Position numbers and translations under genes: made by a program. A stretch of DNA of 64,000 nucleotides, taken from positions 1-64,000 of the forward strand of contig JANRKO010000019.1 in the NCBI GenBank assembly GCA_033763455.1. Direction: 5' to 3'. The notes below the pieces were generated by a model that worked only from the letters and a program-made list of their open reading frames with translations, ran no database searches and was not told where the DNA came from. Each line of letters begins with the position of its first letter. Positions within the stretch are counted from its first letter, which is position 1. The stretch is from Polyangiaceae bacterium (GTDB lineage Bacteria > Myxococcota_A > Polyangia > Polyangiales > Polyangiaceae). Below, piece by piece: positions 1 to 64,000 of the stretch.

Positions 1-82
1 AATATGGTTTTACGCCTAACCCCGACGAACGCATTTCTTCCAAAATCCGCTGCCGCTCCTCATTCGTGTATTCTTTTCGCAT
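1..82 (-). CDS. N-terminus of a probable transposase-associated HTH protein (IS66 TnpA / IS3 OrfA-like), runs off the window
   Basis: Manual translation from ATG at 82: MRKEYTNEERQRILEEMRSSGLGVKPY; resembles IS HTH N-termini; only 27 codons visible. Confidence 0.35.
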   Translation of the reverse strand, partial: MRKEYTNEERQRILEEMRSSGLGVKPY

Positions 83-288
83 CCGTCACGGTTGCCACAT
101 CGACCTGGCCTTCCGAAAGGTGGGCTACATGCATCGGATACGGAGCATCACGCTGGATGCGTTCGAGCGTTCGAGTGTTCGAGCAATCGGCGCTATGCAC
201 AGGGGTGCGTGATAGCCGCCTCAGCAACGAAGGACGCATTTGAGCAACAAATCGATCCAGGTCCGCGTGGATAGATTCTTGCAGTCCC

Positions 289-1239
289 CTATTGGATTGG
301 CGGGCTGCGCGTGGCGTCCAGGACCGAAGCCGCGGGCCAATGGGCAGGACTTGGCGCCTGCGGAACATTCTCGCTGGTACGCGGTTCGTTTGGCGAGAGC
401 GGGCGCTTCTTCTTGCTCGCTACCTTCCGGACAGGCAGCGTCGCAGGTTTCGGTCGTACTTGGTCTACACAAGTGGCCTGAACGACCTCGCTAGGGACTG
501 CAGCTCTGAATCGTGCGGAGAACTTCGTTCTGTAGTCTTCAAGCGAGTCCGCGTTGACCGGCGACATATCGAATTGCATGCGAATGTTATCGGCCAAGCA
601 ACGGCAATACGCGTCTGCCAGCTCAGGGGCCTTTTGCGAAGCTGTGCGCACGCAGCTGGCCGCGAACGCCCCCAACTCTGTGTCTAGCAAGGGCGCGATG
701 TCGAGGGCCGCCAACTCCCGTTCCGTCTTCTTCTTCCTCTCATCCTCTGCTCGCGACTGCACCCAAAGGTAAGCCCCCGCGAATGCCGCCAGGCCCACGA
801 GCCCTGATAGGCACTTCACCACAACGCCGGGGTGGCGCTTCACCGCCCAAATCAATCCCCAACCGCCGATTAGCAGAGCAACACCCCATGGGAAATATAC
901 GAGAAGAGCGACGCAAGCCGCAGCCCAAAGGATTCTTCTAAATAGTCGGTTGGAGACCTCTTCAGCCAGCCCTTGGGACACAACGGGGTTTGGCTCCTCC
1001 GGCTTAGATTGGGGTCTGAGCTTCTCGGCACGAATGCGCTTGCGTTGGCGATCGTACTCGGCACGGCGTTCGGGGTCCTTGAGTACCTCGTACGCGCCAT
1101 TGAGTTCTTTCATCCTCGCGGTAGCGTCGGGAGAGGGATCCTTGTCGGGATGGTACTTCGACGCGAGCCTGCGGTAGGCGGCCTCAATCACCTCGCGTTC
1201 GGCGCTAGGATCAACTTGGAGGATCTTGTAGGCGTTCAC
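289..1239 (-). CDS. DnaJ (J-domain) membrane protein
   Basis: N-terminal J domain with HPD motif (YHPDKDP, AYEVLKDPERRAEYD), then TM helices and a Cys-containing C-terminal domain. Confidence 0.85.
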   Translation of the reverse strand: MNAYKILQVDPSAEREVIEAAYRRLASKYHPDKDPSPDATARMKELNGAYEVLKDPERRAEYDRQRKRIRAEKLRPQSKPEEPNPVVSQGLAEEVSNRLFRRILWAAACVALLVYFPWGVALLIGGWGLIWAVKRHPGVVVKCLSGLVGLAAFAGAYLWVQSRAEDERKKKTERELAALDIAPLLDTELGAFAASCVRTASQKAPELADAYCRCLADNIRMQFDMSPVNADSLEDYRTKFSARFRAAVPSEVVQATCVDQVRPKPATLPVRKVASKKKRPLSPNEPRTSENVPQAPSPAHWPAASVLDATRSPPIQ

Positions 1240-1499
1240 GGGAAGATTCTAGGGTCGCATATACCGGCCTCTGAGGATCGAAGATAGTGCCCATTCTTGG
1301 TAAGAGTCCCGGCAGAGAGCCTGGACCCGACAACGGTGGCCCCGCAGAGATAGAAACGCCCCGAGACGTTCGACACGTCCGGGGCGAGGATGGGCCCTGT
1401 GGCGACCCGACGGAAGAAACCTGCAGCAAAGCGCGCGAATGGCAGGCCGGTTTAGCGGGTGCATCCCGACTCACCCGGGTGGGCTGTGTGCGAGCACAC

Positions 1500-1590
1500 G
1501 CTGCGCAGACCCCGTGGGTGAGCATTGGGGACCTGCCACGGTTTGAGCTTGCCGCGGTGGTAGCTTGGCTTCGGGACCGTGAGGCGCCGG
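1500..1590 (+). pseudogene. Excisionase/AlpA-like HTH remnant
   Basis: Within ORF 1287..1658: PWVSIGDLPRFELAAVVAWLRDR matches the Xis-type wing pattern P..R.G...RF....V..WL; N-terminal part appears lost. Confidence 0.4.
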
Positions 1591-1726
1591 CCCGCCTAGC
1601 CGGAGGGCAGCGGTCGGAAATGGCAGAAAAGAAGCCACTTCGGGGCGCCACGGGCTGAGTGTACGCACGGGAGTTTGGGCGGTGAGCTGTAAGTGCGCGG
1701 AACTACTAGCAGCGTTGGAATCGATA

Positions 1727-2227
1727 TCAGAGTCGGGTGACGGGCGACGGGACAAAGGCGTCTAGGTTCACACAGCCGTAGTGTATTGTTGCGGTGCCCA
1801 TCCCAAGGCTGTTCGGGTCGTCCGCGGTTCTCTGCATCACGACACCCCCGGATGGGTTGAGAATTCGGAGCGAGGTTGGCGTAACAGTGTAGGCCACCGT
1901 TTCCGGGTCATGGTTCCGATCCGATTGCAGACATGATGCGAGGGTGGGCGCGAAGTCGATAACCTCGCCGTCGGTCGAGAATATTCCTCCTTCCGCCTCA
2001 ACCGCCCAACTGCCGTCCCTGAGCTCACAAATCTTATCAAGTTCGTATTGGTTGTCTAAGTTGAAGCTCGCTCCAATGAGACATCCCGACATACTGGTAA
2101 GCGGAGCAAACCACTTGCCTATCAACGCCTCCCGCGGGTCGTCCTGGCCGCCCCCGTTGCCGACCGAACTGCCACTCCCACACGCAGTCAACATCACCGC
2201 AGCGACCAACATCCCCATTCTTTTCAT
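1727..2227 (-). CDS. Hypothetical lipoprotein
   Basis: Start moved to MKRMGMLVAAVMLTAC (lipobox LTAC) followed by a Gly/Ser linker. Confidence 0.7.
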   Translation of the reverse strand: MKRMGMLVAAVMLTACGSGSSVGNGGGQDDPREALIGKWFAPLTSMSGCLIGASFNLDNQYELDKICELRDGSWAVEAEGGIFSTDGEVIDFAPTLASCLQSDRNHDPETVAYTVTPTSLRILNPSGGVVMQRTADDPNSLGMGTATIHYGCVNLDAFVPSPVTRL

Positions 2228-2382
2228 TGAAGCCTCCAACAGATCAGGCTCGCATTGGAGCGAGTCGGAGTCAACCTTTCGGCCAAGACCTACGCCCCAA
2301 GTCAACTGCTGACCCCCACCAAGTAGAGTCACGCGTTCACGTTCCGGCGAGACCTGCGACGCAAGCTCACCGCCCGCGAACG

Positions 2383-2640
2383 CGAGATTTCGACGAGAGC
2401 GCTTACACGCTGCCTGTGGACTTCCACAGGTGGCGCCGGGCGTTCACTCAAGCGCTAGCCGATGCGGATGTGAACATCCAGCAGGCAACGGCCCTTGCCG
2501 CCCGCGCTGCCCTTGCCGCCCATGGCCGCTACTTGGCGAGCTCCGGCCGCATGAGCAAGTTGCCCGAAGCGGCGCTGCCGGCAATTAAGGCACAGCCCGT
2601 GCCTAAACTCGGGAAGCTCCCCCAATCCGAAACATCGAAT
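2383..2640 (+). pseudogene. C-terminal remnant of a tyrosine recombinase/integrase
   Basis: LPVDFHRWRRAFTQALADADVNIQQATALAARAALAAHGRY: HxxR box and catalytic Tyr region; no N-terminal domains; points at the 3' end of tRNA-Pro. Confidence 0.6.
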
Positions 2641-2656
2641 CAGCAAGAATTAAGGG

Positions 2657-2730
2657 TCGGGGTGAGTGGATTTGAACCACCAACAACCGGCACCCAAAGC
2701 CGGTCCTCTACCAGGTTGAGGTACACCCCG
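2657..2730 (-). tRNA. tRNA-Pro(TGG)
   Basis: Cloverleaf: CGGGGTG acceptor stem, anticodon arm CCGGC-TTTGGGT-GCCGG, GGTTCAAATCC T-loop; CCA not encoded (CCC follows). Confidence 0.93.
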
Positions 2731-2786
2731 AAAATCGGGAGGGCGATTTCTACTGGCACGCGGGGGGCAGCGCAAGGGGTGAAAGT

Positions 2787-3109
2787 TCAGTCGGGGATGG
2801 GCGTAAGCTCAACATCCAAGAAAATTGGCTCGCGATCGGAGACCACGAGCTGATCCCAAGGGAAATATCCTGATTTTGTGACACTTACGCGGTGCTCACC
2901 CTGAGGCAGGCGAACACCGTGCGCCGCAACGTAGCCGAGAGGGCCGATGTATTCTTCGTCGATGACGACAGACGCGTCAGCTGGAGTGTGAGCTGTGCTC
3001 CGAAGCTTCAAATCCACGGCGGGGCGCAGGGTGGGGCCACAAGCAAAAAGCAGCCCCGCACATGCCAAACAGGCAGCGCTTCGCCTGAGGTAGCGCGGGG
3101 AAAATAGCA
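2787..3109 (-). CDS. PEGA-domain lipoprotein
   Basis: Lipobox LFAC; TPADASVVIDEEYIG...GEHRVSVTKSGY PEGA pattern; GTG start just after guaA stop (approximate). Confidence 0.75.
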
Positions 3110-3114
3110 CGCTC

Positions 3115-4665
3115 TTATTCCCACTCAATGGTGGCGGGAGGCTTCGAACTGATGTCGTAGGCCACGCGGTTAATGCCACGAACTTCGTTGATGATACGCG
3201 AACTGATGGTGGCGAGCACTTCATGGGGAATTCTAGCCCAATCCGCCGTCATTCCGTCCGTTGAGGTGACGGCGCGCACCACGCAGGTTTCTTCGTAAGT
3301 TCTGTCGTCACCCATTACGCCAACGCTTCGTACTGGCAAAAGTACGCCGAATACCTGCCAAATGGATTCGTAGAGGCCCGCCGCACGGATCTCTTCGTCG
3401 ATGATGACCTCGGCCTGCCGGAGCACCTGCAAGCGCTCGTGGGTCACCTCGCCCAGGCAGCGCACCGCAAGCCCGGGGCCGGGGAAGGGATGGCGCCACA
3501 ATACGTCGTGGGGCATGCCCATGGCTTCACCCACAGCTCGCACTTCGTCCTTGAAGAGCTCACGGAGGGGTTCGATGAGCTTGAGCTTCATTTTCTCGGG
3601 CAGGCCGCCGACGTTGTGGTGGCTTTTGATCACGGCGCTTGGTCCTTTAACGCTCACGCTCTCGATGACGTCGGGGTAAAGAGTTCCTTGAACCAGGTAA
3701 GCGGCGTTCTGGATGTCACGGGCATGTTCGTCGAACACTTCGATGAAGACGCGCCCAATAATCTTTCGTTTCTTTTCGGGGTCCGTAACGCCAGCCAAAG
3801 CTGTGAGGAATTGTTCACGGGCATCTACGGCCCGGAGGTTCACCTTGAAGCTCTCTTTGATGGTGTGGCTTACGGTCTCGAACTCGGAGGCTCGCAGCAA
3901 ACCATTGTCTACAAAGATACAAATGAGGCGGTCGCCCAGCGCTCGGTGGCACAATACAGCCGCTACTGCCGAATCTACGCCGCCGCTCAGGCCGCAGATC
4001 ACGCGTTCGTTCGGGCCCACTTGCGCCTGAATACGCGCGATGGCGTCGTCCACGAAGGAGCCTGGGGTCCAATCGGGTTTGAGCCCCGCGACCTCGAACA
4101 GAAACGAGCGGAGGAGTTCCACGCCGCGGGGCGTGTGCGCGACCTCAGGGTGAAACTGAATTCCGAAGATCTTCCGTTCAAGATTGGCTATGGCCGCGAA
4201 CGGGGCGTTGTCGCTCTCGCCGATAACCTGAAACCCAGGTGGGAGCGCGGTTAGGCGATCGCCGTGACTCATCCAAACGCCTAGTTGTTCGTCTCTTTGA
4301 AAAGGCGAAAGGATGCCAACGGGTTCAAAAACGCGCAGCTTGGCGGGGCCGTATTCGCGCTGTTCGCTCGGCTCTACCTTGCCGCCGAGCTGCTGGCTTA
4401 AAAGCTGCTGGCCGTAGCAGATGCCGAGCACGGGAATACCCATATCGAATAGGCCGGGATCGCTCTTTGGGCTGTCTTTGCCGTAAACACTCTGCGGCCC
4501 ACCGCTTAAAATGATGGCACTTGGCGCCAAGCTCTTCAGCTTCTCTAGGCTTATCGTGCACGGGTGGATCTCAGAATATACGTGGCACTCACGGACACGC
4601 CTCGCGATGAGCTGTGTGTACTGAGAACCGTAGTCCAAGATGATGACGGATTGGCGCGAACTCAT
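3115..4665 (-). CDS. guaA: GMP synthase (glutamine-hydrolysing)
   Basis: [51 protein letters not shown]. Confidence 0.98.
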
Positions 4666-4727
4666 GATGGGCGAGCTACCACGTTTGCGCGTTTGCGGGG
4701 AACGCTCCTGCACGGTGCGAGGCCGTT

Positions 4728-7073
4728 CTATGGGTTTTTTGCCGGCGGGAGGGCTACCATTTGCCGCTCGGGACCGAGCCCTCTGAGCGCGGTCTGTAGG
4801 TCCCCGAGGTTCGCTGCGCGCGCTCCTCGCTCCGCCCAGAGCTCTGCGATTCTCACCCGGGGATCGAGGCGCCGCATTTGGTCGAGCGCTTCAGCGCGCT
4901 GCTGAGCCCACTCAAGATCTCTGGCCGATGCGCCTCCCTCGGCCATGTTTTCAAGCGACGCGCGCACTCTGGCAACGGCTCGAATGAGCTCAGCTTCGGG
5001 TGCAGTGACCCTCACCACGATTGAAGTACCTGTGGGATTCTCAAACAACTCAGCTTCCGCTTTGGACCCGTCGACGTCCGACTCAAAAGTTCGAGCTAGC
5101 CCGCGATTGATCAACACGCTCACAAGCCTTACCCCCGCGTCCAGCTGAGGGGCGAACGGGACCAACACGTACGCAGGTTCCCCAACGCCGATACCTAACA
5201 TTCGGTGCTCTCCGAAGTCCCAATTGGGTGCCTCAGGGCCTTCACACTTCAGTGGGTCGCTTGCGTACGGCGAGGCCCACTCATCGAAAGTGTTCACTGC
5301 CGTTTGTCCCTGCGATGGATCCAGATTGCTGAGAGTTGCGATGCGAAGCGGGCCTGCCAGGAATAGCGAGCGGTGCCGTGCCACGGGTCCGAGCGCGAGA
5401 TCGCTTAAGATTTCAGGTGTGGTGTGCCCGCTCAGGCGCCAAGGTTGGCCCGCGCTGAGCTCATCGAGCATCCACCAGAACCCGGCCGGGTTCGAACGCC
5501 GCAATCCGGAGAGCAACCGTGAGCGCGCGATCCTCACGACCTCAGCGTTGAGCTGGGTGGCGGCCAAGACTCTGCCGAGGCTCGCTGCGACCCGAGACGC
5601 CAAGCTTTCGTGGCTTTCGCGTGGATTGCGCCGTCGCGCGTGGCCCAGTAAGCCGAGCCCAGTTGTCGAGATCCAAGGCTCGACGGTAACGCCATTCAGG
5701 TTCGGAACTTGGCTCGTGAGTGTTCGCAGCCAGAGTGCCTCGGCTGCAGCGTTGGCGGCGCTTTTTGGCCTTTCGCTGCATGGGCTGCCCACCAACATCC
5801 AGAACTCCGGCTGACCCAGCTCAACCCGGTTGCGGAGTTCCAGACGTGTAGCGGTGGGCCTTGCCTGGAGCCGCTCAAGCAGAGCATCGAGCGGGTATTC
5901 CTGTGGAACCGGAGGAGTGAAGCGGGAGGCGGTGACTTCAAGAACAGCGGCCATGCCGGCGTCCGAAGGTGGGCTCGCTTCGGTGACCAGTCGCCAGGCG
6001 GCGGCGCTGGCGATTTCTCGTGGATCATCGGGCTCAGGTGGTGTGCTCTCCCATGGAGAATCGGAGTCGTGCGGTTGCCTGGCGAAGTCGGAGAACGACT
6101 CGTAGAGTGCTCGTAACGCGAAGGCAGCCTGATCCATCGACACGAATTCAGGTGTTAACCAATTGACCAATAGGCAGGCGCCACCGGGCACCGGACGGAT
6201 CGACACGGGGCCCAGTTCCCAGCTCGCTGGGAGCCCTGCCAGGCGCGCCGTGAGTGCTCCGCGGCCATCGAGCATCCCTTCTTCCACCGCGGATACGGCA
6301 CCGAGCTGGGGCGCGAACCAGGCGACTCGGAGCCGCGAGCCGCGGGCACCAGAGGGCAGCACCGTGAGTGCCCGTTCCGCACGAATAGCCGGAACAACCT
6401 CGGTGGATCGTGCAGGCAGCGCCTTCACCGCCATGCGCACCGCATCCACGATCTCAGCCGAGCCCACTGCCGCAAACGCAGACGGTTGTTTGAGGACACG
6501 GTCGCGCAAGAGCGCAACCTCGCTGTCGGTGAGGGGTTGGCTCGCGTGGCCTTTGCTGACGTAAGGCTCACCTGCGCACTGTGCGACAGAAGCCGCGGCT
6601 GTATTCGCCGTGATTTGGGGGACACTCGAGAGCAGCTCTGTAAGAACCTCTGGCTGGAACCACGGGGAGACACCTGGTTCGCGAAGTGAAGAGTCGACGA
6701 AAGTTACAAAACGAGTCGCTTCGATCCCAGAGGAGACCAGCGCCTCGATCCTGAGTTCGGAACCACTCTTGAACACCCGGACGCGCGGTAACCCCTCTCG
6801 TCTCGTGCGCTGCTCTAGCCAACTTACCAATGCGCTTGCTTGAATGGCATCCAACCCGTGCCCGACTACGAAACTGACCGCCGACAGGGGGTCCCCTTGG
6901 CGCTCAATCACGTACAGAGATGGGCGGTCCTGAAAGCGATGAGTCTCTTGCGAGAAAAGGCCCGGCTCGGACACAATCGAGCCGGGCGTTGGCGCGCGGC
7001 AACCTGAGAGGGCCAGGGCCAATGTGGCGATGCATTGCCGGAATCGGCCGGACGTGTGGGAGCCCAATGGCAC
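4728..7073 (-). CDS. Large hypothetical lipoprotein, possibly non-catalytic M16 peptidase-like fold
   Basis: 781-aa ORF, lipobox LSGC; no HxxEH motif; fold guess is weak. Confidence 0.6.
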
Positions 7074-7144
7074 GTTCGGCTGTCTACCACAAAGGGCCCC
7101 GCGTCGAGGCTTTTCCAGCTGTGTGGACCCAGCTCACAGTGCGT

Positions 7145-7792
7145 TTAGGCTGCCATTTGCTGTTCTGCCAGCAGGCCTTCCAACCGACCACGGATCTTGT
7201 GCTTCTTGGAGTAGACGGTCTTGATATTGATGCCCATCTTCTCGGCGACGGCCTCCGGGCTCAGCCCCTCGCCGAAATAGAGCAGGATGAACTCGCGATC
7301 TTTGTCGCTGAATCCAGAGAGCAGAGCCGTCACATCAGCAGCCTGCCGACGCCACACCGCAACTTCGCACGGGTCTGGGCGTTCACAACAAACGTGCATC
7401 GCTTCGGTCAACTCGGAGCGTTTCGGTTCTCGACGAATGCTTCGCAAAAAGTCGTACGCTGCGTGGTTCGCGAGCATTCCGAGCCAACTTCCGAGCTTGT
7501 TGCCCCGGGTGGCATCAAACGACCGAAGCTTGTGTTTGTCGTTCGCCAAGATCTGAACGCAGAATGTAGCGTACACTTCGCTGATATCGTCTTCTGAGAC
7601 AACGCCGCGGAAGCGATGAACGATTTTCGAAATGCAGCTGTAGATCAGGCGTGAATAGCGAACGTTGAACTCACGCCATGCCCGGGCGTCGTCTGCGAGC
7701 ATTCCCCGAAGGAGTACTTCCTCGCCGGCGCTCGAATAGTCCGGTGCGGGAACAATGTGGGAGATGGTGCTAAGTGGGCGAGAGTCTGACAT
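7145..7792 (-). CDS. ECF-type sigma-70 factor
   Basis: Region 2 (AWREFNVRYSRLIYSCI...WLGMLANHAAYDFLR) and region 4 HTH (LSPEAVAEKMGINIKTVYSKKHKIR). Confidence 0.92.
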   Translation of the reverse strand: MSDSRPLSTISHIVPAPDYSSAGEEVLLRGMLADDARAWREFNVRYSRLIYSCISKIVHRFRGVVSEDDISEVYATFCVQILANDKHKLRSFDATRGNKLGSWLGMLANHAAYDFLRSIRREPKRSELTEAMHVCCERPDPCEVAVWRRQAADVTALLSGFSDKDREFILLYFGEGLSPEAVAEKMGINIKTVYSKKHKIRGRLEGLLAEQQMAA

Positions 7793-7842
7793 ACGGTTAA
7801 GCTCCTTGATGGTCCGCGTTTATCCGCTGACGGGAGCTCTTA

Positions 7843-7858
7843 AGCAGGGGGTATGCCA
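7843..7858 (-). promoter_or_regulatory. Putative sigma-54 (-24/-12) promoter of the ECF sigma gene
   Basis: Minus strand TGGCATACCCCCTGCT has exact GG-N10-GC spacing, about 50 nt upstream of the ATG. Confidence 0.6.
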
Positions 7859-7893
7859 GTCTCTAAGTGGTTGAAAATACTTGTGTATGAGGC

Positions 7894-7948
7894 GTAACAC
7901 CCGCCGGGTATCTCGACTGTTACGCGTAACACGCCCCCAAAGTGTTAC
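7894..7948. promoter_or_regulatory. Candidate activator-binding sites (GTAACA/TGTTAC half-sites x4)
   Basis: GTAACA 7894, TGTTAC 7918, GTAACA 7926, TGTTAC 7943; central palindrome TGTTACGCGTAACA. Confidence 0.5.
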
Positions 7949-8065
7949 GCCCGTCCCACCCGCCGTCCCGCCGCCGAGCGGTGACTCAGATCGAGGTACG
8001 GCGGAGGCGGAGTTTCACTTCCCCGACGACGCTACCAAATATTTCGGGTTAGCCTGTTGGAGATC

Positions 8066-8539
8066 ATGAGCTCGAAATTCAAGGCAACACTGCTCCTCGC
8101 TTGGGCGCTGCTGCGGCTCTTATTTCGGCGAGCGACCCGAGCACATCAGGGGCTTGCACTCTTCCGAGCAAACTTTGACTCCGATGGCCTTCCCCCCGTC
8201 TCTCGTGATGAACGTTCGGCATTTACCAGGTTTAGTGGCTGCATTGCGTGTGGGCTTTGTGACCGTGGCGAGGCTCAACGAGTCCAGGCCTCAGGTGGGG
8301 CTTACCGAGGTGTGATGGCGCTCGTTTTGGCGGCCTCGCGTAGCATGCCGGACTTTCGGGCAGCCGCTTACAGTTTTCACTTCGTTCCGGAAGCGGTTTT
8401 GGCACAAAAGGAACTCATTTGCCCGAGTCGCATTCCGTTTCGAGCGCTGGCCCGCTTCGTCCACGATAAAGCGGCGGAAGTGGGGGGGCCGTTGCCGCTA
8501 CCGGAACGGCTAGTGACCCTTCGACCCCGCTCGCTCTAG
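8066..8539 (+). CDS. Small Fe-S cluster-binding protein
   Basis: CIACGLC motif plus distal CP (ICPSRIPF); N-terminal hydrophobic segment. Confidence 0.65.
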   Translation: MSSKFKATLLLAWALLRLLFRRATRAHQGLALFRANFDSDGLPPVSRDERSAFTRFSGCIACGLCDRGEAQRVQASGGAYRGVMALVLAASRSMPDFRAAAYSFHFVPEAVLAQKELICPSRIPFRALARFVHDKAAEVGGPLPLPERLVTLRPRSL

Positions 8540-8541
8540 GT

Positions 8542-10839
8542 TCAAGCTTTAACCAACGAAAGCCGAGGTGCCGCGCCGAAGGCCGCAAGATGGCCGCTTT
8601 CCTCGGCCACGTACACATCCGAGCGATCGTCGACCCGCACCAGATCAGGAACCAGATCGGTGGGAACGGTTCCCAGCATTTCTCCTGTTTTGGGCTGCAT
8701 CACGTGTACTTGATGTTGGGGTACGAAGAGAACGCCGCTCCGCAGTACGGGCTGCAACCTCCGGGGCTGATCCGCCTCCACCTGGTGGGAAAAGGCGTGA
8801 GAAAAACGCACTGCACCGGTATTGGCGTCTAGCCCCACCAACATGCCGGTGCTGCTATTGGCTATCAGCGTATCGTCGACAGACGTAAAAGCCGTCGTGA
8901 CTGAGCCCAGCCCAGGATCCTGTTCCCAAGCGGCGCTTCCTGTGTCACGCCGGAACGCCTGGGCACCGGTGCCTCGACGATCTCGGGTGGGAACAATAAC
9001 GGTCGTCGAAGTCAGAAGGGGGAGCTGACCGGCAAGAGGGGACGTATTGATCTCTTCAGTCCAGCGTACGGCACCTGACCAAAGATCGAGGTGGTAGATC
9101 TTTGCGGGCCCCACAGGCCCTCCGCAGATCGCGAAGGCCCCATCGCGATCGAGCGCAATGTCTCCGGTAAAGGGGAGCCTTTCGCGCACCCTCCACACGA
9201 CGTCGCCGGTTGTGACATCAAGGGCAAAAAGCGCAGAATCTCCGCCTGAAACTAGGAGCAGTTTTCCCGCGCGCTTCATGCGAAAGTTTGCCGCCCTCCG
9301 CGACGTGTAACGCCAGCAGAGCTCGCCGCTCTGAAGATCCAGCGCACAAATGGAGCGTTCGCCTTCGGCGACAATCAGAAGTTTCGGCAGCCCAGGGGCG
9401 TGAACAACGGCGCCGCTCGGGGTACCGCTGGAGCGCGGCGCAATGAACGTTCCAAAGCGAACATTGCCGGAGTCGAGTTCGTGGAGGCACACGAGCCCAT
9501 CTTGATGCCAACGCACCACGCCGAGCGGAGTGAGCACGGTTACGCCCGGGCGAGTGGCTGCACGCCACATAATGTCTCCGCTTTGCGAGTCGAGGCTGCA
9601 CAATTCGCGTGCGGCACCGACCACTATGCGATCCCCGTGAAGGAATACCGCTCTTAGATCCAACGTCGGGACCGCTGCCACCCAGCGAGCCATGAAGCGC
9701 ATCCTGCCGGTGGCTGTTCCTTGGGGGGAAGCCTTGGGTGTGGCAGGCAGGCCAAAGGCGCGATAATTCTCTGCATTCGCATTGATCAAGGAGTCGTCTG
9801 CTAAAAACTCGGTGAGCTGCTCTTGGAGCCGCTGTGCCTGATTTTGCAGATTCACCAGCCGAAGGTTCTGCGCTTGGCCGGCGTCGGATGCCTGAAAAGC
9901 ATCGACGAGGCTGAGTGCGAACGCAGTGGCAGTTTGCGCGAGCTCCAGAGGGCTGATCTTGGGGAACGTGAGCGCTCCACTCTTGCTGGGCCCGGATACC
10001 GTAAGCCGGAGCGTGTCTTCAATATGTGTCCGTTGGATCCCCAAACGAAGGGGTGCGCAGTCGACTCGACGAAATAGCGGCCGGTGGGAGCGCATGGCGT
10101 CGAAGACATCCTCCCCGAGCAACAAGAAGCACTCGGCGAACAGAAAGGGATACACGCCTGTGAACTCGTAGTCGCGTCGGTGTGCCGTCACGGTAAGAAC
10201 ACCTCGACACAGAAGCGCGTGAAGATCGGTACGCTCAAGCCGTTCGCCCGACGGTGCGCCTTCTCTAGAACGAGGCTGCGGTGCGCGAACCTCAGTCTTG
10301 AGGGACACCCCGAAGTCCGCATTGTCGCGGGCGACGATTTCAACGGGTACCGTGCGGCGTCGTGCACGTCCGGCGAAAGGGCGGGCTCGTCCCAACGTCC
10401 TTCGTGCACTCAGCAACGCTCCCGTTAGACCACGTGGTGCTTCGGCTATGCGCGCCTCATCAAGCAGCTGCGTGAGCACTTCAGTAAAGGCTGCCAGCGT
10501 TACCCGACGTTCGAACATGCCGACTTCAGGAGAACGCCCGGTGGTGTAACTCGACAGCAGTAGATCCTCGCCGTCCACCTCAAGCCCCAACTCCCAGGGT
10601 TGGTCACTTGCATAAAGACGAATACTGCGGCGAAGCGCGCTGCCGGTGCCAAGCGCCATGACCGCTTGGGAGACTTCAGCAAGTACACCGAAGGCGTCTT
10701 TGTCGGTCTGTTCCATCGCCTGGCTATTGCCCTCAAAGAACCAATCCAAGAGGGATCCAAGCGGGCCCGGTGATTTGACGCGGTCGGAGGGGGACGGTTG
10801 TGGGGCTACAACGTGTAGGGCGGTCATCGGTGAGCCCAT
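8542..10839 (-). CDS. PQQ-like beta-propeller repeat protein
   Basis: Repeated ALDxxxGxxxW motifs (SLDSQSGDIMWR, ALDLQSGELCWR, ALDVTTGDVVWR). Confidence 0.85.
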   Translation of the reverse strand: MGSPMTALHVVAPQPSPSDRVKSPGPLGSLLDWFFEGNSQAMEQTDKDAFGVLAEVSQAVMALGTGSALRRSIRLYASDQPWELGLEVDGEDLLLSSYTTGRSPEVGMFERRVTLAAFTEVLTQLLDEARIAEAPRGLTGALLSARRTLGRARPFAGRARRRTVPVEIVARDNADFGVSLKTEVRAPQPRSREGAPSGERLERTDLHALLCRGVLTVTAHRRDYEFTGVYPFLFAECFLLLGEDVFDAMRSHRPLFRRVDCAPLRLGIQRTHIEDTLRLTVSGPSKSGALTFPKISPLELAQTATAFALSLVDAFQASDAGQAQNLRLVNLQNQAQRLQEQLTEFLADDSLINANAENYRAFGLPATPKASPQGTATGRMRFMARWVAAVPTLDLRAVFLHGDRIVVGAARELCSLDSQSGDIMWRAATRPGVTVLTPLGVVRWHQDGLVCLHELDSGNVRFGTFIAPRSSGTPSGAVVHAPGLPKLLIVAEGERSICALDLQSGELCWRYTSRRAANFRMKRAGKLLLVSGGDSALFALDVTTGDVVWRVRERLPFTGDIALDRDGAFAICGGPVGPAKIYHLDLWSGAVRWTEEINTSPLAGQLPLLTSTTVIVPTRDRRGTGAQAFRRDTGSAAWEQDPGLGSVTTAFTSVDDTLIANSSTGMLVGLDANTGAVRFSHAFSHQVEADQPRRLQPVLRSGVLFVPQHQVHVMQPKTGEMLGTVPTDLVPDLVRVDDRSDVYVAEESGHLAAFGAAPRLSLVKA

Positions 10840-10901
10840 GGTATGTAGGTTCTTCTGAGTGCCCCAGTTTTGAGACAGGATTGCTGAGGATTGGACAACT
10901 G

Positions 10902-12341
10902 ATGCGTATTCGAGTTAGGCGCCAAACGCTCAAAGGGGCCGCCCTCGCGTTGCTCGCAGGTGTTCCAATCAGTCTCGCACTGTTTGGATTTACAGTGGAT
11001 GATGCGCTCATAAGTATTCGAGTGGCGCAGCATCTGGCCACAGGTTCGGGGTATCGCTTCAATAGCGGTGGACCTGTAGTCGATGCGGTAACTCCGCTCG
11101 GGTGGGCTCACGTACTCACCTTGCTTTACAGCGAAGATCCTTGGGAAATGCTGCTTTCGGCGCGCGTGTTCGGCCTGCTCGCTTGGTGGGTGGCGCTGGT
11201 GCTTCTGGGGCGCAGAGTGGCGGGCGTCGGCGAAACGTGGCGGCGCTGGTTGCCTCTTTTGCCCCTTGCTGTGTCCGCACCGTTGGCGGTTTGGAGCAGC
11301 TCCGGCATGGAGACGGGAGTGGTTACGCTTCTGGCGGTACTCGCGCTTAGCGAACAGCGCAGTGCTTTATGGTTTGCGGGGCTTGCGGCGGCGTGGCGCC
11401 CAGAGCTCTTGGGGTGGGCCTTGGTCTTGGGCTTAGGTCGCGGATGGGGTGCTACCGCTGGTTTTAATGAATCGGGCTTTGGGCGCTTTGGGCTCGCACT
11501 GGGCAGAGTGGTCGGCCCTTTCATTGCTGTAGCCTTCGTACGTGTTTTGATATTTGGCCAAGCCGCACCGCTCAGCGCCATCGCTAAACCAACAGACCTG
11601 CAACAAGGATTGTTCTACGCGGCGCATGCCTTCGTCTGGACGGGCTTTCCGGTACTGCTTTTTACCCGCCAGTTGCAGGGCCTCTCTCCAGAACTCCGCG
11701 CGATTGCGGTTGCGGGAGTCTCGCACTTTGGGTTCGTCGGATTGGTAGGAGGCGATTGGATGGCGCTCTACCGTTTGGTGGTGCCAGTGTTGCCGGGCCT
11801 CGTGCTGGTTGCGGCGGCCCTCTTGGACAAAGCCCGTGCGTGGAGTGTCAGCATTCGTTTGGTGTTTGCCTGTGCTCTGAACACGGTATTGTTGGTTCAG
11901 TTGGGTCCAAGTTCCCGTCGCATCGCTGAGCAGCGTGCGTTCCTTTCCGAACAAGCTGAGCCCTTCCTGAATTTTGGCGGAACCGTTGGAACGCTGGATG
12001 TGGGGTGGGTGGGAGCAGCCACGCAGGGGACCGTTTTCGACTTCGCAGGGGTGACCGATCCTGTAGTGGCTCGCCTTTGCTGCGGGCACCACGCCAAGAA
12101 AATCGATCACCACCTGCTGGAAGTGCGAGGCGTGGATACGCTCGTGCTCTTGCTTGCTCCCGGGAAGAATATGCAAACACCCTGGTGGCAAAGTGAGTTC
12201 GCTCGCTTTAGTGAAAACTACGTCGCGCGCCAGCTGAAGGAAGACGTTTGGCTGTCCGTGGCAGAGCTCCCGTTAAAATACACGGATCAAAAATACGTCA
12301 TCTTGCGACGCTCGGTCACGCGGTTCGCGGCACTGCCGTAA
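10902..12341 (+). CDS. Polytopic membrane protein, GT-C glycosyltransferase-like
   Basis: VDDALISIRVAQHLATGSGYRFN, SGMET, RPE, GGDWM motifs; many TM helices. Confidence 0.7.
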   Translation: MRIRVRRQTLKGAALALLAGVPISLALFGFTVDDALISIRVAQHLATGSGYRFNSGGPVVDAVTPLGWAHVLTLLYSEDPWEMLLSARVFGLLAWWVALVLLGRRVAGVGETWRRWLPLLPLAVSAPLAVWSSSGMETGVVTLLAVLALSEQRSALWFAGLAAAWRPELLGWALVLGLGRGWGATAGFNESGFGRFGLALGRVVGPFIAVAFVRVLIFGQAAPLSAIAKPTDLQQGLFYAAHAFVWTGFPVLLFTRQLQGLSPELRAIAVAGVSHFGFVGLVGGDWMALYRLVVPVLPGLVLVAAALLDKARAWSVSIRLVFACALNTVLLVQLGPSSRRIAEQRAFLSEQAEPFLNFGGTVGTLDVGWVGAATQGTVFDFAGVTDPVVARLCCGHHAKKIDHHLLEVRGVDTLVLLLAPGKNMQTPWWQSEFARFSENYVARQLKEDVWLSVAELPLKYTDQKYVILRRSVTRFAALP

Positions 12342-12355
12342 ACCTCTGCTCCCCA

Positions 12356-12406
12356 AAGTGGATATTGACTCTCGCGGGGATTCTAAGTGGATATTGACTC
12401 TCGCGG
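12356..12406. repeat. 22-bp direct repeat x2 (29-bp period) duplicating the kinase 3' end
   Basis: AAGTGGATATTGACTCTCGCGG at 12356-12377 and 12385-12406. Confidence 0.9.
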
Positions 12407-14143
12407 AGCCACGCCGCCTAGTACCAACAACACCTGCTTGAATGTACGCACGTCTTCAAAACGATCGCGTGCGCGGTAAGCCATAGCTTTTTCGATCACG
12501 TCTCGCCATGCCTCGGGAAGTTGGGCGGCGCTGAGCATCACGCCACTATCCAGGGCAGAACCTGAATCGGGCGAAGGCCAACCGCCACTGCTGGTAACGG
12601 GTGGTGGGCGGCCGCAAAGGCATTCGTAGATAACACCCCCAAGCGCGTAGATGTCCGCTCGCCCGTCTACCTCGTGGCCTTGCTCTTGCTCTGGCGACAT
12701 GTAACCGGGGGTGCCGAGGGGGCCCTCCATATTCGTTAGGCGTGTTTCCGCCCATTCCACCCGCGCAACGCCGAAATCAAGCAACTTCGCCCGTTCATGC
12801 GTGGGCAGCTGGGTGAGGGAATTGCGCGCCGGGTCATGCTCGCTCACTGGCCGATCAATCGACAGGAAGATGTTACTCGGCTTGAGATCTCGGTGAATAA
12901 TGCCCGCTGCGTGTACGGCTTCCAACGCGTCGCAAACCTGCACCGCAATCGTTACAACTTCTTCAATGGGGAGGGTACCGCGCCGCCGCAAGCGTGTCGC
13001 GAGCGTTTCTCCAGAAAGCCGCTCCATCACGAGGTAACTCGTACCATCCGGCAATACGCCGTCGTCATAGACTTCGACGACATTGGGGTGCCAAGCGAGG
13101 CCGAGTGCTTGGGCTTCGCGTCGCAAGCGATCGGCGGCAACGGTGTCGTGCGCGACCGCGGCACGTAACAACTTGATGGCAACGGTCGCTCCGTCCGAAA
13201 GCCGTTGGGCCTCCCAGATGGTTCCACTCGCTCCAGCGCCCAGCTTAACACCCAAGCGATAGCGTCCCGCGATTACAGAGCCTTCTCGAAAGCCAGCAGC
13301 GCCACGTTCACGCGTATCACGCAGGGTGGCTGCGCGCTCTAGCGCCACTATGCGGTTCAGTTGCGCGCGCGTCTGGTTGCGTCGACGGCGGGCTCTCTGC
13401 ACGAGAACCCCAAGCACGGGTCCGAACAACAGAGGCCACAGCTCGAACTGCCAATACGGCGTGGCTCTGAGAAACCACCAGCTAAACGCGGTGCCCAGCA
13501 CGCCGAGCGCGCTGCCGATAATGAGAGGACCGCGACCCTCCACGGCGTAGCGCACTTCGTATTCTTCGGCGACGGAGCCATCCCGCTGGGTGCTTGTGGA
13601 AATGAGCTTCGTCTTGGCGGCGGGGAGACCAAAGAGGAGGGGCACCGCAGCTAGCTCGGCTGCACGCGCTAAGCTGCAGAGCCCGTCGGCTTCTTCCGCG
13701 ATAGCGTCGTGAATGACGATACGACCTCGCCAAAGCCCTGGCGCCGCGTGGAGCGTTTGCCAGCTCTCCGTCATGACGTGCTCGCCGCCATATTGGGCGA
13801 GCTGCTCGAAGGCCTGGCGTGGCTCTTCGGTACCACGTAGCACACGTGTCCATACACCTAGGTTTTCAGGGTGTACGATAAAGGGAATTGTTTCAGGGAG
13901 TCGTTGCTTGCCCCAGCGAGAGGTAAAAGCGATGAGGGCTGAATGCCACACGTCAGCGGGTAAAGGGCGCGTCTCGTCGTCGATGTATTCGCGATCGAGT
14001 CGTGTAGTTTTCAGGAATGCGTCGGCTTCGGCGGGGCCAAATTGATGTTGTACGAAAAGCAGCAGGCTTTTTACCCTTGCGGTCGTTGTGTTTCCGAGCG
14101 CGCTCCTGCGTTGCACTCCCCCAGCGTATTTGAGTGAGCCCAA
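12383..14143 (-). CDS. Membrane Ser/Thr protein kinase
   Basis: LGAGASGTI, VAIK, IHRDLKPSN, DFG, GTPGYMSPE; N-terminal domain plus two TMs; start uncertain. Confidence 0.93.
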   Translation of the reverse strand: MGSLKYAGGVQRRSALGNTTTARVKSLLLFVQHQFGPAEADAFLKTTRLDREYIDDETRPLPADVWHSALIAFTSRWGKQRLPETIPFIVHPENLGVWTRVLRGTEEPRQAFEQLAQYGGEHVMTESWQTLHAAPGLWRGRIVIHDAIAEEADGLCSLARAAELAAVPLLFGLPAAKTKLISTSTQRDGSVAEEYEVRYAVEGRGPLIIGSALGVLGTAFSWWFLRATPYWQFELWPLLFGPVLGVLVQRARRRRNQTRAQLNRIVALERAATLRDTRERGAAGFREGSVIAGRYRLGVKLGAGASGTIWEAQRLSDGATVAIKLLRAAVAHDTVAADRLRREAQALGLAWHPNVVEVYDDGVLPDGTSYLVMERLSGETLATRLRRRGTLPIEEVVTIAVQVCDALEAVHAAGIIHRDLKPSNIFLSIDRPVSEHDPARNSLTQLPTHERAKLLDFGVARVEWAETRLTNMEGPLGTPGYMSPEQEQGHEVDGRADIYALGGVIYECLCGRPPPVTSSGGWPSPDSGSALDSGVMLSAAQLPEAWRDVIEKAMAYRARDRFEDVRTFKQVLLVLGGVAPRESIST

Positions 14144-14225
14144 GGGTCAAGGGTGGGCGACAGAATGTGAGGGAGTTGTGGCGGACGCGCTCAAGATCCT
14201 GTGCTAGGTTGACGTAAGAGCTGAT

Positions 14226-14714
14226 ATGTCACGGCGTTGGTTATCCAAGGTGGCCTTTGTAGGTGCGGTGGGCTTGAGTGCGTTGCACGCGGGTCAGCCT
14301 GCGCAGGCAGATCCCTTGGCAGTGGTCGCTGGTCAGTCTCTGGATGTGCAAGCAGAGAAGCTGGATGTGAACATCGCTGAGGGGACGGCCCTATTGGAGG
14401 GGGATGTGCACGTCACGCTGGGTGAATTGCAAGTCGCTTGCGCCAAAGTGGAAATACGCTACGACGAAGCCCCGCAAGTGAAATGGGCTCGTGGCAGTGG
14501 AGGGGTCACAGCCAAGCTTCGGGGGATAGAAGCGAAAGCAAAAAGCCTGGAGGTCGACGTTGCAGGTAAGCGCCTCACCATGTCCGGGGATGTCCGGCTT
14601 TCGCGTGGCAAGGGATGGGTTGAAGCTGAGAAGGCCAGCATCAACATAGTCACGCAGAAGGTCACGTTAGAGGGCGTTCGCGGACAAATCCCCGTCGAGA
14701 CTCCTGCGCACTAA
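14226..14714 (+). CDS. LptA/OstA-family LPS transport protein
   Basis: Signal peptide, beta-jellyroll repeats (LEGDVHV, MSGDVRL, LEGVRG); upstream of rpoN. Confidence 0.75.
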   Translation: MSRRWLSKVAFVGAVGLSALHAGQPAQADPLAVVAGQSLDVQAEKLDVNIAEGTALLEGDVHVTLGELQVACAKVEIRYDEAPQVKWARGSGGVTAKLRGIEAKAKSLEVDVAGKRLTMSGDVRLSRGKGWVEAEKASINIVTQKVTLEGVRGQIPVETPAH

Positions 14715-14829
14715 GGTTGCTGTCCTCTGCGGTCCTGTGTGGCCCTCAGCTGGAAGCTAGGGTTCAGTAGCAGTGGGCCGAATGGCCGGGGATCTTAATT
14801 AAGCCCAGGCGCTTGTAAAAGGATTTTGC

Positions 14830-14845
14830 TGGCGCGAGTTTTGCT
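14830..14845 (+). promoter_or_regulatory. Putative sigma-54 site upstream of rpoN
   Basis: TGGCGCGAGTTTTGCT closely matches TGGCACG-N4-TTGC(A/T). Confidence 0.65.
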
Positions 14846-14893
14846 CGTGGGTGTTAGACTTTGCTGGCAGAGGCCGTTCCGCCCGTCGTACTC

Positions 14894-16393
14894 ATGGAGA
14901 TCAAACAACAACTTCGCATGTCCCAGCAGCTGGTGATGACACCCCAGCTGCAGCAGGCCATCAAGCTGTTGCAACTCTCGCGCCTAGAGCTCATTGAAGA
15001 GGTCCGGCGGGAGCTCGACGACAACCCAGTGTTGTCCGAAGACGAGCCCGAGCCCCGGCCTCGCAGCAAGGAGGCTGAGGATTCCGCCCGAGAGTTGCGG
15101 CAGGAGGCTCTGTTCGAACGTGACGGGCGGACGGACGAGGGGAGAGACACCGAAAAAGCCGCCCGCGAGGTTGATTGGGAGAAATTCCTAGAAAACAGGA
15201 CCCTCCAGCAGTCGTCCCAGGGGGCAGGCAAGAGCGGGTTCGAGGAACTGCCGCCGATCGAGCAAAATCTCACCAAACCCAGAAATCTGCATGATCACTT
15301 AATGTGGCAGCTACAGATGAGTGACTTCACCGAGACAGAGCGTCGCTTCGCTGAATTGGTAATCGGCAATCTGGATGAGCAAGGTCACCTGGACCTCAAG
15401 GGTGTGGATCGCCCCGATGGCACGCGCACTTCTGATCTCACCATTGATGATTTGGCGGAGGAAGCAGGTCTGCACCCGGACGATGCTCCGCTCGTCCTGG
15501 AGATGATTCAGAACTTTGACCCCGTTGGCGTGGCGTCGCGCGATTTGCGGGAATGTTTGCTGATTCAGGCGAAGGCCCTAGGGTTCAGCGACGACGATTA
15601 CGAAGTGCGCATCATTCGGGATCACCTGGTGCACCTTGAGAAGCACAACTACCAGGCTATCGCGCGCGAGATGAAGATCACCCTGGAGGAGGTTTACGAA
15701 GCGGCCAAGGAGATCCAGTCGCTCGAAAGCCGCCCGGCGCGGAACTTCACGGATCAAGACGACAGGAGTGTGGGGATCACGCCCGATGTCTATGTCATCA
15801 AAGATGGAAACGACTTCGTTGTGGTTGACAATGACCGTGGCGTGCAAAAGCTATTCATCAATGAGAGCCTCACCAAACGTCTGATGCAGGATCCTAAGGC
15901 GAAGGAGTTTGTGGGTGAAAAGCTCCGCAACGCTCAGTGGTTGATTCGCGCCATCGAACAGCGTCGAAAAACCATCATTCGTGTGGCCGAGTGCATTGTC
16001 GAAAAACAGCGGGATTTCTTCGAAAAGGGCGTGGCCCACTTGAAGCCCATGATCTTGCGGGATATCGCCGAAGCGGTTGGAATGCATGAATCTACGATCT
16101 CGCGCGTTACTACCAACAAGTATATCCACACGCCCTCGGGGCTCTTTGAGCTGAAGTATTTCTTCAATTCTAGCATTCGGCGTGTGGCCAGCGAAGATAT
16201 CGCGAGCGAAAGCGTTAAGCAGGCTATCAAGAAGATGATCGACACAGAGGAGAAGGGGAATCCCCACAGTGATCAGGCCATCGTGAAGATGCTGGAGAAG
16301 CAAGAGGGCATCCGGATTGCTCGCCGCACCGTCGCAAAATACCGAGAAATGCTTGGGATATTAGCTTCATCGAAACGTAAACGCGTGTTCTAA
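14894..16393 (+). CDS. rpoN: RNA polymerase sigma-54 factor
   Basis: MTPQLQQAIKLLQLS, HESTISR, RpoN box ARRTVAKYRE. Confidence 0.98.
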   Translation: MEIKQQLRMSQQLVMTPQLQQAIKLLQLSRLELIEEVRRELDDNPVLSEDEPEPRPRSKEAEDSARELRQEALFERDGRTDEGRDTEKAAREVDWEKFLENRTLQQSSQGAGKSGFEELPPIEQNLTKPRNLHDHLMWQLQMSDFTETERRFAELVIGNLDEQGHLDLKGVDRPDGTRTSDLTIDDLAEEAGLHPDDAPLVLEMIQNFDPVGVASRDLRECLLIQAKALGFSDDDYEVRIIRDHLVHLEKHNYQAIAREMKITLEEVYEAAKEIQSLESRPARNFTDQDDRSVGITPDVYVIKDGNDFVVVDNDRGVQKLFINESLTKRLMQDPKAKEFVGEKLRNAQWLIRAIEQRRKTIIRVAECIVEKQRDFFEKGVAHLKPMILRDIAEAVGMHESTISRVTTNKYIHTPSGLFELKYFFNSSIRRVASEDIASESVKQAIKKMIDTEEKGNPHSDQAIVKMLEKQEGIRIARRTVAKYREMLGILASSKRKRVF

Positions 16394-16413
16394 TCATAAA
16401 GCGTGGAGGTAAC

Positions 16414-16836
16414 ATGAATTTGAATATCAGCTTCCGACACTTCGAATCGACAGACGCGATTAAGAAGCACACTCGAAGTAAGTTGGAAAAGCTGCAGCGT
16501 TTCTTGCGTAGCCCAATGACAGCCAAGGTAACCCTCTCGGTGGATCAGCGGCGGCACGTGGCGGAGGCGCAAATCTCAAGCGGAGGAGAGCACCTGGAGG
16601 CCAAAGAAGCGAGCGACGATATGTACGCCTCCATCGATCGACTGATCGAAAAGCTGGAACGCCAAATCCAGGGAGCCAAGGGCGCAGTTGAGGCCAAGCG
16701 TCGCACTGGGTCCTTGAAGAAAGTCGTCAAGGTTTCCGCTCCTATGCCAGAGCCCGTTGCTCCTGCCGCCAAAGTAGCGAAGAAGAAGGCACCGGCGAAA
16801 AAGGCTCCCGCCAAGAAGGCTGCGAAGAAGGTCTGA
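16414..16836 (+). CDS. hpf: Ribosome hibernation promoting factor
   Basis: ISFRHFE...DMYASID...KLERQ; follows rpoN; PAKK-rich tail. Confidence 0.92.
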   Translation: MNLNISFRHFESTDAIKKHTRSKLEKLQRFLRSPMTAKVTLSVDQRRHVAEAQISSGGEHLEAKEASDDMYASIDRLIEKLERQIQGAKGAVEAKRRTGSLKKVVKVSAPMPEPVAPAAKVAKKKAPAKKAPAKKAAKKV

Positions 16837-16929
16837 CCCCCGCCAAGGCGCCCGGGTCTAGCTATTTTTGCACCTTCGACCAAACGCGCTTGTCCGAAAC
16901 TCGCAAAGCGGGTGTGATGGAATAAGAGT

Positions 16930-17406
16930 ATGCAACTCTCCGAAATCCTGGTCCCGGAACGCATCGTGGTCGATCGCGACGGCGTGCTCATCGGTGATAA
17001 GCGAGCTGCTATCGGCATGTTGGCCAAGCTGCTGGCCGACGCGGTTGGTGTGAGTGAGCTGGAGCTCAATGAGCTATTACTAGAGCGCGAGCGTCTGCAA
17101 TCCACGGGGATCGGCGACAAGGTCGCGATCCCGCATGCCTCTGTGGACGTTCCGGGCAGCCAGGCCGGAGCACTCCTATTGTGCCCGAAGGGACTTGAGT
17201 TTGATGCGATCGATGGGGCTCCGGTGACCATTGTCTTCGGATTGGTGGGGCCACGGCGTTCAACCGGGGAGCACCTAAAGGCTCTCGCTCGAATTTCCCG
17301 CCTGCTTCGGAGTCCGACCACCCGAGCCGAGCTTCTGGCGGCTAACGACGCCGCAGACGCCTTTGCCAAGATCCTCGCCGAGGAGGCACCCGTCGCGTTA
17401 GGGTGA
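16930..17406 (+). CDS. ptsN: PTS EIIA (Ntr-type)
   Basis: RERLQSTGIGDKVAIPH, HLKALARISRLL. Confidence 0.9.
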   Translation: MQLSEILVPERIVVDRDGVLIGDKRAAIGMLAKLLADAVGVSELELNELLLERERLQSTGIGDKVAIPHASVDVPGSQAGALLLCPKGLEFDAIDGAPVTIVFGLVGPRRSTGEHLKALARISRLLRSPTTRAELLAANDAADAFAKILAEEAPVALG

Positions 17407-17416
17407 AGAACGCGCA

Positions 17417-18472
17417 ATGACGATCTACGAGCCCCCCGAAAATGCCGCCCTTAGCATTTCCGTGGCGGAGCTCCTGGAAGATCCGGCTCTGGATCTCAAG
17501 GTGCGGGTGCTGGCCGGGGAAGCTGGGCTAGACAGGCGAATTGGGCACCCCCGCATTCAGAAGTCCGGCTTGGCCCTGGTAGGTCACTTGCACGGGTTGG
17601 TGCCAACGCGTGTACAGGTTCTCGGCGAAACCGAGCTCAGCTTTGCCGAATCTCTCAGTCCTGAAAAGCAGCTAGCTGCGGCCAAGTACCTGTTTTCTGC
17701 GCGTCCGGCCTGCATCATGGTTACGCGTGGGGCTGAGCCGCCCGTGGCATTCAGAGAGGAAGCTGAGGCAACCGGGACCCCGCTTGTAGCTTGTGATGAA
17801 CGCTCCTCGGCAGTAATTCTTGCTGTTCATACCTTGCTCGACGAGCGCTTGGCGCCCCGAGCGAGCATTCACGGAGTGCTTGTGGATGTGTTTGAGGTGG
17901 GAGTCTTGCTGTTGGGCAAAAGTGGCATCGGCAAGAGTGAATGTGCACTTGAACTTCTGATGCGCGGCCACAGGTTGGTGGCCGACGACGTGATCGAGTG
18001 TGATTACCGTCCCCCCGGCATGGTGTTCGGCCAAGCTGCAGATCTGTTGCGTCATCACATTGAGGTGAGAGGCCTGGGCATCTTGAATGTGAAAGATCTG
18101 TACGGCGTTACTGCCGTCCGCGAACGCAAGCGGCTAGATTTGGTTGTGCAATTGGAGTTGTGGGACCCAAATTCTAGCTACGATCGCTTGGGCTTGAGCG
18201 ACGAAGTACTGACAGTGCTCGGCGTGCCTATACGCAGGCTGACGGTGCCGGTGCGCCCTGGCCGTGATATGAGCTCCATTATCGAGATCGCGGCGAGAAA
18301 TGAGCTGCTGAAGCAAGCTGGGCATGATGCGGCCAAAGAATTAGTTGAGCGCATCGAGCAACAGACGCGCACGGGGTACGAAGCTGTGGAGCGTCGCGCA
18401 CGTGTCGTAGGCGCGCATCAGGTTATGAATGAAAGCTCAGCGCCACCGCCGGTTGAAAGGAGGCGAAAATGA
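17417..18472 (+). CDS. hprK: HPr kinase/phosphorylase
   Basis: HGVLVDV, GKSGIGKSE, LVADD, IEVRGLG, PVRPGR. Confidence 0.96.
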   Translation: MTIYEPPENAALSISVAELLEDPALDLKVRVLAGEAGLDRRIGHPRIQKSGLALVGHLHGLVPTRVQVLGETELSFAESLSPEKQLAAAKYLFSARPACIMVTRGAEPPVAFREEAEATGTPLVACDERSSAVILAVHTLLDERLAPRASIHGVLVDVFEVGVLLLGKSGIGKSECALELLMRGHRLVADDVIECDYRPPGMVFGQAADLLRHHIEVRGLGILNVKDLYGVTAVRERKRLDLVVQLELWDPNSSYDRLGLSDEVLTVLGVPIRRLTVPVRPGRDMSSIIEIAARNELLKQAGHDAAKELVERIEQQTRTGYEAVERRARVVGAHQVMNESSAPPPVERRRK

Positions 18473-19410
18473 CCCAATCCCTCGTTGTTGTGGTCACCGG
18501 AATGAGTGGGGCCGGCAAGACTACTGCGGTGGAAACCTTGGAAGATCTGGGGTTCTACTGTGTCGACAACTTACCTCCTCCGGTCGCGGAGGAAACGCTA
18601 CGAGCCTGCGAAAGCGCCGGAATGCACCGAGTTGCGCTTGGCATCGACGTGCGTGTGGGCGGTTTTTTGGATCGCGCCACCAGCGTCGTGCGCTCTCTTT
18701 CGACCCCAACACGTGACGTGTGGGTGCTTTTCTTAGACGCGTCGGACGAGGCTTTATTGCGGCGCTTTAGCAGCACCCGCCGCCCGCACCCGCTTTCGAC
18801 TTTTGCCGAGCTTGGAAGCGAAAGAGCTCCGAATGCAGTGCTTGATGGGGTCCGCGTGGAGCGCGAGCTGCTGGTAGGCTTGCGGGGGCAAGCGGACTGG
18901 ATCTTAGATACAACTGAGCTCAGCGTGCACGAGTTACGCCGGAGGGTGGTGGCGCATTTTGGTGAGCGTGGTGGCCCCGTTCTGCGCTTACAGACTCGCA
19001 TCATGTCGTTTGGTTTCAAGTATGGGCTGCCGATCGATGCGGATGTGTTGCTCGATGTGCGGTTCCTGGACAATCCGTACTTCCAGGAAGAGCTGAAGGA
19101 TTTGCCTGGGACCAATCCGCGAGTGCGCGATTGGGTGCTCTCGAACCCTGAAAGCCAAGAGTTCGTGCGTCATGCCGCCGGGCTCCTCGAATTCTGCATT
19201 CCAAGGTTTGAGCGCGAAGGGAAGAGCTACGTGACGGTTGGTATCGGTTGTACCGGAGGGCGGCATCGGTCAGTCGTGCTGGCCGAGCATCTGAAAGGGG
19301 TGTTGACCGAGCGTCTAAATCGTGAACTCGACGTCGTGCATCGCGATGTCGATCGCGTAAGTGGGGCGCAGGAGGGCGGCCGAGCGGTGGTCCGTGGAGA
19401 ATCAGCATGA
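18469..19410 (+). CDS. rapZ: RNase adapter RapZ
   Basis: TGMSGAGKT, CVDNLP, SFGFKYG, GCTGGRHRSV. Confidence 0.96.
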   Translation: MTQSLVVVVTGMSGAGKTTAVETLEDLGFYCVDNLPPPVAEETLRACESAGMHRVALGIDVRVGGFLDRATSVVRSLSTPTRDVWVLFLDASDEALLRRFSSTRRPHPLSTFAELGSERAPNAVLDGVRVERELLVGLRGQADWILDTTELSVHELRRRVVAHFGERGGPVLRLQTRIMSFGFKYGLPIDADVLLDVRFLDNPYFQEELKDLPGTNPRVRDWVLSNPESQEFVRHAAGLLEFCIPRFEREGKSYVTVGIGCTGGRHRSVVLAEHLKGVLTERLNRELDVVHRDVDRVSGAQEGGRAVVRGESA

Positions 19411-19682
19411 ACACATTCGAAGCCACTTTTGAGATCGTCAATAATCTCGGCCTCCACGCCCGCGCCGCTAGCCGCTTGGTGCAACTTGCCTCGCGATTTC
19501 CTTGCGAGGTGGAAGTGGCCAATGGGGAGCAGAGCGCCAACGCGAAGAGTGTGATGGGGGTTTTGCTATTATGCGGCGCCAAAGGCACCCGCGTCCGTGT
19601 AATCGCAACTGGGGAGGATTCCGAAAGGGCCGTTTCCGAAATTGGCGCGCTTATCGCGAGTCGTTTTGGAGAATCGGAGTGA
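19407..19682 (+). CDS. ptsH: HPr phosphocarrier
   Basis: GLHARAA, NAKSVMG. Confidence 0.95.
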   Translation: MNTFEATFEIVNNLGLHARAASRLVQLASRFPCEVEVANGEQSANAKSVMGVLLLCGAKGTRVRVIATGEDSERAVSEIGALIASRFGESE

Positions 19683-21514
19683 GCTCGGAAGGGCCAAACG
19701 GAGACGATGCCAGCGAAGGCTCCGGCGTTGAGCTTCGCTCGTCCACATCTCTGCCACTTCCGGCGTTAGTCCTTACAGGAATTGCTGGCTCCCCTGGTTA
19801 TGCCATCGGCCCCACCTGGGTGGTCGATGTGGCCCATGCTGGCGTGGTGCACCGGTCCATCAGCCGTGATGGGATCGCTGTAGAGGTTCAGCGTTTTGAA
19901 CGCGCGGTTCAGCAAACTGTGGTTGAGCTGCGCGAGGTGGTCAACACCTCGTCGGTGGGCGGCGCGGAGACCTCTATCCTTGAAGCCTATATACTGATGG
20001 TTTGCGATCCGACGCTGATGGCAAGCGTTCAGCAGCGAATAAAGAGCGATAGGCGCTGCGCTGAATGGGCAGTGGACACCGTTATTCGAGAAATGAGTCT
20101 CACGCTCAAACAAAGCGAAAATAGGTATCTTGCCGAGCGCAGTCACGACATTGAATTTGTGGGTGAACGGCTCCTGCGGGTTCTTACAGGTAAAGCCTCC
20201 GGCATTACCTTGCCAGAGGGGCCGACACCTTTCATTTTGGTTGCTCGGGATCTCTCGCCGGCTGAAACTCTTGGCCTCACCAAAGATCGCGTTTTGGCTC
20301 TCGTTACCGAGGCAGGCACGCGTACCAGCCATACGGCCATCTTAGCGCGCGCGCTTGATATCCCGGCAGTGATGGGGGTGGGAGATATCCTTTCCCAGAT
20401 CCAGCCGGGAGAAACGGCTCTGGTGGATGGCTCGCACGGGGTAGTGGCGCTGCGGCCTAGCCCAACTGCGATTGCTACAGCTCGGTTGCGCGAGGAACGC
20501 TATAGAAGCGTTGCCTCCGGGCTGCGTCGCCGGCGCAGGCAACCCACCACCACCCAGTGTGGCGTGGCAGTCCAGTTGAAGGCGAACATTGAGTTTTCGG
20601 GGGAGGCGTTAACCGCGCTTGAGAATGGTGCCCAGGGCATTGGTCTTTACCGAACCGAATTCCTCTACCTCGATCGTACGGATCTCCCTTCCGAGGAAGA
20701 GCAGTACCAAACGTACGCCCGCGTCCTTGAAAGCACCGCCCCGCTATCGGTCACTTTGCGCACCTTCGACATCGGTGCCGATAAATTCCCTAGAAGCTTG
20801 GCCGCGCCACTCGAACCAAACCCGGCTTTAGGTCTGCGCGCCGTGCGCCTAGCCTTAGAGCGGCCAGAGCTATTTCTCACTCAGCTTCGTGCTCTAGTTC
20901 GGGCTACCGCCCATGGTCGCGGACGAATTCTGTTGCCCATGATCTCGGCAGTTCACGAGTTTCGGGGCGCGCGCGCCTTGCTCCAGGAGGCTATAAATGA
21001 CGTGGACAAGCAGGGGTTGCCGCGTGCCCCCGAGATCCCCCTCGGAATGATGGTGGAGGTGCCGTCTGCCGCGATATTGGCGGATACGTTTGCGCGAGAA
21101 GCCGAGTTCCTGAGCATTGGCACCAACGACCTTGTTCAGTACACCTTGGCGGTAGATCGCAGCAATCGGCAGCTCGTACGCCTCGCCTCGTTCTTCGACC
21201 CTTCAGTGCTACAGCTGGTTGCCAATGTAGTGCGTGCTGGTGAACGACATGGACGGAGTGTGGCCGTGTGTGGAAGTATGGCGAGTGACCCACTAGCAGC
21301 GATCTTGCTAGTGGGCATGGGCCTGCGCGAGCTCAGCATGGAAGCTTCCGCAATCGGGACGGTGAAGGAAGCTCTGGGGCGGGTAACCGTGTCAGAGGCT
21401 GAAGCTGCTTGGGTCGCTTGCGCAGTGTTATCTGAAGCGGAGGCCGTGGATACGGAATTGGCTCAACGTTTTGCCCCCAGAATGTCCGATCTTTTGGACC
21501 GCGAGGTGGAATAG
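19679..21514 (+). CDS. ptsI: PEP-protein phosphotransferase (enzyme I)
   Basis: TSHTAILAR, GIGLYRTEF, PNPALGLR, SIGTNDLVQY; GTG start overlapping the HPr stop (inferred). Confidence 0.95.
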   Translation: MSSEGPNGDDASEGSGVELRSSTSLPLPALVLTGIAGSPGYAIGPTWVVDVAHAGVVHRSISRDGIAVEVQRFERAVQQTVVELREVVNTSSVGGAETSILEAYILMVCDPTLMASVQQRIKSDRRCAEWAVDTVIREMSLTLKQSENRYLAERSHDIEFVGERLLRVLTGKASGITLPEGPTPFILVARDLSPAETLGLTKDRVLALVTEAGTRTSHTAILARALDIPAVMGVGDILSQIQPGETALVDGSHGVVALRPSPTAIATARLREERYRSVASGLRRRRRQPTTTQCGVAVQLKANIEFSGEALTALENGAQGIGLYRTEFLYLDRTDLPSEEEQYQTYARVLESTAPLSVTLRTFDIGADKFPRSLAAPLEPNPALGLRAVRLALERPELFLTQLRALVRATAHGRGRILLPMISAVHEFRGARALLQEAINDVDKQGLPRAPEIPLGMMVEVPSAAILADTFAREAEFLSIGTNDLVQYTLAVDRSNRQLVRLASFFDPSVLQLVANVVRAGERHGRSVAVCGSMASDPLAAILLVGMGLRELSMEASAIGTVKEALGRVTVSEAEAAWVACAVLSEAEAVDTELAQRFAPRMSDLLDREVE

Positions 21515-21728
21515 GGCAGTAGCCTGTCAGTGGATATGCGACTGACCGACGGGGGCGTTGAGCGTTCCGGCTCAAGTCGCGTTTTGGGGGGCCGTTCAAC
21601 GGGTTAGCCTGAGGTCCCCATTGTTCGAAACGCGCAAATCACTAAAGCCGCAGATCCTCCGACATCCGTCGCTTTTGCCTTCCATCCGGGCACTTGCGCA
21701 CACCTTGCCGCCTGCGTTGGGCAAGGGC

Positions 21729-22709
21729 ATGGGAGGGTCGCTTTCGAAGGAACCCAAACAGGGGCGTAAGCTCAAGACGGCGGGTGCGCTCGCACTGGCT
21801 CTATTGATTGGTATCGGAGCCACCAAAGATGGGCAAAGAGGCCAACGCACGGATCTTTCTCCAACGATTGTGCACGGACAAGCTCTGCCGAAAATGAGCG
21901 ACAGTGGCAAACCACAACACTGGGTGAACAGAAACGTTGTGGTCACTATCGATGATTCTGTCGATAGGCTCGGTCCCTGGGCGCGTGGGGCCATCCAAGA
22001 CGCGTTTGGAACGTGGCTCGCAAGTGGTGTACCTGTCCCAGATCTAACGTTTTCCGCCAGTAAGCGCCAAAAGCTTGAACTCAAGCAAGACGGCGTAAAC
22101 AGTGTTGTCTACAAGGAGATCGATATTCCGGGACACACCAATGACCTGGCGGTAACCATTGCGTATTCCGACCCACAAACCGGCGAAATCGTTGAGAGCG
22201 ACATCATCATCAACAAGCGGCACCCTTTTGCCTCGTTGGATGAGTTAGCTCAAAAGGGAGAAGAGCCCTCCGACGCTGTCGTTACCACTGTGCAGGGCTC
22301 AACGGCTCCGGGCTCAACGATGCTGCAGCGTCAGGCATCCTGCAGCGGCGCCGTGCGCGGTGGGTGCGGGGGCAAGTTCGACCTCCAGAGCGTTCTCACG
22401 CATGAGGTTGGACACTTCTACGGCTTGAGCGAAGATTTCGAGGATCCGTACACCACAATGTTCGAGTGCACGAGCGCCTGTGAAACTCACAAGCGAGTCC
22501 TTGCCGCCGATGACATCTCCGCGATGAGTGAGATATACACACTCGAGGGCTCAGCCTCTGAGGAGGATGCGACAACGAACGCTGGCGTGGCACAGGGTTG
22601 CTCGGCGACGCCCCAGCACGCCCCAGCACGCCCCTGGCGTGCCCCGTGGCAGTTGGCCCTTGGTTCAGGAGTTCTCGGGCTCATCGTGCGCCGCCGCTTT
22701 CGCAGCTGA
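21729..22709 (+). CDS. Matrixin-like zinc metalloprotease with MYXO-CTERM-like tail
   Basis: HEVGHFYGLSE zinc motif, downstream Met-turn (TTMF), C-terminal GCS...TM...RRR. Confidence 0.8.
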   Translation: MGGSLSKEPKQGRKLKTAGALALALLIGIGATKDGQRGQRTDLSPTIVHGQALPKMSDSGKPQHWVNRNVVVTIDDSVDRLGPWARGAIQDAFGTWLASGVPVPDLTFSASKRQKLELKQDGVNSVVYKEIDIPGHTNDLAVTIAYSDPQTGEIVESDIIINKRHPFASLDELAQKGEEPSDAVVTTVQGSTAPGSTMLQRQASCSGAVRGGCGGKFDLQSVLTHEVGHFYGLSEDFEDPYTTMFECTSACETHKRVLAADDISAMSEIYTLEGSASEEDATTNAGVAQGCSATPQHAPARPWRAPWQLALGSGVLGLIVRRRFRS

Positions 22710-22875
22710 GCGGAAGCACAGTGAAATAGGGCTATTTGCCGCCATTTCGCCGAGAAATCCGCGGAAGGCGAGGTTGCGCTTGCCAGAGCGTTCCCCGGTG
22801 GGGTACGGACGCCCCTTCCGAATTGACCGGAAGGCGGCGCTCCGTATACTCGCGCCGTAATTTTTGGAGAACGTA

Positions 22876-23145
22876 ATGGCATTAGAACCTGAGGCAAGGC
22901 AGGCCGTAATTGAACAGCATCGCACCCACGAAGGGGACACGGGCTCACCTGAAGTACAGATCGCGCTGCTCAGCCAGCGAATTGGCCACCTGACGGGTCA
23001 CTTCAAGGTGCACGTCAAAGATCATCACTCTCGCCGCGGCCTCTTAAAAATTGTTGGGCAGCGTCGGCGCCTGCTGGATTACCTGAAGCGCAAAGATGTG
23101 GAGCGATATCGAAAGATCGTCTCCTCACTCAATCTCAGAAAGTAG
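22876..23145 (+). CDS. rpsO: 30S ribosomal protein S15
   Basis: [21 protein letters not shown]. Confidence 0.98.
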
Positions 23146-23316
23146 TAGTTTTTCTTCAATTCTCCGATGCCTCTGCGTCTTTAAACTTCATCCCCGTTTC
23201 GTGCGTGCGACCGGAGGGTCCCAGGTAGGAATCGAGGCTGAAGGAGAGAGAGGGCGCGAGTTATCGGCGTAGTACCGCACGCACGCGGTTTGGCGCCCTA
23301 AGGAGCGCACTCTCAA

Positions 23317-25554
23317 ATGTTTGTACGTGAATCCATTATGGTGGGCGGGCGACCGCTCACGTTCGAAACTGGCCGCCTGGCAAAGCAAGCGCACGGCTCC
23401 ATTCTCATCACCTTCGGCGAAAGCGTCGTTCTCGTTACGGCCACTTCCACCGAAGAGCGCCCTGGCCTCGATTTTTTCCCGCTCACCTGTGAATACGTCG
23501 AAAAGACGTACGCAGCCGGAAAGATTCCGGGCGGCTTCTTCAAGCGTGAAGGCCGCCTCCGAGACTACGAGATCCTCTCTTCCCGCCTGATGGATCGGCC
23601 GCTTCGCCCGATGTTCCCGGAGGGCTTCAAGAAGGATACGCAGGTGATTGCTACCGTGATGAGCACGGATAAGCAAAACCCCACGGACGTACTGGCGCTC
23701 ACGGGGGCCTCAGCCGCGCTTCACGTCTCGGATATCCCGTGGGACGGCCCGATCGCCGGCATGCGGGTAGCCCGCGTTCAGGGTGATTTCGTGGTGTACC
23801 CCACGTTTGAGCAGATTGAAAAGGCGGACATCGATCTGGTTGTTGCGGCAAGCCGCGACGCCATCGTGATGGTGGAGGGCGGAGCCGATGAAGCCTCCGA
23901 GGGCGACATCATCGATGCGCTCATGTTTGCACATGCCCAAGCTCAGCCCATTTTGGATTTGATCGATAAGCTGCGTGCAGCTGTTGGCAAGCCCAAGCGT
24001 GAGTTCTCGATCCCCAAGCTGGATGCCGCTATTGCCGCCCAGGTCGCGCAGATCGCCGATTCGAAGATCGCGGTTGCGTGCGTCATCAAGGAAAAGAAGG
24101 CTCGCTACGAAGCCTATGCCGCCATCAAGTCCGAAGTAGTAACGTCGCTCAAGGCGTCGCTCGGGGACGAAAAGTACGCCACCGTCGAGAAGCTCATCAA
24201 AGAAGAGATCGAGGAGCGCAAGGCGCACGTTGTTCGCTCGATGGTGCTTGATACCGGTAAGCGCATTGATGGCCGTGACACCAAGACGATTCGCGCTATC
24301 AGTTGCGAAGTTGGCCTCCTGCCGCGCACCCACGGTTCGGCTCTCTTTCAGCGCGGCGAAACCCAAGCCATTGTCACCACAACGCTTGGTACGGCCACCG
24401 ATGAGCAGAAGATCGACGCGCTCACGGGTGAATCTTGGAAGCGCTTCATGCTCCACTACAACTTCCCGCCCTTCAGCACCGGCGAAACGAAGCCGATGCG
24501 TGGTCCGGGTCGTCGCGAAATTGGGCACGGAGCTTTGGCAGAACGGGCCATGGAGCGCATGCTCCCTTCGCCTGAGGCGTTTCCCTACACAGTTCGCGTG
24601 GTGAGTGAGATCCTCGAATCCAATGGTTCAAGCTCAATGGCGAGTGTTTGCGGAGCCACTCTGAGCATGATGGATTGTGGCATGCCGCTGAAGAAGCCTG
24701 TTGCGGGCATCGCGATGGGCCTCATTACCGATGGCGGAAAAGTTGCTATCTTGAGCGATATCTTGGGTGATGAAGATCACCTGGGTGACATGGATTTTAA
24801 AGTCTGTGGCACCGATCGCGGCATCACCGCGATTCAGATGGACATCAAGATCAAGGGCCTTGAGCGTTCGATTCTGCAGCGGGCTCTTGATCAGGCCCGT
24901 GAGGGCCGCCTGCACATCCTCGGTAAGATGCTGGAGACGCTCCCTGTTGCTCGCACCGAGATCAACCGTCACGCTCCGCGCATCACCACGGTGAAGGTTC
25001 GCCCCGATCAGATCCGCATCATCATTGGTCCAGGCGGCAAGACGATCAAAGGCATTGTTGAGCAAACGGGCTGCAGCGTGGACGTCAAAGACGACGGCAC
25101 CGTTGCAATCGCTAGCTCGGACTCAGAAGCCGTGCAGCGCGCTGTGAAAATTGTTGAAGGCCTCGTGATGGAGCCGGAAGTTGGAGCCATCTACAAGGGC
25201 ACCGTACGACGCTTGGTAGATTTCGGCGCGTTCGTCGAAATTATTCCGAACACCGAGGCTTTACTTCACGTCTCTGAGATCTCGCACGAACGGGTGAATT
25301 CTCCGGCGGATGTGTTGGCCGAGGGCGATGAGATCGAGGTCAAAGTTATCAGCATGGAGAAAGACGGAAAGATCCGTCTTTCTCGGCGTGAGCTGCTCCC
25401 GTTCCCAGAGGGCGACGAGGGCGAAATGGCTAAAGAACGCATGGCTAAGGCTCGCGAAGCCGGGCCTCCGGCAGGTCGAGGCGGCCCTGGTGGTGGGCGA
25501 CGTGACGGTCGCAGTGGTGGTGGCGATCGCGATCGCGGCCGTCCCCGCCGCTAA
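23317..25554 (+). CDS. pnp: Polyribonucleotide nucleotidyltransferase
   Basis: ETGRLAKQA, RREIGHGALA, SNGSSSMAS, GDMDFK, KH and S1 domains. Confidence 0.98.
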   Translation: MFVRESIMVGGRPLTFETGRLAKQAHGSILITFGESVVLVTATSTEERPGLDFFPLTCEYVEKTYAAGKIPGGFFKREGRLRDYEILSSRLMDRPLRPMFPEGFKKDTQVIATVMSTDKQNPTDVLALTGASAALHVSDIPWDGPIAGMRVARVQGDFVVYPTFEQIEKADIDLVVAASRDAIVMVEGGADEASEGDIIDALMFAHAQAQPILDLIDKLRAAVGKPKREFSIPKLDAAIAAQVAQIADSKIAVACVIKEKKARYEAYAAIKSEVVTSLKASLGDEKYATVEKLIKEEIEERKAHVVRSMVLDTGKRIDGRDTKTIRAISCEVGLLPRTHGSALFQRGETQAIVTTTLGTATDEQKIDALTGESWKRFMLHYNFPPFSTGETKPMRGPGRREIGHGALAERAMERMLPSPEAFPYTVRVVSEILESNGSSSMASVCGATLSMMDCGMPLKKPVAGIAMGLITDGGKVAILSDILGDEDHLGDMDFKVCGTDRGITAIQMDIKIKGLERSILQRALDQAREGRLHILGKMLETLPVARTEINRHAPRITTVKVRPDQIRIIIGPGGKTIKGIVEQTGCSVDVKDDGTVAIASSDSEAVQRAVKIVEGLVMEPEVGAIYKGTVRRLVDFGAFVEIIPNTEALLHVSEISHERVNSPADVLAEGDEIEVKVISMEKDGKIRLSRRELLPFPEGDEGEMAKERMAKAREAGPPAGRGGPGGGRRDGRSGGGDRDRGRPRR

Positions 25555-25573
25555 TCGCAGTGAACATCGCAGA

Positions 25574-25594
25574 GGGCCTCCAATCTGGGGGCCC
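25574..25594. terminator. Possible hairpin between convergent pnp and gloA
   Basis: GGGCCTCCA-ATC-TGGGGGCCC stem-loop; no U tract. Confidence 0.3.
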
Positions 25595-25657
25595 GCTTCA
25601 TGGAATTGCTTAAGAGCTGCCAGCATCCTTCGGGAGGGCAGCTCTTCGGCGTTTACG

Positions 25658-26074
25658 TTACCACTTGCCAACGTTGGGCATGGAAACCCAAGGCTCCGCG
25701 GGTGGTAACGAGCCATCTTGGAGGAGCTCGATGGAGATGTTGTCCGGGGAGCGAACGAAGGCCATGTGCCCGTCACGCGGGGGGCGATTGATGGTGACGC
25801 CGTTCTCCATGAGTCGCGTGCAGAGCTCGTAGATATTCTCTACCCGGTACGCCAGGTGCCCAAAATTGCGACTTCCGGTTAACTCTTCAGGATCCCAATT
25901 GTAGGTGAGCTCAAGCTGTGCTTCCGGTTGCCCGGGTGCGGAGAGAAATACCAAAGTGAAACGGCCTTTCTCGTTCATTGTGCGGCCAACCTCCACGAGC
26001 CCGAGCAGGTTTACGTAGAAATGGAGGGACTTTTCGAGGTCACTCACTCGGACCATCGTGTGCAGATACTTCAT
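25658..26074 (-). CDS. gloA: Lactoylglutathione lyase (glyoxalase I)
   Basis: [29 protein letters not shown]. Confidence 0.9.
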
Positions 26075-26124
26075 GAAGCGTCATCCAATCAGTGATACGT
26101 TGGTTCTGCAAGGAGTCCTTGGCT

Positions 26125-27000
26125 ATGACTGAAATAACAAAAACACGGGCGTTCGAGGGCAACTCGGAGGCTATCGAAGCATGGAACGGCGTTCTTTTTG
26201 ATAAGTTCAGTCGGTTCCGTTACCTCATAGTCGACGGGCTAGCTCATTTCGGTACCCACGCTTTGGCGCGCCACCGCCCCGAGGCGGGCAGCCGAGTGTT
26301 GGATATCGGTTGTGGCTTTGGAGATATGACGCGAGAGCTTGCCGAGGTCGTGGGGAGCCGTGGCGAAGCTGTGGGTGTAGACGCGGCCGCGAGGTTTATT
26401 GAGGCCGCCAAGAGTGAAGCGCTTCATATACAGCAGGCCCAATTCCTGGTGCGGGATGTAGAGGTCGACGACCTCGGAGGGCCCTATCAAGGGGCCTTTT
26501 CACGTTTTGGAACGATGTTTTTTACGAGCCCTGTGGCGGCGTTTCGAAATGTTCGACGCTCGTTGCTTCCGGGAGCAAAGCTCGTGATGACGGTGTGGCG
26601 CCACAAGGAAGACAATCCATGGGTTCGCGTGGCGGAGGTTGCGGTCGAAAAGCTCGTCACCTTGCCTGCAACTACCGATGAGGCAACATGCGGGCCGGGC
26701 CCGTTTTCCATGGCGAATGCCAACCTTCTGAGTTCCCAGCTTCTGGCAGGCGGGTTCGGAGAAGTCACCCTAGAGCGATTCGATGCTCCGGTGCTTCTGG
26801 GGCGAACATTGGCGGAAGCCGTCGAATGTGGCATGGCCGTGGGCCCCGCCGGCGAAGTGCTGCGGTTGGCAGGGTCAAGCGCTGAAGCTCTCAAGCCCGA
26901 AGTGGCGGAAGCATTGAGCCGTGCGTTTACCCCATACATCACCAAGGAAGGTGTCTACTTGGGTGGCAGTGCCTGGGTTGTTTCTGCGATCGCGGGGTGA
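26125..27000 (+). CDS. Class I SAM-dependent methyltransferase
   Basis: VLDIGCGFG, SRFGTMFF, PGPFSMA. Confidence 0.9.
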   Translation: MTEITKTRAFEGNSEAIEAWNGVLFDKFSRFRYLIVDGLAHFGTHALARHRPEAGSRVLDIGCGFGDMTRELAEVVGSRGEAVGVDAAARFIEAAKSEALHIQQAQFLVRDVEVDDLGGPYQGAFSRFGTMFFTSPVAAFRNVRRSLLPGAKLVMTVWRHKEDNPWVRVAEVAVEKLVTLPATTDEATCGPGPFSMANANLLSSQLLAGGFGEVTLERFDAPVLLGRTLAEAVECGMAVGPAGEVLRLAGSSAEALKPEVAEALSRAFTPYITKEGVYLGGSAWVVSAIAG

Positions 27001-27088
27001 ATCCTTGGCTGGCTAAAGGACAAGCCTGAAACGGTGAGGCACCAATCGCAGAGCTTTGGCGGGTGCAGGTGCACACGCCTGGGGCGGC

Positions 27089-29506
27089 TTAGTGCGGCGC
27101 GAGGCGTTGAGTGATCTTCACAACAACGGCGCGGAACTTCTCGGCTTCTTTAACGCAGGGGGGATTGCACGGGTGCGCCTTCCACTTGCCACAGCCGCGT
27201 TTGGTCCCGGTTGCGAGGGAGGTGAGGAGCTGAACACTGCGCTCATCTCCCAGCCCTGTTGCGCGCGTGAGGAGTGGGAGCCGAGCTTCACAGGTAGCAG
27301 CGTCCCGAAGGTCGAGTGCGATGGAGAGAGCTGGAGTGGCTTGTGCTCGCACGCTTGGATCCTGGAGTAGCTTATCTGCGCGTTCTTTGAGCTTGGGGTT
27401 GGTGGTCGCGAGGTCGAACAAAAGATCGACTCCCGTGCTTCCCATCTTCTTCGCCAACAAATTGAACGCCTGGTCCGAGGCCTCCCCGGGAGTGGCCGCA
27501 GCGCTTTTGAGAATAATACCGAAGTTCTGATCTCGGGCTTTTTCTGGGACTATTTCCAGCAAACGTTGGGCAATCACCATGGCGTCGCGGCGGCTTGTCG
27601 CGCGGCTGGCAAAGGCGGCGAAGAGCGGCTCAAGGACGAGCGGCTCCTTCGGGTAACGCTCAGCAAGCGGCAGGAGGCCCTCCACGCCTTGTGCGATGGC
27701 CTGGGCTAGCTCGGCATCGGTGGGGCGGCCCGACGCGGCTGGTTGGGTTTGAAAGGGCTTGCTGAGCGGGCTGGGTTGGTTGGGCTGATTGGGGCCTAGT
27801 GCTTCATCTTTGGGAGCGGTGACGCCCACCTTGTTTGAATTGCCGTCGAGCGATGGGCTTGCGGCAGTTGCAGATTGTGGCCCCACTGAAGAGAGATCGG
27901 CCCCGGCTCGCCAAGCGCCGCCCAGGAGCAATGCCAAGCCCGCGAGAAGGGTGGTGGCGAAGGCAATAATAGGTCGCAACAAGAGGCGTTGGATACGTGT
28001 GTTCCGGGTGCTTTGCAGGCGCGTGTGCAGGGCAGTGGTTCCCGCGGCGAGTAAGGCAATCACCGAAAACAACAGATCCCAACCCAGAAAGCCTGAGCCA
28101 CCCGCCACAGGGCCTAGTGGTGACCAACCGTAACGACTGAGCACCACGTCCGCCAGGCGCACCAAAAGACTCGCGCTGCCATAGGCTGCAATTCCAGCTA
28201 CCAACGGAGGATACAGGCGATCGATGTAATCGAGTACCCGGGCGCTATTTTCCCAGGCTCGCCGGAGATTGGTTATCACCAAGATGCCGGGTGTGAGCGC
28301 CGTGCCGAATGCCACGAGCATCAGCAGCGTGAATTCCGTCGCCGAAAATTTGAGACCCGCCAAAAGTTCGATACCGGCAACGGCGACGGCAAATAGCGAC
28401 ACCAAAGCAAACACAATCATCAGCAAAAGCCCCACCAAACGTGGGCGGGCACTGCGTACCTGATCGGCCTGTACATCCAGAGAAATAGCGGATTCGAGGG
28501 GCATGCGTGTGGGGCTGACGGGTGTTGGTGGGGTGTCCAACGCTGCCAGTGCCCGCCCCAAGCTCACACAATCCTGATAGCGATCGTCAGGCTTTTTCGC
28601 CATCGCTCGCTGCACCACGAGCTCAAGGCTCTCGGGGATGCTGGGTTCGAGTGAACGCAGCCTTTCAGGCTCTCTTCCCATCACGGAAAGTACTGTCTGC
28701 TGTGGAGTTGAGCCCTCAAAGGGGGCCTTTCCCGTCAGCGCCGAATATAGAATCGCCCCCACTCCGTAAATATCTATTCTGTGGTCGCCCCGTTGCCCGT
28801 GCGCCTGTTCGGGCGACATGTAGCTCGGCGTACCCATGATGAAGCCTGTTTTGGTGAGTTGATCATCGGTGCCGTCAGCGAAGCGCGAAAGACCGAAATC
28901 GAGTACTCGAATATCAAGGATCGCACTGGCACCGGCGCTGCGATCTCCCAGCAAAAACACGTTTTGCGGTTTAAGATCGCGATGGATCACGCCCCGGGCG
29001 TGTGCGGCCGCCAGGGCATCACATACCTGCGCGCCAATGCGCACCGCGGCAGGCCAAGAGAGCCTTCCGACGCGCTCTAGGTGTTCGGCGAGATCAACCC
29101 CTTCCAAAAGATCACACACCATGTAGGCGAGGCCTTGAGGCGTTCGATCAACGTCGTACACGCCGATGACATTGGGATGAGCAATGCTGGCTGTGGCTTC
29201 AGCTTCGCGCTGAAAACGCACCATTACCTCCGGGTGGCGCGCAAACTCCGGCAGCAACACCTTGATCGCAAATCGCTTGTTCTGAATGCGAGTGTGGCGT
29301 GCTTCATAAACGCGACCCATGCCCCCTTCGCCGATGCAACGCTCCACCACGTAGGTTCCATTGAGCACGGCTCCGACCAAAGGATCTTCCACGTCGGAGG
29401 GGGGAGGATGCGCAGAAAACCCGCTGGCTGCTGCAAGTTGTCCCGCCTCGCTTTCGAGCGTGAGGGTGGGGGCTTCTTTGGGAGCCGAGGCGAGGGGGTT
29501 GGTCAT
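27089..29506 (-). CDS. Membrane Ser/Thr protein kinase
   Basis: IGEGGMGRVY, IHRDLKPQN, DFG, GTPSYMSPE; several TMs; start approximate. Confidence 0.93.
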   Translation of the reverse strand: MTNPLASAPKEAPTLTLESEAGQLAAASGFSAHPPPSDVEDPLVGAVLNGTYVVERCIGEGGMGRVYEARHTRIQNKRFAIKVLLPEFARHPEVMVRFQREAEATASIAHPNVIGVYDVDRTPQGLAYMVCDLLEGVDLAEHLERVGRLSWPAAVRIGAQVCDALAAAHARGVIHRDLKPQNVFLLGDRSAGASAILDIRVLDFGLSRFADGTDDQLTKTGFIMGTPSYMSPEQAHGQRGDHRIDIYGVGAILYSALTGKAPFEGSTPQQTVLSVMGREPERLRSLEPSIPESLELVVQRAMAKKPDDRYQDCVSLGRALAALDTPPTPVSPTRMPLESAISLDVQADQVRSARPRLVGLLLMIVFALVSLFAVAVAGIELLAGLKFSATEFTLLMLVAFGTALTPGILVITNLRRAWENSARVLDYIDRLYPPLVAGIAAYGSASLLVRLADVVLSRYGWSPLGPVAGGSGFLGWDLLFSVIALLAAGTTALHTRLQSTRNTRIQRLLLRPIIAFATTLLAGLALLLGGAWRAGADLSSVGPQSATAASPSLDGNSNKVGVTAPKDEALGPNQPNQPSPLSKPFQTQPAASGRPTDAELAQAIAQGVEGLLPLAERYPKEPLVLEPLFAAFASRATSRRDAMVIAQRLLEIVPEKARDQNFGIILKSAAATPGEASDQAFNLLAKKMGSTGVDLLFDLATTNPKLKERADKLLQDPSVRAQATPALSIALDLRDAATCEARLPLLTRATGLGDERSVQLLTSLATGTKRGCGKWKAHPCNPPCVKEAEKFRAVVVKITQRLAPH

Positions 29507-29596
29507 TGCGTCTGAGGCAGCAAACAGCTGAAAAGGCTTGGCTGTTCTGAGTGTGTCGGGGCAAAGACTACAAAACCTAGGCACCCCGGGCCACCC

Positions 29597-31456
29597 CTAA
29601 CTGTGGCGCCGCACGATCTCGAGGATGTCTTGCCCAAAGCGCTCAATCTTGGCCGGCCCAAGCCCTGGAATTTGTCCTAGTGCAAACACAGTGGTGGGGC
29701 GCTCTTGTTCTACCGCAACAATGACTCGTTGTTGGAACACCATGTAGCTCTTCCACGAGAGCGATTTGGCCTGTCGGCGGCGATAATTCTCAAGCTCCCG
29801 CCCAAGGTCGCTACGGCGCGGGCGCCCTTTCGGAGCTTTTTCAGAGCCCTCTTCAGCGCTCGCAACACCGCGGATGGCTTTCCCGGGCAACCACACAGTG
29901 GGGTACTTTACGCCTCGGCGGATAAGGCGCTTGTCCTCGAGCAGAGAATCAATAGTGGCAACAATGGACGCTTCATCTCGCTTGGCTAGCAATCCGTGTT
30001 CGGGAAGCCTGAGCAGCCCACCTCGGCGTAGCACTTTGGCACGGCTTCCGCGCAGGGCCTTGGCCAAATTCGCTTTGCCTACCGGACGGCTGAGCGCCGC
30101 TACGGCTTGAACAATTAGCAGCTTCTCTGCTTCATCAAGCACGGTGGCTGCGACCTTAGGCTTGGCGGTGAGGCGAGGTTCACTCTCGTCATCGTCATTA
30201 TCCGAGCCAAGTTGACCCAGGCACACATCGCAGTGACCACAAGGGGAGGAAGCCTGTGTGGTGAAATATTCACACAGATCGCTCGCACGGCACGTAGTGC
30301 TTTCGGCGTATTTCTGAACGGCCGAAAGCCCAGCTTCTGTCCGCTCTTGCACGACTTTTGTGACTTTGCCGGAGAGCTGCAAACGCCTTTGCGTCATCAA
30401 ATCTCCCGGCCCGAAGAACAGAACACAACGCGCAAAGAGCCCGTCTCGCCCTGCGCGCCCGGCCTCTTGGTAATAGGCAGAAAGGCTTCCCGGAGCCTGA
30501 AAATGTACAATCAAACGCACGTCGGGGTAGTCAATTCCCATGCCAAAAGCGCTGGTTGCCACGAGCACGCGTGAGCGGCCTTCATCAAAGCCTGTTTGTG
30601 CTCGCTCTCGCGCCAGCTTGGTGCGGCCAGCGTGGTAATAGGAAGCCTTGAAGCCTGCCTCCTTAAGCTGAGTGGCCACAGCTTCGGATTTTTTGCGCGT
30701 GCTGCAATAGACAATGGCTCGCCCGCTGACTTTAGCGGAGCGGATGTTGGCCTCGTCAAGTAGCTTGATGAGAGCTTGCAAGCGGTCAGCATCTTTGCGC
30801 AATGGACGCACAGCAAAGCTGAGGTTCGGCCGAGCGAAGCTGCCTCGAACGATGGTGGGGTCACGAAGCTTGAGTTGCTTTTGGATCTCTAAAAGTACGC
30901 GGGGGGTCGCTGTGGCAGTAAGTGCTGCTACCGGAGCTCGAATGATGTCGCGCAGCTCCCCGAGCTCCAGATATTCCGGACGAAAATCATGCCCCCACTG
31001 GCTCACACAATGGGCCTCGTCGATTGCTAGAAATGCAATGGGCACCTTTTTCAGCCAACGCCGAAAGCTATCGAGCTTTGCTCGCTCAGGCGATACGTAC
31101 AACAAATCGAGATCACCCCGTAAAAATTCCAGGACCACATTGCGTTGTTCCCGCGGATCCTGCTGGCTATTAATGGCCGCCGCCGACACACCCCGCGCGC
31201 GCAAGCTCTCCACTTGATCGTGCATGAGCGCAATTAATGGTGAGATCACCACCGTAGTGCCACGCCCCTCTCGCCGTGCCACCAAGGCTGGCAGCTGATA
31301 ACATAGTGATTTCCCAGCACCTGTGGGTAGAAGCATTAAGGCATCACCGCCCCCGAGCAGGGCCTCCACTGCCGCTTGTTGCCCTTCGCGGAAATCTTGA
31401 TAGCCGAAAACCTCGCGCAAGATAGCGAGTGGAGCGTTAGGAGGCACCGAGAGCAT
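29597..31456 (-). CDS. recQ: RecQ-family DNA helicase
   Basis: PTGAGKSLCYQ, DEAHCVSQWGHDFR, QEAGRAGRDG, Zn-binding Cys, RQC and HRDC-like C-terminus. Confidence 0.93.
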   Translation of the reverse strand: MLSVPPNAPLAILREVFGYQDFREGQQAAVEALLGGGDALMLLPTGAGKSLCYQLPALVARREGRGTTVVISPLIALMHDQVESLRARGVSAAAINSQQDPREQRNVVLEFLRGDLDLLYVSPERAKLDSFRRWLKKVPIAFLAIDEAHCVSQWGHDFRPEYLELGELRDIIRAPVAALTATATPRVLLEIQKQLKLRDPTIVRGSFARPNLSFAVRPLRKDADRLQALIKLLDEANIRSAKVSGRAIVYCSTRKKSEAVATQLKEAGFKASYYHAGRTKLARERAQTGFDEGRSRVLVATSAFGMGIDYPDVRLIVHFQAPGSLSAYYQEAGRAGRDGLFARCVLFFGPGDLMTQRRLQLSGKVTKVVQERTEAGLSAVQKYAESTTCRASDLCEYFTTQASSPCGHCDVCLGQLGSDNDDDESEPRLTAKPKVAATVLDEAEKLLIVQAVAALSRPVGKANLAKALRGSRAKVLRRGGLLRLPEHGLLAKRDEASIVATIDSLLEDKRLIRRGVKYPTVWLPGKAIRGVASAEEGSEKAPKGRPRRSDLGRELENYRRRQAKSLSWKSYMVFQQRVIVAVEQERPTTVFALGQIPGLGPAKIERFGQDILEIVRRHS

Positions 31457-31469
31457 GGGCTGCTCGGCG

Positions 31470-32339
31470 TTAGACTACGCGCAAGTGTTTGCCAACTAAA
31501 ACTTCGTTGTGAGATCCGGTGCGGTACCCGCCGAGATCCACGGTTGTATACGAAAAACCGTGCTTTTTCCCGAGAAGCACCACCTGCTCGCGCAACCCCG
31601 GCTCCAGGAGGCGCTCCAACTCCGAAAGCGCGAGCTCCAGGCGTGCGATTTTGTCGTGCCAACGTACGCGCAATTGACGAAAACCAAGCGCCTTCAAATC
31701 AGCCTCAAAGCCACCGATCTGCGCCAAGCGTTCGGTGGTTACACTGGTGCCGTAGGGGATGCGGCTGGAAAGGCAAGCCGCGGCAGGTTTATCCCAAACA
31801 TCCATGTGAAGTGCACGGGCTGCAGCTCGAACATCAGCCTTTGAAAACTCAGCTTCGATGAGTGGGCTGCGAACCTCAGCATTCTTAGCAGCCACAAGCC
31901 CGGGGCGATAATCCCCAAGATCATCTAGGTTGGTGCCATTGGCAATGAACTTCAGGTTCCACTCTTTTTGCTTGGCTTGGGCTACTTCATACAGCTCAGT
32001 TTTGCAGTGAAAACAGCGATCCGAGTCGTTTTTAACGTAGCCTTCGCGTGCAATTTCATTCGAGCTTACAAAGTGGTGGGCAGCTCCAAGATCTAGAGCA
32101 ATGCGGGCAGCGTCGGCTCGTTCTCCCTCTGGCAAGCTTGGGCTAACAGCAGTTATCCCGATCGCTTGCGCCCCCAATTCCTGGTGGGCCACGGCGAGCA
32201 CCAGAGCGCTATCAATACCCCCTGAATAGCAAACCAACACAGACTCCATATCTCGGAGGATGGAGCGGAGCCGAGCGAGCTTTGGTTCGATGGGAACAGA
32301 AATAGTTGTCTCAAATGAAGACACGTCAGAGGCAGCCAT
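31470..32339 (-). CDS. larE: ATP-dependent sacrificial sulfur transferase LarE-like
   Basis: YSGGIDS PP-loop, RCFHCK, GTNLDDLGDYRPG, ACLSSRIPYG. Confidence 0.88.
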   Translation of the reverse strand: MAASDVSSFETTISVPIEPKLARLRSILRDMESVLVCYSGGIDSALVLAVAHQELGAQAIGITAVSPSLPEGERADAARIALDLGAAHHFVSSNEIAREGYVKNDSDRCFHCKTELYEVAQAKQKEWNLKFIANGTNLDDLGDYRPGLVAAKNAEVRSPLIEAEFSKADVRAAARALHMDVWDKPAAACLSSRIPYGTSVTTERLAQIGGFEADLKALGFRQLRVRWHDKIARLELALSELERLLEPGLREQVVLLGKKHGFSYTTVDLGGYRTGSHNEVLVGKHLRVV

Positions 32340-32498
32340 TCGGCCAAAGGGATAACACTCGCGGCCTCGTGGGGCGAGGGCGGTCGCCGCGCTAAAGATG
32401 GGTGAGCGCCCGTAAGTTCGCAGGAGGCTTAGGTTTTGAGGCGAGGTAGGAAGTTATTGGTCCGATCTCGAAGGTGAGGTCACTTTTCTTTTGTTCAG

Positions 32499-32514
32499 CT
32501 GAAGCTATGTTCAG
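32499..32514. promoter_or_regulatory. Putative LexA (SOS) box
   Basis: CTGAAGCTATGTTCAG dyad, resembling the Myxococcus-type CT..A.....GTTCAG box, 5 nt before imuA ATG; extra GTTCAG at 32493. Confidence 0.65.
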
Positions 32515-32519
32515 TATCA

Positions 32520-33299
32520 ATGGCTCTCCCGCTCACTCTCCTCGAGCAATTCCCGTCCCGCTTGGTTTGGCGCGCTGAAGCGCTGGAGGAGCAACGTTCT
32601 GCGCCCGAAAGCAGTGTATTTCCAACGATCTCGGCCCTGGACGAAGTTCTTCCGGGCGGTGGATTGTTGCGGGGGGGCGTGGTGGAGCTGTCCAGCGCTG
32701 GGGGCGTATCGCTAGGGGCCAGTGTTGCGTTGGCGGCCTGCCGGTCGGCCCAGGGAGAGGGGTACCTTCGCGCTGGAGAGCCCAGCTGGTGTGGGTTCGT
32801 AGATCCGGGAGGCAGCTTGTATGGTCCGGGGGTGGAGCAAGCAGGGGTGTTGCTCCAACGCCTTCTGGTGGTGCGCCCGCCGCTTGCGGCGTTGAGCCGG
32901 GTAGCCGTGCGCATGGCCGTGAGTCGTGTGTTTTCACTCCTGGTTATCGATTTGGCTTCAGTGCCGGGGGCGGAGCTAAATGTTCAGCTTGGGCCGTGGG
33001 CTCGTTGGGTGCGCCAATTGGCGATGGCTGTTGAAGGTTCAGAGAGTAGTGTACTGATGTTAACTGACGCGCGCTCCCATCGGCCATTGCCTTTGCCTGT
33101 TGCTCAACGCATCGAATTGGCTCGTGTGGATCCTAAAAGAGTGCGGGTTTCGGTCAAAAAAGATCGCTCGGGCCGCGTAATGCCTTCACAGGTGATTGAG
33201 CTTAGTCCCAATCCCAATCCCAATCCCAATCCCAATCCCAATCCCAATCCCAATCCCACTGAGCTTTTGTTGAAGGGAGTACGGCGTGCAAGAGCGTAG
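32520..33299 (+). CDS. imuA: ImuA / RecA-like mutasome accessory protein
   Basis: ALDEVLPGGGLLRGGVVEL, VDPGGSLY, RLLVVRP; first gene of the cassette. Confidence 0.85.
   Translation: MALPLTLLEQFPSRLVWRAEALEEQRSAPESSVFPTISALDEVLPGGGLLRGGVVELSSAGGVSLGASVALAACRSAQGEGYLRAGEPSWCGFVDPGGSLYGPGVEQAGVLLQRLLVVRPPLAALSRVAVRMAVSRVFSLLVIDLASVPGAELNVQLGPWARWVRQLAMAVEGSESSVLMLTDARSHRPLPLPVAQRIELARVDPKRVRVSVKKDRSGRVMPSQVIELSPNPNPNPNPNPNPNPNPTELLLKGVRRARA
33207..33254 (+). repeat. (CCCAAT)8 in-frame microsatellite encoding (Pro-Asn)8
   Basis: Eight perfect hexamers followed by CCCACT. Confidence 0.95.
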
Positions 33300-35088
33300 C
33301 TTGTTTGATAGCGTGCAGCTAAAGCCTTCTCCAAGCGCAGAAAGGCGTGTGTTGGCGCTGGTTTTCCCACAGCTCCTTTGCGAATTGATCGACCAACATT
33401 TGCTCCTTCCGGCACTCTCAACTGCGGCAAAGCCCACAATTCCTACTGTTCCTTCGGTGAATGGTCGGCAAAGTAAACCCAGAGCACTTCCATTTGCCGT
33501 GGTCTTGACGGAAAAAGGACAATATTCCCCAGGCGCGCCGATGGAAGATGCTGCTTTGCGCAGCAATTCGCTGCTGCATACGGTGAGTGATGAAGCGCGT
33601 CGTTTGGGCGTTAAGGCCGGGCAACGGATTGTTGAAGCGCAGGCCGTGTTGGCGTCACTTCAAGTGTTTCAAATAACTCATGAAGAAGTGGCGCAAGCGT
33701 TGGGAAAGCTCGCGGAGATCGTGATGGATTTAGGGCCCACCGTTTCAGTGGGCACCCCAGATACGGTGTGGATCGATATTACGGGAGCTAGCCACTTGCG
33801 GGGTGGGGAGGCTGAGCTTTTGACGGAAGTACTCGGACGAGTGCGCGCATTGGGTCATCGAGTGCGCGCTGCCATTGCACACGGTCCCCTGTTAGCCAGA
33901 GCGTTTGCTACATGGAGTGTAGGCAGTGAAACCCCAATTGTTACGCGGCGCGAGGCGAAAGGTAGGATAGGCGTCTTGCCGCTTCTGGCTTTACCGTTGA
34001 ACTCTGAGCAATTGAGCTTTTTTGCGCGGGTGGGGGTAATGAGCGTGGCTCAGCTGCAGGCTCTTCCCAAGGCATCGCTCAGTGCTCGTTTGGGAGAAAG
34101 TGCGGGGCAAATCCTCGCGCTTACAGCGGGAGAAGATCCGGCGCCGCTCGTCGCTTTTCAGCCTCCTCGGGTGCTCGCAGAGCAAGCGGGCTTCGCTGAA
34201 GGTGTGTCGGGCGTGGAACCTCTTCTGTTCGTGCTTCGCGGTTTGGTGGCTCGTTTGAGTGTGCGGCTTATGGGTCGAGGGGAGGCTGCTGAGGAGCTGG
34301 AGCTGTGCTTGCAGCATGACCGCAAGATAGCGGAGTTCCATGGGCGGCCATTAGACACCAGGGTAACTTTCTCGTTGGCCTCACCGCTCTGGAAAGAAGA
34401 GGAGCTGTTGCGCGTGCTTCGGAGTAAAGTTGAGCGGCTAAAATTAACTTCCCCCACCGTTTCTGTTCGATTAGTTGTTTCGGTAATTGTACCCGCGCAA
34501 AGTCGGCAGCTAACGCTCTCGAGTGTGGTAGGTGGGCTTACAGAGCGAGCCTTTGATGAAAGTGAGCTGGCTGTCCTTTTGGCTGAATTAAATGCAGACA
34601 TCGGCAAGGAGCATGTAGGGGTCTTGAGGCTCCTGGATTCGCATCGCCCTGAGGCAAAAAGCGCGCTCTTTCCCGTAGTGATGAGTACGCGCTCCAATCA
34701 GCGTAGGTCTAAGCGGAAAAGCCGCAAAGTGGAAAGGGCCACCGCCAACAACGGGGAACTGCATCAAGCAGCCCCACAGGTTCGTCAAAAGCTCAGAGAG
34801 ACGATGCCAACGGCTGTGGGGCGTATGCCAACACGCCTTCTGCCGAAACCGATCTTGATTGATAGAACATTTAAGGTTGGCGAGGTAATAGGCTTAGGCG
34901 CTAACTTGTATACAATTGAACGAGCCGTGTTCGATCACCGTTTAGAGGGGGTCGCTTGGTGGTCAAAGCTTGCGGTGTCTCGCGATTATGTTCGGCTTTG
35001 GTTGAAGGGCTCCGAAGGTGGAGTGGCGGCCCTCGGCTATGTGAATCGTGATAGTGGTTCGCACTACATTCAGGCCATTTATGATTGA
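33286..35088 (+). CDS. imuB: ImuB, inactive Y-family polymerase
   Basis: ARRLGVKAG, WIDITGASHLRGGE, C-terminal WW...RDY; between imuA and dnaE2. Confidence 0.88.
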   Translation: MQERSLFDSVQLKPSPSAERRVLALVFPQLLCELIDQHLLLPALSTAAKPTIPTVPSVNGRQSKPRALPFAVVLTEKGQYSPGAPMEDAALRSNSLLHTVSDEARRLGVKAGQRIVEAQAVLASLQVFQITHEEVAQALGKLAEIVMDLGPTVSVGTPDTVWIDITGASHLRGGEAELLTEVLGRVRALGHRVRAAIAHGPLLARAFATWSVGSETPIVTRREAKGRIGVLPLLALPLNSEQLSFFARVGVMSVAQLQALPKASLSARLGESAGQILALTAGEDPAPLVAFQPPRVLAEQAGFAEGVSGVEPLLFVLRGLVARLSVRLMGRGEAAEELELCLQHDRKIAEFHGRPLDTRVTFSLASPLWKEEELLRVLRSKVERLKLTSPTVSVRLVVSVIVPAQSRQLTLSSVVGGLTERAFDESELAVLLAELNADIGKEHVGVLRLLDSHRPEAKSALFPVVMSTRSNQRRSKRKSRKVERATANNGELHQAAPQVRQKLRETMPTAVGRMPTRLLPKPILIDRTFKVGEVIGLGANLYTIERAVFDHRLEGVAWWSKLAVSRDYVRLWLKGSEGGVAALGYVNRDSGSHYIQAIYD

Positions 35089-35130
35089 GCATGGGGGTGG
35101 AGAGAATACAGCTCGCTTTGAGTGCTTGAG

Positions 35131-38100
35131 ATGTTTGCGGAGCTGTTAGCGCGATCGTGTTTTTCGTTCTTGCGTGGAGCTTCACATCCGAATGAGCTCG
35201 TTGATAAGGCGAAAGAGTTGGGTCTTTATGCCGTCGCCATTGCGGATCGTGATGGGCTTTATGGTTCGGTGCGAGCGCATACGCGAGCTAAAGAACTCGA
35301 ACAGCGAGTCATCGTGAGTGCGGAGTTGAGCCTGGGTGTGGGTAACGTTGAGTTGCCCGATCCAAAAGGTGCAGCTGAGCCGGCGGTATTAAGTTTTTTG
35401 GTCGAAAATCATCAAGGCTATCAGAACTTGTGTCGGCTGCTCACTCTTGCGCATGAGGAGCGTCCTAAAGGTGAGAGCTTGTTGATGCCTGAATGGCTGG
35501 CAGCTCACGCAGAGGGGCTCCAGGTATTGGTGCCGCTGCCGAGAGTAGTTGGGGATTCGAGTACGTGTTCGGATAAGGTGCTCGGTATCGTTCGCGAGGT
35601 ATTTCGAGAGCGTGCCTTTTTGGCTACCTATCGACATCAAGATGGCCACGGGCGCGAACGCGAGCAGCTAGCCAATGAATGGTCGATACGCTTTGGTTTG
35701 CCGATTTTGGCCACTGCTCGCGCATTTTTTCATGACCGTGAGCAGAAAGAGCTGTTGGATGTATTGTACTGTATCCGGCGCGGAATAACGCTTGATCAGG
35801 CGGGGTCTGAGCTTTTACCGAACCAGGAAGCGGTGTTGCGGTCTGAGGCAGAGATGCAGAAGCTCTTTTACGATCGGCCCGCTTGGGTGGAGCGCACGGG
35901 CGAATTAGCTCAACAGTTGCGGTTTAGCTTAAGTGAGCTCAACTATCGCTTCCCATGTACGCTTTTGCCCGGTGAAACTGCGGATCAGAAGCTACGCCGG
36001 TTGGCTTTTTCGGGGCTTGCAACGCGCTATCCCAAGGGGGTGCCAGGGGGAGTGGGGCAACAGGTGGAGAAGGAGCTCCAACTGATTCAGAAGCTGCAAA
36101 TGGCGAGCTACTTCTTGAGTACTTGGGAAGTGGTGGAAATGGCGCGCCGCCGCCGGATCTTATGCCAGGGCAGGGGAAGCGCAGCCAATAGTGCCGTTTG
36201 CTACGCACTTGGGATAACGGCGGTGGATCCTGCGCGGTCGAATCTCTTGTTCGAACGTTTTATGAGCGAAGAGCGCGCTGAGCCGCCAGATATTGATATT
36301 GATTTTGAGCACGAACGCCGTGAAGAGGTAATTCAGGAGATTTACGAGCAGTACGGGCGCGAGCGTGCGGCCATGGTCTCTGAGGTGATATGTTATCGAG
36401 GGAAGAGCTCGCTGCGAGAGGTAGGCAAAGTGCTGGGGCTTTCCTTGGATCAGGTGGCGCGTTTGAGTAGCACCATTACACATTGGGATACAGCGGATGT
36501 CTCGAAAGATCGCTTAAAGGAGATGGGGTTCGACGTGAGCGACGCGCGTTTGCTGCAGGTTATTCGGCTCGCTCAAAAGCTTGAAGGTATCCCACGACAC
36601 CTTTCAATTCATGTGGGGGGCTTTGTTGTATCGGCGACTCCACTCTACGAGGTGGCTCCCATTGAACCCGGGCGGATGCCTGGGCGCACCGTGATTCCGT
36701 GGGATAAAGATGATCTGGAGGTGCTGGGGTTCTTCAAAATTGACGTCTTGGGTCTAGGTATATTAACGGCAATTCGCAAAGCTTTATCGACTATTCATGC
36801 GGATGGCGGGCTTCGTGAAGAAGCGGAAGTGTTCGACCCGTTGAATGTTATAACAAGGATCCCGGCAGAAGATCCTGTGGTGTACGAGATGCTCTGCCAG
36901 GCGGATACTGTGGGGGTATTTCAAATCGAAAGCCGGGCGCAGATGTCTATGTTGCCGCGGCTGCGTCCGCGAAAATTTTATGATTTGGTGGTGGAAGTTG
37001 CGCTGGTGCGTCCGGGCCCGATTCAAGGCGGAATGGTGCATCCGTATTTGCGGCGCCGAAATGGTGAAGAACCTATTACGGTGCCTCATCCTGAACTCGG
37101 AAGTATTCTCGAACGCACGTTGGGTGTGCCGCTCTTTCAGGAGCAAGTGATGCAGATTTCAATCGTAGGTGCGGGCTATACTGGCGGTGAAGCGGATCAG
37201 TTGCGCCGCGATATGGCTGCTTGGAAAAAGACCGGGCGCTTGCTGCGGCATCGAGAACGTTTGCTTGCAGGGTTTGCCAATAAAGGGATATCGACGGCTT
37301 TTGGGGAGGCGTTGTTCGAACAGATCAAGGGTTTTGGTGACTATGGGTTCCCTGAGTCACACTCAGCATCGTTCGCGCTCTTAGTGTATGCCTCAGCTTG
37401 GCAAAAGGCTCATTATCCGGCGCATTTTGCTTGCGCTTTGATCAATTCGCAACCGATGGGATTCTATTCGCCATCGACCATTTTGCAGGATGCCCAACGC
37501 CATGGCGTGCAAGTGCGTGATGTATGTGTGATGCGAAGTGAGTGGGATTGTAGCCTTGAACTCGAGAATGCGGATGAGTCCTCGCTGACAGCGATGGATT
37601 CGATAGTATCGATTGGGTTGACAGCTTCAAAAGGGGACAAAGATGCCTCTCTCCCCCTGCCGCGTGCGATACGTCTTGGGTTTCGTTTGGTGAAAGGGTT
37701 CGGAGAGGCGGCGGCACAGCGCATCGTGCAAGCACGGAAGGTCAGAGCGTTCGAAAGTTTGAATGATCTTTTGGAACGCGCTGCGCTAAGAAAGGAAGAT
37801 GTTGAGCGTTTGGCAGAAGCGGGCGCACTTCAGCAATTGGTCGCTGAACGCCGGCAAGCCCTTTGGCAATCTCGCACTCCCAAGCTGGAAGGGCTTTTTC
37901 AAGGGCATGTTCTAGGGGAATCAAAGGTTCGGCTTCCGCCCCTGGGTGCCCAGGAAACGCTGTTGCTCGATTACGCGAAAAAGGGGCTTTCTACCGAAGA
38001 TCATCCCATGCGCCACCTGCGTTCAGAGTTGAAGGCACAAGGTGTGGTGGAATCACATCGTTTGGCGCAAATGAAGAAAGGGCAAAAGGTGCAAGTGGCG

Positions 38101-38415
38101 GGTGTAGTAATTACCCGACAACAACCAGGCACGGCCAGTGGTGTCGTCTTTATTACCTTGGAAGATGAATACGGATTCATCAACTTGGTGCTGTGGCGCC
38201 GCATTTTTGAGCGGTTTCATCACGCAGCACGTCACGCATCGCTACTTTGGGTGTATGGCGAAATTGATCGAGAGATACCCAGGAACGATCTCAGTCCTAA
38301 TGCACGGGTGAATTCGGGGGTGAATACACCGGTGATCCATGTCGTTGCCGAGAAGCTGCGTCGCTTGGAGCTGAATCAGGCGAACTTTAGCCGGGTATCA
38401 CGGGATTTTCACTGA
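35131..38415 (+). CDS. dnaE2: Error-prone DNA polymerase DnaE2
   Basis: SCFSFLRGASHP, CQGRGSAANS, PDIDIDFEHERREEV, GFPESH, C-terminal SRDFH. Confidence 0.96.
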   Translation: MFAELLARSCFSFLRGASHPNELVDKAKELGLYAVAIADRDGLYGSVRAHTRAKELEQRVIVSAELSLGVGNVELPDPKGAAEPAVLSFLVENHQGYQNLCRLLTLAHEERPKGESLLMPEWLAAHAEGLQVLVPLPRVVGDSSTCSDKVLGIVREVFRERAFLATYRHQDGHGREREQLANEWSIRFGLPILATARAFFHDREQKELLDVLYCIRRGITLDQAGSELLPNQEAVLRSEAEMQKLFYDRPAWVERTGELAQQLRFSLSELNYRFPCTLLPGETADQKLRRLAFSGLATRYPKGVPGGVGQQVEKELQLIQKLQMASYFLSTWEVVEMARRRRILCQGRGSAANSAVCYALGITAVDPARSNLLFERFMSEERAEPPDIDIDFEHERREEVIQEIYEQYGRERAAMVSEVICYRGKSSLREVGKVLGLSLDQVARLSSTITHWDTADVSKDRLKEMGFDVSDARLLQVIRLAQKLEGIPRHLSIHVGGFVVSATPLYEVAPIEPGRMPGRTVIPWDKDDLEVLGFFKIDVLGLGILTAIRKALSTIHADGGLREEAEVFDPLNVITRIPAEDPVVYEMLCQADTVGVFQIESRAQMSMLPRLRPRKFYDLVVEVALVRPGPIQGGMVHPYLRRRNGEEPITVPHPELGSILERTLGVPLFQEQVMQISIVGAGYTGGEADQLRRDMAAWKKTGRLLRHRERLLAGFANKGISTAFGEALFEQIKGFGDYGFPESHSASFALLVYASAWQKAHYPAHFACALINSQPMGFYSPSTILQDAQRHGVQVRDVCVMRSEWDCSLELENADESSLTAMDSIVSIGLTASKGDKDASLPLPRAIRLGFRLVKGFGEAAAQRIVQARKVRAFESLNDLLERAALRKEDVERLAEAGALQQLVAERRQALWQSRTPKLEGLFQGHVLGESKVRLPPLGAQETLLLDYAKKGLSTEDHPMRHLRSELKAQGVVESHRLAQMKKGQKVQVAGVVITRQQPGTASGVVFITLEDEYGFINLVLWRRIFERFHHAARHASLLWVYGEIDREIPRNDLSPNARVNSGVNTPVIHVVAEKLRRLELNQANFSRVSRDFH

Positions 38416-38540
38416 AGCTTCCACTGAACTCCTAGTGCGAGTTGCGTGCGCGCACCTGCCCCAATCCCTCGACAATCCCTCGACATTCGCAATTGACGAA
38501 GGAGGAGTCGCCGAAGAGACGGGGGTATTGAATTATTGGG

Positions 38541-38740
38541 GATCCTTAGCATGCTAAGGATCTGCGACAGCGCGAGAACTCCGCCGGGCCCTTACGCGAC
38601 CAGGGGACACTTTACTTAGCATGCTAAGGATCTGCGACAGCGCGAGAACCCGCCGGGCCCTTACGCGACCAGGGGACACTTTACTTAGCATGCTAAGGAT
38701 CTGCGACAGCGCGAGAACCCCCCCGGGCCCTTACGCGACC
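38541..38740. repeat. Tandem repeat of about 69-70 bp, three copies (last partial), each with a CTTAGCATGCTAAG palindrome
   Basis: Units start at 38545, 38615, 38684; the first palindrome extends to 22 bp (GATCCTTAGCATGCTAAGGATC); last unit overlaps the smc stop. Confidence 0.92.
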
Positions 38741-41700
38741 TGAACTTCGTCGCCGTCCGAGCTTTCGGGCGCCAGCGTGTCCACAGGAGAGCCTTTGAGC
38801 AGGTTGTCGCGCACGCGCGGCGCCAACGTTTCGCTGCGTGCTTGCACTCCTTCATTCACCTTAACGCTCACCAGCTTGGAAACGCCCGGTTCGCCCATCG
38901 TAACGCCGTACAATACGTCTACCGATTGCATCGTTTGCTTGATGTGGGTGATCAAGATGAACTGGCTGCGTTCCGTCATAGAACGAATAGCTTCGTTGTA
39001 GCGGGACACGTTGGCTTCATCCAGCGGGGCGTCAACCTCGTCCAGAATACAGAACGGGGAGGGCTTGTGCTGGAAGATCGCGAAGATCAGAGAAACTGCC
39101 GTGAGCGCTTTTTCTCCGCCACTCATCAATTCAATATTGCCAAGCTTCTTGCCCGGTGGCTGGGCCATAATGTCCACCCCCGTAGCCAGCATGTCGTCGG
39201 GGTTGGTGAGCAGAAGCTCACCGCGACCGCCGCGGAACATTCGACTAAATGTTGCGCGGAAAAGTGCATTGATGGAGTCGAATGCTTCTTGGAAACGCTT
39301 CTTGGACTCACGATTCATATGCTTAATCGCCCGATCCAAGTCAATTAGCGCACGTTCGATGTCTTCCTTCTGCGCCGAGAGAGAAACGAAGCGACTTTCC
39401 GCATCGTCGTGCTCGGCCTTTGCGTCGAGATTCACAGGGCCCATTCGGTCGATGAGCTTAGTGAGCTCGTCGATGCGCCGGTGGTGCTCCTCATCCGGAG
39501 CGGACCGCATGTGATAGGTGCCAACCACGCGATTGAGGTCCAAGCCTCGGAAACGCTCGCGAATATTCTGCAGCAAATGCTCGCGGCTCAGCTCATTGCG
39601 CTGCACGGACATTTCATGCTTGCGGCTTGCTTCGTCGAGGAGAGAAAGCTCCTCGCGCACTTGCTTCAGAGAGGCTTCGTGCTCGGTGAGTGCGTGGCGC
39701 GCCTGCTCCAGCTGGGTGCGAATTTCATTTAAGTACTGGTGAGCAACGCGTGCGGCTTCGAGGGCAGTTATACGATTCTCGCGGGAAAGTAGGAGAACGG
39801 CCGCAGTCTCTCCATAACTGCGCGCGGCCTCTTCCATGTCCTCCTTGAGGCGGTTCGAGCGGGTGACTAGCTCACCAATAGTGGCTTCTACGCGTGACGC
39901 CGAAATGCGGGTGGCTTCTACCTGTTCGCGAACCTGAGCGAGCCGCACTTTGCGGTCCGTTACCAGTTGCGCTTGGGCCTCTGCTTGTTCCTTCCAAGAC
40001 TGCGCTCGAGCTTCAGCTTTTGCGAGGGCTGACTGGGCCTGTTCGAGCAGAGCTCGCAACACGTCCAGCTGTTCCCGAGACGCTTGCTCTTCGAGAGTGG
40101 TTCGGGTGATCACCGACTCCAACTCTGCGAGCTCCGCAGCTATGGCAGCGTGACGAGTACGCAAGCGCTCTAGCTCGCCGTTCGTGCGCACTAAGTCTTT
40201 TTCGGCACTCACGTGAGCCAATTCACCTTCGTGAGCGCCTTTACGCGCGCGGTCGAGTGATGTTTCTGCCGCAGTAATGCGTCCACGCAAAGCGTTGTGA
40301 CTCTCGAAAAGCTTTTGGTACTCCGCCTCCAGGCGAGACACTTCGGTGGTGAGCGAGTGCATCTCGCGCTTCTGCTCCACCATGGCGGAGGCAACCTCAT
40401 CCCCGCCGCCACCGCTCACAACGCCACTCGGACGCGCCACGGTGCCGTCCAACGCAACAGCCGTAAAGTCAGGGTGACGTGCGACGAACTGCACGGCGTG
40501 TTCACTCGACGTAACCAGCACCGCATCGCCAACGATGGCTCGAACCAACGCCTCATCGGCAGCTTCATAACGAAGCTGATCGGCAAGGGAGCCTAGCACG
40601 CCGGGTTCATCCGAAAACGCGCGAGCGCCGCCAGCAATATAGCCCGGCCGAGCCGCAACCACGGTTGCACGCCCACGCTGATTTTCCCGAAGATCGTCGA
40701 GCAGGTGGAGACCGTGCTCCAGATCAGAAACCACGATGTATTGAAGGCGTTCGCCCAAAAGCGAAGCGAAAGCCAAGGTAAGCTCTTCGGGTGCTTCGAT
40801 CCGGTCTGCAACCATTCCGAGCACTTCGGGATCCGCTTTTCCTAGGAGTGCTCGGGCGCCAGCCCCCACGCCCTCGAGGCGGCGGTGCAGCTCCTCAAGA
40901 GCCCGCAAGCGATTGCGGCGGAGGCTGAGCTCATTTTTACGGCTATCGACGGCTCGTTCACTGTCGAGCAATTGGCCGCGCAGAACGTTCACTTCTTTTT
41001 CGAGCGATTCTTGCTCGGCGAAGGTAAGCCGTTTGCCTTCCGCAGTTTCGGCGACGCTCTGTTCCAGCGCATGGCGCCGCGCCTCGAATTCATTCTGCTC
41101 TCCGAGTACCGATTGGTGCTCCGTTGAGAGCTTATCGCGGCGGATGTGCGTTTCCGCAATGCGCTGCACGAGCCCATCGAGCCGCACTTCGGCTGCTGTG
41201 GTATTGTTGGTTGCCTCGGCAACCTCACGCCGCAAGTTTTGTACAGTCTGGTTGGCTCCAGTTTCGTCGGATCGAAGCGCATCAAGCTTCTCGTTTTCCG
41301 CTTGAGCATCGGCTTGGCGAGCTGATTCGTCCGCACCTAAGGACTCTGCTCGCTGGAGGAGCTCCGCGTGTTCAGCGCGCAGCTCTGCGAGCTTTGGTAA
41401 GATCTCGGACAGTTCGGCTTCTGCTGCTTCTAGCCTATCATTCAAGTGGGAGAGCTTGTCGCGTGCGCGATCCATCTCTGCCTGCAAGCCGCTTACTTCG
41501 TTGTCAGCGTGAAAGGCCCGGCGTGCCCCGTCGTCCGCCAGAACCTCGGTATCCATGGCAGATTTGCGGAGCTCTTCGAGCAGGAGCTCGGCAGCCTTTA
41601 GCTGTTCGCGGAGCACAAGCGACGAGCTCTCAGCATGCTCAAGGGCCGCTCTGTCCACCTTCTCAGTAACGATAAGCTCGAGCAATCGATGGGAAGCGTC

Positions 41701-42405
41701 GTGCAAGACAAGATCTTCCAGCTCTTCGCGATAAACGAGAAAACGCTCAGCTTTTGCCACCTGGCGCTTCAACGAGACGCGCGTTCGATCAATTTCTGCG
41801 ATGATGTCGCTCACACGCGCGAGATTCTGACGCGTGAGCTCCATCTTCCGCTCGGCCTGGTGTCGGCGGTGCTTATATTTTGTGATGCCGGCGGCTTCTT
41901 CGATAAATAGCCGTCGATCTTCGGGGCGGGCCGAAACGATCTGCCCAATGCGACCTTGCTCAACAATTGAATAAGCCTTGGTGCCCACACCCGTTCCGAG
42001 AAACAGATCGGTGATGTCGCGAAGCCGCACAGTCGTGCGGTTAAGCTGATATTCACTCGTCCCGTCGCGAAAGAGCCGGCGAGTCACCGCGATCTCAGGG
42101 AAATCTTTGTACTCAAGAGGGAGTGTGTCGGCGTATTCTGGGTTCGTATTATCGAAAGTGAGCGTGACTTCAGCCAAGCCTGCCTGGGCCCGGGAATCCG
42201 ACCCGTTGAAGATCACGTCTTCCATCGAGCGACCGCGAAGGTGCTTGGCGCTCTGCTCGCCCATGCACCAGCGGATGGCGTCCACAATGTTGGACTTGCC
42301 ACAGCCGTTTGGACCGACGATGCCAATCACGTCGTGGTCGAAGTGGATGGTGGTCCGGTCGACGAACGACTTAAACCCTGCTATTTCGAGCTTCTTGATG
42401 TGCAT
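38731..42405 (-). CDS. smc: Chromosome segregation protein SMC
   Basis: GFKSF, GPNGCGKSN, hinge, long coiled coils, MSGGEK, LDEVDAPLD. Confidence 0.98.
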   Translation of the reverse strand: MHIKKLEIAGFKSFVDRTTIHFDHDVIGIVGPNGCGKSNIVDAIRWCMGEQSAKHLRGRSMEDVIFNGSDSRAQAGLAEVTLTFDNTNPEYADTLPLEYKDFPEIAVTRRLFRDGTSEYQLNRTTVRLRDITDLFLGTGVGTKAYSIVEQGRIGQIVSARPEDRRLFIEEAAGITKYKHRRHQAERKMELTRQNLARVSDIIAEIDRTRVSLKRQVAKAERFLVYREELEDLVLHDASHRLLELIVTEKVDRAALEHAESSSLVLREQLKAAELLLEELRKSAMDTEVLADDGARRAFHADNEVSGLQAEMDRARDKLSHLNDRLEAAEAELSEILPKLAELRAEHAELLQRAESLGADESARQADAQAENEKLDALRSDETGANQTVQNLRREVAEATNNTTAAEVRLDGLVQRIAETHIRRDKLSTEHQSVLGEQNEFEARRHALEQSVAETAEGKRLTFAEQESLEKEVNVLRGQLLDSERAVDSRKNELSLRRNRLRALEELHRRLEGVGAGARALLGKADPEVLGMVADRIEAPEELTLAFASLLGERLQYIVVSDLEHGLHLLDDLRENQRGRATVVAARPGYIAGGARAFSDEPGVLGSLADQLRYEAADEALVRAIVGDAVLVTSSEHAVQFVARHPDFTAVALDGTVARPSGVVSGGGGDEVASAMVEQKREMHSLTTEVSRLEAEYQKLFESHNALRGRITAAETSLDRARKGAHEGELAHVSAEKDLVRTNGELERLRTRHAAIAAELAELESVITRTTLEEQASREQLDVLRALLEQAQSALAKAEARAQSWKEQAEAQAQLVTDRKVRLAQVREQVEATRISASRVEATIGELVTRSNRLKEDMEEAARSYGETAAVLLLSRENRITALEAARVAHQYLNEIRTQLEQARHALTEHEASLKQVREELSLLDEASRKHEMSVQRNELSREHLLQNIRERFRGLDLNRVVGTYHMRSAPDEEHHRRIDELTKLIDRMGPVNLDAKAEHDDAESRFVSLSAQKEDIERALIDLDRAIKHMNRESKKRFQEAFDSINALFRATFSRMFRGGRGELLLTNPDDMLATGVDIMAQPPGKKLGNIELMSGGEKALTAVSLIFAIFQHKPSPFCILDEVDAPLDEANVSRYNEAIRSMTERSQFILITHIKQTMQSVDVLYGVTMGEPGVSKLVSVKVNEGVQARSETLAPRVRDNLLKGSPVDTLAPESSDGDEVQVA

Positions 42406-42736
42406 CAGCAATTGCCCAAGGCGGGGGTTAGCCCCGCGAGTATTAACCAGGTTAGGGGGAGAGGCGAACGGCCCGTCGCCCAGCAGTTGGCCTGCTTAAC
42501 GCAACCAAGTGTGATGTATGGCCACGTCATGCAACTTCTCTTGTACGACCCTGAACACTTGCGCACAAGCCCAAAAGTGCAGTGGGAGGTCAAATTGCCC
42601 CTACTCCGCCAGGGTAACCAGATCGTAAGCCGGCCAGGGTAAACTACTCGGCCAGCACGTAGCCAGAGCGGCCCGCGACTGTTACCCAGTGCCGCTTGAC
42701 AGCAGCAGTGGGCAGACGCATTTCCGAGGCCGTCCC

Positions 42737-43096
42737 ATGACCTACGAATACGTTTGCACAGCCTGTGCCCACTCCTGGGAGGCGGAACAGTCCATCAAGG
42801 CGGATCCCCTTCGCACATGCCCCGCGTGTGGAAAAGAAACCGCGAAACGCCAGGTTTCGGCGGGTGGTGGCTTCATTCTCAAGGGTGGCGGCTGGTACGC
42901 GGATGGCTACGCCAGTGCCGGTGCGAAGGGTTCTAGCGATGCGTCGTCAGAGTCCAGCAAGTCCACGGCCACTCCCGCGGCCAGCGATAAGTCTTCAGCT
43001 GCGCCTGCTGCGGCTGCGCCTGCAGCAACGCCCAGTTCGTCGGCCGGCAGTTCAGGTGGCTCGTCCGGCACGGGAAGCTCCGGCAGCTCGACGTAA
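42737..43096 (+). CDS. FmdB-family zinc-ribbon protein
   Basis: YEYVCTAC...CPACG...FILKGGGWYADGY, Ser/Ala-rich tail. Confidence 0.9.
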   Translation: MTYEYVCTACAHSWEAEQSIKADPLRTCPACGKETAKRQVSAGGGFILKGGGWYADGYASAGAKGSSDASSESSKSTATPAASDKSSAAPAAAAPAATPSSSAGSSGGSSGTGSSGSST

Positions 43097-43154
43097 GCGG
43101 CGAGAATAAGGTCCCCTGGTCAGGAGGCAGCCGAGCTGCTGAAATGCCACCTCC

Positions 43155-44234
43155 ATGACTGAACCCCAAGATCCCGAACTAGTGAGACTGCGCAAAGCGA
43201 TGCAGTCACTGGACTTGGAGATTGTGGGGCGGCTCACTCAACGCGCAGAGCTTTCGGTAGCGCTTCGAAAGCTCCGCGAAAGAGGCGTTAATCTGTCAGC
43301 GAGTGAGCCAAACGAAGAGGCGTGGCTCGAAGGGCTGAGCCGCGCCGGAGCAGGGGTGCTGCCGAAGGAAAGCGTGCGGCGCATTTTTGGCGCTGTTCGA
43401 GCCGAAGCGCGCGGCCTTGAACAGTTGGTTCGGGTGGCGTTTATGGGCACCGAAGGCGGTTTTGGCCACGAGCTGGCAACGTCGTATTTCGGCTCAAGCG
43501 CAGAGCTTGAGCCGGCCCCCACCGCGGAGGACGCTCTCGCACAGGTGCTGCGCGGCCGCGCGGGATTTGCGACGTTTCCGATAGAATCTTCTAACGAAGG
43601 CTTGGTGCAAACGTCCGTGACCGCGCTGGCCAAGACGGAGCTGCCCATTGTCGCGGAGCGCTCAATTCTTGCGAACTATAACCTTATGAGCCTCGACCCA
43701 GGCTCAACCATCGAGCGGATTTTTCTAACTCCCCAAGCACACGCGGCCTGCGAACGGTTTCTCTTGGTTGAATACCCAAACGTCGCGGTGGTGGACGTGC
43801 GGTCCCCCCTTTTAGCTGCAAAAGAAGCGGCAGCAGCCCAGGATGCAGCGTGCATTGTTCCCGACGGGTGCGGAAAGCATTTTGGCCTTTCCGCACTCCG
43901 TACGAACGTGAGCGAGGTTGCGGATCTCCGGTATCGCTACGCAATTGTTGGCACCCGGCCGGCAATGCGTACAGGCATGGATACCACCTGCTTACTATTC
44001 GGCGGGGACGATTCACCGGGCGCTTTGTACGGAATTTTGGGCCAATTTGCCGAGCGGGGTATCAACCTGAAGAAGCTGCAGTCCCGGCCTCGTGAAGCGG
44101 GAGGTTGGGATTACGTTTTCTATGTTGAAGTTGCGGGGCACGTTTCGGATCGCGCCGTGGTAACGGCTCTTGAAGCCGTGAGGCGTTCCGCGAAATACCT
44201 GAAAGTGCTCGGAAGTTTTCCGAGCGAACAGTGA
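43155..44234 (+). CDS. pheA: Chorismate mutase/prephenate dehydratase (P-protein), divergent
   Basis: N-terminal CM-like helix, PIESSNEG, ACT domain (GINLKKLQSRP, YLKVLGSFP); usual TRF motif reads YRY. Confidence 0.82.
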   Translation: MTEPQDPELVRLRKAMQSLDLEIVGRLTQRAELSVALRKLRERGVNLSASEPNEEAWLEGLSRAGAGVLPKESVRRIFGAVRAEARGLEQLVRVAFMGTEGGFGHELATSYFGSSAELEPAPTAEDALAQVLRGRAGFATFPIESSNEGLVQTSVTALAKTELPIVAERSILANYNLMSLDPGSTIERIFLTPQAHAACERFLLVEYPNVAVVDVRSPLLAAKEAAAAQDAACIVPDGCGKHFGLSALRTNVSEVADLRYRYAIVGTRPAMRTGMDTTCLLFGGDDSPGALYGILGQFAERGINLKKLQSRPREAGGWDYVFYVEVAGHVSDRAVVTALEAVRRSAKYLKVLGSFPSEQ

Positions 44235-44248
44235 GCGCAGAAAGTCCT

Positions 44249-45331
44249 ATGTCAAACTTGGTAACCGCCAGTATCGACCGCCTGCGCCCCTATCAGGCGG
44301 GCAAGCCCATCGAAGAGCTTGAGCGTGAGCTCGGCATAAAAGACGCCGTGAAGCTTGCGTCCAACGAAAATCCCCTTGGAGCAAGCCCCAAGGTGCTCGC
44401 AGCCCTGCCCGGGCTTCTAGCTCAGATTGCTCGGTATCCCGATGGCTCCGCCCACAAGCTGCGAGAGGCCATTGCTGCGTTTCACGGGGTTTCGCTAGAG
44501 GAAGTCATCTGCGGGGCCGGTTCGAACGAATTGCTGGAGTTGCTTTACCGTACGTTCACCACCCACGAGCATCACGCGGTCTTTGGCGAACCTTCGTTCG
44601 TGATCTATCGCGCTGGAGCGATGGCACACGGGGTGCCTTTTACTGCGGTGCCCCTCACCAACGAAGTGCACGATCTGGACGCGATGGCGGCGGCTGTAAC
44701 GCCGAAGACTCGCCTTCTGTTTATCGCCAATCCCAATAATCCCACCGGCACATACGTGGGCCGGCAAGCAGTGGAACGCCTCCTCTGCGAGGTGCCCCCG
44801 GAAGTTATCATCGTGATGGATGAGGCCTACGTGGAGTACGCGGAGGCTCGGGACTACCCGGATTGTTCCAAGCTCCGGAGCCTGCGCGAACGGCTCGTAG
44901 TGCTGCGCACATTCTCCAAGGTCTATGGCCTGGCCTCTCTTAGGGTCGGTTACGCGCTTGGGCCTGCCACGCTCATTGATTACATGAATCGACTGCGCCC
45001 GCCGTTCAACGTGGGCCACCTAGGTCAAGCAGCGGGGCCGATTGCGCTGGCCGATCAGGAACACGTGAAGTTGAGCCAAAGCCTGAATTCCAGCGAGCGC
45101 CGCCGTATGGAGCGTGAGCTTACAGCGTTGGGGTTCAAGGTAACTCCGAGTCAGGCAAATTTTGTTTGGGTGGATACGGGGCGAAAAGCGTCGGAGCTCT
45201 ACGAAGCGTTGCTGCGGCAAGGGGTGATAGTGCGGCCATTTGGCAATTTCCCTGGTCATCTGCGGATCACCGTGGGCACAAGCGCCGAAAACGATCGCCT
45301 GTTTGCGGCGCTCGGAAAGGTGCTTCCATGA
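44249..45331 (+). CDS. hisC: Histidinol-phosphate aminotransferase
   Basis: KLASNENPLG, NPNNPTG, DEAY, RTFSKVYGLASLRVGY. Confidence 0.95.
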   Translation: MSNLVTASIDRLRPYQAGKPIEELERELGIKDAVKLASNENPLGASPKVLAALPGLLAQIARYPDGSAHKLREAIAAFHGVSLEEVICGAGSNELLELLYRTFTTHEHHAVFGEPSFVIYRAGAMAHGVPFTAVPLTNEVHDLDAMAAAVTPKTRLLFIANPNNPTGTYVGRQAVERLLCEVPPEVIIVMDEAYVEYAEARDYPDCSKLRSLRERLVVLRTFSKVYGLASLRVGYALGPATLIDYMNRLRPPFNVGHLGQAAGPIALADQEHVKLSQSLNSSERRRMERELTALGFKVTPSQANFVWVDTGRKASELYEALLRQGVIVRPFGNFPGHLRITVGTSAENDRLFAALGKVLP

Positions 45332-46332
45332 GGCACTTGAAGCACATTAGCTGGGCGCAAGTGCTGGTTCTGAGTCTGTCGGTCGCGATAGCTGGTTGCG
45401 CCAAAAAAGACGAAGTGGTGGTGCACGCGGCCGAGGGTGCGGGCGTCTCCGCGGAAGAGTTAGAAAGGGATCCTTCGGCGCTCCTGCCTGGGCGCTCAGT
45501 GGCGGTTGGCTACTTGGATGCCCAGCAACTATTCGCTTCCGAGTTTGGGACTCGCTTGCTCACGATTTGGGCCCGCCGGGCGCCCATACCCGCAGGGGCA
45601 GATTTCGACCCCCGACGCGATTTACGGTCTTTGTACATCGGGGCTTACTCGATGCAGGGCGCAGATTTTCTGGGGGTGGCCGTGGGCACGTTCAACCCAG
45701 AACGCCTGGAAGCTGCAGCCGCGGCAAGTGGGCAAACACCCCAGGGCATTCCAATAGTCGAGACACGGTATGCAGAAAGGCGCTTGTTCATTGCCGATAC
45801 AGTGGGGTTCGTTGCACTCACCCCCAAGTTAATGCTCGTCGGCAACCCGACTGGGCTCAGGCGGGCGTTGGATCGCATTCAGCAGCGTCGCGTTAAGCGC
45901 GAGATCCCGAGTTGGTTCAGTTCGCAGCTTTCGGCGAGCTCGCTTCCGCCCATTGTGGTGGGTGCTGATTTTAGGGCCTCCCCGCTGCCTGAGTCTGTGC
46001 GTCAGCGGTTCCCTTTGGTTGTAGGGTTGGAAACCGTTGGGCTTCTGGGGAATTTCATGCCGCCAGGCATCAACCTCGCGGGAACCTTTGGTTACCACGA
46101 CGCACCACAAGCGCTTGCGGGGGCAAACAACATTAGCCTGCTGTATCAAAACCTGAGCTCATATTCCCTCATAATGTCCCTCATGGGGATCGGGCAACCG
46201 ATACGGAAACTCGAAGTTCAGCCAAAAGATAAGGAGCTCGCAGTGGTGGCGGAGATTGACGGACGCGCCGTAGGTCAGTTGTTGGACCAGGCTGACGCTT
46301 GGCTCAATGCGAATACTGGGCGAGGTAAATAA
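45328..46332 (+). CDS. Hypothetical lipoprotein
   Basis: ATG overlapping hisC stop; lipobox IAGC. Confidence 0.75.
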   Translation: MRHLKHISWAQVLVLSLSVAIAGCAKKDEVVVHAAEGAGVSAEELERDPSALLPGRSVAVGYLDAQQLFASEFGTRLLTIWARRAPIPAGADFDPRRDLRSLYIGAYSMQGADFLGVAVGTFNPERLEAAAAASGQTPQGIPIVETRYAERRLFIADTVGFVALTPKLMLVGNPTGLRRALDRIQQRRVKREIPSWFSSQLSASSLPPIVVGADFRASPLPESVRQRFPLVVGLETVGLLGNFMPPGINLAGTFGYHDAPQALAGANNISLLYQNLSSYSLIMSLMGIGQPIRKLEVQPKDKELAVVAEIDGRAVGQLLDQADAWLNANTGRGK

Positions 46333-46334
46333 CT

Positions 46335-47039
46335 ATGAAACTCCCTGTGGTAGCGATCGATGGCCCCGCGGGGGCGGGAAAAACAACCGTGAGTCAGCGG
46401 GTTGCAGACGCGCTCGGCTATACGTTGGTGGACACCGGAGCGCTCTATCGTTCCGTCGCCCTAGCTGCCAAGGAAGCGAACGTTGATTGGGATGATGCGG
46501 AGGGCGTGGGGCGCGTTGCCGAACGGCTTGCGCGCGAGCATTCGATTCGCTTTGGGTCCAGTGCTCCTGGCCAGCGGCGGATTTATCTAGGTGAACGCGA
46601 TGTGTCGGAGGCCATTCGAGCCGCTGACATTAGCCAAGGGGCTAGTCGCGTTTCGGCACTCCCAAGCGTGCGTGCGGCACTGCTCGAAATGCAGCGCTCG
46701 GCCGGTGAAGGCGGGGGCGTGGTATTGGAGGGGCGTGACATCGGAACCGTGGTTTTTCCGAGTGCTGAGGCCAAATTTTTCTTAACTGCGAACGTTGAAG
46801 TGCGGGCCCGACGGCGCCACGAGGAGTTGCGCGCGAAGGGGACGGCCGCAGAGCTCGCCGAAGTAGCGCGTGAGGTGGCTGAACGCGACAAACGGGATAG
46901 CTCACGTCCCATAGCCCCGCTGCGCCAGGCAGACGATGCCACGGTTGTGGACAGTTCTGAGCTGGGCATCGACGAAGTCGTGCGGTTAATTGTGAGTCGC
47001 GTAGAGGAAGTAGCAAAGGCTCTGAACCCTCCAGCATGA
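46335..47039 (+). CDS. cmk: Cytidylate kinase
   Basis: VAIDGPAGAGKTT, DTGALYR, EGRDIGTVVFP. Confidence 0.97.
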   Translation: MKLPVVAIDGPAGAGKTTVSQRVADALGYTLVDTGALYRSVALAAKEANVDWDDAEGVGRVAERLAREHSIRFGSSAPGQRRIYLGERDVSEAIRAADISQGASRVSALPSVRAALLEMQRSAGEGGGVVLEGRDIGTVVFPSAEAKFFLTANVEVRARRRHEELRAKGTAAELAEVAREVAERDKRDSSRPIAPLRQADDATVVDSSELGIDEVVRLIVSRVEEVAKALNPPA

Positions 47040-47959
47040 CGCCGCGCCTTGCTCGGCGAGCTTGCGGCAAACTCGCGTTCGTTGGTTTCTTAGGCCTTGC
47101 GGGCAGCTGCGATTCTACCCAGTTCCCCGAGCCGCGTAGGCCCGCCTCGGCGCCACGCATATTCGACGGGCTTGACTTCATTCCAAGAGATCTCGACGTG
47201 GTAGTGCGCCTGGATCTTGAGCAGATCCGGCTCGCGCTAGGCGCCCATGTGCTGAACCAACTGCGTGCTCAGTCCACGTTTGGTTCGACCACGCCCGGTG
47301 CTCTCGACTCCGCCCTGGATACGGCCCGAACAGCATGGCTTGGGTTCCGGCCGGCTGCGTCCACGGAGCTCCTCGATAGCGTGTTGGTATTCAGTGGCAG
47401 GTTTGCTCGGCGGGAGCTGCACACCGAAGCTCCGAAAACGTGGGCTCCGGCGGAGGATCTTGGGGGCCTGCTGCGTCGCTATCAACGTTTGGGTGCGGTA
47501 CGCCGGGCTGAACCAGCTCGAGCTTATCTGCGCGGCGATGATCTCTTGGCTTTTGTCTCAGCCGTAGAGATCGACAGCGTGGAACGCGTTTTGGCCCAGG
47601 GTGCCGATCCTGACCGCCTGCAGCCTGTGGCCCGCGGCCTGGTGTCGTTTGCGCTGCGGCCACGTGCGCTACCGATGTCACTGCACCAACGTGCCCCTAA
47701 GCTCGCTGAACGCCTCGGGCGGGCTCGGAGGATCCGCGGAGCTGTGGATGCAGAGGGGGATTGGCTCGAAGCTGTCGTCGAGATCGACTTCTCCAGCGAA
47801 GTGGAGGCTGCCGAGGCCGTGGCGCTTTCGCGCGAGTTACTGGTGGTGGCCAAGGAGCTCTATCCCAAGCTGGCGCAGTTTATCGCCAGTGCTGAGCTGG
47901 ACGCTCAGGGGCCAGTCCTCGTGCTTAAAGCGCGTCTTCGGACAGTCGGGATTCGTTAG
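47036..47959 (+). CDS. Hypothetical lipoprotein
   Basis: Coupled to cmk stop (ATGA); AGSC lipobox-like. Confidence 0.7.
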   Translation: MTPRLARRACGKLAFVGFLGLAGSCDSTQFPEPRRPASAPRIFDGLDFIPRDLDVVVRLDLEQIRLALGAHVLNQLRAQSTFGSTTPGALDSALDTARTAWLGFRPAASTELLDSVLVFSGRFARRELHTEAPKTWAPAEDLGGLLRRYQRLGAVRRAEPARAYLRGDDLLAFVSAVEIDSVERVLAQGADPDRLQPVARGLVSFALRPRALPMSLHQRAPKLAERLGRARRIRGAVDAEGDWLEAVVEIDFSSEVEAAEAVALSRELLVVAKELYPKLAQFIASAELDAQGPVLVLKARLRTVGIR

Positions 47960-48002
47960 GAGTCGCAAGTGCACGCGGGGCCGTGGTAGGCGGTCGCTCC
48001 GT

Positions 48003-48992
48003 ATGACAGTACCTGACCGCCGAGGAGGTCTCTCGCATCGTGCGGTTTTCTGGGGATTAGCCGTGGGGGCTACTCTCTGCCTATCCCTTGGGGCGACTCT
48101 CTATTGGCACTTCGTGCACTCTAGCCGAACGGCCGCGCGCCACATTCCGAGCAATTTTTCCGCGCTTCGGATCGATGTGGAACAGGTAATCTTCTTCGAG
48201 CCCGTTCGTCGCCACCTATTTCCGCTGGTGAATGAGCTGCCTACACCAACGACCAAATCGGCTCGACGTATGGTTCGCTTGGAACAAGCTGCTGATACGC
48301 GGTTGGCTTTCGATCTTCGGGAGTTAGTGCTCAGTTGGGACGGCAAGGGCGAGTGGGTTGGCATTGTTACCGGGAAATTCCCTCGACAAAAAATGGTCCC
48401 CGCCATTGTTGCGGAGCTCAAGGCTTCGGGTTGGGGAGTGGGTTCACCTATCGCCCTCGGCGGGGCCCGCCAAGCGTTTCGACTCACCGGGGACCTCACG
48501 CTCGCCGAGGCCGAAGACGGCACCATCCTGTTCGGGAGTCCGCGAGCGGTAGGGCTGGGGCTTGCCCCGAATGAAGAAGTGTTGCCGCTGGCTGGGCCCG
48601 GGGCTGTGTCAGTTTCGGGGCTCGCGTGGGAACGCTTGGCTAATGCCGCCCAAAGCGTGGCTTGGCTGACCCCCCAAACCGCGGGCATGCTGACTCGATG
48701 GACCGGCCTTCGAGGCCGCTTCCAGATTGGCTCCGAGATTACGTTAGACCTAGACATCGGGCTGCGGAGTGGCTCGGAGGCCAATGTCGAGAAGCTTCTG
48801 GCGGCGTTGAACGAGCTCGCCAATGCTCAGCATCAAAAGCCTTTGCCTAGGGCGAAAGTGGCGATCACGGGGGCTTCGACGACGGGTTTCCATGCACGCA
48901 TTGAGTGGCCCAAAGAGGCTGCGCTTCCCTATGCTGAGCTTGCGGCTCGGGCCATTTTGGCCGCGGCCAGGCCACCGGCGCAGCGTCCGTAG
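48003..48992 (+). CDS. Hypothetical membrane-anchored protein
   Basis: Start moved to MTVPDRR; single N-terminal TM. Confidence 0.7.
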   Translation: MTVPDRRGGLSHRAVFWGLAVGATLCLSLGATLYWHFVHSSRTAARHIPSNFSALRIDVEQVIFFEPVRRHLFPLVNELPTPTTKSARRMVRLEQAADTRLAFDLRELVLSWDGKGEWVGIVTGKFPRQKMVPAIVAELKASGWGVGSPIALGGARQAFRLTGDLTLAEAEDGTILFGSPRAVGLGLAPNEEVLPLAGPGAVSVSGLAWERLANAAQSVAWLTPQTAGMLTRWTGLRGRFQIGSEITLDLDIGLRSGSEANVEKLLAALNELANAQHQKPLPRAKVAITGASTTGFHARIEWPKEAALPYAELAARAILAAARPPAQRP

Positions 48993-49159
48993 CAGCCCGG
49001 TAGGGAAACACGGTGGGATCCGGCTTGGTTTTTGCGTTTGACGCCCCGTCGCGGGTGCGCTACCTGAGCGCCCCCCAAACCCATAACTGCACTTTCGTGG
49101 TGCCCTAACAATTCCGAACTCGGACCGGATTCTGACCGAGGAGAACCGAAGACATTACC

Positions 49160-50914
49160 ATGGCTGAAACTCAACTGACGACCCCGAAGGGTGACGACCT
49201 CAGTTTTGCCGCTTTGTTCGAGGGCGTCGCAGACGCAACGAGCACCGCTGAGCTCGCTGGCGAAGGGCAAATTGTAAGTGGATACGTTATCCACGTCACT
49301 CGCGACAACGTCATCATCGATATTGGTGGCAAGAGCGAGGGGATGATCAGCCTCAGCGAGTTCGCCGATGCGCAGGGAAATGTCTCCGTCAAAGCGGGTG
49401 ATCGCGTTGACGTGTTCATCGAGAGTCGTGAAAGCGACGAAGGCCTTATCTCTCTGTCCAAGGAGAAGGCCGATAAGATGCGCGTGTGGGACGAGATTTC
49501 GGCGGCTTGCGAGCGCGACGAGATCATCGAAGGCACCATCAGCCAACGTGTTAAGGGCGGCCTCAGCGTAACGATTCGCGGCGGGGTTAAGGCATTTTTA
49601 CCTGGGTCTCAGGTTGATCTTAGGCCGATTAGAAATCTCGAACGCCTCATCGGCCAAACTTACGAATTCAAGGTCATTAAGTTCAACAAGAAGCGCGGCA
49701 ACATCGTGCTTTCACGACGCGTACTCCTTGAGCAGGAGCGCGATGCGATGAAGGCAGATACGCTGAAGACTCTCGAAGAAGGTCAGGTTCTCGACGGAAC
49801 CATCAAAAACCTCACCGAGTATGGTGCGTTCGTGGACCTCGGCGGCATTGATGGCCTCCTTCACATCACGGACATGTCGTGGGGTCGCGTCAATCACCCG
49901 AGCGAAGTCTTCCAGGTGGGCGACAAGGTCACCGTCAAGGTGCTCAAGTACAACCCGGAGACAGAGCGCGTCAGCCTCGGCATGAAGCAGACGCAGGAAG
50001 ATCCGTGGAACCACGCACAAGAAGCTTATCCTCTTGGCAAGCGCGTGCACGGCAAGGTGATGAGCCTCACCGATTACGGCGCTTTCGTAGAGTTGGAGCC
50101 GGGCGTCGAAGGCCTGATCCACGTCTCGGAGATGAGCTGGACCAAGAAGGTCAAGCACCCCTCCAAGATGCTCGAAATCGGCCAAGAAGTGGAATGCCAG
50201 GTTCTCGAAGTCGATTCGAGCGCCAAGCGCATCAGCTTGGGTCTCAAGCAGTTGGAAGCCGATCCGTGGACGCTCTTCACGGACAAGTACAAGCCTGGCG
50301 ACAAGGTCACTGGCAAAGTGCGCTCCCTTACCGATTACGGCGTGTTCGTCGGCATCGAAGAAGGCGTGGACGGCATGGTGCACAAGACCGATCTTTCCTG
50401 GACCATCAAGGTCAATAACCCGGCAGATCTTTACGCCAAGGGTGACGACGTTGAAGCCATCATTCTCTCAATCAACCACGACGAAAAGAAAGTCAGCCTC
50501 GGCGTCAAGCAATTGTTCGACGATCCGTGGGATGACATTCTGGCCAACTACAAGCCAGGCACGGTTGTGGATGACGTTCGCGTCCTGCGCGTACCTGAAT
50601 ACGGCGCCTTCGTCATGATCAAGGCAGGTATGGAAGCCCTCATCCCGTCGAATGAAATGCCGGGGAACCTGGTGCTGGAGCCTGGGCAGTTGATCAAGGC
50701 TGAAGTTGCCAACCTCGACACCATCGATCGCCGAGTGGTGCTCACGATGCGGCAGCCGGGTGAAAGCCCAGCGGCCGAGCAGCTGAGCGTCATGCGTCGC
50801 GAGCAGGTCGGTCAGGGTGCAACCTTGGGTGATGTGTTGGCCGCCAAGCTCAAGGGCCTCAGCGTTTCGCCATCCCAACCGCCCCCGGCAGTAGACGATG
50901 AGGATTCGGAGTAA
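49160..50914 (+). CDS. rpsA: 30S ribosomal protein S1
   Basis: Repeated S1 domains (YGAFVDLGGIDGLLHITDMSW etc.). Confidence 0.98.
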   Translation: MAETQLTTPKGDDLSFAALFEGVADATSTAELAGEGQIVSGYVIHVTRDNVIIDIGGKSEGMISLSEFADAQGNVSVKAGDRVDVFIESRESDEGLISLSKEKADKMRVWDEISAACERDEIIEGTISQRVKGGLSVTIRGGVKAFLPGSQVDLRPIRNLERLIGQTYEFKVIKFNKKRGNIVLSRRVLLEQERDAMKADTLKTLEEGQVLDGTIKNLTEYGAFVDLGGIDGLLHITDMSWGRVNHPSEVFQVGDKVTVKVLKYNPETERVSLGMKQTQEDPWNHAQEAYPLGKRVHGKVMSLTDYGAFVELEPGVEGLIHVSEMSWTKKVKHPSKMLEIGQEVECQVLEVDSSAKRISLGLKQLEADPWTLFTDKYKPGDKVTGKVRSLTDYGVFVGIEEGVDGMVHKTDLSWTIKVNNPADLYAKGDDVEAIILSINHDEKKVSLGVKQLFDDPWDDILANYKPGTVVDDVRVLRVPEYGAFVMIKAGMEALIPSNEMPGNLVLEPGQLIKAEVANLDTIDRRVVLTMRQPGESPAAEQLSVMRREQVGQGATLGDVLAAKLKGLSVSPSQPPPAVDDEDSE

Positions 50915-50946
50915 TCCGGCTCTCATCTGGAGTGAGTTAGATCAGC

Positions 50947-52218
50947 ATGTCAGCTCCGGAGCTTGATTTCTCCGGGTGGACAGGGCGCCGCTTCCTCTTT
51001 CTTGGGGTAAGCGGCGTCTTGTTGTTGGCCCTCTTGATTTGGGCCAGCCCAGTTCTGTTGCCATTCATCATGGCAATGATCGTGGCGTTTGTTCTCACAC
51101 CGTTAGTGAGCATCGGGGAACGAGCTCGCCTGCCGAGGCCAGCATCGATCATCTTAGTGTATTTGGTGGTCTTCGGCTCACTCTACGCAAGTGTGGCCGC
51201 CCTGGCGCCGCGGATGTACGCGGAGGCTGATCGCTTCACTCGTGACGCACCTGTGCTCCTCACGGAGGCGACAAGAACGTGGGGGCCACAGGCAGAAGCG
51301 TGGGTCGAGGAACATGCCAAGGCGCCTCCAGGAAGTGCCAATTCATCGGCTATCGAGCTTGTCCCGCGCAAGGATGGCGGGTACCGGTTGGAGCTTGGTT
51401 CTGGCATAGAAATTGTCCAAGAGACCGAGAGGCAATGGCGCGTGGTCGCCGTGGACGACTCACAGCGCACCAGCTTTAGTTTCGAAAAACTGATGCGCGA
51501 TGGGCTGGAGGTGGTTCTACGTTTCGCGCGCAACAATGTGGTTGAACTGATCCGGCTTGGTCAGTCCGTTGTTAGCTCGGTTTCCCGCGGGATCTTTCTG
51601 CTTTTTATGACCCTTATGGTTGCGGGCTACATCATGCAGACCCGCGAGGCCATTTTCGGCTTTCTTGCCTCACTCTTGCCATTCCACGCGAGATCGAGCT
51701 TCGACCGTTTGCTGCTGCGAATGGAGCGCGGGCTCTCTGGGGTGGTCCGCGGCCAGCTTCTGATCTGCCTGGTAAACGGCGTGTTAAGTGCCATCGGCTT
51801 TTGGATGTTTGGGCTGAAATATTGGCCCATCCTGTCAATCGTCGCAGGGGTCATGAGTATTGTACCCATCTTCGGGTCCATTCTGAGCACCGTGCCCGCA
51901 GTGCTCGTCGGGCTCACGCAGAGCCCGTGGATAGCCCTTTGGGTCTTGGTATGGGTCCTCGGGATCCACCAAGTGGAAGCGAATTTTCTAAATCCCAAAA
52001 TCATTGGCGTAGCTGCCAAGATCCATCCGGTGTTGGTGGTGTTTTCTCTCGTGGTTGGTGAGCACTTCTTCGGCCTTTGGGGGGCGCTCCTGGCCGTACC
52101 GGCGTTGTCGGTGGTGCAGAGCCTGTTCAACCATTTCCGCTTTGAGGCACTGCCCGATGCTCCGCGCGATAGCATCGCAGCGCCCCCGCTCGTGCCTGAG
52201 AGCGAAGCGGATCGATAG
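50947..52218 (+). CDS. AI-2E family transporter
   Basis: VRGQL, IVPIFGSI, QVEANFLNPKIIG, GALLAVP. Confidence 0.92.
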   Translation: MSAPELDFSGWTGRRFLFLGVSGVLLLALLIWASPVLLPFIMAMIVAFVLTPLVSIGERARLPRPASIILVYLVVFGSLYASVAALAPRMYAEADRFTRDAPVLLTEATRTWGPQAEAWVEEHAKAPPGSANSSAIELVPRKDGGYRLELGSGIEIVQETERQWRVVAVDDSQRTSFSFEKLMRDGLEVVLRFARNNVVELIRLGQSVVSSVSRGIFLLFMTLMVAGYIMQTREAIFGFLASLLPFHARSSFDRLLLRMERGLSGVVRGQLLICLVNGVLSAIGFWMFGLKYWPILSIVAGVMSIVPIFGSILSTVPAVLVGLTQSPWIALWVLVWVLGIHQVEANFLNPKIIGVAAKIHPVLVVFSLVVGEHFFGLWGALLAVPALSVVQSLFNHFRFEALPDAPRDSIAAPPLVPESEADR

Positions 52219-52275
52219 TCGGATCCCTCGCTCGCCTTGCGCCCCTATAGGGCCGGGAGCTATAGCGAACGCCCC

Positions 52276-53229
52276 GTGGGCAACGAAGGTAGAAAATTCA
52301 GGCGCGGTCAGGCCCGCCAAGAGGAAGCTGGCAGCCAAAAAAATCCAAGCATCGCGGACTCGCTTCCGCCTGATGTGGGGGCAGGCGGTCCTGCGGGGGT
52401 AGACCTAAAGGGTCTTGTGACGCGCCTTGGGCTGCCCCTCATTGCGTTATGGGTCGTGTTTGGGATGGTGGCGGCCTACGTCGATAGTACCACCTGGCGT
52501 ACGGTCCTGATCGCCGTCCCGGCTATCGCCACAGGCCTTGCGATTGGTGTTTTGGTCTGGGCTCGGCGTCAGTCCCAAAAGGCTCAGGGGGTGGCGAGCA
52601 TTCTCAGGGAGATGCAAGCCACCGGCGATCGCGGAGCCGCACTTGAGAAGTTGGATTCCTCCTTCAAGAAAACAGATCCAGCGGCGATCTTTGCCAAAGC
52701 TCAGCTAGAGCTGCAGGAAGACCCTAGAAAAGCGCTGGCAACCCTGGAGCTCATCAACCTTAACAAGGTGTTGGGTCCCATAGCCGATGAAGCTCGCTCG
52801 CAGCGCGCGATGATCCACCTGATGCTCGGGGAGGTGGGGCCCGCTCGTCAGCTCGTGGATAATATCGATATCAAGAGGCATCAAGATCCCAAAAGCCGCG
52901 CCATGATCGCATCGGTCATGAGTGAAGCTTGGGCTCGCAGTGGCAACGCGAAAAAAGCCTCTGAAACGCTAGATCTCTTCGATCCGGACGACGACCTTTA
53001 CGCCCAAATCCGACCCCAGCTCTGGCGTGCTCGGGCTTACTGTGGAGCGTATCAAAATGATCTTAAAGGCATGCGCCGAGCGCTCAAGAAGCTTCTCGAA
53101 CAAGACGTGCGTTTGCTCGGCGGCTTCATGATCAAAAAGACGCATCCGCTCCTACAAAAAGAAGCCAAAAAGATGCTGGAGCAAAGCGGTCAAGTGCCGC
53201 GCAAGATGATGGTGCAGCGGCGCCAATAA
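52276..53229 (+). CDS. Hypothetical membrane protein with TPR-like helical C-terminus
   Basis: Two TMs then helical repeats; start uncertain. Confidence 0.7.
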   Translation: MGNEGRKFRRGQARQEEAGSQKNPSIADSLPPDVGAGGPAGVDLKGLVTRLGLPLIALWVVFGMVAAYVDSTTWRTVLIAVPAIATGLAIGVLVWARRQSQKAQGVASILREMQATGDRGAALEKLDSSFKKTDPAAIFAKAQLELQEDPRKALATLELINLNKVLGPIADEARSQRAMIHLMLGEVGPARQLVDNIDIKRHQDPKSRAMIASVMSEAWARSGNAKKASETLDLFDPDDDLYAQIRPQLWRARAYCGAYQNDLKGMRRALKKLLEQDVRLLGGFMIKKTHPLLQKEAKKMLEQSGQVPRKMMVQRRQ

Positions 53230-53280
53230 CTCCCTCGGATCACGGCGGCGCCACCCCAGCTGCTCAGCCAATTCTCCCGT

Positions 53281-55254
53281 CTACGCGCCGCGCAGCGTCA
53301 CCGTGCTGAGCGGGTCAATGCCCAAATCTTCCGAAAGATCGTTGAAGCACACCACGTGGTAATCGGGGTGCTCGGTGGCTAGCAGCTTTCTTACGAAGCG
53401 GCGGATGCTTGGTTGAGTGAAGATGACAGTGGGGCGGCCCTCTGCTGGCGGTGAGGTTTGAATGGTCTTAGCGACGGCCCGCACGATGTCCCTGCCGGTT
53501 GCTGGGGAGAGTGCCAGGAACTGCCCTGCGTTGGTTTTTACAAGAGCATCTTTGATAGCCTGTTCGATGGTGGCATCGAGCAAGTAAACGCCGAGGCGCT
53601 TATGTTCTCCGCTTAGGCGATGCGTGGTGCTGCGTTTTAGGGCACTGCGAGCGAGCTCGGCGAGCTCTGCCGGTGGGCGCTCGTTGCCGGGGGCTTGAGT
53701 GAGGGCGTCTAGAATGGTGCGAAGATCCCGAATGCTCACCTTTTCTTGAACGAGTGAGCGAAGAACCTCAGCCAACACGGGAACATCTGCCGGTTTGGGT
53801 AGCTGACGAGCTCCCGCGGTGCTCACACTCTGAAGTGCGTCCAAAAGCGATTGGGTCTCCGTGATGTTGATGAAATCCCCGGCGCGCTGCTTGAAAATCT
53901 CGACCAACTCCGCCGTTAGCCAGGACGCTAACGTGTCCAGATCTCTAATCTCAGTCGGCAAAGTAGCGCGCTTTAACGGCACTTCGTGGACGGAGAACAG
54001 AACTTCGTCCGGGCCGAGCTCGGGGGCAACCTGCAGCGTGCCGGTCGGGATGGCGACTCCGAGCTCGGAAAATATGAGGGCTCGGGCGGAAGCAACTGCA
54101 CGAGTCAACTCGGAGTTGTTGCTCTCGGTGGGGCGTACTCCGCCGCCAAGATGCAAAATCGGGTCCCGCCCGAAACTCACAGACCATGGCACCACCACCG
54201 GCAAGAACCGCGGCTCGCCGTTTACCCAGTCCACGGGCGCGGTCACCTTCGCACTTGGAGTGCGCAAAAGGGTGCGGCTCCGTGCGCGGGAAGCTGCCAA
54301 AAGTAGCACTCCGATAACCAGGAAAGGCAAAGCCGGAAGCCCTGGAATTGCCGCCAAAAGCAGGATGAGCGCGCCGGCGGCGGCTAGAGCTTTCGGTTGC
54401 CCCAGCAATTGTCCCGCCAGATCGGTCCCGAGCGATGTTTCTCCCTCTTCGCTGGCAACACGCGTCACCAAGATGCCGGCTGCTGTCGTAATAACCAACG
54501 CGGGGATCTGCGCGACCAAGCCATCCCCGATGGTCAGCAACCCGTAGCGCTTCAGGGCCACGAGCGGGTCCAGGTGCTGCTGCCCCACGCCAATGGCAAG
54601 GCCTGCCCCAATGTTCACGAGAGTGATCACGAGCGCCGCGATGGTATCCCCCTTCACGAACTTCATCGCTCCGTCCATCGCTCCGTAAAATTGGCTCTCC
54701 CGTTCGAGTCGCTGGCGGCGGCGCTTCGCTTCCGCGTTATCGATCGCTCCCGAGCGGAGATCGGCATCGATGGCCATTTGTTTTCCCGGCATCGCATCGA
54801 GCGTGAAGCGGGCACCCACTTCAGCGACCCGTTCGCTCCCCTTGGCGATCACCACAAACTGAATGATCGTCAAGATCAGGAAAATTACGGCTCCCACGAC
54901 GTAGTTGCCCCGCACCACAAAGCTGCCAAACGCATGGATCACCTCGCCGGCGTCAGCCTGCAGCAGGATCAGCCGGGTGGAGGAAACGTTGAGGGCCAAG
55001 CGGATCAGCGTGGTAATCAGCAAAACGCTAGGAAAAGCCGCAATCTTGAGTGCGTTGGCGACGTACAAAGATACTAAAAGAATGGCGACGGAAATGCCCA
55101 GGTTGGCCGTGAGCAACAAATCCAAGAGCCACGTGGGCAGCGGCACAATCATGAGCCCCACCACGCTGAGCACCACTGCGCCCAGCACCAGATCTGGAAG
55201 ATGGAGCTTCTTTTGGGGCAGCGGCGGCGAGAGCTTGGCGAGGGAAGGGAGCAT
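53281..55254 (-). CDS. FlhA/SctV-family type III export gate protein
   Basis: RLALNVSSTRLIL, ERVAEVGARFTLDAMPGKQMAIDADL, FYGAMDGAMKFVKGD, IGDGLVAQIP, VSIRDL. Confidence 0.95.
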   Translation of the reverse strand: MLPSLAKLSPPLPQKKLHLPDLVLGAVVLSVVGLMIVPLPTWLLDLLLTANLGISVAILLVSLYVANALKIAAFPSVLLITTLIRLALNVSSTRLILLQADAGEVIHAFGSFVVRGNYVVGAVIFLILTIIQFVVIAKGSERVAEVGARFTLDAMPGKQMAIDADLRSGAIDNAEAKRRRQRLERESQFYGAMDGAMKFVKGDTIAALVITLVNIGAGLAIGVGQQHLDPLVALKRYGLLTIGDGLVAQIPALVITTAAGILVTRVASEEGETSLGTDLAGQLLGQPKALAAAGALILLLAAIPGLPALPFLVIGVLLLAASRARSRTLLRTPSAKVTAPVDWVNGEPRFLPVVVPWSVSFGRDPILHLGGGVRPTESNNSELTRAVASARALIFSELGVAIPTGTLQVAPELGPDEVLFSVHEVPLKRATLPTEIRDLDTLASWLTAELVEIFKQRAGDFINITETQSLLDALQSVSTAGARQLPKPADVPVLAEVLRSLVQEKVSIRDLRTILDALTQAPGNERPPAELAELARSALKRSTTHRLSGEHKRLGVYLLDATIEQAIKDALVKTNAGQFLALSPATGRDIVRAVAKTIQTSPPAEGRPTVIFTQPSIRRFVRKLLATEHPDYHVVCFNDLSEDLGIDPLSTVTLRGA

Positions 55255-55272
55255 GTGGGTGGGTTTTTAGAG

Positions 55273-56448
55273 TTAGCTTGGATTTGTGAACACGGTAAGG
55301 ATGCCGGTGTACATATGGAGCGCCGTTTCGCTCCGATACGGGCCGATCTCGAAAGGGCTGAGCATTCCTAGGAGAGGCAAGGGGCCGAGCTTGTTCTTCA
55401 AGATCCGCGTATCCACGTCTTCGGCGGAATAGAGCGCACGGCCACGCCCAGCGCAGTTGAAGTAAAGGCCGAAGCGCGGTGCCGCCCCGGCAGTGCTTCG
55501 GACGAGCTCCAACGTTTTCTGCTCTAAATCCACGCGAGCGGCATCGGCATCGCGCACCGCAAATGCCATGAACAGATCGGGCCGCACATCGGGGGACACC
55601 AGAACACCACCACGCACCGGGTCGATGCCCTGAATGCCGCGGATCAATAGCTCGCTCGGCCCATCCTCAGCACCTGGGCCCTCCGGAGCCAGAGCGGTGA
55701 GAATGAGCGGCTGCCCCTTGAGCTCTTTCCCTAGGCGATTCAAGAGTTCAAGCGCGCTTTCGTCTTCGATCTCAAGCACCAGTGGGCCGCGCGTCTCGGT
55801 GATCCTCCCGAGAGGCATCAACAGTCGGCATGCAGGGGAAACCAACACTTTGGGCGGCGTGAGCCCACCCAACACGAATAGGCCCGCTGCCCCCGGCATC
55901 ACGTTGCCCGCTTCATCTACGCACACCGTGGCGGGCGCGCGGACGGCGCCCGCACCGAAGAGCCGCGGGGGAACACGCTCTTGGTTGAGGAGCTCCAATA
56001 CGTCGGGATCAAAGCGCTGAGAATCTGCGAAGAAGAGTCCGGTGTCCGAATAGCGCCGCTCCTTGGGCAAGGCGGCGAGCACTGACCTTGCCATCTGAGC
56101 CGCGGAGCCCCCGGCAATGCTGTAAACCGAAGCGCGGGGGCCGCTCCACACCAGGCCCGCAACGGCTGCCTGGCCTTCGACTTCTCCCGCTTCGGTAAGC
56201 ACGCCTTGGGCACCCACTAAGAGGGCGGGGATGGAAGGCGCGCGTGTAGGGAGGCCAGCACCAACCAGCTGCATGAGGCCCGGGGCAGTGGCGCCAAAGA
56301 ACAGGAGGATGCCCGCTGGCGACCCGACTTCTCGGCACGCAATTTCTAGCGCCCGAAAGACTTTCTCCTCGGATGGATCAACGACCGAAAAGCTCTTTGC
56401 GAGGGCACCCATGCGCGCTTTCGAAGGTATTGGGGCGGGGCCACCCAC
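55273..56448 (-). CDS. FIST-domain protein
   Basis: VSPACR, FAVRD, YFNCAGRG, FEIGP, MYTG; start may be 56412. Confidence 0.88.
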   Translation of the reverse strand: MGGPAPIPSKARMGALAKSFSVVDPSEEKVFRALEIACREVGSPAGILLFFGATAPGLMQLVGAGLPTRAPSIPALLVGAQGVLTEAGEVEGQAAVAGLVWSGPRASVYSIAGGSAAQMARSVLAALPKERRYSDTGLFFADSQRFDPDVLELLNQERVPPRLFGAGAVRAPATVCVDEAGNVMPGAAGLFVLGGLTPPKVLVSPACRLLMPLGRITETRGPLVLEIEDESALELLNRLGKELKGQPLILTALAPEGPGAEDGPSELLIRGIQGIDPVRGGVLVSPDVRPDLFMAFAVRDADAARVDLEQKTLELVRSTAGAAPRFGLYFNCAGRGRALYSAEDVDTRILKNKLGPLPLLGMLSPFEIGPYRSETALHMYTGILTVFTNPS

Positions 56449-56573
56449 GCAAGAGCGGGGAAGCCGCGAGCCGGTGGGTCGGTGTGGGGGAACTTCGTTT
56501 TGGGGCCTGACGCCGCGTGGAGACTCCTCTACTCTCTGGGATCGTGTCTGACCTCGGCGAAGCTGACTTGGAA

Positions 56574-57317
56574 ATGCGCTCGTACGGGGCCACCCACGTC
56601 GGGATGCGCCGCCAAATGAACGAGGACGCGTTCCTGCGCGACGACGACCTGGGGCTCTGGGTTGTGGCCGACGGCATGGGCGGGCACGCTGCGGGTGAAG
56701 TTGCGAGCCAGGAGGCCATCGATGCGATTTACGCGATGGTGAAACACGGAAAAGGGTCGTTGCACCTGAATGCGCTCAGCCCTGGCGATCTACTCCGTTC
56801 TGCCTCGCGGCTGCTCGAAGGTGCTGTCCAATCGGCGACCTACATGGTGTTTGGGTTAGCGCAGATGGATGTGGGGCGTGTCGGTATGGGCACCACCATC
56901 AGCTCGATGTTTCGGTGTGGTCGCAGCATGATTGTTGGTCAGGTGGGTGATAGCCGCATCTATCGCGTACGAGGCCAAGAAGTACTCCAACTTACTGAAG
57001 ATCACACTTTGGTAGCGTGGCAGCTCAAGCGTGGCTTGATCACCGAAGAGGAAGCGAAGGTGAGCCGGCAGCGAAATGTGATCACGCGGGCTGTCGGCAA
57101 TCGGGATTACGTGCAGGTGGATATCGTCGTCACCGAAGCCGAATTGGGCGACCAATACCTACTTTGCAGCGACGGCTTGCACGGTTACCTCAACGTTTCC
57201 GAGATCGCCGAGATTGCCAGCATGGGCGGTCAGAACGCGGTGGAGCGGTTTATTGAGCTGGCCAACGCTCGCGGCGGAAAAGACAATATTACCGCGATCT
57301 TAATCGAGACAAGCTAA
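56574..57317 (+). CDS. PP2C-family Ser/Thr phosphatase
   Basis: NEDA, VADGMGGHAAGEVAS, GDSR, LCSDGL, DNIT. Confidence 0.95.
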   Translation: MRSYGATHVGMRRQMNEDAFLRDDDLGLWVVADGMGGHAAGEVASQEAIDAIYAMVKHGKGSLHLNALSPGDLLRSASRLLEGAVQSATYMVFGLAQMDVGRVGMGTTISSMFRCGRSMIVGQVGDSRIYRVRGQEVLQLTEDHTLVAWQLKRGLITEEEAKVSRQRNVITRAVGNRDYVQVDIVVTEAELGDQYLLCSDGLHGYLNVSEIAEIASMGGQNAVERFIELANARGGKDNITAILIETS

Positions 57318-57463
57318 GGCGCCTTCTAGCCTCGGGTTTAGCGGTTTTCTTGGCCGTGCACCGAGGCTTCCGGTAGCGATTCAGGGCACACACGGATGTT
57401 CAAAGCGCTTTGCCGCGTTCCTTGAACATCGAACGTGCCCCACCGCACTCGAAGGAGCAACCA

Positions 57464-58531
57464 GTGAAGAAACAGAAGCGCATCGCCGTCCTCATGGGTG
57501 GCACGTCAGCTGAACGTGAAGTCTCCCTCAAGTCAGGGCAGGCGATTGCGGCGGCCTTAGAGGCCTCTGGCCACGCCGTGGTGCGCGTAGATCTTGGCTC
57601 CGGCAAAGATGTGCTTTCTGCGCTCAGCAAAGTGGAGATGGATGTAGCCGTGCTGGCGTTGCATGGCCGCCTCGGAGAAGATGGCTGCGTGCAGGGTCTC
57701 TTGGAAGTGCTGGGGGTGCCTTACACGGGCTCCAGCGTGCTTTCCAGCGCATTGGCGATGGATAAGGTGAAGGCCAAGGAGCTCTTTCGCCTCCACAATA
57801 TCCCCACGCCGCCCTACTACGTGGTCACCGATCCTCTCGGTGTGCGCGAGTTGCACGGTTCTTTCGGCTTCCCGGTGATTGTAAAGCCTCGGCGTGAAGG
57901 CTCCAGTGTTGGTCTCGCCAAGGCCAATAGCCTCGAAGAACTGGAGGCAGCTGTGAAGGTGGCCTTCGAGCACGATAGCTCGGTGTTGGTTGAGCGCTTT
58001 GTGCAAGCCAGCGAAGTGGCCGTTGGCCTTTTGAACGGCAAGGTGCTGGGCGCCATCGAGATCGCCCCGAAGAAGGGCATTTACGACTACGAAGCCAAAT
58101 ACACACCGGGCATGACCGAATATTTCCTGCCGGCACGCCTATCCAACGCACGCCTACGGGGTATTACTCACTTAGCAGAGCGCGCGGTGCAGGCCTTGGA
58201 AGCCACGGGCGCCGTACGTGTCGATCTTCTCGTCACCGAAGGTCAGAACGAATACGTGCTCGAGGTGAATACGCTCCCAGGCATGACCGAAACGAGTCTG
58301 CTCCCCAAGATTGCAGGATGGGCAGGGCTTGGCTTCGCAGAGCTTTGCGAGGCTATTGTCGACACTGCTACGCTGCACACGCACGCCCCCGCTGGTCAGC
58401 GCAAAGCACGCGCCACCGAAGTTGATACAGACGGCGAATTCGGTTTGTCTCAAGCGGCTGTGGCTGAGTTCGAACTCGAAGACGATCGTTATGAAGTCAC
58501 CGAACACGACTTCATCGCAGCCGTAGGTTGA
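57464..58531 (+). CDS. ddl: D-alanine--D-alanine ligase
   Basis: GGTSAEREVSL, LHGRLGEDG, EGSSVG, YDYEAKY, EVNTLPGMT. Confidence 0.96.
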   Translation: MKKQKRIAVLMGGTSAEREVSLKSGQAIAAALEASGHAVVRVDLGSGKDVLSALSKVEMDVAVLALHGRLGEDGCVQGLLEVLGVPYTGSSVLSSALAMDKVKAKELFRLHNIPTPPYYVVTDPLGVRELHGSFGFPVIVKPRREGSSVGLAKANSLEELEAAVKVAFEHDSSVLVERFVQASEVAVGLLNGKVLGAIEIAPKKGIYDYEAKYTPGMTEYFLPARLSNARLRGITHLAERAVQALEATGAVRVDLLVTEGQNEYVLEVNTLPGMTETSLLPKIAGWAGLGFAELCEAIVDTATLHTHAPAGQRKARATEVDTDGEFGLSQAAVAEFELEDDRYEVTEHDFIAAVG

Positions 58532-58703
58532 GTTGCCCCCTCTAGCTCCGCTCAGGCGCGGAGCTCGTCTCCCCCTGGCCAGTCGCTCCGCTCTGGCGGG
58601 GGAAACCCCAGCAAACCGACCAAAAGCGCCCGTGGACGATTTTTACATCTTTGCGTTGTCACTCCGGCACCGAGCGACTATACGGGCAGCCCTCAAGCAA
58701 CAC

Positions 58704-58780
58704 GTCCCCGTCGTCTAGCCGGCCCAGGACACGGCCCTTTCAAGGCTGTAACACGGGTTCAAATCCCGTCGGGGACGCCA
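58704..58780 (+). tRNA. tRNA-Glu(TTC)
   Basis: GTCCCCG acceptor stem, anticodon loop CTTTCAA, GGTTCAAATCC, ends GGGGACGCCA. Confidence 0.95.
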
Positions 58781-58850
58781 GTTTCTTCGAGTCGCAGAAC
58801 CTCTGCACGCTGATTGACCCGGTAATCAGCTTCGTGGATGCTGAAGGGTA

Positions 58851-59342
58851 ATGAGCGACCCCAATCGACGTGCATTTCTGGGCGGCGCGGCCTTATTAGC
58901 CATTCCGGCGCTGGTTGAGAACTGCGGGGAGGGGACGGCTGTTGGCAAGAGCGCGGATGAGCGCGTCGCTGAGCTCATCGCGTTGAGCCGCGACCAGCAC
59001 GGCAAGCCGCACGTGGCGCGGGTGGCATTCCTCACGCCTGAGCGCACCAGCGGGACGCTTCCTGTTTCGGCCGCGGAGGCCGCTGATCTTCGGGCGGTGC
59101 TCGCTTCGGGTGATTTTAAGCTCTTCCAAGAACGGGGCCTACGCTTCGACAACAAGAAGTTCGTGTACATCCGTGAGAGTGAGGAGGGCACCGTGGTGCA
59201 CGCGGTGCGGCGCGGGGAGTTCGTAACGATTCGCAAGGCTCGCAGTGAGCTTGTGGTGGCAACCAGTGTGGACGGGATGGCGCACCCGCGCGCTGTCGAA
59301 GCCGTTTACCAGTACGTGCAACGCTCCGCGGCAATCGCCTGA
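58851..59342 (+). CDS. Profilin-like protein with twin-arginine signal peptide
   Basis: NRRAFLGG plus hydrophobic stretch; EAADL...GLRFDNKKFVYIR...VTIRKARSELVVA...GMAHPRAVEAV follows the profilin pattern; GAAGG RBS. Confidence 0.72.
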   Translation: MSDPNRRAFLGGAALLAIPALVENCGEGTAVGKSADERVAELIALSRDQHGKPHVARVAFLTPERTSGTLPVSAAEAADLRAVLASGDFKLFQERGLRFDNKKFVYIRESEEGTVVHAVRRGEFVTIRKARSELVVATSVDGMAHPRAVEAVYQYVQRSAAIA

Positions 59343-59356
59343 AGTTAGGAATAAGA

Positions 59357-60037
59357 ATGCACAAGCTTCAGCTCACACTGGCCGCACTGCTTTTTTGCGT
59401 ATTCGCCGCTGGCACAGCCAGCGCTGGAAGCTGCGAGCAGGAAGTGGTGGCAGAGTGCGTTGCCAATTCCTGCCCTACCTTTTGCAGGACGCTCGCCGAA
59501 GGCCACGTGGAGGCATGTAAGGTAGGGTGCACGGCACAAGATCGCTGTAAGCTTGCTCTATTTGGCGGCCAAGACCGCCCGGCGCAGGTCGAGCTGGATG
59601 CGCAGAAGCGCGAGCAGCTCATGAGTTGCCTCGCAGAGAACCGCAAGCAACCTGTCGTACCCAAGGAGCTCGGCAAACCGATCCGCACTGAGGCGGATTA
59701 CGTCGCCCCCTCTGAAGCGAAGACGAAAGCCGTCAAGCGCAGCAGCCTTAAGAACACCAAGGCAAGCAAGGCGGCGTGGAAAGCCCGCAAAGCTCGCTCA
59801 TTTGCTGAGCGCAAAGTTGGTTCAAAGCGCAAGGATCCGCTCACCTACGTGCCCCCGGCTGGGCCTGTGAAGTCTCCCCCGAGGCCTCCGCTTCCGAGGT
59901 CAGCACCTCCCGGGCCAATGCCGCCCAAGCCGATGCCACCGAAGCCGATGCCTCCCAAGCCCCGCCCACAGCCAGCGCCGCCGGCGCAAAGCCCGAGCGG
60001 CCAGCAGGCACCGAGTCCGGCGCCCGCGAGCCCCTGA
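59357..60037 (+). CDS. Secreted Cys-rich, basic, proline-rich protein
   Basis: Sec signal (ASA cleavage), 8 Cys, Lys/Arg-rich middle, (PMPPK)x3 Pro-rich tail; AGGA RBS; 14 nt after the profilin-like stop. Confidence 0.8.
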   Translation: MHKLQLTLAALLFCVFAAGTASAGSCEQEVVAECVANSCPTFCRTLAEGHVEACKVGCTAQDRCKLALFGGQDRPAQVELDAQKREQLMSCLAENRKQPVVPKELGKPIRTEADYVAPSEAKTKAVKRSSLKNTKASKAAWKARKARSFAERKVGSKRKDPLTYVPPAGPVKSPPRPPLPRSAPPGPMPPKPMPPKPMPPKPRPQPAPPAQSPSGQQAPSPAPASP

Positions 60038-60076
60038 TTACCCTACGCCTCCCTACGAAGCTGCGGGTAAGTTCGC

Positions 60077-61237
60077 TCAGAAGCACTTGCGGTGCACGAT
60101 CCCCGGGCCTGCCTCGTCGTACTCAGCCTTGGTGATCCACATCTGCTGGAAGGTGCTCAGGCTCGCAAGGATGGAGCCACCGATCCATACCGAATATTTG
60201 CGCTCGGGGGGCGCGATGACTTTGACCTTCATCGTTGGGGGAGCCAGGTTGGTCAATTCCTTTTGCATACGCTCGGCAATCCCAGGGAACATCGTGCTGC
60301 CGCCAGCCAGCACGAGGTTGCTGTATAGATCCGCGCGGATATCGACGTCGCACTTCATGATCGAGTTGTACGTGGTCTCGTGGATCCCCACGGCCTCCAT
60401 GCCCAAAAAGCTGGGTTGGAAGAGCGCTTCGGGGCAACGGAAGCGCTCGTTCCCGATCGTAATAACCTGCCCGTCCGGGAGCTCGTAGCTCTTTTCCAGA
60501 CTGCTTGAACTCGCTGCTGTCTGCATCTCCGCGTCAAAGTCTAGGGCTACGTAGGCGAGCTTCTCCTTGATATCTCGAACGATCTCACGCTCTGCAGTTG
60601 TCGTGAAGGAATAGCCTCGCTCAGTCAGAATCTTCATTAGGTAATCAGTGAGGTCGCGGCCTGCGAGGTCGAGCCGCAGGATCGCGTGGGGTAGGGCGTA
60701 ACCCTCGTAGATGGGCACCGTGTGGGTTATCCCGTCGCCACAGTCGAAAACCAATCCGGTGGTGCGCCCCGAAGCGTAGAGGGCAAGTACGGCCCCCATC
60801 GCCACGTACATGGCGGGCGTATTGAACGTTTCGAACATAATTTGCGTCATCTTCTCACGGTTCGCCTTGGGATTGAGCGGGGGTTCCGTGAGCAACACGG
60901 GGTGTTCTTCTGGCGCCACGCGCAGCTCGTTGTAAAACGCGTGGTGCCAGATCTTCTCCATGTCGTCCCAGTTGGTGACGATGCCGTGTTCGATCGGATA
61001 CTTGAGCGTCAAGATCCCGCGCTTGGCCTGCGCCTCGTCGCCCACGTAAGCGTCTTTCTGGCCCATCCCCACCATCACCCCCTGGTGGCGTGGGCGGCCT
61101 ACGATGCTCGGGAATACCGCCCGCGGCGCGTCGTCGCCAGCGAAGCCGGCCTTAATCATCCCTGAACCGTTGTCGACGACTAGGGCTTGGACTTCGCCCT
61201 CGGTTTGTCCGAGGACTGGGCTGGGAACGAGGGGCAT
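60077..61237 (-). CDS. Eukaryote-type actin
   Basis: [79 protein letters not shown]-terminal IVHRKCF; intronless, 386 aa. Confidence 0.99.
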
Positions 61238-61313
61238 GCCTCACGCTAACAGGAGAGCCTCGACGCGCACAATCGAGAGCACGTGCTGCTAACCGCAATT
61301 CACGGCAAAGTAG

Positions 61314-62720
61314 CTAACCGCTCGCTTCGCATGACCGCTGGATGGCCGAGTAGTGAGCATGTGCGGCGCGCAACATATGCTCATGCTCCGGGCTGAATGT
61401 ATCGATAATATCGAGGGCCCCCACCGGCCCAGCGCGGAACGCCAGCCAATCAGCCAGCATCCCACGCGCGCGCGCCTCGCCCGATACTGACAGCTGGAGT
61501 TCTTCCCTCCACACATCCGCCACTGATGCGATCCCCAAACGATCGAGCTCATCAGCATCGAGCGCATACCAGCGAGCCCGCTTCAGGGCCTCGCTCACAT
61601 CTCCATGAGCCACGGTCACCTCGATCGCGCGCTCAGGATCCGCGAGCAGCCATACCAACTTATCGCGTCGGAGCGGAGCGTCCTTTGGCAGCGGAAAGGC
61701 CAGCTTGGCTCGCTCACCATCCGGTGGCCCAGGCACAACGAACCCAGCGTAGACCCAGCGCTCCGTTGGCGTACGGCGCCCGTAAAACATCCGAACCGCC
61801 TCGCCCGCAGTGTAGTTCATGCCGGCAACTGCACGCAGAGAGTTGCCCTCTAGGAATGTGCTCTCGGCGCCCAGCGTTTCGTCGTGGTCCAGCAGATCCC
61901 AAAGCGGCACCAGGGCGAGCTCATCGGGTACGGCGGTTTGGCGGGACGAAAGGATCGCCCCTGCCCAAAGCCAACGCTGCAGCGTGAACGCCTCGAGCGG
62001 TAGCGGGCGTTTGGCGGGCTCCGTCAGCCGTAAGCGGTGGTGCGCGATGCAATAAAGCTGCAGCACTCCGGCGAGGAAGCTTCTTCCCATGTTTGCAGCC
62101 ACGAGGTGTGAGCCAGGCGAACGCGGCCAGCTGAGCGCCGTTCCGGCCACTTCTCCGGGCAGCGCTGCAACATAAGGTGCCCACGTGTTGGTAGCCTCGT
62201 TTACGTAGCGGGCCCGGAGCAACCAAAGCATCAAATTGCCTGGCCCGAAAAGCGGTGCTTCTTGGAGCCATGGGCCCAATATCGGATCAGCGAAAACGTC
62301 GCCGTTGCGCAACATCGCACTCAACGGCACCTCAACCAACGTGGCGCCCCTGGCGATTGGCGCTGTCGCCTTAACGCTTGCACCCTTGGGTGTTGCGAGC
62401 AAACGCAGCCCGGGCGCGAACCGAACGCCGTGCAAGGCCGCCCACGCGGCCAGTGCATCTAACGCCTGTTGAGATACCGGGAGCGATGGTGGATCCATGG
62501 GTTGGCACTTTTGCACCAACGCCGAAGCTTCGTGCAAATCAGGGAGTTCGAAGCTCTCCGCGTCCCAGGCCACGGCACGCCGAAGCCCGGCGATGCGCGC
62601 GAGCAGATGGGCAAGATCATCGATCGCCGTTTGCGCCTGCGCCTCGGAAGAGGCTTCGTTGGGGGAGTCGGGTTCCAGGTGATCATCTGAGCTAAGGGCG
62701 GGGAGCGGAACAAGTGGCAA
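61314..62720 (-). CDS. SETD3-like SET-domain methyltransferase (Rubisco-LSMT class)
   Basis: KATAPIARGATLVEVP, WAPYVAALP, FTLQRWLWA...SSRQ, LALVPLWDLLDH, GEAVRMFYG, GFV; TTG start uncertain. Confidence 0.8.
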   Translation of the reverse strand: MPLVPLPALSSDDHLEPDSPNEASSEAQAQTAIDDLAHLLARIAGLRRAVAWDAESFELPDLHEASALVQKCQPMDPPSLPVSQQALDALAAWAALHGVRFAPGLRLLATPKGASVKATAPIARGATLVEVPLSAMLRNGDVFADPILGPWLQEAPLFGPGNLMLWLLRARYVNEATNTWAPYVAALPGEVAGTALSWPRSPGSHLVAANMGRSFLAGVLQLYCIAHHRLRLTEPAKRPLPLEAFTLQRWLWAGAILSSRQTAVPDELALVPLWDLLDHDETLGAESTFLEGNSLRAVAGMNYTAGEAVRMFYGRRTPTERWVYAGFVVPGPPDGERAKLAFPLPKDAPLRRDKLVWLLADPERAIEVTVAHGDVSEALKRARWYALDADELDRLGIASVADVWREELQLSVSGEARARGMLADWLAFRAGPVGALDIIDTFSPEHEHMLRAAHAHYSAIQRSCEASG

Positions 62721-62889
62721 ACGAGGGAGCTGTTAAGTAGCAGGAGTGCAAATGTCCTGCGCAGGCATATTTTGAGGGCAAACAACCGTATTTTGACCTG
62801 GTACAGGCTGGTGATGGCACCCTACCATTTGAGTTGGATTTTCCCGCTATTGCGCAGAGTTGAAATCCCAGCCCGGAAATGGTGAACCT

Positions 62890-64000
62890 GTGAAGTTATC
62901 GCCCGTTTTACCCCTAGGGGTGGTCTTGGTCAGCCTCAGTGTTGGTTGCTCTGGGCTGTTTGAGTCTAACAGCGGCCGAAAGTCGTCCTCGAACGGCAAC
63001 GAGCCAGCCGAGGCCGGCACAACGCCTGCATCTCCCACAGACACGCCTCCAGGTCCGGGCCCAAGCGAAATGCCCACCGTGCCCACCGCGCCGTCGCCTG
63101 GCGCTTGCACGCTTCCGGGTACACCCCTTGCGGTGCAAACGCGCCGGCTTACCCCTCGGCAGTACCAAACGACACTGGAAGCCGGGCTTGGGTTGAGCTT
63201 GCAGCCGGCTGAATTGCCTCAGTTTCAAGACGACAATCCCACCATCGGGCTTGCCAACGATCCTCAGAAGCTGCGCATCACCACTGTCTCGGTAGACAGC
63301 CTTTATGCCTCGCTGCTTGCTGTGTCCAAGCGGTCACTGGCTAACGTTTCTGATGTGCAGAGTTGTATCTCAGCTACGGGCACGGCGTGCTTCGAACAAC
63401 TTATCGATAGCTTAGGTCAGAAGTTGTGGCGAAGGCCTGTGGCAGCGGAGGAAAAGGCGGATTTGTTAGCGGGGGTGGCGAGCGTAGCTGCGGCTTCCGG
63501 TACGCGCGAAGATCAGGCGGATTTTCTCTTGCAAGCGCTGCAGTTTTCCCCCAATACGCTGTACCGGCTGGAGCTGGGGGATGCGACGGGCAACCTCACT
63601 GATCAAGAGCTCGCTAGCCTGCTTTCGTACACATTTTGGGACGCACCCCCAGATGCGGCGCTGTTCGCGGCCGCTCAGGCCGGTACGCTTCACACCCCAG
63701 GGGTGCTGAAGTCTGAAGCTCAGCGTTTGGCTCAGGATCCCCGTTTCCCGAAGGCGGTTGCGGGCTTTCTTTGGGATTTTTTGAAGCTCGAGAATATCTA
63801 CACGAAAAAGAAAGACGATACGCTTGGCCTCACGCCAGCGGTACGTTCCACGCTGGCGGCCTCCGCATCGGGTACGCTCGACCAAGCGCTCACTAGCGGG
63901 CAAGCTTCGCTTCTCGACGTGTTCTCCGGGGTGAGTTTCCCCGTGAACGATGAATTGGCACCGTTTTTCGGAGTGCCGGCGGTTGGCACTAGCCAGCTAA
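62890..64000 (+). CDS. DUF1587/DUF1595/DUF1592-type lipoprotein, runs off the window
   Basis: Manual translation from GTG 62890: lipobox SVGC, RRLTPRQY, LWRRP, FSPNTLYRLE, ELASLLSYTFWDAPPD; open to the end (absent from ORF track). Confidence 0.85.
   Translation, partial: MKLSPVLPLGVVLVSLSVGCSGLFESNSGRKSSSNGNEPAEAGTTPASPTDTPPGPGPSEMPTVPTAPSPGACTLPGTPLAVQTRRLTPRQYQTTLEAGLGLSLQPAELPQFQDDNPTIGLANDPQKLRITTVSVDSLYASLLAVSKRSLANVSDVQSCISATGTACFEQLIDSLGQKLWRRPVAAEEKADLLAGVASVAAASGTREDQADFLLQALQFSPNTLYRLELGDATGNLTDQELASLLSYTFWDAPPDAALFAAAQAGTLHTPGVLKSEAQRLAQDPRFPKAVAGFLWDFLKLENIYTKKKDDTLGLTPAVRSTLAASASGTLDQALTSGQASLLDVFSGVSFPVNDELAPFFGVPAVGTSQL

Follow-up and report, generated by a model that had tools for sequence, protein, structure and literature searches.

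A cassette of four genes of eukaryotic origin, in which an actin lies beside a profilin-like protein, a SETD3-like SET-domain protein and a small cysteine-rich protein, is embedded in the chromosome of a Polyangiaceae bacterium and kept by selection in a few Myxococcota. We put the odds at slightly better than even (about 0.55) that these four co-inherited parts constitute a system for handling actin, one step of which is extracytoplasmic, rather than a plain cytoplasmic cytoskeleton.

In the window, i.e., the whole stretch of 64,000 nucleotides that was analyzed, the four ORFs of the cassette form two convergent pairs. The profilin-like gene (58851-59342, + strand, 163 aa, intact ORF with a Pfam Profilin match) ends 14 bp before the Cys-rich gene, whose product has a signal-peptide-like N-terminus (59357-60037, + strand, 226 aa, intact ORF), a spacing that makes co-transcription of the two genes probable. 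On the opposite strand lie the eukaryote-type actin gene (60077-61237, - strand, 386 aa, Pfam Actin) and the SETD3-like SET-domain gene (61314-62720, - strand, 468 aa), the PDB sequence matches of which are SETD3 only, and whose start codon is uncertain, the first possible start being the TTG at 62720. Outside the cassette, the left flank consists of ddl, a core bacterial gene coding for D-Ala-D-Ala ligase (57410-58531, + strand; Pfam), and of a tRNA-Glu (UUC) gene (58704-58780, + strand; ARAGORN). The right flank, likewise outside the cassette, is a DUF1595/DUF1592/DUF1588 gene (62860-64000 and past the window end, + strand; Pfam) that has many paralogues within the host genome and is then followed by a DUF1552 gene. 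ORF calls, ARAGORN and Pfam agree with the sequence-only reading, which had described four contiguous intronless genes at these positions and strands, between ddl/tRNA-Glu and the DUF1592 gene. The segment FIST-PP2C-ddl-tRNA-Glu is collinear in two congeners (G001 and G003), and the genes beyond it differ. The tRNA-Glu gene is the left edge of a variable slot that holds the cassette, and the DUF1595/DUF1592/DUF1588 gene is part of the same slot. A nearby FHIPEP gene belongs to the conserved core, outside the island.

The neighborhood, which the sequence-only reading had proposed to seek across Myxococcota, recurs there in rearranged form. Among 76 actin-bearing loci surveyed in one-genome-per-species collections, three (L013, L016 and L045), all labelled Myxococcota, carry the profilin-like and Cys-rich genes beside actin, and two of these three also carry the SETD3-like gene. 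The window and L045 share the order SET>actin> <Cys<Pfn, L013 reads actin> <Cys<Pfn SET>, and L016 reads Pfn>Cys>actin>; the cassette genes are the sole genes common to the loci, and their flanks are unrelated. Between cassette copies, dS reaches 0.7-1.4 for actin, which places synonymous sites near saturation, and dN/dS amounts to 0.10-0.26 for actin, 0.19-0.32 for the SET protein, 0.23-0.60 for the profilin and 0.17-0.72 for the Cys-rich protein. Rearranged order, unrelated flanks, near-saturated dS and dN/dS below 1 therefore identify an old, selected cassette and not an assembly artefact. The cassette was not detected in 60 relatives, including three congeners, searched with the actin as query, nor was the SET part in 400 other genomes of the phylum; a cassette this rare must be dispensable. 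Functional coupling of the genes, as initially proposed, is supported by their linkage through rearrangements in three other Myxococcota, by purifying selection on all four of them, and by the canonical profilin-actin interface of the modelled complex (see below).

Two bacterial precedents, Microcystis and Haliangium, had been put forward for such actins, a count that the actin-locus survey revises, as far more exist. The BARP of Haliangium ochraceum is presumably far more divergent than the actin of the window, and we take it to stand alone. It is likewise a eukaryotic-type actin in a myxobacterium, and is cited together with other bacterial actin-related proteins in PMC6906331. In Microcystis aeruginosa (Guljamow et al., 2007; PMC3254629), as here, a eukaryote-derived actin (ActM) and profilin (PfnM) are adjacent on a variable chromosomal island. 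The 16.5-kb Microcystis locus is devoid of any SETD3-like or Cys-rich gene, and ActM is only 64-65% identical to the window actin, whereas the latter is ~90% identical to eukaryotic actins. A literature search found no published description of a bacterial actin island that includes an enzyme modifying actin, in line with the sequence-only reading, which knew of none. New features brought by the present locus are a Tat motif on the profilin-like protein, a GNAT fusion that is found in most SETD3-like sisters and absent here, the replacement of Asn278 by Asp across the SETD3-like family, and a proline-rich tail that is not conserved.

The actin itself is near-canonical. It scores 494.5 bits against Pfam Actin (PF00022) over profile positions 3-410, among PDB chains it matches Dictyostelium and beta/gamma actins best (E ~1e-234), and it is 89-91% identical to the best full-length eukaryotic actins. 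D11, K18, D154, H161, K213, G302, K336, M44/M47 of the D-loop, H73 and C374, which we take to be nucleotide-site and polymerization residues, are all canonical, and Gln137, presumably the catalytic-water residue, is replaced by Gly. Compared with conventional actin, the protein bears an 11-residue non-acidic N-terminal extension. The 66-88 peptide, which human SETD3 binds (PMC6400499), is 23/23 identical.

The proposed likeness of the SET protein to SETD3 is borne out by sequence, family profile and fold rankings, which agree. All ten PDB sequence matches of the window protein at E<=10 are SETD3 chains (best E 1.8e-15), the family profile finds SETD3 at E 2.8e-22 and the next SET enzyme, RuBisCO LSMT, at 0.054, Foldseek finds SETD3 at 1.5e-14, and VIA Z scores are 23.4 for SETD3 versus 17.1 for LSMT and 16.7 for SETD6; Pfam SET gave no match at E<=10. 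Eukaryotic SETD3 is the closest solved relative in both sequence and fold, and its alignment spans the N-terminal helices, unlike those of LSMT and SETD6, although identity in structural alignments is only 17-22%. The nearest named relatives outside the family are a crab 'actin-histidine N-methyltransferase-like' protein and a choanoflagellate protein. Eukaryotic SETD3 is the actin His73 N-tau-methyltransferase (PMC6289574; PMC6400499). For the human enzyme, PMC6400499 assigns AdoMet binding to Arg75 and Asn278, the latter in contact with AdoMet and its N278A change nearly abolishing activity, orientation of His73 to Asn256 and Tyr313, and the substrate flanks to Arg215 and Arg316.

Unlike eukaryotic SETD3, the present family is bacterial, mostly GNAT-fused, and altered at several of these positions. 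Equivalents of Trp274, His279 and Arg316 occur in 8/8 members and that of Tyr313 in seven, including the window copy, the remaining one having Ser. Asn278 is Asp in all eight members versus Asn in 32/32 nearest outside relatives, and Asn256 is Thr in six of the eight, the window copy among them, and Asn in the other two, as in 30/32 outside relatives. Arg215 aligns to Gln221 in the window protein and is kept in only 16/32 outside relatives; the equivalent of Arg75 falls outside every sequence alignment obtained. With Asp for Asn278, mostly Thr for Asn256 and Gln for Arg215, the enzyme may be weak, altered or inactive, so that, judging from its residues, methylation of His73 is not assured. The protein could be no actin histidine methyltransferase at all and instead bind or chaperone actin as a pseudoenzyme, or modify another residue or substrate. 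We regard this as possible, if somewhat unlikely: the changes at Asn278, Asn256 and, in one member, Tyr313 argue for it, as do engineered Asn255/256 changes that retarget human SETD3, going by the titles of PDB entries 6v62, 6wk2 and 6ox5, but the SET protein evolves under purifying selection, its Trp274, His279 and Arg316 are invariant, and actins linked to the module retain both His73 and the recognition peptide, whereas His73 is gone from two myxobacterial actins that are not linked to it (Arg in L033, Tyr in L053).

A GNAT domain is fused to the C-terminus of 5/8 SETD3-like orthologues in precomputed data and of 4/7 in our own scan. The window copy has none, and no GNAT orthologue was seen elsewhere in the host genome. 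Compared with the PDB, the GNAT part finds generic bacterial GNATs only (best E 0.004), and its relatives include a stand-alone double-GNAT protein of Myxococcota. NAA80 is the actin-specific N-terminal acetyltransferase of animals, and the GNAT domain of sister SET proteins encoded beside actin invites comparison with it. By this analogy, the fusion might provide a second step of actin maturation.

The profilin-like assignment of the first gene stands on both profile and fold. Pfam Profilin (PF00235) matches 11/11 family members, and the match of the window protein (30.4 bits for a cut-off of 25) covers profile positions 33-118 only. Its AF2 model (pLDDT 82) retrieved profilins in all of the top 37 Foldseek rows against the PDB (best E 1.5e-7, TM 0.80 for the target). 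The profilin fold occupies residues ~34-163 and is preceded by a twin-arginine-type region (residues ~1-33). PfnM is related to this myxobacterial family (phmmer E 8e-9; hhalign probability 96.7%), but it reaches 104.5 bits against Pfam Profilin, starts at profile position 1 and carries no signal, in contrast with the divergent, low-scoring window protein and its twin-arginine leader. In the modelled complex of the profilin-like protein with the actin, ipSAE is 0.88 versus 0.01 for the best control; that mark was reached by 116/157 solved complexes and 2/215 mismatched pairs. The three runs share at least 90% of contacts, with a partner pLDDT of at least 88. The interface comprises residues 177-185, 295-300, 362-366 and 380-386 of the window actin, that is, 166-174, 284-289, 351-355 and 369-375 in canonical numbering, which is the barbed face. 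Since solved profilin-actin complexes exist, the success of the model may reflect likeness to them; within this limit, it supports docking of the profilin-like protein on the actin barbed face. Profilins build their poly-L-proline site from the two terminal helices, in which Trp/Tyr residues are conserved. Here the 163-aa protein contains no Trp, and only the C-terminal Y153/Y155 are conserved at the site.

The products of the two + strand genes bear putative export signals. Twin-arginine motifs are of the S/T-R-R-x-F-L-K type and precede a mildly hydrophobic stretch. The N-terminus of the window profilin-like protein, RRAFLGGAALLAIPALV, includes the motif RRAFLGG, recognized by eye only, as this copy remains below Pfam TAT_signal and TIGR01409 at the E-values used. 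An RR motif followed by a hydrophobic stretch is present in 10/10 N-terminally complete relatives, with RRxFL in 9/10. Pfam TAT_signal matches 8/11 family members at E<=1, the window copy excepted, and TIGR01409 gives 17.2 bits for a cut-off of 16.7 in relative P0015. TatC was found in the host genome. The conserved motif complicates any simple view of the cassette as the bacterium's own cytoplasmic filament. The Cys-rich protein, which belongs to no Pfam family and has no usable Atlas match, is composed of a signal-peptide-like N-terminus, an eight-Cys domain (residues 26-96) and a Lys/Arg-rich tail. In the alignment, 4/4 orthologues show a signal-like N-terminus and the eight invariant Cys (N-termini of L013 and L045 inspected). 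The sequence-only reading had called it a secreted Pro-rich protein; the signal-like N-terminus upholds the first half of that description, and the second applies to the window copy, as the Pro-rich C-terminus is missing in 2/4 orthologues and the conserved part consists of the eight Cys and the basic tail. Given this unconserved tail and a profilin lacking Trp, the link between profilin and poly-proline is weak. A Tat signal on the profilin-like protein and a Sec-type signal on the Cys-rich protein would place the action of at least half of the cassette outside the cytoplasm. Neither actin nor the SET protein bears a signal; short of co-export, profilin and actin would thus end up in separate compartments.

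We thus favor an actin-handling system that acts in part outside the cytoplasm. Actin would be made in the cytoplasm, where the SETD3-like protein would bind its His73 loop and, provided that it is active, methylate His73. In sister genomes, the fused GNAT would probably add an acetylation step; in the window genome, where the actin N-terminus is long and non-acidic, this domain would have been lost or never present. The profilin-like protein is modelled to bind the actin monomer at its barbed face, and the twin-arginine profilin-like and Sec-type Cys-rich proteins would likely act outside, whether in the envelope, vesicles or the medium.

The cassette could instead encode a purely cytoplasmic, domesticated actin cytoskeleton in which actin polymerizes inside the cell with profilin as its regulator there. 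The twin-arginine-like N-terminus would then have no function, tether the protein to the membrane or serve only some of the time. A precedent exists in Microcystis, in which ActM and PfnM co-localize in an intracellular shell (PMC3254629). We consider such a cytoskeleton unlikely: the relatedness of the profilin-like family to PfnM, the preferred codons of the actin and the signal-less actin and SET protein would fit it, but the RR motif and hydrophobic stretch conserved in all ten complete relatives, and lacking in PfnM, do not, nor does the adjacent and probably co-transcribed signal-peptide protein, whose eight invariant Cys are typical of oxidizing compartments. Cofilin, gelsolin and FH2 families were not found in the genome, a weak argument as the controls were matchless as well.

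Alternatively, the cassette could be an anti-eukaryote mimicry kit, whose exported profilin-like and polybasic Cys-rich proteins, possibly with matured actin, perturb the actin of protist or fungal prey or grazers. Export signals on 2/4 products are compatible with this, and cassette actins still 77-90% identical to eukaryotic actins despite near-saturated synonymous sites would be expected if they must still fit eukaryotic partners; His73 methylation, together with acetylation by the GNAT fusion of sister proteins, would make the actin resemble that of the host. Nevertheless, no secretion route is evident for actin, nor is the cassette linked to any secretion system, which leaves the mimicry kit quite doubtful.

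A bolder version of the favored system would make the profilin-like protein the Tat carrier of folded, SETD3-matured ATP-actin through the inner membrane, and the disulfide-bonded, polybasic Cys-rich protein a nucleator or bundler outside. In Tat hitch-hikers such as HybO/HybC of E. coli hydrogenase-2 and DmsAB, a signal-bearing subunit binds a signal-less partner before export. In the modelled complex, the N-terminal helix of the profilin-like protein (35-45) stays clear of the actin interface. Co-export of actin is hypothetical here, and we hold this version to be rather improbable. If true, it would entail an extracytoplasmic actin polymer, or actin/profilin as vesicle cargo to eukaryotic prey or grazers, and would be the first actin system outside a cytoplasm.

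Bacterial residence of the genes, already claimed from the sequence, is confirmed by their surroundings and codon use. The contig, 243 kb long with the cassette 60 kb in, also codes for DnaE, SMC, ribosomal protein S1 and Ddl. The GC content and codon choice of the cassette are like those of the host, and among 1,747 long ORFs in the genome the codon choice of the actin reaches the 97th percentile. That the cassette stems from faulty assembly or binning, or from eukaryotic contamination, is hardly credible even in a metagenome-type assembly of 92 contigs, and even though contamination plainly accounts for many short actin contigs of other 'bacterial' assemblies and the L023 actin contig shows an intron-like break, as bacterial core genes stand on both sides of the cassette in a single contig, its codon use is host-like, three independent assemblies contain it between bacterial flanks on contigs that reach 222 kb, and two of its genes bear bacterial-type Tat and Sec signals. 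The host, a soil or sediment bacterium, retains its own MreB.

That the actin cassette is real, old and under selection, and that it includes a SETD3-like partner and a profilin, is well supported by our analyses. Its four-gene layout, as proposed by the sequence-only reading, was borne out: a profilin-like gene (58851-59342, + strand, 163 aa), matching Pfam Profilin with 30.4 bits against a cut-off of 25, precedes the gene of a Cys-rich protein formerly described as Pro-rich (59357-60037, + strand, 226 aa), and the actin gene (60077-61237, - strand, 386 aa; Pfam Actin, 494.5 bits) adjoins that of the SETD3-like SET protein (61314-62720, - strand, 468 aa). Neither the Cys-rich nor the SET protein was assigned to a Pfam family. 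The flanks are also those anticipated, with tRNA-Glu (58704-58780) and a D-Ala-D-Ala ligase (Ddl) upstream and a DUF1595/DUF1592 protein downstream, the proteins being assigned with Pfam.

The window covers the initial 64 kb of contig C19, which is 243,083 bp long and belongs to an assembly of 92 contigs, 6.56 Mb and GC 0.593. On the same contig, the cassette is preceded by genes for DnaE, SMC, cytidylate kinase, ribosomal protein S1, a FHIPEP protein, FIST, PP2C and Ddl, and followed by genes for DUF1592/DUF1588 and DUF1552 proteins, a 3-keto-disaccharide hydrolase and a beta-galactosidase. The FHIPEP gene (FlhA/SctV-type export gate; 53281-55254, - strand) is apparently solitary, beside FIST and PP2C in the conserved core adjoining the island. 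Two congeners (G001 and G003), whose ddl genes share about 74-76% DNA identity with that of the window, are collinear with it through FIST-PP2C-ddl-tRNA-Glu, carry a phosphoesterase gene in place of the cassette, and become collinear again at the 3-keto-disaccharide hydrolase (66.3 kb on C19). Because collinearity is broken only between tRNA-Glu and the hydrolase, the cassette occupies a variable slot beside a tRNA gene. Neither a direct repeat of the tRNA end nor att-like or meaningful inverted repeats were found flanking the cassette, and a scan for promoters and terminators returned nothing exceeding shuffled sequences. Synonymous codon choice, scored against the 1,747 genome ORFs of at least 400 aa, gave percentiles of 97 for actin, 89 for the profilin-like gene, 76 for the Cys-rich gene and 35 for the SET gene, and all four genes are thus host-like in codon use; the preferred codons of actin would be compatible with high expression. 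The host genome also encodes its own MreB. Five sequencing runs are listed, none recorded as RNA; a sediment metagenome (X1) contains 0.70 of the sampled words and a soil metagenome (X2) 0.25, and no claim on habitat or contiguity rests on them.

The search of Myxococcota for the same neighbourhood suggested by the earlier reading was carried out within a broader scan for actin in one genome per prokaryotic species, which yielded 76 loci, in all of which the neighbouring genes were then sought by tblastn. The profilin-like and Cys-rich genes were found linked to actin at three of them, L013 (Kofleriaceae), L016 and L045 (both "Myxococcales"), and the SET gene at two of these three, L013 and L045, L016 being a 5.9-kb contig that starts at the profilin gene. 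Gene order is SET>actin> <Cys<Pfn in the window and L045, actin> <Cys<Pfn SET> in L013, and Pfn>Cys>actin> in L016. The flanks are unrelated bacterial genes (an aminotransferase and a hybrid histidine kinase in L013; ABC-F, an AMP-binding enzyme and SppA in L045), and the cassette genes alone are common to the loci. Protein searches added eight SET-family and eight profilin-like proteins, whose named sources are Kofleriaceae, "Deltaproteobacteria" or Myxococcota assemblies. The cassette is rare: actin was found in one of 61 genomes (the host's own and 60 relatives), and a match to the SET portion of the family profile in one of 401 genomes of the phylum. Between cassette copies, Nei-Gojobori estimates gave a dS of 0.7-1.4 and a dN/dS of 0.10-0.26 for actin, and dN/dS values of 0.19-0.32 for the SET gene, 0.23-0.60 for the profilin-like gene and 0.17-0.72 for the Cys-rich gene. 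These values indicate that the cassette is old and that every one of its genes is under purifying selection within bacteria.

The actin itself is close to canonical. It matches Dictyostelium and vertebrate cytoplasmic actins in the PDB (E about 1e-234), shares 89-91% identity with the best-matching full-length eukaryotic actins, and is canonical at the nucleotide-site residues, the D-loop, His73 and the C-terminus. A donor lineage could not be drawn from its nearest neighbours: animal, plant and protist actins, at 89-92% identity, crowd the list and none stands out as the donor. In a tree built by a quick method, 19 of its 38 internal branches are open, and the four cassette-linked actins are neither supported nor rejected as a clade. 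Gln137 of actin positions the hydrolytic water. This residue is replaced by Gly in the window actin (residue 148 with its 11-residue N-terminal extension; 60796-60798) and by Pro in L016; more broadly, it is missing from 10 of 16 actins of bacterial context versus none of four contaminant-type actins. Since a residue with this role is so often replaced, slowed or relaxed ATP hydrolysis may be a recurrent outcome for actins living in bacteria. The segment corresponding to the SETD3-binding peptide (residues 66-88) is identical at 23 of 23 positions in the window actin and L016, and at 21 of 23 in L013 and L045. His73 is kept in all four cassette-linked actins and is lost in two myxobacterial actins without visible cassette genes (Arg in L033:297-1421, Tyr in L053:1024-2130).

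The assignment of the SET protein to a SETD3-like family held by sequence and by fold. By sequence, all ten PDB matches at E<=10 are SETD3 chains, and the family profile matched SETD3 at E 2.8e-22, the next SET enzyme being RuBisCO LSMT at 0.054. With an AF2 model of the protein (pLDDT 70), Foldseek ranked SETD3 (1.5e-14) ahead of LSMT (1.7e-10) and SETD6 (5.3e-9), and VIA-align likewise placed SETD3 first (Z 23.4, rmsd 3.3-3.6 A over 271-276 residues, model 24-316 versus SETD3 19-315), followed by LSMT (Z 17.1) and SETD6 (Z 16.7). In a library of 1.84 billion representatives, the family alone (four proteins) was found below 1e-30, followed by a fall to 1e-20; the named members of the next clusters include a crab "actin-histidine N-methyltransferase-like" protein and a choanoflagellate protein. 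The available text of PMC6400499 reports that human SETD3 binds the actin peptide 66-88, and that Trp274, Arg316, Tyr313, Asn256, Asn278, Arg215 and Arg75 matter for its activity or binding. We compared the residues important in that source between eight family members and the 32 nearest outside relatives. Trp274, an active-site residue tested in the same available text, His279 of the conserved SET motif and the substrate-flanking Arg316 are kept in 8/8 members (outside: 26/32, 32/32 and 30/32, respectively), and Tyr313, which orients His73, in 7/8 (outside: 32/32). Asn256, which also orients His73, is Thr in six members and Asn in two (outside: Asn in 30/32); Asn278, an AdoMet contact, is Asp in all eight (outside: Asn in 32/32); and the substrate-flanking Arg215 is aligned to Gln (outside: Arg in 16/32). 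Arg75, another AdoMet contact, falls outside the alignment in both groups. These comparisons mark the protein as a constrained relative of SETD3 whose catalysis is putative.

The window SET gene stops 76 bp ahead of the actin gene and lacks a GNAT domain. A C-terminal GNAT domain is present in five of the eight other SET-family members according to a precomputed Pfam list, and in four of seven in our own scan; in most sister genomes the fused part is a C-terminal double-GNAT region (P0003-P0007, orthologues of window 61314-62720). P0002 (L013:12585-14768, Kofleriaceae) bears an extension of GNAT length without a Pfam GNAT match, ending in a Pro/Arg/Ser-rich tail that appears frame-shifted, and the extension of P0008 is N-terminal rather than C-terminal. 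An orthologue of the GNAT part was not found elsewhere in the host genome, where the best tblastn match was a generic GNAT (E 1e-4). The fused GNAT part is similar to a double-GNAT protein that occurs on its own; the family profile matched this part alone in 50 of the 400 other genomes searched in the phylum (e.g., loci L095-L105), and some of the matched proteins are stand-alone and about 290-350 aa long. The GNAT part may acetylate actin by analogy with NAA80, an actin maturation enzyme; identification as NAA80 was rejected, its PDB likeness being to generic GNATs only. The N-terminus of the window actin is long and non-acidic, and the L045 actin, which is paired with an intact SET-GNAT gene, starts with MSDDEPS; an association between N-terminus type and GNAT fusion is suggested by these two cases only. 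In a cyanobacterial MAG, a solitary eukaryote-type actin gene has a 178-aa GNAT gene (L021:9190-9726, - strand) immediately upstream in divergent orientation, an adjacency that may be coincidental.

The profilin fold proposed earlier was recovered not only by Pfam but also by an AF2 model (pLDDT 82), for which the top 37 Foldseek rows are all profilins. The protein is far more divergent than Microcystis PfnM (Pfam Profilin 30 versus 104.5 bits), yet related to it. It contains no Trp, and the classical poly-proline site is therefore not evident. Multimer modelling of the pairs had been proposed as a check, and for actin (12-386) with the profilin-like protein (34-163) it gave a score of 0.88 versus 0.01 for the best control, with runs agreeing in at least 90% of contacts and a partner pLDDT of at least 88; the 0.88 mark is met by 116 of 157 solved complexes and two of 215 mismatched pairs. 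In the model, the profilin-like protein contacts actin residues 177-185, 295-300, 362-366 and 380-386 (window numbering), which form the canonical barbed-face site. Because profilin-actin complexes have already been solved, the model shows likeness and does not prove binding. Outside this interface lies the N-terminal helix, which would bear the export signal. An RR motif occurs in 10/10 N-terminally complete relatives and RRxFL in 9/10; Pfam TAT_signal matched 8 of 11 family members at E<=1, the window copy being without a match, and TIGR01409 was passed by one relative, which its source names a twin-arginine signal protein. TatC is encoded in the genome.

The Cys-rich gene is invariably downstream of the profilin gene on the same strand. 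The earlier description of its product as a secreted Pro-rich protein is supported in its first part, all four orthologues having a hydrophobic signal-like N-terminus, eight invariant Cys (window residues 26-96) and a strongly basic tail; the Pro-rich end is present in the window copy, partial in L013 and missing in L016 and L045. The protein has no usable Atlas match, and its structural rows are all at TM <0.33. A WH2/thymosin-like motif was rejected, as "LKNTK" is unconserved in the orthologues. Profiles for other actin regulators (cofilin, gelsolin, FH2) found no match in the host genome, and likewise none in control genomes, so that absence is not implied.

How the cassette works is something we infer. 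Of its four products, two have predicted export signals and the other two have none. We favour an extracytoplasmic step, perhaps with actin riding on a Tat substrate, given the conservation of both the Tat motif and the cysteine pattern. A filament in the cytoplasm, its profilin being oddly tagged, is possible, as is a kit directed at eukaryotes. Few eukaryotic proteins are as constrained as actin, and the enzymes that mature it, SETD3 and NAA80, are recent discoveries considered to be eukaryotic. The cassette combines a bacterial, near-canonical actin long kept under purifying selection with a SETD3-like partner and a profilin bearing a putative bacterial export signal. As a minimal actin system in a compact genetic unit, it could be reconstituted in E. 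coli. It is also a natural experiment showing what parts of actin persist without the eukaryotic partner network (e.g., recurrent Gln137 loss and His73 retention in cassette-linked actins), and a possible case of actin working outside the cytoplasm or against eukaryotes. In agreement with the earlier statement that no bacterial actin island with a modifying enzyme was known, no linkage of a bacterial actin with a SETD3-like gene, and no description of a profilin with a Tat signal, was found in the full-text literature, subscription-only papers lying outside this scope. Relevant items there were limited to two: the Microcystis ActM/PfnM work (PMC3254629), and mentions of ActM and the Haliangium protein BARP in PMC6906331.

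The two bacterial precedents named by the sequence-only reading proved too few. Eukaryote-type actins look to reside in true bacterial chromosomes of several phyla, far beyond these two textbook cases. Lone copies, 43-85% identical to the window actin, occur amid ordinary bacterial genes on long contigs, including one complete Microcoleus chromosome, in cyanobacteria (L014, L015, L021, L028, L051), Gammaproteobacteria (L022, L068, L029), Myxococcota (L027, L053, L057, L033), Aureispira (L043) and Sessilibacter (L075); no profilin or SET neighbours were found within about 4.5 kb of them. Short contigs (0.4-2 kb) from isolate assemblies labelled bacterial or archaeal account for many of the 76 actin loci and are most simply explained as eukaryotic contamination; among them are L004-L011, L017, L018, L030-L031, L034-L042 and similar loci, whose actins are 85-93% identical to that of the window. 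The animal-type actin of L023 ("chromosome 21" of a Stappiaceae MAG) is interrupted by an intron-like break. A divergent Polyangia actin (L057:11425-13520, 51% identity) has a mobile context, since IS91-family transposase fragments and a phage-type integrase adjoin it. Finally, the window actin (61211-61237, - strand) and SET protein (62694-62720, - strand), when called from the first start codon, both open with MPLVP-x-P-x-L, which may be due to chance or to a signal common to both, or be an artefact of start-codon calling.

Follow-up and report, generated by a model that had tools for sequence, protein, structure and literature searches.

Profilin is the defining cytosolic regulator of eukaryotic actin, and bacterial copies of it are very rare. 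In 2012, PfnM of Microcystis aeruginosa PCC 7806 was called the only known prokaryotic profilin homologue and, in the accessible part of that report, it is described as binding ActM (PMC3254629). A eukaryote-like actin termed BARP is presented for the myxobacterium Haliangium ochraceum in the available portion of another report (PMC3035250). Concerning protein export, the accessible parts of two further papers describe small subunits bearing a twin-arginine translocation (Tat) signal, namely PaoA, which carries the signal-less partners of the PaoABC complex (PMC4273604), and the so-called hitchhiker protein of an FAD glucose dehydrogenase (PMC6719666). Our searches of open-access full text and bioRxiv returned no description of a profilin with a Tat signal, of a myxobacterial profilin or of SETD3 in myxobacteria. 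The locus presented here encodes a profilin that appears to have been refitted with an export signal for folded proteins and is genetically tied to a near-eukaryotic actin, the profilin having at least 25 representatives at E<=1e-10 among 1.84 billion proteins.

The window, i.e., the whole stretch of 64,000 nucleotides that was analyzed, belongs to a draft genome of 92 contigs totalling 6.56 Mb, in which it is contig C19, and the G+C content of the window is 59%. Among named relatives, the closest are myxobacterial genomes assembled from metagenomes and carrying the label Kofleriaceae or Myxococcales. Within the window, a block of four eukaryote-like genes follows housekeeping genes and a tRNA-Glu gene, and its G+C content was found to be the same as that of its flanks, with no compositional anomaly. 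The features of this region are the following:

57410-58531, Ddl, a housekeeping gene ahead of the block
58704..58780, forward strand, tRNA-Glu with anticodon TTC (ARAGORN), directly upstream of the Tat-profilin gene and forming the left edge of the four-gene block
58851..59342, forward strand, predicted Tat-profilin precursor of 163 amino acids with an ATG start (ORF, Pfam, fold, relatives)
58851..58925, forward strand, predicted signal region of the Tat-profilin, residues 1-25 (n-region with the arginine pair, uncharged h-region of 15 residues, E-N-C)
58956..59339, forward strand, profilin domain, residues 36-163 (AlphaFold secondary structure, Foldseek)
59357..60037, forward strand, Cys-rich protein of 226 amino acids with a predicted Sec signal, 14 nt after the profilin ORF and presumably co-transcribed with it
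60077..61237, reverse strand, eukaryote-type actin of 386 amino acids (Pfam Actin), convergent with the profilin operon
61314..62720, reverse strand, putative SETD3-like SET-domain protein of 468 amino acids (phmmer against the PDB), upstream of actin on the same strand

A scan of the locus for promoters returned no promoter-like site, and a scan for terminators returned three terminator-like sites, with 4.4 expected by chance.

The ORF at 58851..59342 is a true profilin of eukaryotic descent. The Pfam Profilin model (PF00235) scores 30.4 bits over its residues 66-155 (cut-off 25, E 4.8e-7) and also matches all 26 aligned members of its family, with a best E of 7e-13. AlphaFold modeling, performed with an alignment of nine sequences, gave one confident model out of five (mean pLDDT 75.8; 45-47 for the remaining four). 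In the best model, residues 1-33 are disordered and are followed by a helix (residues 37-46), a seven-strand beta-sheet and a second helix (residues 146-162), while the domain block from residue 41 to residue 160 reaches a pLDDT of 77-91. When this model was compared with the PDB using Foldseek, ranks 1 to 38 were all occupied by profilins with a TM score by target of 0.65-0.80, and the roadblock, Ragulator and LAMTOR folds ranked below them with at most 0.53. The profilin-like domain proposed in an earlier note, which had been made from the sequence alone, is thus confirmed, and the generic roadblock domain that the note had named as the alternative is ruled out by the Pfam match and the order of the Foldseek ranking. 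Identity to solved profilins amounts to 12-21% in the Foldseek alignments. A single-sequence phmmer search of the PDB returned no profilin match, and the A1 profile reached PDB profilins only with non-significant E values of 0.15-0.69; the assignment of the fold therefore rests on Pfam and Foldseek.

A word-indexed search with the Tat-profilin returned eight relatives. An exhaustive profile search of 1.84 billion representative proteins yielded 57 matches at E<=1e-3, 25 of them at E<=1e-10. Among the profile matches, 33 were judged to be of bacterial type and 26 were aligned (alignment A2). P0007 was left out due to a long upstream extension, although it carries RRSFLGG, as were the N-terminally incomplete P0008, P0019, P0025, P0028, P0031 and P0037. 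The family profile found matches in two genomes of a class-level sample of 401 and in four of a phylum-level sample of 401, counts that take in G000 and a signal-less copy in G484. The next-best profile matches are proteins of approximately 130-140 amino acids that start with MSWDSYIDNL, and the two that were looked up bear the source names Lytechinus pictus (a sea urchin) and Sanderia malayensis (a jellyfish).

Bacterial profilins without a signal were also found. The signal-less copy of the myxobacterial genome G484 is of eukaryote type, and locus L025 of genome G261 carries a full-length signal-less profilin (Pfam Profilin E 5.6e-14) directly adjoining actin, as revealed by a Pfam scan of 69 of the 70 neighboring ORFs. 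A tree was built from 56 rows, comprising 29 signal-bearing, two bacterial signal-less and 25 eukaryote-type sequences, after removal of the signal columns; fragments and rows outside 120-210 amino acids were left out, and a quick search with SH-aLRT support and no bootstrap was used. All 29 signal-bearing rows fell on one side of a branch with an SH-aLRT of 98, so that the data require no more than one acquisition of the signal. The bacterial signal-less profilins lie outside this Tat clade. Since other myxobacterial actins adjoin signal-less profilins, the ancestral arrangement appears to have been cytoplasmic. Metagenome scans for further loci with A1 and P0003 gave no confirmed locus, so that the gene context is known for only eight genomes.

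The N-terminus of the Tat-profilin reads MSDPNRRAFLGGAALLAIPALVENC. It carries the motif NRRAFLGG near its start, in which N-R-R-A-F-L-G, resembling the Tat consensus S/T-R-R-x-F-L-K, occupies residues 5-11 and the two arginine codons lie at 58866-58871. The h-region that follows, AFLGGAALLAIPALV, consists of 15 uncharged residues with a mean Kyte-Doolittle value of 2.2 and leads into E-N-C; in the relatives, h-regions of 15-29 uncharged residues with means of 0.6-2.1 were observed. An arginine pair within residues 3-10 is present in 25 of the 26 aligned family members, the exception, P0011, looking truncated, and members sharing this signal extend down to 28% identity. In the A2 alignment (26 members) the RR column is at least 90% conserved, and an in-frame RR motif was also found at all five related genomic loci and in genome G492. 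Conservation in 25 of the 26 members and at all five related loci indicates that the motif is not due to chance and that the start codon lies upstream of it. The twin-arginine motif and h-region pointed out in the earlier note are therefore upheld, and its concern that the true start might lie downstream of the arginine pair is removed.

The Tat-signal models PF10518 (best E 4.6e-5) and TIGR01409 (best E 0.0014) each match 12 of the 26 members, the protein of the window being in neither group. In addition, one relative bears the NCBI name of a twin-arginine signal domain protein, and two family members weakly match the NCBIfam model of MelC1 (E 0.026), a match assumed to lie in the signal region. 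Judging from the alignment, the predicted twin-arginine signal is a trait of the whole family that is kept by selection. The source genome encodes TatC (E 3e-65, contig C47) and a protein of the TatA/B/E family (E 5.8e-15, contig C73), and export of the profilin by Tat appears likely to us.

With regard to ligands, we take the aromatic residues of the polyproline-binding site to be W3, Y6 and W31 together with aromatics of the C-terminal helix. The stretch SWDSY of eukaryote-type profilins aligns with ADERV or TDPRV in the Tat clade, where the positions of W3 and Y6 hold D/P and V/R, respectively, and the loop with the third Trp is deleted. The W-x-x-Y aromatics are thus indeed absent, as had been suspected earlier. 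Y153 and Y155 are kept in the C-terminal helix of the window profilin. Based on these substitutions, polyproline binding has probably been lost.

The actin at 60077..61237 (Pfam Actin E 2.4e-148) is encoded by a single-copy gene in the source genome. Its best PDB match is the major actin of Dictyostelium (E 5.2e-235), with 36 differences over 372 aligned residues, i.e., approximately 90% identity. No hydrophobic signal-like stretch was found at its N-terminus, in agreement with the previous statement that it has no signal peptide. A type III route for actin was also considered and rejected, as the FHIPEP gene located 3.6 kb upstream has no secretion-system neighbors in the window, and the N-terminal extension of actin is not conserved among relatives.

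Our tblastn analysis revealed the profilin, the 226-residue protein and actin together at loci L001-L004. At L002-L004 the profilin, the Cys-rich gene and actin follow each other in this order on one strand, and the intergenic gaps of L003, at 20-30 nt, are operon-like. In G492, actin lies 40 bp from the Tat-profilin. Overall, actin is found at a distance of at most 2 kb wherever the Tat-profilin is intact (six of six genomes), although inversions have affected the actin gene. At locus L005 of genome G401, the Tat-profilin is frameshifted and split over three frames, and the actin query detected no actin in G401, a single metagenome-assembled genome that may be incomplete. Actin itself is present in 12 of the 401 genomes sampled from the class, and for the 10 others of that sample that carry actin, none of the 11 stretches retrieved on either side of the actins contained a Tat-profilin of the A2 type. 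The conserved core module therefore consists of the Tat-profilin, the Cys-rich protein with a Sec signal and the signal-less actin. As in a hitch-hiker pair, a signal is found on one partner only, namely the profilin, and the partners are encoded together.

The earlier note had suggested modeling of the profilin with actin, for which residues 34-163 of the profilin were used together with the alignment of the actin. The domain was placed on the canonical barbed-end site of actin, with ipSAE values of 0.88, 0.87 and 0.88 in three runs vs. 0.01 for the best control. In calibration, 116 of 157 solved complexes and two of 215 mismatched pairs attained the ipSAE mark; however, profilin with actin is a textbook pair whose complexes have already been solved, and a pass thus shows likeness and is not proof of binding. 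Contact sets overlap by at least 92% between the runs, and the pLDDT of the partners is at least 88. Predicted contacts on actin are residues 177-185, 295-300, 360-366 and 380-386, which after subtraction of an N-terminal offset of 11 residues correspond to 166-174, 284-289, 349-355 and 369-375, presumably the classical profilin site at the barbed end. On the profilin side, residues 48-54, 89-96, 103-124 and 141-153 are predicted to be in contact, while the signal-bearing N-terminal helix (residues 37-46) lies outside the predicted interface. Conservation of the interface was not found to be raised (0.62 vs. 0.57 for the rest of the domain, permutation p = 0.15). Taken as a model-based expectation, the profilin probably binds its own actin.

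The third member of the core module carries a Sec-type signal ending in A-S-A before G, eight invariant Cys residues in its mature part and a basic tail with a conserved AWK..SF motif. Its Pro-rich end starts at 59852 and contains PMPPKP three times from 59915, a feature that is strong in the source genome only. The protein is kept between profilin and actin at L001-L004. No Pfam or NCBIfam family was matched by it, only three relatives and no usable Atlas match were found, and its AlphaFold model (pLDDT 54.6) was too poor for a fold search. With a Tat signal on the profilin and a Sec signal on this neighbor, two of the three core products seem to be built for the extracytoplasmic space.

Upstream of actin, the ORF at 61314..62720 encodes a putative member of the SETD3 family of actin-histidine N-methyltransferases. 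In a phmmer search of the PDB, all 10 matches were SETD3 (E 1.8e-15, residues 90-344), and the Pfam scan at E<=1 returned no SET family. The protein has no signal, and a search of five related genomes located its gene in just one of them. The histidine targeted by SETD3 is present in the window actin as H84, and the arrangement suggests that an actin-specific modifying enzyme may have been transferred along with actin. The actin and SETD3-like ORFs also share the start MPLVP. A duplicated 5' region was considered as its origin and rejected, since DNA alignment and a repeat search showed none and the motif is absent from relatives; the shared start was thus taken as chance.

How these genes might work together can be proposed by analogy with known Tat hitch-hiker pairs. 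The profilin precursor would fold in the cytoplasm and bind monomeric actin via its canonical face, covering the barbed-end groove, and this cover would also stop actin from polymerizing in the cytoplasm. The free N-terminal signal and the flexible linker would then offer a 1:1 complex of approximately 57 kDa to TatBC, profilin and actin would cross the inner membrane jointly, and in the periplasm they would meet the Sec-exported Cys-rich partner. A Tat precursor that has a high-affinity cytoplasmic ligand encoded at the same locus would be expected to take that ligand along. Co-export would agree with the linkage of the genes, with an operon layout that includes another product built for export and with the one genome in which both genes seem to be lost, while the signal-less ancestral arrangement in the cytoplasm counts against it. 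We prefer this chain of steps as a whole, hitch-hiker export of actin included, and consider it plausible, albeit tentatively. It raises the directly testable question of whether a bacterium can export actin. In a more far-reaching version, which seems rather unlikely to us, the profilin would hold actin monomeric inside the cell and, as its Tat carrier, bring it as ATP-actin to the periplasm, where filaments would form with the disulfide-rich Sec partner, for example to shape outer-membrane extensions or to serve predation. If true, an actin cytoskeleton outside the cytoplasm would thereby be on record for the first time in any cell.

As the main alternative, the profilin may be exported alone and act outside the cytoplasm on foreign actin, set free by lysis of eukaryotic prey, or on a new non-actin ligand, with its own actin staying and acting in the cytoplasm. 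This we regard as possible yet doubtful, and equally so the accompanying suggestions that the Cys-rich protein is perhaps its partner and that the genes are linked only as a remnant of having been transferred jointly. Tat signals are generally known to be common on cofactor-free, fast-folding proteins, and a domain from the eukaryotic cytosol would anyway have to use Tat instead of Sec. The actins of relatives adjoin signal-less profilins or, in the fetched flanks, no profilin of the A2 type, which argues for a cytoplasmic role of actin there, and the predicted interface is not specially conserved. To our knowledge, the periplasm also has no ATP supply, and dynamic actin turnover in it is thus hard to picture. 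However, export of the profilin without actin would leave aside the adjacency of its own actin in all six intact cases despite inversions, the one-strand order at L002-L004 and the operon-like gaps at L003. Furthermore, the only broken Tat-profilin occurs in the genome where actin was not detected, and according to the accessible accounts of the hitch-hiker selection principle, a bound cytoplasmic ligand should be exported with the precursor.

A further alternative is that the RR region serves as an uncleaved signal-anchor or membrane-targeting device, with the tethered profilin organizing actin or the Cys-rich partner at the inner membrane. In the window protein, no AxA site for signal peptidase I is evident after the h-region, and the linker is rich in Ala, Pro and Thr and flexible; in many relatives, 10-35 linker residues separate the h-region from the domain. 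The actin/profilin pair of Microcystis, as described in the accessible part of the report, forms a shell beneath the cell envelope (PMC3254629), which would suit such a tether. On the other hand, in P0009, P0022, P0030 and P0040 an AxA-like site immediately precedes the domain and hardly any linker is present, suggesting cleavage and release. We consider a tether to be unlikely.

It could also be argued that the N-terminus is not a working signal and that the protein is an ordinary cytoplasmic profilin regulating the bacterial actin, like PfnM in Microcystis. All characterized profilins known to us are cytosolic, and the window protein is not among the matches listed for PF10518 or TIGR01409. 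Nevertheless, this reading seems quite improbable given the arginine pair and h-region in 25 of 26 members down to 28% identity, the matches of each Tat-signal model to 12 of the 26, the position of signal-less bacterial profilins outside the Tat clade and an adjoining gene whose product also appears to be built for export. Finally, the non-canonical lipobox of the earlier note would make the profilin a lipoprotein that is exported by Tat, acylated on Cys25 and thereby held to a membrane. This reading can be dismissed as highly improbable despite the Cys that follows the h-region. V-E-N-C departs from the scored pattern [LVI][ASTVI][GAS]C, and a canonical lipobox occurs in 0 of the 25 relatives with an arginine pair. 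A Cys ahead of the domain was flagged in only three of the 26 members (window protein included), and Cys25 is absent from the closest relatives. It is more likely that the signal is cleaved by signal peptidase I, or retained as an anchor, than that it is lipid-modified.

The preferred reading, i.e., Tat export of the profilin together with its actin, can be set against the systems described so far. In the accessible text on Microcystis, as in the window, a horizontally gained bacterial profilin and a eukaryote-type actin are encoded side by side (PMC3254629). PfnM and ActM are reported there to lie on a genomic island, with PfnM being intracellular and 84% identical to eukaryotic profilin, and the term 'periplasm' does not appear in that paper (PMC3254629). 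Unlike PfnM, the window profilin is 12-21% identical to solved profilins, carries a predicted Tat signal, is accompanied by the gene of a Sec partner and has lost the polyproline aromatics. A myxobacterial eukaryote-like actin is also what the window has in common with BARP, whereas the word 'profilin' is absent from the BARP paper (PMC3035250). The locus shows how transferred eukaryotic cytoskeletal genes have been reworked in bacteria of a kind that figures in debates on the origin of eukaryotes.

Metazoan profilins of the MSWDSYIDNL type share the fold and the core motifs with the window profilin and are the nearest non-bacterial matches of the family profile; the signal-less copy of G484 is of this type. 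However, these metazoan proteins are cytosolic and signal-less and retain W3, Y6 and the third Trp, whereas the window profilin bears a predicted signal and has lost these aromatics. Asgard archaeal profilins are likewise prokaryotic and bind eukaryotic actin, and the complex of OdinProfilin with rabbit actin (5zza) was found at Foldseek rank 42; the structural match of the window profilin to Asgard profilin is weaker than to profilins of plants or yeast. We know of no export signal in Asgard archaeal profilins.

Known Tat hitch-hiker pairs, HybO/HybC and MelC1/MelC2 being further examples, are redox or copper enzymes, whereas the cargo proposed for the window is a cytoskeletal protein. Hitch-hiker carriers, as far as the accessible parts of the reports describe them, are small signal-bearing subunits encoded beside a larger signal-less partner with which they form a complex before export. 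The gene layout of the window is alike in placing a small signal-bearing profilin beside a larger signal-less actin, and it thus offers a natural and compact candidate for a Tat carrier-cargo pair.

Upstream of the actin gene in the window lies an open reading frame whose PDB matches point to an enzyme acting on actin.

61314-62720, minus strand: SETD3-like SET-domain protein, ORF of 468 aa, upstream of actin

All ten PDB matches of this ORF were to SETD3 (E 1.8e-15), an actin-histidine N-methyltransferase, and the target histidine, H84, is retained in the window actin. Among the five related genomes searched, the SETD3-like gene was present only in that carrying locus L001. The actin ORF (opening at 61211-61237, minus strand) and the SETD3-like ORF (opening at 62694-62720, minus strand) share the initial residues M-P-L-V-P-x-P-x-L, a motif not shared by relatives. 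A DNA duplication behind it was looked for and none was found; the resemblance is probably due to chance or to a wrongly called TTG start of the SETD3-like ORF.

Codon 148 of the window actin (60794-60796, minus strand) falls in A-M-G-A-V in place of A-I-Q-A-V. The latter is found in eukaryotic actin and in four of the five aligned relatives, while L003 reads A-T-P-P-V. The Gln of this motif (Q137) is required for ATP hydrolysis, and two of the six aligned actins (window and L003) may therefore hydrolyse ATP poorly.

The cysteine-rich Sec-signal protein closes with a proline-rich tail (59852-60034, plus strand) containing PMPPKP three times, which is much weaker or missing in relatives and is an odd neighbour for a profilin whose polyproline site is lost. 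Elsewhere in the window, a lone export-gate gene was recorded.

53281-55254, minus strand: FHIPEP (FlhA/SctV-type export gate) gene

It is unaccompanied by other secretion-system genes, and its neighbours encode a FIST-domain protein and a PP2C phosphatase.

Related loci in other genomes varied. At L005 (G401, about 9880-10510) the Tat-profilin gene is broken across three reading frames, and a search of this 9.5-Mb genome for actin, the cysteine-rich gene and the SETD3-like gene found none; either the module has decayed as a whole or the assembly is in error. The actin of L029 (G192:C6, 9329-11421 in locus coordinates) has a Y2-type transposase on one side and a phage-type integrase on the other, which suggests that some myxobacterial actins are located on mobile DNA.

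Signal-less profilins were also observed. At L025 (G261:C584, region 1231-3722) a full-length one (3213-3722, minus strand) is directly upstream of actin (2060-3157, minus strand), and the gene on the other side of actin, at 1231-1923 (plus strand), encodes a DsbA-like thioredoxin. In G484, a myxobacterial genome of another family, actin and a signal-less profilin are on separate contigs; ORFs around the latter gave no Pfam matches. This profilin (L041, G484:C87, about 9965-10381, minus strand) is of metazoan type, begins MSWDSYIDNL and may resemble the state that preceded gain of the Tat signal.

Follow-up and report, generated by a model that had tools for sequence, protein, structure and literature searches.

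A near-canonical eukaryote-type actin encoded with profilin-like, SETD3-like and secreted-looking proteins in a Polyangia genome

Introduction

How does an actin about 90% identical to those of animals and amoebae come to lie among the housekeeping genes of a bacterium, and what could the cell use it for? The gene in question is found 60 kb into contig C19 (243,083 bp, GC 0.59) of genome G000, a member of the Polyangia (Myxococcota), a phylum that is frequent in eukaryogenesis scenarios. The window referred to below is the whole stretch of 64,000 nucleotides of this contig that was analysed. To our knowledge, eukaryote-type actins of bacteria were previously known from two isolated cases only, ActM with its profilin PfnM, and BARP. 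BARP, including the genomic context of barP, is said to have been described by Wu et al. in 2009. The actin of the window is set apart by its conservation (about 90%), by a dedicated SETD3-type enzyme and by a profilin derivative with an export motif. A search of the openly available literature gave no report of a SETD3-type enzyme adjoining a bacterial actin, of a Tat-profilin, or of an actin or profilin as Tat cargo.

Results and discussion

The actin gene

The actin gene (60077..61237, minus strand) encodes a protein of 386 amino acids and is intronless with zero internal stops. Its only in-frame start is the ATG at 61237, one codon past a TGA. The product matches Pfam Actin PF00022 with 494.5 bits (E 2.4e-148), residues 15-386 covering positions 3-410 of the 410 in the profile. 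It also matches 174 distinct PDB sequences, the top one being the major actin of Dictyostelium (3chw, 782.8 bits). The alignment to 3chw is gap-free (residues 15-386 against 4-375) and holds 36 differences in 372 positions, counted on the alignment, or 90.3% identity; animal and amoebozoan actins are 88-90% identical to the window actin. The N-terminal extension is 11 residues long. The signature elements of actin are complete in translation and alignment: the phosphate loop DNGSG, the D-loop, the C-terminal HRKCF and His73, which is residue 84 of the window actin, within YPIEHGIV. GC3 of the gene is 0.77, the genome mean being 0.66, and on the score for host-typical codons it ranks at the 96th percentile among 2109 long ORFs.

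By profile and signature motifs this is a conventional actin, and its ATP-dependent polymerisation to F-actin is predicted. The original prediction, made from the letters of the window, had called it a near-canonical eukaryotic actin of about 90% identity, distinct from MreB, ParM and FtsA, with an intact D-loop, His73 and HRKCF end and with host-like codons, and the profile, structure and codon comparisons agree with this description. The same prediction pictured a lone actin gene and overlooked the neighbours; the actin gene is one of four that are linked.

A four gene cassette beside a tRNA gene

The cassette consists of four genes, encoding the profilin-like protein, a Cys-rich protein, the actin and a SETD3-like methyltransferase, next to a tRNA-Glu with anticodon TTC (58704..58780, plus strand, found with ARAGORN). 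In the window they are organized as two convergent transcription units, the profilin-like/Cys-rich pair and the actin/SETD3-like pair. Searches with tblastn and tblastx revealed profilin-like and Cys-rich genes adjoining actin at four further loci, L013, L016, L045 and L111, all of them in Polyangia genomes. The genome carrying L111 (G284) belongs to the same family as G000 and is 98% complete. A SETD3-like gene adjoins actin in L013 and L045. Counting the window, five genomes thus link actin, profilin-like and Cys-rich genes, and three of these also the SETD3-like gene. In L016 and L111, the actin, profilin-like and Cys-rich genes are placed head to tail on a single strand. The contexts of the cassette are unrelated between carriers; comparison of the flanks gave nothing above 65 bits beyond the cassette genes. 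Since the cassette is common to other Polyangia, we conclude that the transfer predates this genome.

We also searched G000 for cofilin and gelsolin. There were no matches, but the control genomes were silent as well, and this blank therefore shows little.

The profilin-like and Cys-rich proteins

The profilin-like gene (58851..59342, plus strand) encodes a protein of 163 amino acids. Its match to Pfam Profilin PF00235 scores 30.4 bits, where the cut-off is 25, and spans residues 66-155 on profile positions 33-118, leaving profile positions 1-32 unmatched. The cut-off is passed by three of the four orthologues scanned, and the domain is precomputed for 9 of 10 clusters of the family. A phmmer search of the window protein against solved structures found no profilin.

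At the N-terminus of the window copy, a twin-arginine motif of the S/T-R-R-x-F-L-K type, NRRAFLGGAALLAIPALV, is followed by a hydrophobic stretch. An RRxFL-type motif occurs in 11 of the 11 full-length family members (the window copy, L013, L016, L045, L111, P0133-P0137 and P0139, with the fragment P0138 excluded). The NCBIfam TAT_signal model TIGR01409 is passed by four of nine members scanned, and Pfam TAT_signal matches in the L013 and L045 proteins are under the cut-off. It should be noted that the window copy matches none of the curated Tat-signal models at Pfam and NCBIfam thresholds.

The predicted complex of the profilin-like protein with the actin reached an ipSAE of 0.87, against 0.02 for the best of three controls; this mark is attained by 116 of 157 solved complexes and by 2 of 215 mismatched pairs, and it is to be read as a likeness that could come from model memory, because profilin-actin complexes have already been solved. 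At least 79% of the contacts agree between model runs, and pLDDT of the profilin-like partner is at least 89. The modelled contacts on actin, residues 177-185, 295-300, 362-366 and 380-386, correspond to canonical 166-174, 284-289, 351-355 and 369-375. The model supports a placement of the profilin-like protein on the barbed-end groove, the canonical actin-binding face.

The Cys-rich gene (59357..60037, plus strand) begins 14 nt past the profilin-like gene and encodes 226 amino acids. In brief, a hydrophobic signal peptide is followed by a helical domain that holds eight cysteines; then come a basic stretch, in which a W-K...F motif is conserved, and a proline-rich tail with three PMPPKP units. 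C26, C34, C39, C43, C54, C58, C64 and C91 are invariant in an alignment of five orthologues, and the proline tail is not kept among them. The gene holds a 15-nt repeat in three copies. We found no family match in Pfam or NCBIfam and no usable match in the ESM Atlas. The AF2 model is helical, with a pLDDT of 60.7. Judged by eye, the N-terminus reads as a Sec signal peptide, and the protein is accordingly described here as secreted-looking.

The SETD3-like methyltransferase and His73 of actin

The SETD3-like gene (61314..62720, minus strand) has a TTG start and encodes 468 amino acids. It shares its strand with the actin gene, which begins 76 nt downstream. A phmmer search against the PDB gave 10 distinct matches, all of them SETD3, the actin-histidine N-methyltransferase (E 1.8e-15). 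A profile of the family hit SETD3 with 92.6 bits (E 2.5e-25), followed by Rubisco LSMT with 20 bits, and the other families with solved structures all fell short of E 0.01. On these searches, SETD3 alone among solved proteins is a strong relative of the neighbour methyltransferase, at low identity and over about 250 matched residues.

Among the SET motif residues, alongside the NH motif, we take the tyrosine of FYG to be catalytic and the tryptophan of PLWD to belong to the substrate pocket. Both are conserved in the SETD3-like family. The NH motif reads DH (Asn to Asp) throughout the family. At the position of a pocket Asn, which in SETD3 presumably contacts His73 of actin, the window copy has Thr, whereas L045 and P0128 keep Asn. 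Shared with SETD3 (PDB 3smt, 6mbj and 6wk1, among others) is the split SET core, along with the tyrosine of FYG and the tryptophan of PLWD, and the SETD3 substrate, actin His73 with its flanking peptide, is encoded 76 nt downstream. Unlike SETD3, the window copy has DH for NH and no match to the Rubisco-LSMT-type substrate-binding domain PF09273, which is present in 13 of the 20 nearest outside relatives scanned. The AF2 model, built from three sequences, has a pLDDT of 38.7 and is too poor to judge the fold.

A further difference from SETD3 is that most bacterial members are fused to GNAT. The relatives are 708-815 amino acids long, and GNAT Pfam domains are found on five of the seven full-length ones. 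The window protein is without the C-terminal GNAT half of most relatives, and we found no orthologue of this half elsewhere in G000. PDB matches of the GNAT half are to generic GNATs only (best E 0.0025), and for this reason we make no claim of homology to NAA80.

Residues 66-88 of actin, around His73, agree with the eukaryote-type rows of the alignment in the stretch compared. His73 is kept in all three lineage actins whose genomes have a SETD3-like gene, and in genomes without a SETD3-like match position 73 is Arg or Tyr in four of five lineage actins; this sample is eight related sequences, several of them from metagenome-assembled genomes of unknown completeness. Positive controls of the genome searches scored 845 and 832 bits. 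From these sequences, His73 and the SETD3-like enzyme appear mostly to co-vary across the lineage actins.

A possible extracytoplasmic actin system

Based on these observations, we suggest that the cassette stems from an old eukaryote-to-bacterium transfer and is kept in a Polyangia lineage as a working, probably extracytoplasmic actin system, a reading that we consider about evenly balanced between right and wrong. The SETD3-like enzyme would methylate His73 of actin, as eukaryotic SETD3 does, and the fused GNAT domain of its relatives may acetylate actin too. The profilin-like protein is predicted to bind the actin monomer at the barbed-end groove. Because the copies of the profilin-like protein have a Tat signal and its operon partner a Sec signal, the cassette may act in the cell envelope or beyond the cell. 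By the simplest route, actin, folded and loaded with nucleotide, could then be exported together with its Tat-tagged partner, and would serve to build a structure or to disrupt actin in eukaryotic grazers or prey.

Export of a signal-less protein in this manner, Tat hitchhiking, occurs with the small and large subunits of hydrogenases, where the subunit with the twin-arginine signal carries its folded, cofactor-loaded and signal-less partner. The likeness to the actin/profilin-like pair is a functional analogy only. TatC is encoded in G000 (C47, 221.5 bits). Two other actins of the lineage have export signals of their own: L070, from another metagenome-assembled genome, is a 55% identical actin bearing a Tat signal, with no profilin shown in that genome, and L109, from a genome of the same family, is a 43% actin homologue that starts with a signal peptide. 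The window actin and the SETD3-like protein are without a signal peptide, so co-export of the actin is something that we infer.

Two points bear on how such an actin would work. The periplasm is without ATP, and a dynamic periplasmic filament is thus hard to envisage. Conventional actin needs CCT to fold; G000 encodes three GroELs and we found no group II chaperonin in it, which makes the folding of the actin puzzling. The very high conservation of the actin fits with ongoing contact with eukaryotic actin or its partners. In its most specific form, our proposal is that a His73-methylated, near-canonical actin is exported through Tat, already folded and loaded with nucleotide and carried along by a profilin-derived escort, and used in the envelope or outside, possibly against grazers or prey; we put this forward tentatively and think it rather doubtful as a whole.

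With the same cassette and origin, the actin could instead stay in the cytoplasm as an internal structure, like ActM of Microcystis. The Cys-rich protein and the Tat-tagged profilin-like protein would in that case have shifted to a role in the envelope, unconnected by now with the bacterium's own actin. The actin and the SETD3-like protein have no signal peptides, ATP and the methyl donor reside in the cytoplasm, and in the window the actin/SETD3 and profilin/Cys-rich pairs are separate convergent units. Moreover, ActM and PfnM form an intracellular shell, as stated in the accessible part of PMC3254629. Against a separation of the two pairs stand the profilin-like gene beside actin in 5 of 5 cassette genomes, in the same operon in L016 and L111, the modelled interface on the canonical actin-binding face, and the export signals of the two lineage actins above. 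We regard a cytoplasmic actin as possible and on balance unlikely.

It is also conceivable that the cassette is directed at eukaryotes. The profilin-like and Cys-rich proteins, released with or without the actin, would bind to actin, or poison it, in amoebae that graze on bacteria or in eukaryotic prey, and the actin sequence would be kept to mix with eukaryotic actin. The window actin is 90% identical to eukaryotic actins despite saturated dS against its bacterial orthologues, and since ActM is only 65% identical to actin, such conservation goes beyond the needs of polymerisation alone. Two cassette components have export signals, and Haliangium, another myxobacterium, degrades yeast cells according to the available text of PMC3035250. 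However, we identified no route across the outer membrane, and other cassette actins go down to 67-77% identity and have lost His73, which is a poor fit to mimicry. A device against eukaryotes thus seems improbable to us as the main role.

Genomic setting and selection

The neighbours of the actin on C19 are housekeeping genes, encoding SMC, ribosomal protein S1, Cmk, PNPase, DnaE2, RecQ, Ddl and FHIPEP. The FHIPEP gene, 4 kb off, is solitary amid these genes, and a link to type III secretion was dropped for this reason. On the left, the tRNA-Glu bounds the genus-variable region in which the cassette lies. Left of this region, the PP2C-Ddl-tRNA flank is kept in all three congeners at 74-76% DNA identity. 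In G001 and G003 the tRNA is followed by different DNA, and synteny returns near 66.3 and 74.5 kb on C19; in the third congener, G002, the contig stops at the tRNA. We found no repeat of the tRNA (at least 12 nt) downstream and zero actin matches in 72,556 plasmid and 50,697 phage records. A search for sigma-70-like promoters found none, and terminator-like sites did not exceed the number expected from shuffled sequence.

Against five bacterial orthologues, dN/dS of the window actin is 0.09-0.20 at dS of 1.0-1.35, and dS of the three partner genes against their orthologues is 1.4-2.5. Between the window and the other carriers, all four cassette genes have dS of at least 1.0 and ω of 0.09-0.31. 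The purifying selection that had been predicted is borne out; the data show it to be strong, and to act on an actin that is intact and codon-adapted. A short branch and an unstable tree position of the window actin led us to consider a recent replacement by a newer eukaryotic copy, but its dS is saturated like that of its partners and the replacement is unsupported.

In favour of a recent, functionless passenger gene heading for decay, the actin is absent from 60 of the 60 relatives sampled, the three congeners among them, and lies within a variable region beside a tRNA. Low dN/dS with saturated dS, codon adaptation at the 96th percentile, four intact frames and the full retention of the actin signature motifs make a decaying passenger very improbable.

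The original prediction had named a near-100% nucleotide match to a eukaryotic gene as the mark of contamination. The top nucleotide identity among the actins compared is 79.9%, to a bacterial orthologue, and the three eukaryote-type actins on short contigs that were compared (L004, L011 and L012) reach at most 76.3%. Eukaryotic contamination or a chimeric contig could be thought of in a metagenome-assembled genome of 92 contigs with an estimated contamination of 2.84%, short contaminant actin contigs occurring in many isolate assemblies, yet we give it a negligible probability for an intronless gene with host codon usage and uniform GC, set 60 kb into a 243-kb contig and flanked left and right by bacterial genes, with no closer eukaryote-type match than stated above and with the same cassette in four further bacterial assemblies, one of them in 8 contigs and 98% complete. 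The best explanation is that the cassette is neither a recent single-gene pickup nor contamination.

Origin of the actin

The transfer looks like one from a eukaryote to a bacterium. An amoebozoan donor had been proposed from residues that looked amoebozoan-like. The cited residues VQALV, HETTYN and TMFPG are majority states across a 30-sequence actin alignment, and VQALV is found in a flatworm actin too. A sister relationship to amoebozoan actins was recovered in zero trees, and the window actin is outside the one clade that contains a named amoebozoan, Pyxidicula. An AU test did not, on the other hand, reject an amoebozoan placement (p 0.27), and this donor is neither supported nor rejected. 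The window actin clusters with other cassette actins in two trees and apart from most of them in a third.

Comparison with known systems

In the accessible part of PMC3254629 (Guljamow et al.), ActM of Microcystis aeruginosa PCC 7806 shares 65% identity with actin, and PfnM 84% with eukaryotic profilin. As in the window, that actin and profilin gene are adjacent, lie in a variable, island-like region and are ascribed to eukaryote-to-bacterium transfer. Unlike ActM, the window actin is 90% identical to eukaryotic actins. Unlike PfnM, the window profilin-like protein barely passes Pfam (30 bits) and has a Tat signal. ActM and PfnM are intracellular, and as described in that part of the source ActM has no SETD3-like or secreted Cys-rich partner. 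ActM-type genes in our actin set (L046 and L048) form a separate bacterial group nested in animal-type actins in all three trees. This group differs from that of the window actin, and a shared origin with ActM is not borne out by the trees.

BARP, a eukaryotic-type actin-family gene of Haliangium ochraceum, is likewise found in a myxobacterium, of the Nannocystineae/Polyangia lineage, according to the available text of PMC3035250 and PMC6906331. Those passages name no profilin, SETD3 or export signal, and BARP was compared by description only. The actins of giant viruses ("viractins", 14 GVMAG loci) are eukaryotic-type actin genes outside eukaryotes as well. They differ in being 66-71% identical to the window actin and in forming their own clade with SAR-type actins, and are not its nearest relatives.

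The cassette is a concrete, datable case of eukaryotic cytoskeleton genes established in Myxococcota, and a bacterial lineage appears to keep, and perhaps export, a small eukaryotic cytoskeleton kit. If the Tat-export reading is true, the cassette would represent the first actin system to be exported and the first SETD3-type modifier of actin in a bacterium, and one would have to ask how a conventional actin can fold without CCT. CCT-free folding of actin, the purpose of His73 methylation and actin as Tat cargo are made testable by this cassette.

A search of sequencing runs for the genome listed no RNA run. Its DNA was found with a share of 0.71 in a sediment run that is possibly the source sample, with a share of 0.24 in one soil run, and as three small shares.

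Actin gene and its bacterial setting

The eukaryote-type actin in the window is real. It is encoded on the minus strand at 60077-61237 by a 386 aa ORF, whose sole possible start is the ATG at 61237, and has an 11-residue extension upstream of the conserved start. The Pfam Actin profile covers the protein end to end (494.5 bits), and 174 solved actin-family sequences match it in the PDB, the top one being Dictyostelium major actin (782.8 bits). This alignment is gap-free, with 36 differences in 372 positions (90.3% identity), which agrees with the original prediction of a near-canonical eukaryotic actin carrying roughly 35 substitutions in about 370 positions against human beta-actin. The predicted signature set also stands in the alignment, where DNGSG, an intact D-loop, His73 and the HRKCF end are all retained. 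Identity to fish cytoplasmic, Drosophila and amoebozoan Pyxidicula actins is 88-89%. The NCBIfam equivalog NF040575, 'syringactin' (286 positions), scores 144 bits on the last 100 residues, below its cut-off of 300; a literature search for the word 'syringactin' found no paper.

The DNA holding this gene is bacterial, from a host of the class Polyangia in the phylum Myxococcota. The window spans the opening 64 kb of a 243,083 bp contig, C19, in an assembly of 6.56 Mb and 92 contigs that is 93.7% complete with an estimated contamination of 2.8%. The surrounding genes encode SMC, PheA, Cmk, ribosomal protein S1, PNPase, RecQ, an ImuB/DnaE2 cassette, FHIPEP, PP2C and Ddl, and GC is flat over the whole window. 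The actin gene has a GC3 of 0.77, and its codons resemble those of its neighbours, as had been noted from the sequence: among 2109 long ORFs in this genome, its host-typical codon score ranks at the 96th percentile. The ImuB/DnaE2 genes (32520-38415, plus strand) form an ordinary mutagenesis cassette of a small ORF, an ImuB-like Y-family polymerase (Pfam IMS) and an error-prone DnaE2-type polymerase III alpha subunit.

Conventional actin is known to require CCT. A search of the genome for a group II chaperonin (thermosome/CCT type) found none; three GroEL paralogues are encoded, at C13:9855-11357, C6:375503-377005 and, on the contig of the actin, C19:108463-109971.

The actin cassette

The main discovery at this locus is the set of genes next to actin, which together form a four-gene cassette bordered by a tRNA-Glu (58704-58780) and an ordinary DUF1592/DUF1595 gene. 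In brief, the plus strand encodes a profilin-like protein of 163 aa (58851-59342, Pfam Profilin) and, after a gap of 14 nt, a secreted-looking Cys-rich protein of 226 aa (59357-60037) matched by no family. The minus strand encodes actin and a SETD3-like protein of 468 aa (61314-62720) with PDB matches to SETD3; the SETD3-like gene lies upstream of actin and stops 76 nt before it. The two proteins share the start M-P-L-V-P-x-P-x-L (minus strand, 61223-61237 and 62706-62720) with different codons. No other ORF of 80 aa or more in the 6.56-Mb genome has it at its first start codon, and it is absent from the orthologues.

The closest known cases are the actin/profilin pair ActM/PfnM of Microcystis aeruginosa and BARP, an actin-related protein of Haliangium ochraceum. 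ActM shares 65% identity with actin and PfnM 84% with profilin, the pair forming an intracellular shell (PMC3254629); BARP is treated in PMC3035250 and PMC6906331. Full-text literature searches turned up no paper that links a bacterial actin to a SETD3-type enzyme or to a Tat-tagged profilin. Transfer of actin itself is already known; what is new here is the set of accompanying genes and the actin export that they would imply.

Profilin-like protein

The profilin-like protein scores 30.4 bits against Pfam Profilin (cut-off 25) and starts with MSDPNRRAFLGGAALLAIPALV, which contains a twin-arginine motif. Its family comprises ten clusters in a large protein database, one of them named by NCBI only as 'twin-arginine translocation signal domain-containing protein'. 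A hydrophobic stretch follows RRxFL in all 11 full-length members read, and the NCBIfam Tat model is passed by four of nine members scanned, the window copy failing.

Complex predictions of actin with residues 33-163 of the profilin-like protein gave 0.87, 0.87 and 0.86, against 0.02 for the best control, on a measure whose mark 116 of 157 solved complexes attain, as do 2 of 215 mismatches. Runs shared at least 79% of their contacts, with a partner pLDDT of at least 89, and the modelled contacts on actin lie in the barbed-end groove, where eukaryotic profilin binds. The models support binding of actin by the profilin-like protein; because the profilin-actin complex is already solved, they show likeness and are no proof of binding.

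SETD3-like enzyme and His73

A phmmer search of the PDB with the SETD3-like protein matched ten sequences only, all SETD3 (E 1.8e-15), which are named actin-histidine N-methyltransferase. The family profile gives SETD3 92.6 bits and Rubisco LSMT, the solved family that comes second, 20 bits. A HMMER all-against-all search of 1.84 billion representatives gave 1090 proteins at E ≤ 0.001. Only five reached E ≤ 1e-30, all of them members of the SETD3-like family, and 17 of the 20 next-best proteins scanned have SET and/or Rubisco-LSMT-binding domains. Some features fit SETD3 less well: the NH motif of SET reads DH across the entire family, the window copy has Thr for one pocket Asn, and an LSMT-type C-terminal domain went undetected in the window protein.

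Among 5.8 billion proteins we found eight relatives, each from a Myxococcota or 'Deltaproteobacteria' metagenome; seven are full-length (708-815 aa). Most of the relatives, among which are P0123-P0127 and L045:3742-5955, join the SETD3-like domain to a middle domain and, at the C-terminus, a GNAT acetyltransferase. GNAT domains are found in five of the seven full-length relatives; the region is garbled in one, and P0128 has in its place an uncharacterised N-terminal extension of ~385 aa. Only the window copy is down to a bare 468 aa; it has lost the GNAT half, and a search for an orthologue of that half elsewhere in its genome found none.

Presence of the enzyme follows that of its presumed target, His73, in a small sample of eight genomes with related sequences. 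Position 73 is His in all three genomes where the gene was found (G000, the genome under study, G061 and G076). With a profile whose positive controls scored 845 and 832 bits, no match was found in G284, L070 and L033, where the residue is Arg, in L053, where it is Tyr, or in L016, where it is His and the contig stops with the cassette. In the tree L045, which has His and the enzyme, is sister to L053, so there was at least one independent loss. The actins with Arg or Tyr at L111 (G284:C1, 9899-11011), L033 and L053 also show greater overall divergence, being 66-78% identical to the window actin.

Proposed export

Eight cysteines are invariant in the Cys-rich protein, which also has a putative hydrophobic signal peptide, a basic helix and a tail of three PMPPKP repeats; it looks disulfide-bonded. 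By predicted signals, two of the four cassette proteins are export-tagged in every cassette genome, and TatC is encoded in G000. The profilin-like, Cys-rich and actin genes form one operon in L016 and in G284, a genome of the same family as G000 (98% complete, 8 contigs).

Two more distant actins carry signals of their own. A 55%-identical homologue (L070:1613-2857, plus strand, 10.5-kb contig of an unrelated MAG, 'bacterium isolate 2_bin.9') starts with the twin-arginine signal MSHRSRREFLALTAGGLLAAPLLA and has DHSGG for DNGSG; its genome has no profilin match. A 43%-identical homologue (L109, G263:C3:1150818-1151885, minus strand), in a genome of the same family as G000 (3 contigs, 97% complete), has a classical signal peptide at its start, MRHLATLALLALAVTALPAVASA, pointing to Sec export of an actin-fold protein.

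Proteins leave by the Tat pathway already folded and loaded with cofactor, and signal-less partners can ride along. For this reason the simplest model is that actin would be co-exported with its Tat-tagged profilin-like binder. From the two export-tagged proteins, the operons and the signals on the L070 and L109 actins, we think that the system acts outside the cytoplasm.

Distribution and origin

Scanning one genome per prokaryotic species with actin peptides gave 76 loci. Cassette genes lie on long contigs in three other Myxococcota MAGs: in L013 (Kofleriaceae) and L045 the profilin-like, Cys-rich and SETD3-like genes adjoin actin, and in L016 the profilin-like and Cys-rich genes do so up to the contig end. 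A class-level search found actin-like genes in 12 of 401 genomes, G000 and G284 included. Actin is absent from all 60 closer relatives, among them 3 congeners, and the two congeners whose contigs extend that far have different DNA after the same tRNA-Glu. Flank comparison of five cassette loci revealed no similarity beyond the cassette.

Between the window and four other cassettes, dS is saturated both for actin (1.0-1.35) and for the other three genes (1.4-2.5). The corresponding ω is 0.09-0.20 for actin, upholding the purifying selection originally proposed, and 0.22-0.31 for the partner genes. Since the cassette is shared by Polyangia genomes with saturated dS, it is old; selection acts on it as a unit, and among Polyangia it moves or is rearranged.

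In three trees, with thin eukaryotic sampling and leaving out BARP and Asgard actins, one group nested in animal-type actins holds the cyanobacterial and gammaproteobacterial actins, the Aureispira actin and one from Nannocystis. ActM belongs to this group, whereas the cassette actins lie elsewhere; bacteria have therefore acquired actin at least twice. Members on long contigs are L014, L015, L021, L028 and L051 (cyanobacteria), L022 and L068 (gammaproteobacterial symbionts) and L043 (Aureispira), 63-82% identical to the window actin. The cyanobacterial carriers include a complete Microcoleus chromosome, and Pfam profilin was not found in the five Microcoleus/Oscillatoria-type genomes.

AU tests reject neither monophyly of the eight cassette-lineage actins (p-AU 0.51) nor the window actin as sister of the Pyxidicula-containing clade (p 0.27). 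The position of the short-branched window actin is unstable, since adding giant-virus actins shifts it beside amoebozoan and animal actins.

Many of the 76 loci are 0.4-2 kb contigs of isolate assemblies with animal-type N-termini and are evident contaminants. L004-L011, L017, L018, L030, L031, L034-L042 and similar loci, from bacterial and archaeal isolates, have MCDDD/MCDEE N-termini and look like eukaryotic contamination of public genomes; coverage is low for several whose contig names state it. L019, on an 8.8-kb contig binned as a Rickettsiales MAG, encodes an AT-rich actin (GC3 0.17) that is 87-88% identical to the window actin and groups near it in trees. Its MAG has two strong profilin matches (177 and 83 bits), and the contig probably stems from protist DNA binned along with the MAG.

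Follow-up and report, generated by a model that had tools for sequence, protein, structure and literature searches.

The ATPase of actin is regarded as a clock that allows eukaryotic cells to distinguish young from aged filaments; the actin described here is near-identical to the eukaryotic protein, and its clock residue is gone. We analysed a stretch of 64,000 nucleotides (hereafter the window) from the chromosome of a soil or sediment bacterium of the Polyangiaceae, in which the gene in question is as follows.

60077..61237, minus strand: intact eukaryote-type actin gene encoding 386 aa, recognised by its open reading frame, Pfam Actin and a phmmer search of the PDB

The encoded protein (the window actin) gave a full-length match to Pfam Actin (494.5 bits, covering positions 3-410 of the 410 in the profile) and matched Dictyostelium actin in the PDB with a phmmer E-value of 5e-235, and it was 88-90% identical, again over the full length, to 17 eukaryote-like actins that served as the reference set, 10 of them from short contigs judged to be eukaryotic contamination. 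The full-length PF00022 match and the identity to eukaryotic actins place it among the conventional actins. An 11-residue extension replaces the acidic eukaryotic N-terminus, and a residue number in the window actin equals the actin number, which is used below, plus 11. The gene has no introns, and on the 243,083-base contig that carries it the flanking genes are bacterial in either direction, among them ddl, rpsA, and genes for a PP2C phosphatase and a FIST protein. The GC content of the actin gene is host-like (0.596 versus 0.590 for the whole window); this combination of bacterial chromosome, intron-less gene, and host-like composition is that of acquired actins of the ActM/BARP type. The dN/dS values of the window actin were 0.09, 0.10, and 0.14 against the actins of L016, L019, and L048, respectively, with dS of about 1.05-1.37 (labels of this form denote loci carrying other bacterial actins, and WIN denotes the window actin), and the gene is under strong purifying selection.

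When the window actin was used as the query, 9 of the family's 383 genomes yielded an actin and none of the genus's three remaining genomes (94-95% complete) did, a patchy distribution, and synteny with two congeners stops directly after ddl. Homologues of the PSD-domain neighbour in other places are no more than 54% identical, so that the island is anchored on the ddl side only. The best explanation, judged jointly with the function proposed below, is that the window actin was acquired horizontally and has long been resident in a myxobacterial chromosome. Folding of eukaryotic actin requires CCT, and a chaperonin search of this genome returned GroEL-type proteins only, with no CCT and no thermosome, which weighs against the functional reading proposed below, in which a 90%-identical actin would have to fold in this host.

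The initial annotation had reported that Gln137 is replaced by Gly (GGG at 60794-60796, minus strand) and that the protein reads TEPPLN (A108P), DCGDGI, and LAGGSTM at three other motifs; alignment to PDB actins, with codon reading for the Gly, reproduced all of these. The nucleotide-site features, together with a conserved histidine considered further below, are as follows.

60794..60796, minus strand: GGG, Gly at actin position 137 (eukaryotic: Gln), residue 148 of the window actin, placed by alignment to Dictyostelium and beta-actin PDB chains
60881..60883, minus strand: CCC, Pro at actin position 108 (eukaryotic: Ala) in the proline-rich loop governing the His161 flip, from codon reading and alignment
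60728..60742, minus strand: P2-loop region DCGDGI, with Cys155 as TGT at 60740-60742 and Ile159 as ATA at 60728-60730
60296..60307, minus strand: adenine-side loop LAGGSTM, with Ala300 and Ser303 and with Gly301 and Gly302 kept, from alignment
60986..60988, minus strand: CAC, His73, conserved, from codon reading and alignment

In the motif alignment, eukaryotic LTEaPLN reads LTEpPLN in the window actin, DsGDGv reads DcGDGi, LsGGtTM reads LaGGsTM, and the stretch corresponding to eukaryotic amYVAiQAVLsLY carries Gly for Gln. The substitutions are Q137G, A108P, S155C, V159I, S300A, and T303S, with I136M, I151L, and M153F as further core changes; D11, S14, G15, K18, D154, G156, D157, G158, H161, K213, E214, G301, G302, and K336 are unchanged. 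The P1 (13-16) and P2 (156-159) loops, Asp11, Lys18, Asp154, and His161 are conserved except for V159I, and passages of PMC9618068 describe residue 159 as touching the water W2 through its main-chain carbonyl. The glutamine by which a conventional actin holds the lytic water is absent, with Gly (GGG) in its place. Across 119 other database actins, position 137 was Gln in 165 of 166 aligned stretches, and position 108 was Ala in 143 and Pro in 3 of 146; S300A was unseen in the 17 reference rows, and T303S occurred in one (P0088). The GGG codon is as given by the assembly sequence alone, and a change from CAA or CAG to GGG takes two base changes, which rules out a single miscalled base as the cause.

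Altogether, 19 residues of the window actin were unseen in the 17 reference actins, none of them at positions 38-52, which we take to be the D-loop. Seven of the 17 non-terminal residues of this kind fall within the 24 residues 136-159, and permutation gave P of about 0.002-0.03 (0.0016 for a 24-residue window, 0.007 for 30 residues, and 0.03 for 52), with window sizes picked after the data had been viewed. The changes cluster near the catalytic site, as the initial annotation had it. Its further claim that the clustering suggests adaptation more than decay is neither supported nor contradicted: the gene is not decaying (dN/dS values of 0.09-0.14), and the recurrent loss described below fits relaxed selection as well as selection for stable polymers.

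The roles that had been assigned to Gln137 and to the 108-109 loop agree with the available passages of PMC9618068, PMC10062479, and PMC3587832. According to these, the sole contacts of the lytic water W1 are Gln137 and W2 (PMC9618068), and the methyl group of Ala108 is the driver of the His161 flip (PMC10062479). Cardiac actin carrying Q137A forms normal-looking filaments with low ATPase activity and delayed Pi release (PMC10062479; the initial annotation likened A108P to Arp2 and Arp3, which this paper nowhere mentions). Excerpts of PMC3587832 describe equivalents of Q137A in Arp2 and Arp3 in which hydrolysis was abolished and other effects were minimal, and one in ParM with no ATPase activity and wild-type polymerisation kinetics.

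Whether bacterial homologues share Gly137 had been put forward as a check on the original claim, and they do not share it by descent. The nearest relative (85% identity) keeps Gln137, Ala108, Ser155, and Val159, so the changes in the window actin are lineage-specific, and Gln137 has been lost independently many times. It was missing in 22 of 29 rows of bacterial eukaryote-type actins (24 of 33 when four further rows were included), where it was replaced by G, A, P, N, D, S, T, R, or E, and for five of the rows without it (WIN, L019, L018, L032, and L025) the nearest bacterial relative has Gln. Position 137 was the sole one of 295 eukaryote-invariant positions with at least seven independent departures (mean 1.46) among 16 short-branch bacterial actins, a count that depends on a tree in which many branches are weak and on the 17-row reference for invariance. 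Several nucleotide-site residues are missing from more diverged copies, for example L018 (D11E, D154H, D157G) and L046. The recurrent loss of Gln137 fits two accounts, one in which selection has relaxed because the timer has become useless and one in which stable polymers are selected for.

The genes next to the actin gene encode the following proteins.

58851..59342, plus strand: profilin-like protein of 163 aa with a twin-arginine (Tat-type) motif, NRRAFLGG, at its N-terminus
59357..60037, plus strand: secreted-type Cys-rich protein of 226 aa, adjoining the profilin-like gene in 7 genomes
61314..62720, minus strand: SETD3-like SET-domain protein (468 aa), sharing the strand of actin and lying immediately upstream of it across a 76-nt gap

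A module of twin-arginine profilin-like protein, Cys-rich protein with a Sec signal, and actin was found in seven myxobacterial genomes; among the contigs bearing it elsewhere, one has 3.8 Mb and another 222,820 bases. All three genes are co-directional in L019, where 23 and 32 nt separate them. The window profilin-like protein matched Pfam Profilin at 30.4 bits (cut-off 25), the only profilin match in the genome, and all six aligned module relatives match Profilin, with the twin arginine, the L, and the G of the motif invariant among them. The Pfam TAT_signal and TIGR01409 models each matched four of the six (best E-values of 2e-4 and 8.4e-5, respectively), the window copy being unmatched at E up to 1. 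A metagenome scan with the profilin-like alignment yielded no confirmed relative. In the predicted complex, the profilin-like protein sits on the barbed-end groove of actin, where the window actin has kept its profilin-contact C-terminus, with a score of 0.87 versus 0.02 for the best of three controls; the runs agreed in at least 92% of contacts, and the partner had a pLDDT of at least 88. Among 157 solved complexes, 116 attain the mark used for such scores, as do 2 of 215 mismatched pairs, and a pass here, with in-house 6-row alignments as input, may echo the model's memory of solved profilin-actin complexes.

The Cys-rich protein has a hydrophobic, signal-like N-terminus, eight invariant Cys, and an invariant W-K motif, and its tail is basic in relatives and Pro-rich (PPKPMPPKPMPPKP) in the window copy. 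It matched no Pfam or NCBIfam family and gave no usable hit in the ESM Atlas, and its AlphaFold model is helical and of low confidence (mean pLDDT 62.6, pTM 0.28).

A SETD3-like methyltransferase adjoins actin in three of the seven module genomes, with orthologues of the window protein in L016 and L048, and the L048 copy is fused to a GNAT acetyltransferase domain. SETD3 is an actin-histidine N-methyltransferase, and His73 is the residue that it methylates in eukaryotic actin. All ten PDB matches of the window protein, over residues 90-344, were to SETD3 (E-values of 1.8e-15 or weaker), with the PLWD..H and FYG motifs aligned; no Pfam SET match was obtained at E 0.01, and a metagenome scan with the SETD3-like alignment returned no confirmed relative. 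A Thr aligns to Asn255 of SETD3, a residue with a role in specificity for histidine. The enzyme is a candidate for acting on the conserved His73 of the window actin. The actin and SETD3-like genes also share a MPLVP(S/L)P start, which is probably due to chance, as no upstream duplication was apparent by eye and the relatives are without the motif.

We propose that the window actin is a functional, ATP-binding, and polymerising protein whose hydrolysis timer is off or greatly slowed. Reasoning from the published Q137A-type mutants and from the sequence of this protein, we put the probability of this reading, jointly with horizontal acquisition and long residence, at about 0.55. With Gly at position 137, the lytic water would lose its sole protein ligand, and Pro108, Cys155, and Ile159 together with I136M, I151L, and M153F would remodel the shell round the gamma-phosphate and His161. 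Polymers would be expected to remain in the ATP or ADP-Pi state and to turn over slowly, serving a structural role and not treadmilling. No match for cofilin, gelsolin, or FH2 (formin) was obtained in this 93.7%-complete genome, and since none of these was found to read the nucleotide state, a stable polymer would suit the host cell. The profilin-like partner would work with actin from its predicted place on the barbed-end groove, and the SETD3-like enzyme would probably supply the modification of His73. As the partners bear export signals and actin bears none, a purely cytoplasmic cytoskeleton fails to explain the partners. Nor is the loss of Gln137 required by the module, since the module relatives L016, L048, L083, and L092, which have the same partners, keep this residue.

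The first alternative is that the site is compensated, with hydrolysis near normal because ordered waters or Pro108, Cys155, and Ile159 replace Gln137, and with the changes representing neutral or fine-tuning re-wiring. In the Q137A crystal, as described in parts of PMC10062479, two waters lie almost exactly where the side-chain O and N were lost, and the W1 position and active-site geometry are essentially conserved, so that a Gly137 site might keep more activity than expected; A108G, according to the same source, behaves differently in the crystal and in solution, which implies that structure predicts rate poorly. Clustered changes are also what coupled substitutions would produce. However, the ATPase of Q137A actin was measured as low (as cited in the available text of PMC10062479), hydrolysis was abolished in the Arp2, Arp3, and ParM equivalents (PMC3587832, in part), and the bacterial replacements of Gln137 are chemically unrelated, which looks like a lost requirement and not like specific re-wiring. 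We therefore regard near-normal hydrolysis as unlikely.

We consider it quite unlikely that the actin is exported, bound to the Tat-signal profilin or otherwise, and acts in the periplasm, at the cell surface, or as a poison subunit on eukaryotic prey. The invariant twin arginine of the profilin-like partners and the TAT_signal matches to four of the six, the signal-peptide-like N-terminus and invariant Cys of the second partner, the closely spaced co-directional genes of L019, and the modelled complex all point in this direction. So does the identity to eukaryotic actins, 88-90% for the window actin while its module relatives drifted to 60-85%, as would be expected from a need to fit eukaryotic actin. 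A gene for an FHIPEP export gate lies 5 kb from actin, and the genome encodes two FliP homologues at other sites; however, the flanks of FHIPEP are syntenic in congeners that have no actin, and FHIPEP is thus not part of the actin island. Against export, the actin N-terminus shows no signal-peptide-like feature (type III signals are not recognisable from sequence here), no linked delivery system was found, the window profilin-like copy is outside the four that match TAT_signal models, and we know of no precedent for Tat hitchhiking of actin. Moreover, Gln137 is kept in the module relatives, and nothing ties the organism to eukaryotic prey. The suggestion of a poison subunit delivered into eukaryotic cells accordingly found no direct evidence.

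A fuller version of the export idea, which we hold to be improbable, would be an extracytoplasmic actin system in which the Tat signal of the profilin-like protein ferries folded ATP-actin across the inner membrane to the Sec-exported, Cys-rich, and polyproline-tailed partner. Gly137 would keep the actin assembly-competent where there is no ATP, and the outcome would be stable periplasmic or surface filaments or jammed prey actin. If true, this system would explain the eukaryote-like sequence (88-90%) by its fit to eukaryotic actin.

It is very unlikely that the window actin no longer polymerises and is, like the nuclear Arps, a nucleotide-bound monomeric scaffold or regulator for which polymer dynamics have become irrelevant. 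Members of the superfamily that do not polymerise have commonly lost catalytic residues, and the diverged bacterial copies L018 and L046 lack several nucleotide-site residues, both of which favour this view. Against it, just 19 residues are unseen in the reference and none of these is in the D-loop, the C-terminus that contacts profilin is kept, and the presumed orthologue of ActM, a protein reported to polymerise in excerpts of PMC3254629, has Gly137. Lastly, the least probable account is that the gene is dead or an artefact of eukaryotic contamination, chimeric assembly, or miscalling of the codon: contaminating actin does occur on short contigs in many 'prokaryotic' assemblies and the codon has the assembly as its single source, but the bacterial genes on both sides of a long contig with host GC and no introns, the recurrence of the module in seven genomes including two on large contigs, the intact and constrained frame, and the two base changes behind GGG led us to reject contamination and a dead gene.

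The repeated loss of Gln137 in independent bacterial acquisitions, with the rest of the protein tightly constrained, amounts to a natural experiment, and it suggests that bacteria keep polymer formation and that the timer goes first. Should the hydrolysis timer indeed be off or slowed, biochemists and structural biologists would have in these bacterial proteins natural actins with slow or no hydrolysis, some of which may fold without CCT. The conserved partners, a Tat-signal profilin, a secreted Cys-rich protein, and a SETD3-like enzyme, prompt the question of how a bacterium puts a cytoskeletal module from eukaryotes to new use. The literature covered, which did not include the primary BARP paper, holds no description of recurrent Gln137 loss, of a Tat-signal profilin, or of a SETD3-like neighbour.

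Among known systems, the window actin resembles the Dictyostelium major actin and beta- and gamma-actin in its 88-90% full-length identity and in its conserved His73 and C-terminus, and it differs from conventional actin in the missing Gln137, the N-terminal extension, the bacterial context and codon make-up, and a genome in which CCT was not found. Its SETD3-like neighbour has PDB matches exclusively to SETD3, the animal enzyme, but differs from it by alignment in the Thr at the Asn255 equivalent and in giving no Pfam SET hit. The engineered Q137A actin and the Arp2, Arp3, and ParM equivalents had the same residue removed, with assembly kept and hydrolysis slowed or abolished (PMC10062479 and PMC3587832, each in part); those are single changes to Ala, whereas the window actin has a natural Gly together with A108P, S155C, V159I, I136M, I151L, and M153F. 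The Haliangium ochraceum actin BARP (Wu et al. 2009) is compared here through its description in passages of PMC3035250; the closest module relative of the window, L016, is from Kofleriaceae, Myxococcota.

A system of similar arrangement is that of ActM from Microcystis aeruginosa PCC 7806, which Guljamow et al. 2012 (PMC3254629) report to be a soluble protein in E. coli and to assemble into short ribbon-like polymers that phalloidin stains and PfnM decorates; hydrolysis and residue 137 are not mentioned there. Its presumed orthologue in Microcystis LEGE 91341 (L049) has both an actin and a profilin, and the actin carries Gly137 and Pro108 like the window actin. The two actins are 64% identical and fall in separate clades with a support of 100/99, so that Gly137 is convergent. 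No SET domain was found in 78 ORFs around 13 other bacterial actins, L049 included, and tblastn with the Cys-rich and SETD3-like proteins gave no match in L049. PfnM of L049 starts at position 1 of the profile and has no signal, in contrast to the twin-arginine N-terminus of the window profilin-like protein. In both systems, a eukaryote-type actin stands beside a profilin gene on a bacterial chromosome.

The actin gene of the window is an intact open reading frame (ORF) that Pfam Actin matches from end to end, and its best solved relatives are the Dictyostelium major actin and animal cytoplasmic actins (E about 5e-235). The initial annotation had described the replacement of Gln137 by Gly together with other changes around the active site, and alignment to solved actins and the DNA itself confirmed every substitution that it listed. 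The actin, its substituted codons (standard actin numbering, i.e., query residue number minus 11; read from PDB alignments and DNA), and the neighboring genes discussed below are as follows:

53284-55254, minus strand: FHIPEP-family gene (FlhA/SctV-type export gate; 625 bits)
58851-59342, plus strand: profilin-like partner (Pfam Profilin; twin-arginine N-terminus)
59357-60037, plus strand: Cys-rich protein of no known family, with a hydrophobic signal-like N-terminus
60077-61237, minus strand: actin, 386 aa (Pfam Actin, 494.5 bits)
60728-60730, minus strand: Val159 to Ile
60740-60742, minus strand: Ser155 to Cys
60794-60796, minus strand: Gln137 to Gly (GGG)
60881-60883, minus strand: Ala108 to Pro
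61314-62720, minus strand: SETD3-like ORF, 468 aa, upstream of actin (PDB sequence matches)

Reaching GGG from a Gln codon takes two base changes. Ser300 to Ala and Thr303 to Ser were found in the same way, while the remaining nucleotide-site residues (D11, S14, G15, K18, D154, G156, D157, G158, H161, K213, E214, G301, G302, and K336) are unchanged, as is His73.

Relative to 17 eukaryote-like rows, the window actin carries 19 residues not seen in that set, 11 of them at set-invariant positions (S60A, T89A, A108P, I136M, Q137G, S141A, I151L, V159I, K291A, S300A, and I329V). Compared with five module relatives (actins from other genomes with the same neighboring genes), six states are found in the window only (A108P, Q137G, M153F, S155C, V159I, and K291A), and the nearest relative, L016, retains Gln137, Ala108, Ser155, and Val159. 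Residues 136-159 hold 7 of the 17 non-terminal novel residues, a clustering with permutation P values of 0.0016, 0.007, and 0.03 for windows of 24, 30, and 52 residues, respectively, where the sizes were picked after inspection of the data and the null treats all positions as equally mutable, a conservative choice where a region normally does not vary. Of these 17 residues, 4 fall within a list of sites compiled from papers (P1 loop 13-16, P2 loop 156-159, hinge helix 137-145, Pro-rich loop 108-112, D154, and H161; P 0.018), as do 3 of the 6 lineage-specific residues (P 0.004).

The window actin is a gene of the bacterium and not contamination. Evidence against a eukaryotic origin of the contig is given by its length (243,083 bases, in a 6.56-Mb genome of 92 contigs that is 93.7% complete), by bacterial flanking genes (D-Ala-D-Ala ligase, PP2C phosphatase, FIST protein, ribosomal protein S1, cytidylate kinase, SMC, RecQ, PNPase, and sigma-54), and by host-like GC (0.596 for actin vs 0.590 for the window). 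The actin query matched 9 of 383 genomes of the family and none of the three other genomes of the genus (94-95% complete). Two of these congeners (G350, contig C73; G351, contig C37), compared with window positions 58532-62860, share ddl and the genes upstream of it and nothing downstream, so the module lies at a synteny break, the position immediately following ddl being variable. The dN/dS of actin was 0.09, 0.10, and 0.14 against L016, L019, and L048, respectively, at a dS of 1.05-1.37, which indicates long divergence under strong constraint. With 88-90% identity to eukaryotic actins vs 60-85% to its own module relatives, the window actin is the slowest-evolving and most constrained copy of its group; rates of change vary widely within this one bacterial clade (window vs L016, L019, L048, L083, and L084).

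Separately, near-perfect eukaryotic actin was seen on contigs of 0.4-2 kb in dozens of bacterial isolate "genomes" and one archaeon (L007-L015, L020, L021, L033, L034, L037-L045, and others), and intron-split actin on some larger MAG contigs (L026, L027, L028, L035, and L076). Both look like eukaryotic DNA that has contaminated public assemblies of prokaryotes; ten of them served as eukaryote-like reference rows, their contamination status being our judgement.

We then compared position 137 across bacterial actins, counting as bacterial the rows on contigs long enough to show bacterial context and excluding hits on contigs below about 3 kb, the five intron-split loci, a truncated copy (L023), a TAG-interrupted copy (G026), and L015 and L022, which were counted as eukaryote-like. 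Gln137 was replaced in 22 of 29 rows, by G, A, P, N, D, S, T, R, or E; four further family members (Thr in L093, Asp in L094, Gln kept in L092 and L095) bring the total to 24 of 33. Among database actins (n=119), Gln stood at 137 in 165 of 166 aligned stretches. By number of differing rows, 137 ranks highest, tied with positions 8 and 265, followed by Lys336 and, lower down, Asp157, both of which are nucleotide-cleft residues. On a careful maximum-likelihood tree, 137 alone of 295 eukaryote-invariant positions reached at least seven independent departures among the 16 short-branch bacterial rows (mean 1.46, median 1); with all 29 rows it changed nine times, a number that 15 positions equal or exceed. 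Gln is retained in the nearest bacterial relative of the window actin and of L019, L018, L032, and L025. Departures also recurred at further residues of the nucleotide cleft, namely Lys336 (6), Asp157 (4), Arg210 (4), and Ala108 (3, often to Pro), in the short-branch set, suggesting that the nucleotide site has been broadly eroded or re-tuned following transfer. Selection for the loss of Gln137 and mere tolerance of it may each fit these data. The cyanobacterial actins L049 (Microcystis) and L051 (Dolichospermum) carry Gly137 and Pro108, as in the window. A clade with support of 100/99 unites the cyanobacterial, gammaproteobacterial, and other rows and joins the animal-like rows (99/96), and since the myxobacterial module rows fall outside it, the two shared states are convergent. 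Gly137 is not common to bacterial homologues by descent, as L016 keeps Gln.

Beside actin, a profilin-like gene and then a Cys-rich secreted-type gene were found by tblastn against the actin loci, giving seven genomes with the window's own, with varying gene order and strands. The six relatives are L016 (a MAG labeled Kofleriaceae; actin 85% identical to the window's), L019 (G407; 82%), L048 (G336; 77%), L092 (G205; 70%), L083 (G103; 67%), and L084 (G064; 60%). At L019 the three genes share a strand and are separated by 23 and 32 nt. Pfam Profilin matched all six aligned profilin-like proteins (best E 1.5e-9), and a twin-arginine (Tat-type) motif is invariant at their N-termini (window, L016, L019, L048, L083, and L084); TAT_signal and TIGR01409 each matched four of the six, the window's own copy being unmatched by both. 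In a predicted complex, the mature profilin-like domain occupies the barbed-end groove of actin (residues 166-174, 284-289, 351-355, and 369-375), with a score of 0.87 vs 0.02 for the best of three controls (116 of 157 solved complexes reached that mark, as did 2 of 215 mismatched pairs), at least 92% contact agreement between runs, and partner pLDDT of at least 88. Because profilin-actin complexes have already been solved and our own alignments were used, the model shows likeness to the known interface, not binding. The Cys-rich gene always adjoins the profilin-like gene, and eight cysteines and a W-K motif are invariant in its product; the AlphaFold model is helical and of low confidence. 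The tail is basic in relatives and polyproline-rich in the window's copy (PPKPMPPKPMPPKP); profilins bind polyproline-rich sequence.

All 10 PDB matches of the 468-aa ORF are SETD3 (best E 1.8e-15, residues 90-344), the actin-histidine methyltransferase that targets His73. Orthologues flank actin at L016 (8585-9889) and L048 (3745-5952) by tblastn; in the L048 protein the SETD3-like part is followed by a fused GNAT acetyltransferase domain (Pfam Acetyltransf_1, E 3.4e-10), and the window's copy stops where this domain would start. The window's actin (61217-61237, minus strand) and SETD3-like ORF (62700-62720, minus strand, from TTG) share the start MPLVP(S/L)P, which is absent from relatives and is probably a coincidence, or else a start region that was copied locally.

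According to PMC9618068, the lytic water W1 is held by only Gln137 and a second water; PMC10062479 describes slow hydrolysis and normal-looking filaments for Q137A actin, and a His161 flip upon assembly forced by the methyl group of Ala108. In PMC3587832, Q137A equivalents of Arp2, Arp3, and ParM abolished hydrolysis with little effect on assembly, and residence in networks was longer. By analogy, the window actin would bind ATP and assemble, its ATP cleavage would be slow or nil, and long-lived polymers would result. Of the two roles initially proposed, a slow-hydrolysis, stable filament is therefore the best-supported reading on the strength of such Q137A-type mutants, and a poison subunit is unsupported and unlikely. 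No match to cofilin, gelsolin, or FH2 was obtained in this 93.7% complete genome (searches without positive control), and no reader of actin nucleotide state was found in it. Some observations sit less well with the stable-filament reading. Four module relatives retain Gln137, and chaperonins in the genome are GroEL-type only (three copies); eukaryotic actin folding needs CCT.

Export-like N-termini on both conserved partners beside a signal-less actin leave room for Tat-hitchhiking export of a profilin-actin complex, and an actin unable to hydrolyse its ATP would then retain it in a compartment that lacks ATP, although we consider this unlikely. The FHIPEP gene is isolated among housekeeping genes, at 5 kb from the module, its flanking genes are syntenic in congeners without actin, and two FliP homologues lie on other contigs of the genome (C73 and C74).

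Our literature search, which covered papers other than the primary BARP description, found no account of Gln137 being lost naturally from an actin 90% identical to eukaryotic ones, of this loss recurring across bacterial acquisitions, or of a module of Tat-signal profilin, Cys-rich protein, and SETD3-like enzyme. The window gene is a further member of the bacterial eukaryote-type actins, which include ActM of Microcystis and BARP of Haliangium. ActM is reported in PMC3254629 to be soluble in E. coli, and its short, ribbon-like polymers can be stained with phalloidin and are decorated by its profilin. The Microcystis profilin (L049, 6845-7261) differs from the module's profilin-like proteins in being without a twin-arginine N-terminus. 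The actin of the same locus, the presumed ActM orthologue, has the same Gly137 as the window actin.
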